The notes below the pieces were generated by a model that was given only the letters and a program-made list of their open reading frames with translations, made no database searches and was not told where the DNA came from. From Candidatus Dadabacteria bacterium (GTDB lineage Bacteria; Desulfobacterota_D; UBA1144; Nemesobacterales; CSP1-2): DNA of 11,397 nt. This document shows, piece by piece, positions 1 through 11,397 of the stretch; positions within the stretch are counted from its first letter, which is position 1, and every line of letters starts with the position of its first letter. Made by a program: the position numbers and the translations under genes. The stretch covers positions 65,377-76,773 of the forward strand of contig PSLL01000007.1 in assembly GCA_040289575.1 (NCBI GenBank), written 5' to 3'.

Positions 1-1174
1 TGGCAATCCCCCAGCCGGTACCAAAAAGAATTAGATAAGGCTCCTTCCCCCCGAGAATCTTCTCCTTGAGTTCTGAGTAGCCTGTTAAATTCTCTCTGGA
101 CCTCGCATCGGTTACAACTATCTTGGGTTTTGAACCCTCTACTCTTTCGATCTCCTCCAAGACCTCATATAGAGAGGTTTTTATCCGAACAATGCCAAGT
201 GCTTCGTTTCTTGTCGGATTATATAAAACCCCTGGTCCCTCTGTCCAGTGCCGAAGCACCCTTTCTACAAGCACCCTCTGTTCTTCAACAGGATGCACGA
301 GAAAAAATACCTTTACTCCATAAGTTCTACACGCCCTCGATATATCGTGAACGTCCAGATTCGTAAAAGCGGTAGTAACGATTTGGAGATCTTTATTGTA
401 AACTGGATAATGAACTAATGCAACATACACCCTAAAAGACGGCGGGTTTTCCCTCTTGAGCAGACTTATTAGTTTCAGCTCTTCGACTGTAAGCCTGGTT
501 CTATCGAGCAAATCCGGTCTCCTGAAAAAGGTTCTTTTAATACTCTCTTCTCTCCTCCATCTTTCAATCTCTCTGTGGTTTCCAGAAAGCAGAATTTCGG
601 GAACTGCTTTTCCCTTATAAATCTCCGGCCTTGTATACTGTGGATATTCAAGAAGCCCTTCTCTAAATGAATCATCATAAGGTGACTCCTCATTCCCAAG
701 GACTCCGGGAATGAGTCTTGAGACAGCATCAATTATAACAGAGGCAGCGTACTCCCCGCCTGAGAGCACATAATCGCCGATTGAAATCTCTCTACCCACG
801 TAGATTTCCCTAATTCTTTCATCCACCCCCTCATACCTTCCGCATATTATTATGAGTTGGTCGTACTCTATAAACTCCCTTGCGATTTTATCCGAGAACC
901 TCTCACCCTGAGGCGTTGTAAGTACAACAAGGGATTTCGCACCGTTGGCTTTTGCAGATTCTATAGCATCTCCAAGCGGTCCAGGTTTAAACACCATACC
1001 GCCCCCTCCACCGTAAGGCTTATCATCTACCGTACTGTGTTTATCTGAAGCGAAACTCCTTATGTCGTGTATGTTTATCTTTATTATGCCCTTTTCCTGA
1101 GCCTTTTTTAGAATCCCGAATGAAAACGGAGACTCAAAAAATTTCGGGAAAATGGTAAGAATGTCATACCTCAT
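1..1174 (-). CDS. trmD: tRNA (guanine37-N1)-methyltransferase TrmD fused to a C-terminal Tm1570/DUF2168-like SPOUT RNA methyltransferase domain (3' end outside window)
   Basis: Hand translation from ATG at 1174 gives 391 codons with no stop to the window edge. TrmD motifs: MRYDILTIFP, VDDKPYGGGGGMV, TTPQG, CGRYEGVDER, SIGDYVLSGGE, SRLIPGVLG, DSF, LLEYPQYTRP, VPEILLSGNH, RRPDLL. From about codon 247 (nt ~436): FRVYVALVHYPVYNK, TNLDVHDISRACRTYG, HW..G, YNPTRNEAL, LILFGTGWG. SD-like TGGAGA at 1185-1190. Canonical position after rimM. Confidence 0.95.
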   Translation of the reverse strand, partial: MRYDILTIFPKFFESPFSFGILKKAQEKGIIKINIHDIRSFASDKHSTVDDKPYGGGGGMVFKPGPLGDAIESAKANGAKSLVVLTTPQGERFSDKIAREFIEYDQLIIICGRYEGVDERIREIYVGREISIGDYVLSGGEYAASVIIDAVSRLIPGVLGNEESPYDDSFREGLLEYPQYTRPEIYKGKAVPEILLSGNHREIERWRREESIKRTFFRRPDLLDRTRLTVEELKLISLLKRENPPSFRVYVALVHYPVYNKDLQIVTTAFTNLDVHDISRACRTYGVKVFFLVHPVEEQRVLVERVLRHWTEGPGVLYNPTRNEALGIVRIKTSLYEVLEEIERVEGSKPKIVVTDARSRENLTGYSELKEKILGGKEPYLILFGTGWGIA

Positions 1175-1195
1175 AGCTTTCCAATCTCCATTTTT

Positions 1196-1268
1196 ATCAC
1201 AGAGAGCATTGAAGATTTTATATACAGAGAGTTTAATTAAAAATTCTTTCTCTGTAACCTCTGTAGAT
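1196..1268. repeat. Nested inverted-repeat element (ACAGAG x2 ... CTCTGT x2) in the rimM-trmD spacer
   Basis: TACAGAGA (1223-1230) is the exact reverse complement of TCTCTGTA (1249-1256). ACAGAG (1199-1204) pairs with CTCTGT (1259-1264), extended by ATC/GAT with one bulge. Confidence 0.55.
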
Positions 1269-1276
1269 ATTAATCT

Positions 1277-1795
1277 TTAATCGAGGAGTCCGCTCAAGGG
1301 AGAGATAACTATTCGTGAATCTTTAAGGTTTATCTCTTTTACCAGAGCATCAATCATTGGAATTAAGAATTCCTTTTCATCTTCTTTGACCACAAGGAGG
1401 CTTTGCGGTGCTCTATCAATTAAATTCTCTACACGCCCCACATATCCTCCATCAGTTGTATAGACCATAAGTCCTATGAGTTGAAACCAATAGTATTCAT
1501 CCTCTTCCGTTTGCACAAGATCGGAGGTATCAACCATAACTGAGCATCCGCGGAACTTCTCAGCATCATCTACTGATCTAATTCCTTCAAGCCCTATTAT
1601 AGCCGATTCCTTCTCGAGTCTCCTTCGGATTACCTTAAACTCCTGAGGTTTTTCTTCCCCACATTTTTGTATAAAAATCCTCTCCAGCCTTGAAAGGTTC
1701 TCTAATTGACGACTAAAGGGATGGACTCTCAGCTCCCCTAAAAGCCCATGCGCTTTTGAAATCCTTCCAAAAGGGATAAGACCCATTTCTCTCAC
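1277..1795 (-). CDS. rimM: 16S rRNA processing protein RimM
   Basis: GRISKAHGLLGEL N-terminus, EDEYYWFQLIGL motif and C-terminal PRC-barrel (EFLIPMI). 172 aa, between the KH-domain gene and trmD. GTG start at 1795 with AAGGAA upstream; ATG at 1786 is an alternative. Confidence 0.95.
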   Translation of the reverse strand: MREMGLIPFGRISKAHGLLGELRVHPFSRQLENLSRLERIFIQKCGEEKPQEFKVIRRRLEKESAIIGLEGIRSVDDAEKFRGCSVMVDTSDLVQTEEDEYYWFQLIGLMVYTTDGGYVGRVENLIDRAPQSLLVVKEDEKEFLIPMIDALVKEINLKDSRIVISPLSGLLD

Positions 1796-1807
1796 TGAGA
1801 AATTCCT

Positions 1808-2047
1808 TTATTCAAGAATCTCAAGCACCGCCCGCTTCTTCATTTTGGCGGCAGCGGCACTGAGTATTGTTCTTATGGCTTTGGCGGTTTTTCCTTGCTT
1901 TCCAATAATCTTTCCCAAATCCTCAGGAGAGACCTTTAGTTCGAGCACCGATGTCTGCTCACCAGCAACCTCTCGCACCTCTACCTTCTCCGGGCTATCC
2001 ACAAGCGATTTCGCAATGTAGCTTACTAGCTCCTTTAGTTTCTCCAT
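1808..2047 (-). CDS. khpA: KH-domain RNA-binding protein (KhpA/YlqC, UPF0109 family)
   Basis: [20 protein letters not shown] GxxG loop, directly after rpsP. Start moved from 2077 to ATG 2047 because AGGAGGT (2055-2061) precedes it, giving 79 aa. Confidence 0.93.
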
Positions 2048-2113
2048 ATCCCTTACCTCCTGATTTTTATCCCTCAACTTCCCCTTGATCTCACATCTGT
2101 CTCAACTGAAGTC

Positions 2114-2347
2114 CTATATTAGTTTTGAGATAAGCCTCTCCACCCTTCCCGTAGGCTTTGCACCACGCCCAATCCAGTCTTTTACTCTTTCAATCTTTAC
2201 ATTAACTATCTGAGGGTCTTTTCTCGGGTCATAATAACCCAAAATTTCCAGAAACCTTCCGTCGCGCGGCGCGCGCGAATCGGCAGCCACGATTCTGTAA
2301 AGTGGTTGCTTGCTTGATCCCATCCTCGTAAGTCTTATTTTAACCAA
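2114..2347 (-). CDS. rpsP: 30S ribosomal protein S16
   Basis: MVKIRLTRMG...YRIVAADSRAPRDGRFLEILGYYDP...GAKPT. TTG start with GGGAGG SD at 2358-2363. Confidence 0.98.
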   Translation of the reverse strand: MVKIRLTRMGSSKQPLYRIVAADSRAPRDGRFLEILGYYDPRKDPQIVNVKIERVKDWIGRGAKPTGRVERLISKLI

Positions 2348-2382
2348 ACTGTTTTTACCTCCCTCTAAATTGACTCTCTCTA

Positions 2383-2453
2383 TTTAGCCGCGTGAACACA
2401 AATTTACACGAATAGAATAAATTTCACATCATTCGCGTCAATTCGTGGCTGAA
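2383..2453. repeat. Imperfect nested inverted-repeat element immediately 3' of ffh
   Basis: TTTAGCCGCG (2383-2392) vs CGTGGCTGAA (2444-2453) is 8/10 complementary. ACACGAAT (2406-2413) vs ATTCGCGT (2431-2438) is 7/8. Internal direct repeats CACAAAT/CACGAAT and ATTCGCG/ATTCGTG. Confidence 0.6.
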
Positions 2454-2454
2454 T

Positions 2455-3786
2455 TTACATAAACCTCATCATTCTCTTTGCGAGTTTTCCTATCTTTCCC
2501 ATATTTTTCATCATATCCCGCATCTGAACATAGTTCTTAATCATCCGGTTTACATCCTCAACTCTTGTGCCGCTTCCCCTTGCAATCCTCCTGCGCCGAC
2601 TGCCGTTTAGTATTGTGTGATTTTTTCTCTCTTCCCTTGTCATAGAGTTAATTATGGCAATCGTTTTTTTAATCTCTTTCTCAGCCGCCTCGAGAGCCTT
2701 AGGGTTCTTAGCAACCTGTTTCATTCCAGGAATCATCTCCGCCATGCTTTCAAGGGAACCCATCTTACGCATGGCAATCATCGCTTCTTTGAAATCCTCA
2801 ATCGAGAACTCCCTCCTAAGAAGCTTTTTTGCCATCTCCTCAGCCTGCTTTTCCTCAAACGCAGTTTGAGCCTTTTCAATAAAGGAGAGCACATCGCCCA
2901 TGCCGAGGATTCGAGAGGCAATCCTCTCTGGATAAAACACCTCTAGGGCGTCGAGCTTCTCTCCAACCCCAAAGAACTTTATAGGCTTTCCCGTTACGGT
3001 CTTAATCGAGAGGGCAGCTCCACCCCTTGCATCTCCATCCATCTTCGTAAGTATTACACCATCAATATCGAGGGCATCGTTAAAGCTGGTCGAGACATTT
3101 ACCGCATCCTGACCCGTCATTGCGTCTACGACAAGAAGTATCTCATGGGGATTGATTTCAGCCTTTATTCTCCTGAGTTCATTCATGAGTTCTTCATCAA
3201 TATGGAGCCTTCCCGCTGTATCCATGATCACGACATCATATCCGCCATAAGCAGCGGCAGACATTGCATCCTTACAAATCTCAACCGGGTCCTTGCCCGG
3301 CTCGGTATCGTATACACCGACCCCAACCTGCTGGGCAAGCACACGGAGCTGTTCTACAGCGGCAGGGCGATAAACATCCGCAGGGACAAGATAAGGATTC
3401 CTCTTATTCTGCTTGAGGTATTTTGCGAGCTTTGCGGCAGTCGTGGTTTTTCCAGAACCCTGAAGCCCCGCAAGCATTATGCCCACCGGAGGGGCAGCCC
3501 TAAGGTCAAGCTCAGAGCTTTTTTCTCCAAGTGTTCTTACAAGCTCCTCATAGACGATTTTTATAAACTGCTGTCCGGGACTAAGGCTTCCGATTACCTC
3601 CTGCCCCATGGCGCGCTTCCTGACGGAATCTATAAAATCCTTTACTACCTTGAAATTCACGTCGGCTTCAAGAAGGCTGAGGCGTACCTCACGGAGCACC
3701 TCTTGGATGTTGCTCTCACTGAGCTTTCCATAGCCCCTTATTTTCTTTAAAGTTGAGTTGAGCTTTTCAGAAATCCCCTCAAACAT
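2455..3786 (-). CDS. ffh: Signal recognition particle protein Ffh
   Basis: LLEADV N domain, GLQGSGKTT P-loop, DTAGR, TKMDGDARGG, Met-rich M domain with SRRRRIARGSG. 443 aa. Confidence 0.98.
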   Translation of the reverse strand: MFEGISEKLNSTLKKIRGYGKLSESNIQEVLREVRLSLLEADVNFKVVKDFIDSVRKRAMGQEVIGSLSPGQQFIKIVYEELVRTLGEKSSELDLRAAPPVGIMLAGLQGSGKTTTAAKLAKYLKQNKRNPYLVPADVYRPAAVEQLRVLAQQVGVGVYDTEPGKDPVEICKDAMSAAAYGGYDVVIMDTAGRLHIDEELMNELRRIKAEINPHEILLVVDAMTGQDAVNVSTSFNDALDIDGVILTKMDGDARGGAALSIKTVTGKPIKFFGVGEKLDALEVFYPERIASRILGMGDVLSFIEKAQTAFEEKQAEEMAKKLLRREFSIEDFKEAMIAMRKMGSLESMAEMIPGMKQVAKNPKALEAAEKEIKKTIAIINSMTREERKNHTILNGSRRRRIARGSGTRVEDVNRMIKNYVQMRDMMKNMGKIGKLAKRMMRFM

Positions 3787-3934
3787 AGCCGTCTAAAAGA
3801 AAACCTCTAAAAATAGTATAAACATTAATAACTAGCATAAGTTATATAGATTGTCAAATAACCCTTGCTGACAAAAAGGAAAGCTTCGATCTATTAGGTA
3901 TAATACTGTTTTAAACTTTAATTAGGAGGCTATC
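3787..3934. promoter_or_regulatory. AT-rich divergent promoter region between ffh and the dehydrogenase gene
   Basis: Minus-strand TTGACA at 3852-3857 (toward ffh). Plus-strand TATAAT at 3899-3904 and AGGAGG SD at 3924-3929 before ATG 3935. Partner boxes are weak. Confidence 0.5.
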
Positions 3935-4792
3935 ATGAATGTAGAGGATGTGAAAAAGGTCGGTGTTCTGGGAGCGGGGACAATGGGCTCTGGGATCGCT
4001 CAGGTTGTAGCTTCAAATGGAAAGGACGTTGTTCTCCTAGATGTTTCCGATTCCGCACTCGGTCGTGGAATAAAAACAATAGGGGATAGCCTGGGAAGGT
4101 TCATAAAAAAGGGAGAAATAAAAGAGGAAGATAGAAATTCCATTTTATCTCGAATTCATACAACCACAAAGTTTGAGGATCTAGGTGATGTTGATCTGGT
4201 TATAGAAGCCGTATTTGAAAATATGGATGTAAAAAAGGAGACTTTTAAAAAGTTAGATTCGTCTACGCGCCCGGCTGTCATCCTTGCTACAAATACGTCT
4301 TCGCTTCCGATTATAGAGATTGCCGTAAATACAAAAAGACCGGATAAGGTGGTAGGGATGCACTTCTTTAATCCTGCCCCTATTATGAAGCTCGTAGAGG
4401 TAGTAAGAAGCCTTGCAACGTCGGATGAAACGGTGGAATTCGCTTATAACTTCGCCAAGGCTCTTGGAAAGGACCCAGTTATAACGAAAGATGTTCCCGG
4501 ATTTATAGTAAACCGTGTCCTCATGCCTATGCTCAATGAGGCGGTGTTTGCCCTTGAAGAGGGCGTGGGAACGCCCGAGGACATTGATAAAGCAATGAAG
4601 CTCGGAACAAATCAGCCGATTGGCCCTCTTGCACTTATAGACCTAATAGGACTCGATGTGACCCTTGATGTGATAGATGTCCTCTACCGTGAGTTTCAGG
4701 ATCCCAAATTCCGCGCCGCTCCTCTTCTCCGCCAGATGGTTCGCGCGGGATGGCTGGGAAGAAAAACGGGAAGGGGGTTTTATAAGTATTGA
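3935..4792 (+). CDS. hbd: 3-hydroxybutyryl-CoA (3-hydroxyacyl-CoA) dehydrogenase
   Basis: VGVLGAGTMGSGIA Rossmann motif, DLVIEAVFE, LATNTSS, catalytic GMHFFNPAP, GFIVNR, PIGPLALIDLIGLD, GRKTGRGFYKY. 285 aa, strong SD. Confidence 0.93.
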   Translation: MNVEDVKKVGVLGAGTMGSGIAQVVASNGKDVVLLDVSDSALGRGIKTIGDSLGRFIKKGEIKEEDRNSILSRIHTTTKFEDLGDVDLVIEAVFENMDVKKETFKKLDSSTRPAVILATNTSSLPIIEIAVNTKRPDKVVGMHFFNPAPIMKLVEVVRSLATSDETVEFAYNFAKALGKDPVITKDVPGFIVNRVLMPMLNEAVFALEEGVGTPEDIDKAMKLGTNQPIGPLALIDLIGLDVTLDVIDVLYREFQDPKFRAAPLLRQMVRAGWLGRKTGRGFYKY

Positions 4793-4797
4793 TAGAA

Positions 4798-6198
4798 CTA
4801 ATTCTTTGGAATCTGAGAGACCGCCCTTTTTAATCTCTCCAATACCTTCTCTCTTCCCAGAACTTCCATCACCTCGAAGATTCCGGGGCTTACCGTTCCT
4901 CCAGTAAGAGCGACTCTTACGGGCTGGGCGATTTGAACGAGCTTGATTTCTCTTTTCTCCGTGATTTCTCCAAATATCCTCTGTAATTCTGGAACCGTAA
5001 AATCACGAAGGGAAGAGAGTTTATTTATGAGTTCTTCAATAATCGGAAGCGCATCTGATGTGAGAAACTTCTTTCGAGCTGCCCCTTCATATTTGATTTC
5101 ATCGGCGAAAAAGTATTCCGCAGAGTCGGCAAGCTCTACAAGCGTTTTTGCCCTCTCTCGAAGTATGTTTACAATCTTTATAAACCTTTCATCGAGAGCA
5201 ACTTGAAATCCCTTCTTATGGAGAAATGGAATTACAAGCTCTGCAATCTCCTCGGCTGGTTTGTTTCTTATATACCAGCCGTTTAGCCACAAGAGTTTTT
5301 CGGGATTAAAAACGGCGGCGCCTTTTCCTACGCTGTCGAGGGTGAATTTATCAATCAATTCATCCTTTGAAAAAATCTCCTGATCCCCATAAGACCAGCC
5401 GAGGCGGGCAAGGTAATTTACAACCGCCTCTGGAAGGTAGCCCATTTCCCTGTATGCGACGACCGAGGTGGCGCCGTGTCTTTTACTCAGCCTTGTCTTA
5501 TCAGAGCCAAGGATCATTGAGACGTGCGCAAATTTGGGAATATTTTGTGATAAAGCCTCATATATGAGAATCTGTTTCGGGGTGTTTGCAATATGGTCGT
5601 CTCCCCGTATGACATGTGTTATATCCATCGTAGCATCATCAATCACTACGGCAAAGTTATATGTCGGAAATCCGTCGGTTTTTTGAATGACAAAATCATC
5701 AATTTCTTTGGCATCAAAAGATATTGTTCCTCTGATTAGGTCTTCAACCTCTATATTCCCCTCTTCAGGCGTCGCGAGTCGAATGGCAAATGGCTTATCT
5801 GGGGAATGGGATTTCAGATTTCTGCATGTGCCCTCGTATCTGTAGACCCTTCCCTGCTTTTCTGCTTCTTTTCTTCTCCTCTCAATCTCATTAGGGGTGC
5901 AATAGCATCTATATGCCTTTCCAGATGCAAGGAGCCTCTCGGCATACTCCTGATAAATTGAGAGCCTGTCAGACTGTCTAAACGGACCCTCATCCCAATT
6001 GAGTCCGAGCCACATCATACCATCTAGTATTTCAGATATAGATTCTTCAGTCGAGCGATTGCGGTCTGTGTCTTCGATCCGAAGAATAAATCTTCCGCCG
6101 TAGTGCCTTGCAAAAAGCCAGTTAAAAATCGCGGTTCTTGCCCCGCCTATATGAAGCGCTCCGGTTGGACTTGGAGCAAATCTCGTTCTCACACTCAT
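4798..6198 (-). CDS. gltX: Glutamate--tRNA ligase
   Basis: RTRFAPSPTG, HIGG (HIGH-like), LRIEDTD, CYC...YEGTC Zn region, HVIRGDDH, RLSKR (KMSKS-like), and a full anticodon-binding domain (PVRVALTG). 466 aa. Confidence 0.97.
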   Translation of the reverse strand: MSVRTRFAPSPTGALHIGGARTAIFNWLFARHYGGRFILRIEDTDRNRSTEESISEILDGMMWLGLNWDEGPFRQSDRLSIYQEYAERLLASGKAYRCYCTPNEIERRRKEAEKQGRVYRYEGTCRNLKSHSPDKPFAIRLATPEEGNIEVEDLIRGTISFDAKEIDDFVIQKTDGFPTYNFAVVIDDATMDITHVIRGDDHIANTPKQILIYEALSQNIPKFAHVSMILGSDKTRLSKRHGATSVVAYREMGYLPEAVVNYLARLGWSYGDQEIFSKDELIDKFTLDSVGKGAAVFNPEKLLWLNGWYIRNKPAEEIAELVIPFLHKKGFQVALDERFIKIVNILRERAKTLVELADSAEYFFADEIKYEGAARKKFLTSDALPIIEELINKLSSLRDFTVPELQRIFGEITEKREIKLVQIAQPVRVALTGGTVSPGIFEVMEVLGREKVLERLKRAVSQIPKN

Positions 6199-6206
6199 GG
6201 AATCTT

Positions 6207-6235
6207 AGGTTAAATTAGAGTTTAAAACGAGTCAA
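6207..6235 (-). promoter_or_regulatory. Sigma70-type promoter for gltX (TTGACT-17-TAACCT)
   Basis: -35 TTGACT at 6235-6230, 17-nt spacer, -10 TAACCT at 6212-6207, then 8 nt to ATG 6198. Confidence 0.6.
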
Positions 6236-6316
6236 ACCTTATATCGGAGATGAGGTAAACCAGATTGAAATAATATATGTGATTGCGATCCATTAAATCA
6301 ATCATGTATCTCTATA

Positions 6317-7681
6317 TTAATCTAGTTTGTTTTTGACCCGCTCTAAGGTTCCCTCAATAAGTGAGCGTATCTCCTCAAGCCTCTCTTTTGTCTTTGCCTC
6401 AAATCTGAGAACCAAAGCTGGCTGTGTGTTGGATGGTCTTATAAGCCCCCAGCCGTCGGGAAATTCAATCCTCACACCGTCTATATCAATAACCTTGTAT
6501 TCCTTTTTAAATTCCTCTTTTACCTTTTCTACCAAATTAAACTTCATTTCATCCGAGCACTCAACCCGGATCTCGGGAGTAGAGAATGCGGGAGGCATTC
6601 CATCTAGGAGTTGAGATACCTTTTTCCCTGTTCTTGAAATAATCTCAAGGAGCCTTAGCGCCGCATAGACTGCATCATCATATCCAAAGAATTTATCTCC
6701 AAAGAATATGTGCCCGCTCATCTCACCGGCTAAAACCGCCCCTTCTACCCTCATTTTATTCTTCATCAGAGAATGTCCGGCCTTCCACATAATGGGCTTT
6801 CCACCGAGCCTCTCTATCTCTCGATATAGCCTAGTTGAAGATTTCACCTCACCGACTACCTTAGTCCCGGGAATTCGCTCAATCACATCCCTTGCAAAGA
6901 TGGCAAGGAGCATATCGCCCCAGATCACATTCCCATTTTCATCAATGACGCCTATCCTATCGCCGTCTCCATCAAAACCGATTCCTAAATCGAGTCTTTC
7001 GCGCTGAATAGTGTCTATCAAGTCTCTGAGATTCCCCTCTACAATCGGGTCGGGATGGTGATTTGGAAACCTTCCGTCGGGGGCGACGTAAAGCTCGGTT
7101 ACTTCGCATCCAAATTCCTTTAAAATCCCAGGCGCAATAATTCCTGTCATGGCGTTTCCGCAGTCTATTGCAACCCTGATTCCCGGCCTTATCTCTACAT
7201 TTTCTCTGAGAAAATTCAGGTACTTATCCATTATGCTGGTCGCCTCAACCGAGCCCGAGCCCTTTGCAAAGTCACCGCCCTCCGCAATCCTTTTAATCTT
7301 CTGAATCTCCTCCCCAAAAAGCGCCTCTTTTCCCACACAGAGCTTAACCCCATTGTATTCAGATGGATTGTGGCTTGCCGTAATCATAACCCCACCATCT
7401 ACATCGAGGTTGAACAGTGAGAAATAAACCATAGGCGTCGTAACCATGCCTATGTCTATGATATTTATGCCTGTTGAGGTAATTCCATCGCTTATGGCTT
7501 TGGCAAACGCGGGGGAACTCAGCCTGCAATCTCTTCCTAGTGACACCCTATTCTTTCCCATTTTTCTCATGTATGTGCCGTAGGCTTTTCCGATTCTCTC
7601 AATAATCTCTTCATTAAGGTCTTCTCCAACGACGCCTCTTATGTCGTATTCTCTGAATATCCGAGGATTAATCCGATTCAA
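6317..7681 (-). CDS. Phosphomannomutase/phosphoglucomutase (AlgC/ManB-like)
   Basis: IFREYDIRG N-terminus, ITASHNP phosphoserine loop, FDGDGDR metal loop, GEMSGH sugar loop, IRPSNTQP. TTG start with AGGAGG at 7687-7692. Confidence 0.95.
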   Translation of the reverse strand: MNRINPRIFREYDIRGVVGEDLNEEIIERIGKAYGTYMRKMGKNRVSLGRDCRLSSPAFAKAISDGITSTGINIIDIGMVTTPMVYFSLFNLDVDGGVMITASHNPSEYNGVKLCVGKEALFGEEIQKIKRIAEGGDFAKGSGSVEATSIMDKYLNFLRENVEIRPGIRVAIDCGNAMTGIIAPGILKEFGCEVTELYVAPDGRFPNHHPDPIVEGNLRDLIDTIQRERLDLGIGFDGDGDRIGVIDENGNVIWGDMLLAIFARDVIERIPGTKVVGEVKSSTRLYREIERLGGKPIMWKAGHSLMKNKMRVEGAVLAGEMSGHIFFGDKFFGYDDAVYAALRLLEIISRTGKKVSQLLDGMPPAFSTPEIRVECSDEMKFNLVEKVKEEFKKEYKVIDIDGVRIEFPDGWGLIRPSNTQPALVLRFEAKTKERLEEIRSLIEGTLERVKNKLD

Positions 7682-7745
7682 AATTTCCTCCTGAATTGAG
7701 TATGTAGAAATTTTACAATCTGTTAGGCTGAAATGGAAGAAAAAT

Positions 7746-7792
7746 GTAGGGGCTAGCCTCCTTGTCTGCCATGATACAAGGACAACCGCTAC
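7746..7792. repeat. GTAG-footed REP-like hairpin between the divergent PMM/PGM and xseA genes
   Basis: GTAGGGG (7746-7752) vs CCGCTAC (7786-7792) is 6/7 complementary. Inner perfect stem TCCTTGT (7759-7765)/ACAAGGA (7776-7782). Confidence 0.5.
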
Positions 7793-7830
7793 TTGACTAT
7801 ATCCCTCCTATCTCAAATACTCTTTTTACA

Positions 7831-8997
7831 ATGAACGATTATCCTTCTTTTTTAAGCCTCATAAGAGGAGAAATCTACACGGTCTCAGGGCTTACTGCGA
7901 GGATTAAAGACATTATAGAGGCAGAAGTGGGATACGACTTCATCTGGGTCGTGGGAGAGATTTCAAACTTTAGAGGCAACTACTCAAGTGGCCACTGGTA
8001 TTTTTCTTTAAAAGATGAAGACAGTCAAATCTCCGCCGTCTGTTTTAAATGGATGAATCAGTACATAAAATTCAGACCCGAAAACGGGATGGAGGTTATA
8101 TGCTGCGGACAGGTGGGCGTCTACGAAAAACAGGGGATATACCAAATAAATGTCAGATATATAGAACCCAAAGGCGTTGGAGCGCAGGCGCTTGCCCTTG
8201 AGCAGCTCAAAGAAAGGCTCTTGGCGGAGGGATTGTTTGCAGAAGAGAGAAAACGCCCCCTACCCTTTCTGCCTCAGAAGATCGGTGTTGTCACATCTCC
8301 CTCAGGGGCGGCAATAAGGGATATATTAAAGGTGATTGGAAGACGGTTTCCAAACCTCCATATACTGATTCCGACACGCGTTCAGGGCAAAGAGGCCCCC
8401 CAGGATATTGTCAGAGCCTTAAAGAGGCTCTATGGAATCGAGGGAATTGACTTAATTATCGTAGCACGAGGCGGAGGCTCAAAAGAGGACCTCTGGGCCT
8501 TTAATGAAGAGGCCGTAGCAAGAGAGATTAGTATGTCTCCTGTTCCTGTAATCTCTGCCGTAGGGCATGAAATTGATATTACAATCTCAGACCTTGTATC
8601 GGATATGCGCGCCTCTACCCCCTCGATGGCAGCCGAGATTGCGGTAAGGGAGATGAGTGAGCTTATAGATGAACTCAAAGATTTGGAAATCAAGATGGCG
8701 ATGATGCTGAAAAAACGAATTGAATTCTATGAGAAGGACATATCTCGAATTCAGTTTGATCTCCAAAGGGCGATTCAGATAAAGCTCGATGCGGCGGCAT
8801 CGGAACTTCAAGCACTCTCCGGGAAGATAGACGCACTTAGCCCGCTTAAGGTTCTGGAGCGCGGCTACAGCATCACATACAAGCTCCCCTCAATGGAAGT
8901 TATTAAGGAATCAAAAGGGCTAAAATCCGGGGATAAGGTTCTTATAAAATTCCATATCGGAAAGGCAAAATGCTCTGTTGAGGATATTGAAGATTAG
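7831..8997 (+). CDS. xseA: Exodeoxyribonuclease VII large subunit
   Basis: YTVSGLT, WVVGEISNF, SGHWYFSLKD OB-fold, IGVVTSPSGAAIRDI, VARGGGSKEDLWAFNEE, ISAVGHEID, STPSMAAE, LSPLKVLERGYS. ATG 7831 preferred over TTG 7762, which lies inside the hairpin. Confidence 0.95.
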   Translation: MNDYPSFLSLIRGEIYTVSGLTARIKDIIEAEVGYDFIWVVGEISNFRGNYSSGHWYFSLKDEDSQISAVCFKWMNQYIKFRPENGMEVICCGQVGVYEKQGIYQINVRYIEPKGVGAQALALEQLKERLLAEGLFAEERKRPLPFLPQKIGVVTSPSGAAIRDILKVIGRRFPNLHILIPTRVQGKEAPQDIVRALKRLYGIEGIDLIIVARGGGSKEDLWAFNEEAVAREISMSPVPVISAVGHEIDITISDLVSDMRASTPSMAAEIAVREMSELIDELKDLEIKMAMMLKKRIEFYEKDISRIQFDLQRAIQIKLDAAASELQALSGKIDALSPLKVLERGYSITYKLPSMEVIKESKGLKSGDKVLIKFHIGKAKCSVEDIED

Positions 8998-9112
8998 GAA
9001 TGATACATGATTCCAAAAGCCCCTTGTCAAGGCAGTAGGCAGTTGTTTTGATCTCTTAGTGCAAAATGAATCAATAGGGGAATCCGATAACTAAGCAATG
9101 GAGAAAACCACA

Positions 9113-9882
9113 ATGCAACACGCATCAGACCATAAACAGATAATCATCGAACAGTTCTCCCGGCAGGCAGTACCATTTGCCAATCTACCTGGGCACTCGC
9201 AATCAATACAGATGCTGATTGAATTGTCTGGGGTATCCGCAACGGATGATGTCCTCGATGTCGCCTGTGGCCCTGGGCTTGTGGCGTGTGAGTTTGCTCT
9301 GCACGCAAGGCATGTCACGGGTATTGATATCACACCCCAAATGATCGAACAGGCCAAGCAGCGCCAAAGGGAGAAAAAACTATTTAATCTCTCTTGGCAG
9401 GTCGGAGATGTGTTACCGCTACCGTTTCTGGATTCCCATTTCGGGGTTGTATTGACGCGCTATAGTTTTCACCATTTTCTCAATCCAGCGGCTATCTTGG
9501 CTGAGATGATCAGGGTATGTAAACCCGGCGGCAGGGTGATGGTCATTGATGTTGTGCAACTGCCAGAAAAGGTATCTGCATACGACCGATTGGAAAAACT
9601 GCGCGACCCTCTTATGTTCACGCGCTCACGTTTCCCGAGATGGCGGCAATGATTGCTGCCTCTGGCCTTTCGAATGTCAGAACAGCCCGATATAAGGTTG
9701 AGGGAGAACTCGAACAACTGTTGAGAGCATCCTTCCCGAATCCCGGAGACATGGAGTGGATTCGAGAGATTTTCAAGTCCGATCTGGAATTGGATCAAAT
9801 AGGAATTAACGTTCATCAGCGCGGCAACGAAATCTATTTTGCCGTTCCAATTCTGCTCATGGTGGGTGAGAAGATTGCCTAA
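9113..9882 (+). pseudogene. Class I SAM-dependent methyltransferase (Methyltransf_11/UbiE-like), frameshifted
   Basis: VLDVACGPG motif I, GIDITP, RYSFHH, RVCKPGGRV. Restoring one base at CCC 9607-9609 joins EKLRDP to SYVHALTFPEMAAMIAASGL..., ending at 9882. GGAG SD at 9100-9103 favours ATG 9113. Confidence 0.8.
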
Positions 9883-9926
9883 TCGCAACAAATAGGCAAC
9901 AAACAAAACGTAAGGAGGTAAAACGC

Positions 9927-10684
9927 ATGTCTAATCAAGCACTAAAAGGAAAAGTTGTCGTTGTAGGCACAGGAGCGAAGAATCTAGGAGGGCTTATAAG
10001 CAGGTCGTTCGGTGCTTATGGTGCTTCCGTCGTTGTCCACTACAACAGCGACAGTACGAAAGCCTCAGCCGATGAGACTGTGAAAGCCGTCCAAGCCGCG
10101 GGCGGCGACGCCTTCGCCATTCAGGGTGATCTGACCAAGGTCTCTGAAGTCATCAGGCTGTTTGATGAAGCGGTCAAGCGCTATGGCCGCCTCGACATTG
10201 CGGTCAATACAGTCGGCAAGGTGCTCAAGAAGCCACGTTTGTCGAAACCACCGAGGAAGAATATGACACCATGTTTGCCATTAATGCGAAGGCGGCGTAT
10301 TTCTTTATCCATGAAGCTGGCAAGCAGATGAATGATGGCGGCAAGATCATCATTATTGTGACCTCACTTTTAGCGGCTTTCAAAGGGCTTTACTCAACCT
10401 ATGCAGGCAGTAAAGTGCCGGTAGAACATTTCACGCGTGCATCGGCAAAGGAGTTCAGCCCGCGCGGCATCTCAGTCAACAACATTGCGCCCGGGCCGAT
10501 GGATACCCCGTTCTTCTATCCCGCTGAGACGCCGGATTCGATTGCCTACCATAAGTCGCAGAGCATGAATGGCAAGCTGACCGACATCAATTATATTGTT
10601 CCCATAGTGAAATTCCTGGCGACCGACGGCTGGTGGATTACGGGACAGACGATCTTTGCCAACGGCGGCTACACAACGAGATAA
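9927..10684 (+). pseudogene. SDR family oxidoreductase, frameshifted
   Basis: GAKNLGG Rossmann loop, GDLT, DIAVNTVG in the first frame. FVETTEEEYDTMFAINAK, catalytic YAGSK, NNIAPGPMDT and WITGQTIFANGG in another frame. Frame change at ~10233-10237. SD AAGGAGGT upstream. Confidence 0.85.
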
Positions 10685-10701
10685 AGGGCAGTGGTTGGCT
10701 T

Positions 10702-10860
10702 ATGCGATTCTTGGAGCGTTTTACACAGGGCGAATTGCGCCTCAACCGGATTGAGGCATTCAGCGATGGTGTATTCGCGATCATCGTCACGCTGCTCACG
10801 AATCCAATCCGGCGGCTTCTTGTAACGTTGTTTGTTGATTCTCTTATCATATTGACTTAA
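10702..10860 (+). pseudogene. Truncated TMEM175 (DUF1211) family potassium channel fragment
   Basis: RIEAFSDGVFAIIVTLL matches the RxxxFSD TM1 signature. Similarity ends at ~10797 and the frame stops at 10860 (52 aa versus roughly 200 aa for the family). Confidence 0.8.
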
Positions 10861-10887
10861 GTATGATATTTTTAAGTATATTCTTAA
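10846..10887. promoter_or_regulatory. Putative promoter/operator upstream of the nitronate monooxygenase gene
   Basis: TTGACT 10852-10857; ATCATA/TATGAT inverted arms (10846-10867); TTAAGTAT direct repeat (10857, 10872); 14/16 palindrome TTAAGTATATTCTTAA (10872-10887). Confidence 0.45.
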
Positions 10888-10951
10888 ACAAAATAGAGTG
10901 TTATACGAACTAAACTTCATATAAGACAACTCGGTGACGACGGAGCTATCA

Positions 10952-11397
10952 ATGAACACAATTGAATCGCCAAACAGGAGCGCTCATCCGCGTGACCGTG
11001 TAGCGGGATTCTGTGCTAAGTATGGTCTGAGGGTTCCGATTCTGCTAGCACCTATGGCCGGTGCATGCCCGGTGAGCCTTTCCATCGCCGTGGCCAATGC
11101 CGGAGGGATGGGGGCTATGGGTGCACTCTTGACCCCGCCAGTCGGAATCCGTGAATGGGTGAAAGAGTTTCGGGCCGGGAGCAGCGGCCCTTTCCAACTC
11201 AATGTCTGGATCCCCGACCCCAAGCCGCATCGCGATGCGGAGGCGGAAGCACGCATTCGCGCATTCCTTGCGTCATGGGGCCCCGAAGTACCGGCGACGG
11301 CGGGTGACGTGGCTCCACCGGATTTTCAGGCGCAATGTGAGGCATTCATTGAATTGAATCCGACGGCCGTTTCCTCCATCATGGGATTGTTCCCGCC
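10952..11397 (+). CDS. Nitronate monooxygenase-family FMN-dependent oxidoreductase (partial, runs off right edge)
   Basis: Not in ORF track. Hand translation from ATG 10952 (GGAG at 10942-10945) is open to the end: LRVPILLAPMAGACPVSLSIAVANAGGMGAMG...GPFQLNVW...PTAVSSIMGLFP. Confidence 0.88.
   Translation, partial: MNTIESPNRSAHPRDRVAGFCAKYGLRVPILLAPMAGACPVSLSIAVANAGGMGAMGALLTPPVGIREWVKEFRAGSSGPFQLNVWIPDPKPHRDAEAEARIRAFLASWGPEVPATAGDVAPPDFQAQCEAFIELNPTAVSSIMGLFP

Follow-up and report, generated by a model that had tools for sequence, protein, structure and literature searches.

The first gene of the window (by which we mean the whole stretch of DNA that was analysed, 11,397 nucleotides from a genome of Candidatus Dadabacteria) very probably encodes a single bifunctional SPOUT enzyme of 430 aa, in which TrmD is joined to a Tm1570 domain; this level of confidence covers the identity and architecture of the gene and excludes the substrate of the Tm1570 half. 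The fusion is an ordinary further example of an architecture that has been in print since 2007 and has been crystallised, and for TrmD-Tm1570 the architecture, the crystal structure, the double knot and the TrmD-type activity are all published. What is added here is comparative, namely that the fusion is fixed as the form of trmD across a mostly uncultured phylum, streamlined genomes included. The relevant features, in window coordinates unless a locus is named, are listed below (Cn denotes Calditerrivibrio nitroreducens).

1..1174, reverse strand: trmD-tm1570 fusion gene, codons 1-391 and the first base of codon 392
L001 1374-1500, outside the window and beyond a 10-N placeholder: rest of trmD-tm1570 (2 nt of codon 392, 38 codons, TAA)
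449-1174, reverse strand: entire TrmD half with the C-terminal helical domain, residues ~1-242 (Pfam, NCBIfam, model)
515..1108, reverse strand: TrmD catalytic domain, PF01746, residues 23-220 (Pfam)
788..922, reverse strand: expected first trefoil-knot core, residues ~85-129 (alignment to the Cn protein, same numbering)
437..460, reverse strand: junction LKRENPPS, residues 239-246 (sequence, model, contig comparison)
2..430, reverse strand: Tm1570-type SPOUT domain, PF09936, residues 249-391 in the window; its end, at residue 428-430, falls beyond the edge
1..121, reverse strand: expected start of the second knot core, residues ~352-400 (alignment to Cn 352-397)
1277..1795, reverse strand: rimM (PF01782 and PRC barrel), upstream of the fusion gene (Pfam)
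1808..2077, reverse strand: KhpA-like KH-domain protein, PF13083 (Pfam)
2114..2347, reverse strand: rpsP, ribosomal protein S16, PF00886 (Pfam)
2455..3786, reverse strand: ffh, signal recognition particle protein with SRP54 N, GTPase and M domains (Pfam)

Within the window the gene is a single open frame on the reverse strand (2..1174) that begins with ATG and encodes 391 aa with no stop codon before the window edge. An earlier note on this DNA had described such a frame from ATG 1174 and its absence from the ORF track; the frame is borne out by an open-ended ORF listing, and it is missing from the track because it is listed only when open-ended ORFs are allowed. The window edge is not the end of the contig (C25 of genome G000, of which the window occupies 65377-76773). 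Ten Ns stand directly before window base 1, and past them the flanking contig sequence supplies 38 codons and a TAA, so that the extension of the contig proposed in the earlier note does reach a stop codon. In a profile search these 38 codons match positions 145-181 of the PF09936 model, and at the ten-base spacing they stand in a different frame. The C-terminal knot-forming part is thus present beyond the placeholder, and the truncation before the second knot that the note had considered does not occur. A database protein (P0002, 430 aa) is 100% identical and represents the window's own protein, being made up of the 391 residues, one further residue (K392) and the last 38.

It might be argued that the fusion is an assembly artefact, arising either from adjacent genes joined by error or from a scaffold that is chimeric at the N run, since the window begins at this run and the frame is broken if ten Ns are counted. 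We consider this extremely improbable in view of the contigs of four public runs, all carrying the label soil metagenome. Two Logan contigs, 57,093 and 50,618 bases long and drawn from two of these runs, span the whole gene (L001:1300-2700) with no other letter changed, the sole difference being that eight bases are left out at the N run. Because both bridging contigs omit eight of the ten Ns, the true gap measures 2 nt and the reading frame continues across it; the assembly may itself derive from these two runs, which therefore count as independent assemblies and not as independent samples. In the third run a contig (X4, record 9; L001 1721-2061) extends over the domain junction with zero differences, and the fourth run (X3) has zero coverage at both the junction and the gap. 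The region at nt 420-480, where the earlier note had allowed for a stop or frameshift between two separate genes, is clean in the contigs that cover it. Furthermore, 38 of 40 relatives (8 families, 23 genera) contain a full-length uninterrupted match, the other two being cut by contig ends, and all 120 of the best matches listed from a 5.8-billion-protein database, which range from 347 to 449 aa, contain both Pfam domains. None of the sequencing runs listed provides RNA evidence for the locus. The case illustrates that a complete gene can appear truncated when the window edge coincides with an N placeholder. A second N run, translated as 11 X, lies inside the gene beside rlmB (L089 164-1444, forward strand, contig C70 of G000), the product of which we take to be an NAD-dependent DNA ligase, and N placeholders within genes therefore recur in this assembly.

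The N-terminal half (residues ~1-242) is almost certainly an orthodox TrmD, which by orthology would use SAM and Mg2+ to form m1G37 on tRNAs that carry G36-G37. TrmD is an essential tRNA methyltransferase. The match to PF01746 scores 216.9 bits (cut-off 27.3; E 2.8e-64) and extends over model positions 2-195 of 195, and both NCBIfam TrmD equivalogs are passed (NF000648, 313 bits against a cut-off of 220; TIGR00088, 297.7 bits against 195). The motifs quoted in the earlier note were located at residues 112-120 (GRYEGVDER), 152-154 (SRL) and 168-170 (DSF), and its linker at the junction given above. Within a set of 32 homologue sequences the active-site residues E115 and R153 show no variation, and D168 reaches a conservation of at least 90%; read from the motifs, these correspond to E116, R154 and D169 of Escherichia coli TrmD in the naming of PMC1829167. 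Six of the ten SAM/Mg2+ contacts in the TrmD half of the Cn protein are identical here (G112, E115, I132, G133, S169 and E176) and the remaining four are conservative (Y135, L137, D167 and D168). A profile search of the genome (a 3.06-Mb assembly in 126 contigs, 95.35% complete) detected PF01746 at a single place and PF09936 in a single gene, in each case the fusion ORF; the fusion is therefore the organism's only TrmD.

The gene is located between rimM, upstream, and rplS, downstream, and ffh-rpsP-KH-rimM-trmD-rplS is a conserved cluster, the classical neighbourhood of trmD. A spacer of ~100 nt separates the rimM stop from the trmD start (1175-1276), and contains a hairpin at ~1223-1256 on the reverse strand whose perfect 8-bp inverted repeat (TACAGAGA ... 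TCTCTGTA) encloses a loop of 18 nt and is not followed by a T run; Rfam at gathering score gave zero matches within the window, this spacer included. Elsewhere in the window a short-chain dehydrogenase (adh_short / adh_short_C2) appears on the forward strand as two overlapping ORFs in different frames (9927-10331 and 10271-10684), which match PF00106 at model positions 1-87 and 104-187 respectively. This split possibly reflects a frameshift or a sequencing error.

The linker between the PF01746 half and the PF09936 domain is ~6-8 residues long. In an AlphaFold2 model based on an alignment of 32 sequences, with homologues 62-88% identical to the fusion, the last TrmD helix (230-242) enters the first Tm1570 strand (249-254) after ~6 residues. 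The model is of moderate quality (mean pLDDT 77.4, pTM 0.50). When it was used as a Foldseek query the crystal structure of the Calditerrivibrio fusion (8b1n) came out on top (E 7e-48, 48% identity); over the whole chain the TM is 0.40, because the inter-domain orientation differs in the monomer model. The two halves match the separately solved Cn domains 8byh and 8ri0, as well as Tm1570 from Thermotoga maritima (3dcm), on which the Tm1570 half of the model superposes with a TM of 0.87 normalised by target, and with which it shares its fold. The knot cores of the Cn protein have been placed at residues 85-129 and 352-397 (bioRxiv 10.1101/2023.03.13.532328). By alignment the second core would fall at ~352-400 here and therefore straddle the window edge. 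We infer from homology that the chain contains a double 3_1#3_1 trefoil knot. On the basis of the 48%-identical Calditerrivibrio protein, the enzyme would be a homodimer with the TrmD halves paired antiparallel, the Tm1570 halves perpendicular and one trefoil knot in each half.

The C-terminal half (residues ~247-430) is a Tm1570/PF09936 SPOUT domain, presumably with a SAM pocket of its own. The PF09936 match that the earlier note had anticipated is strong both for the part within the window (189.3 bits, cut-off 22.6, E 7.5e-56, model positions 2-144 of 182) and for the whole of P0002 (Methyltrn_RNA_4, 263.5 bits, same cut-off, model positions 2-181 of 182). This half is as strongly constrained as the TrmD half: residues N272, L273, D274, H276, D277, R280, G385, T386, G387 and G389 are invariant in the 32 homologues, as are N412, H413, L414 and R417. 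Of the eight SAM-pocket contacts in the Tm1570 half of the Cn protein, four are identical here (A357, G385, I405 and L414) and three are substituted (D356, I390 and I423 in place of T, F and Y); the contact listed as I409 is N in the numbering of the chain (N412 here), a mismatch with the published listing. COG4752 was predicted to keep the catalytic Arg of SpoU-type 2'-O-methyltransferases together with a Ser shifted by two positions (Tkaczuk et al. 2007, PMC1829167). An hhalign comparison with the RlmB of this genome shows the correspondence of motif 2 and motif 3 and the two-residue shift of Ser415, although the alignment is weak (probability 0.45%, E 0.13), is confined to the knot region and is informative at the level of motifs only. 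When P0002 was searched against NCBIfam only TrmD models matched at E 0.001 or better, with no match to TrmJ (TIGR00050), TrmL or TrmH.

Representatives of the fusion are found throughout the phylum. The named proteins among the best database matches listed come from MAGs labelled Candidatus Dadabacteria, Thermodesulfobacteriota, Deltaproteobacteria and bacterium HR37. PF09936 is present in 115 of 120 phylum genomes, and in all 94 of those with a completeness of at least 90%. It belongs to one open frame of 431-477 aa in 108 of the 115; six of the seven exceptions are explained by contig ends, single-base indels or N runs, the seventh (G086) having two partial matches. No natural split form emerged from the candidates traced: a run of 29 Ns lies in the linker of G098, the gene is cut by contig ends in G034 and G018, and the trmD halves of G079 and G094, which belong to different genera, contain single-base frame breaks near residues 164-175, located as follows.

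L091 ~1305-1315: frame break in G079, one extra base
L092 ~1325-1335, reverse strand: frame break in G094, a G run one base short

Programmed frameshifting was rejected for this pair, as the sites differ, the shifts are opposite and neither site is slippery; we read both breaks as assembly indels and not as recoding. In family f9 (G101-G119), whose genomes measure only 0.8-1.1 Mb, PF09936 occurs in 17 of 19 genomes, in frames of 431-454 aa. Outside the phylum, both halves were matched in 13 of 80 loci listed from the genome collection and the TrmD half only in the other 67. These 13 are labelled Desulfobacteraceae, Desulfobacula, Desulfobacterales, Syntrophobacteraceae, Thermodesulfobacteriales, Thermodesulfobacteriota, Deltaproteobacteria, Myxococcales and Halanaerobiaceae. 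The earlier note had called the architecture rare but not new; it is indeed not new, but rare does not hold in this lineage, where the fusion is the standard form of trmD phylum-wide.

SpoU-class genes are scarce in the same genomes. The single PF00588 gene of the genome studied here is RlmB (TIGR00186, 234.5 bits), and nearly all of the 60 phylum genomes that are at least 95% complete encode one RlmB-sized SpoU gene, with additional copies confined to G019, G084 (partial) and G016 (a fragment). Five genomes of family f7 / genus g15 (G020, G026, G030, G034 and G038), all at least 95% complete, have no PF00588 (SpoU/RlmB) match, and the TrmD-Tm1570 fusion is kept in this group. TrmJ was over the cut-off in none of the 120 phylum genomes, one partial match of 132 bits being found at a contig edge in G084; across the phylum this absence counts as one evolutionary event. 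Among 14 control genomes only T. maritima possesses PF09936, and it has no TrmJ match; four others lack both. In contrast, a TrmJ-family gene over the cut-off accompanies the fusion in three of five independent fusion-bearing genomes of other lineages, and the idea that Tm1570 simply replaces TrmJ (Nm32) was therefore rejected. TrmL is over the cut-off in none of these five, two of which contain strong sub-cut-off matches (181.3 bits against 190.6, and 154.2 bits in a sequence with one TAA). Phyletic complementarity thus points to no specific tRNA position.

We know of no Tm1570 domain with demonstrated activity. The Tm1570 half would most likely catalyse SAM-dependent 2'-O-ribose methylation of RNA, most probably of the tRNA handled by the same enzyme; 2'-O-methylation of tRNA is a reading that we adopt tentatively and stop short of calling probable. 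The earlier note had read the fusion to TrmD as a sign of coupled methylation of tRNA or rRNA, and coupling may be what the fusion suggests. Methylation of rRNA instead of tRNA during ribosome assembly is in our judgement unlikely. The operon is simply the usual setting of trmD, and a domain physically joined to a tRNA enzyme suggests that the two act on a common substrate. Most phylum genomes hold an RlmB-sized SpoU gene alongside the fusion, which is therefore no general replacement for RlmB, and the top fold neighbours are, by a small margin, the tRNA enzymes TrmJ and TrmH.

That the Tm1570 half is instead a non-catalytic module, assisting TrmD by binding RNA or by stabilising the dimer, would accord with the published assays: on tRNA-Leu the Cn Tm1570 domain by itself reached 18 +/- 9% of the activity of the fusion, near background and comparable to the control without SAM, the TrmD domain alone retained 86% of it, and the authors suggested a possible aid to substrate binding or stability (PMC11187310). 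The crystal does, however, contain SAM in its Tm1570 pocket (bioRxiv 10.1101/2023.03.13.532328), free-standing Tm1570 genes occur in other bacteria (PMC11187310), and the invariance of G385/G387/G389, R280 and the motif NHLSVR (N412/H413/L414/R417) goes beyond the needs of a scaffold. A purely structural role consequently seems to us quite improbable, and the phylum-wide fixation of the fusion, together with the near-absence of SpoU-class tRNA methyltransferases, argues that the second domain is functional. Methylation of tRNA by Tm1570 could be taken further, in that within this phylum Tm1570 might be the only SpoU-like enzyme for tRNA and might ribose-methylate the anticodon loop of TrmD substrates, giving a coupled two-mark enzyme. 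We regard this extended version as rather doubtful; it is put forward because no TrmJ exceeds the cut-off in the 120 genomes and SpoU genes beyond RlmB occur in only about three of 60, and because the fusion with the essential TrmD is kept even in genomes of ~1 Mb. If true, the lineage would be a clean genetic background for assigning the Tm1570 product. It offers in any case a simple background in which to find the RNA target of this half.

The existence of TrmD fused to a COG4752 domain was noted previously in three deltaproteobacterial sequences (Tkaczuk et al. 2007, PMC1829167). More recently, 66 TrmD-Tm1570 proteins were counted in Pfam and the Cn fusion was found to be dimeric and to carry out G37-dependent methylation (Perlinska et al. 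2024, PMC11187310), and the crystal-structure preprint gives 296 possible doubly knotted SPOUT proteins (bioRxiv 10.1101/2023.03.13.532328). The earlier note's statement that the architecture was already described is thus right, as 8b1n and PMC11187310 show. Its remark that the RNA target of Tm1570 is unresolved is also in keeping with the literature searched, passages of a 2026 unfolding preprint included, in which we found no substrate assignment and nothing newer.

Single-domain TrmD enzymes (Escherichia coli 1p9p, Haemophilus influenzae 1uaj/4yvi) share with the fusion the TrmD equivalog models, the catalytic set and the position between rimM and rplS, but the fusion has ~185 extra C-terminal residues, which form the second SPOUT domain. 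This domain does not make the protein a member of the SpoU-class tRNA 2'-O-ribose methyltransferases TrmJ, TrmH and TrmL, since PF00588 is below the cut-off and the conserved Ser is displaced by two residues; its resemblance to the TrmJ/YjtD family (TIGR00050) is at the level of fold only. The T. maritima Tm1570 protein (PDB 3dcm) is free-standing, in contrast to the covalently fused PF09936 domain observed here, and in Thermotoga the separate Tm1570 gene overlaps trmD by 7 nt (PMC11187310). The closest known system is TrmD-Tm1570 from Calditerrivibrio nitroreducens, with which P0002 is collinear (residues 2-427 against 6-427 of 8b1n chain A, E 1.5e-135, ~48% identity) and which has both Pfam domains in an identical order, a similarly very short junction and almost the same length (433 aa, compared with 430 here). 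Approximately half of the residues differ between the two proteins, and the Calditerrivibrio enzyme belongs to another lineage, whereas in the phylum represented here the fusion is fixed throughout.
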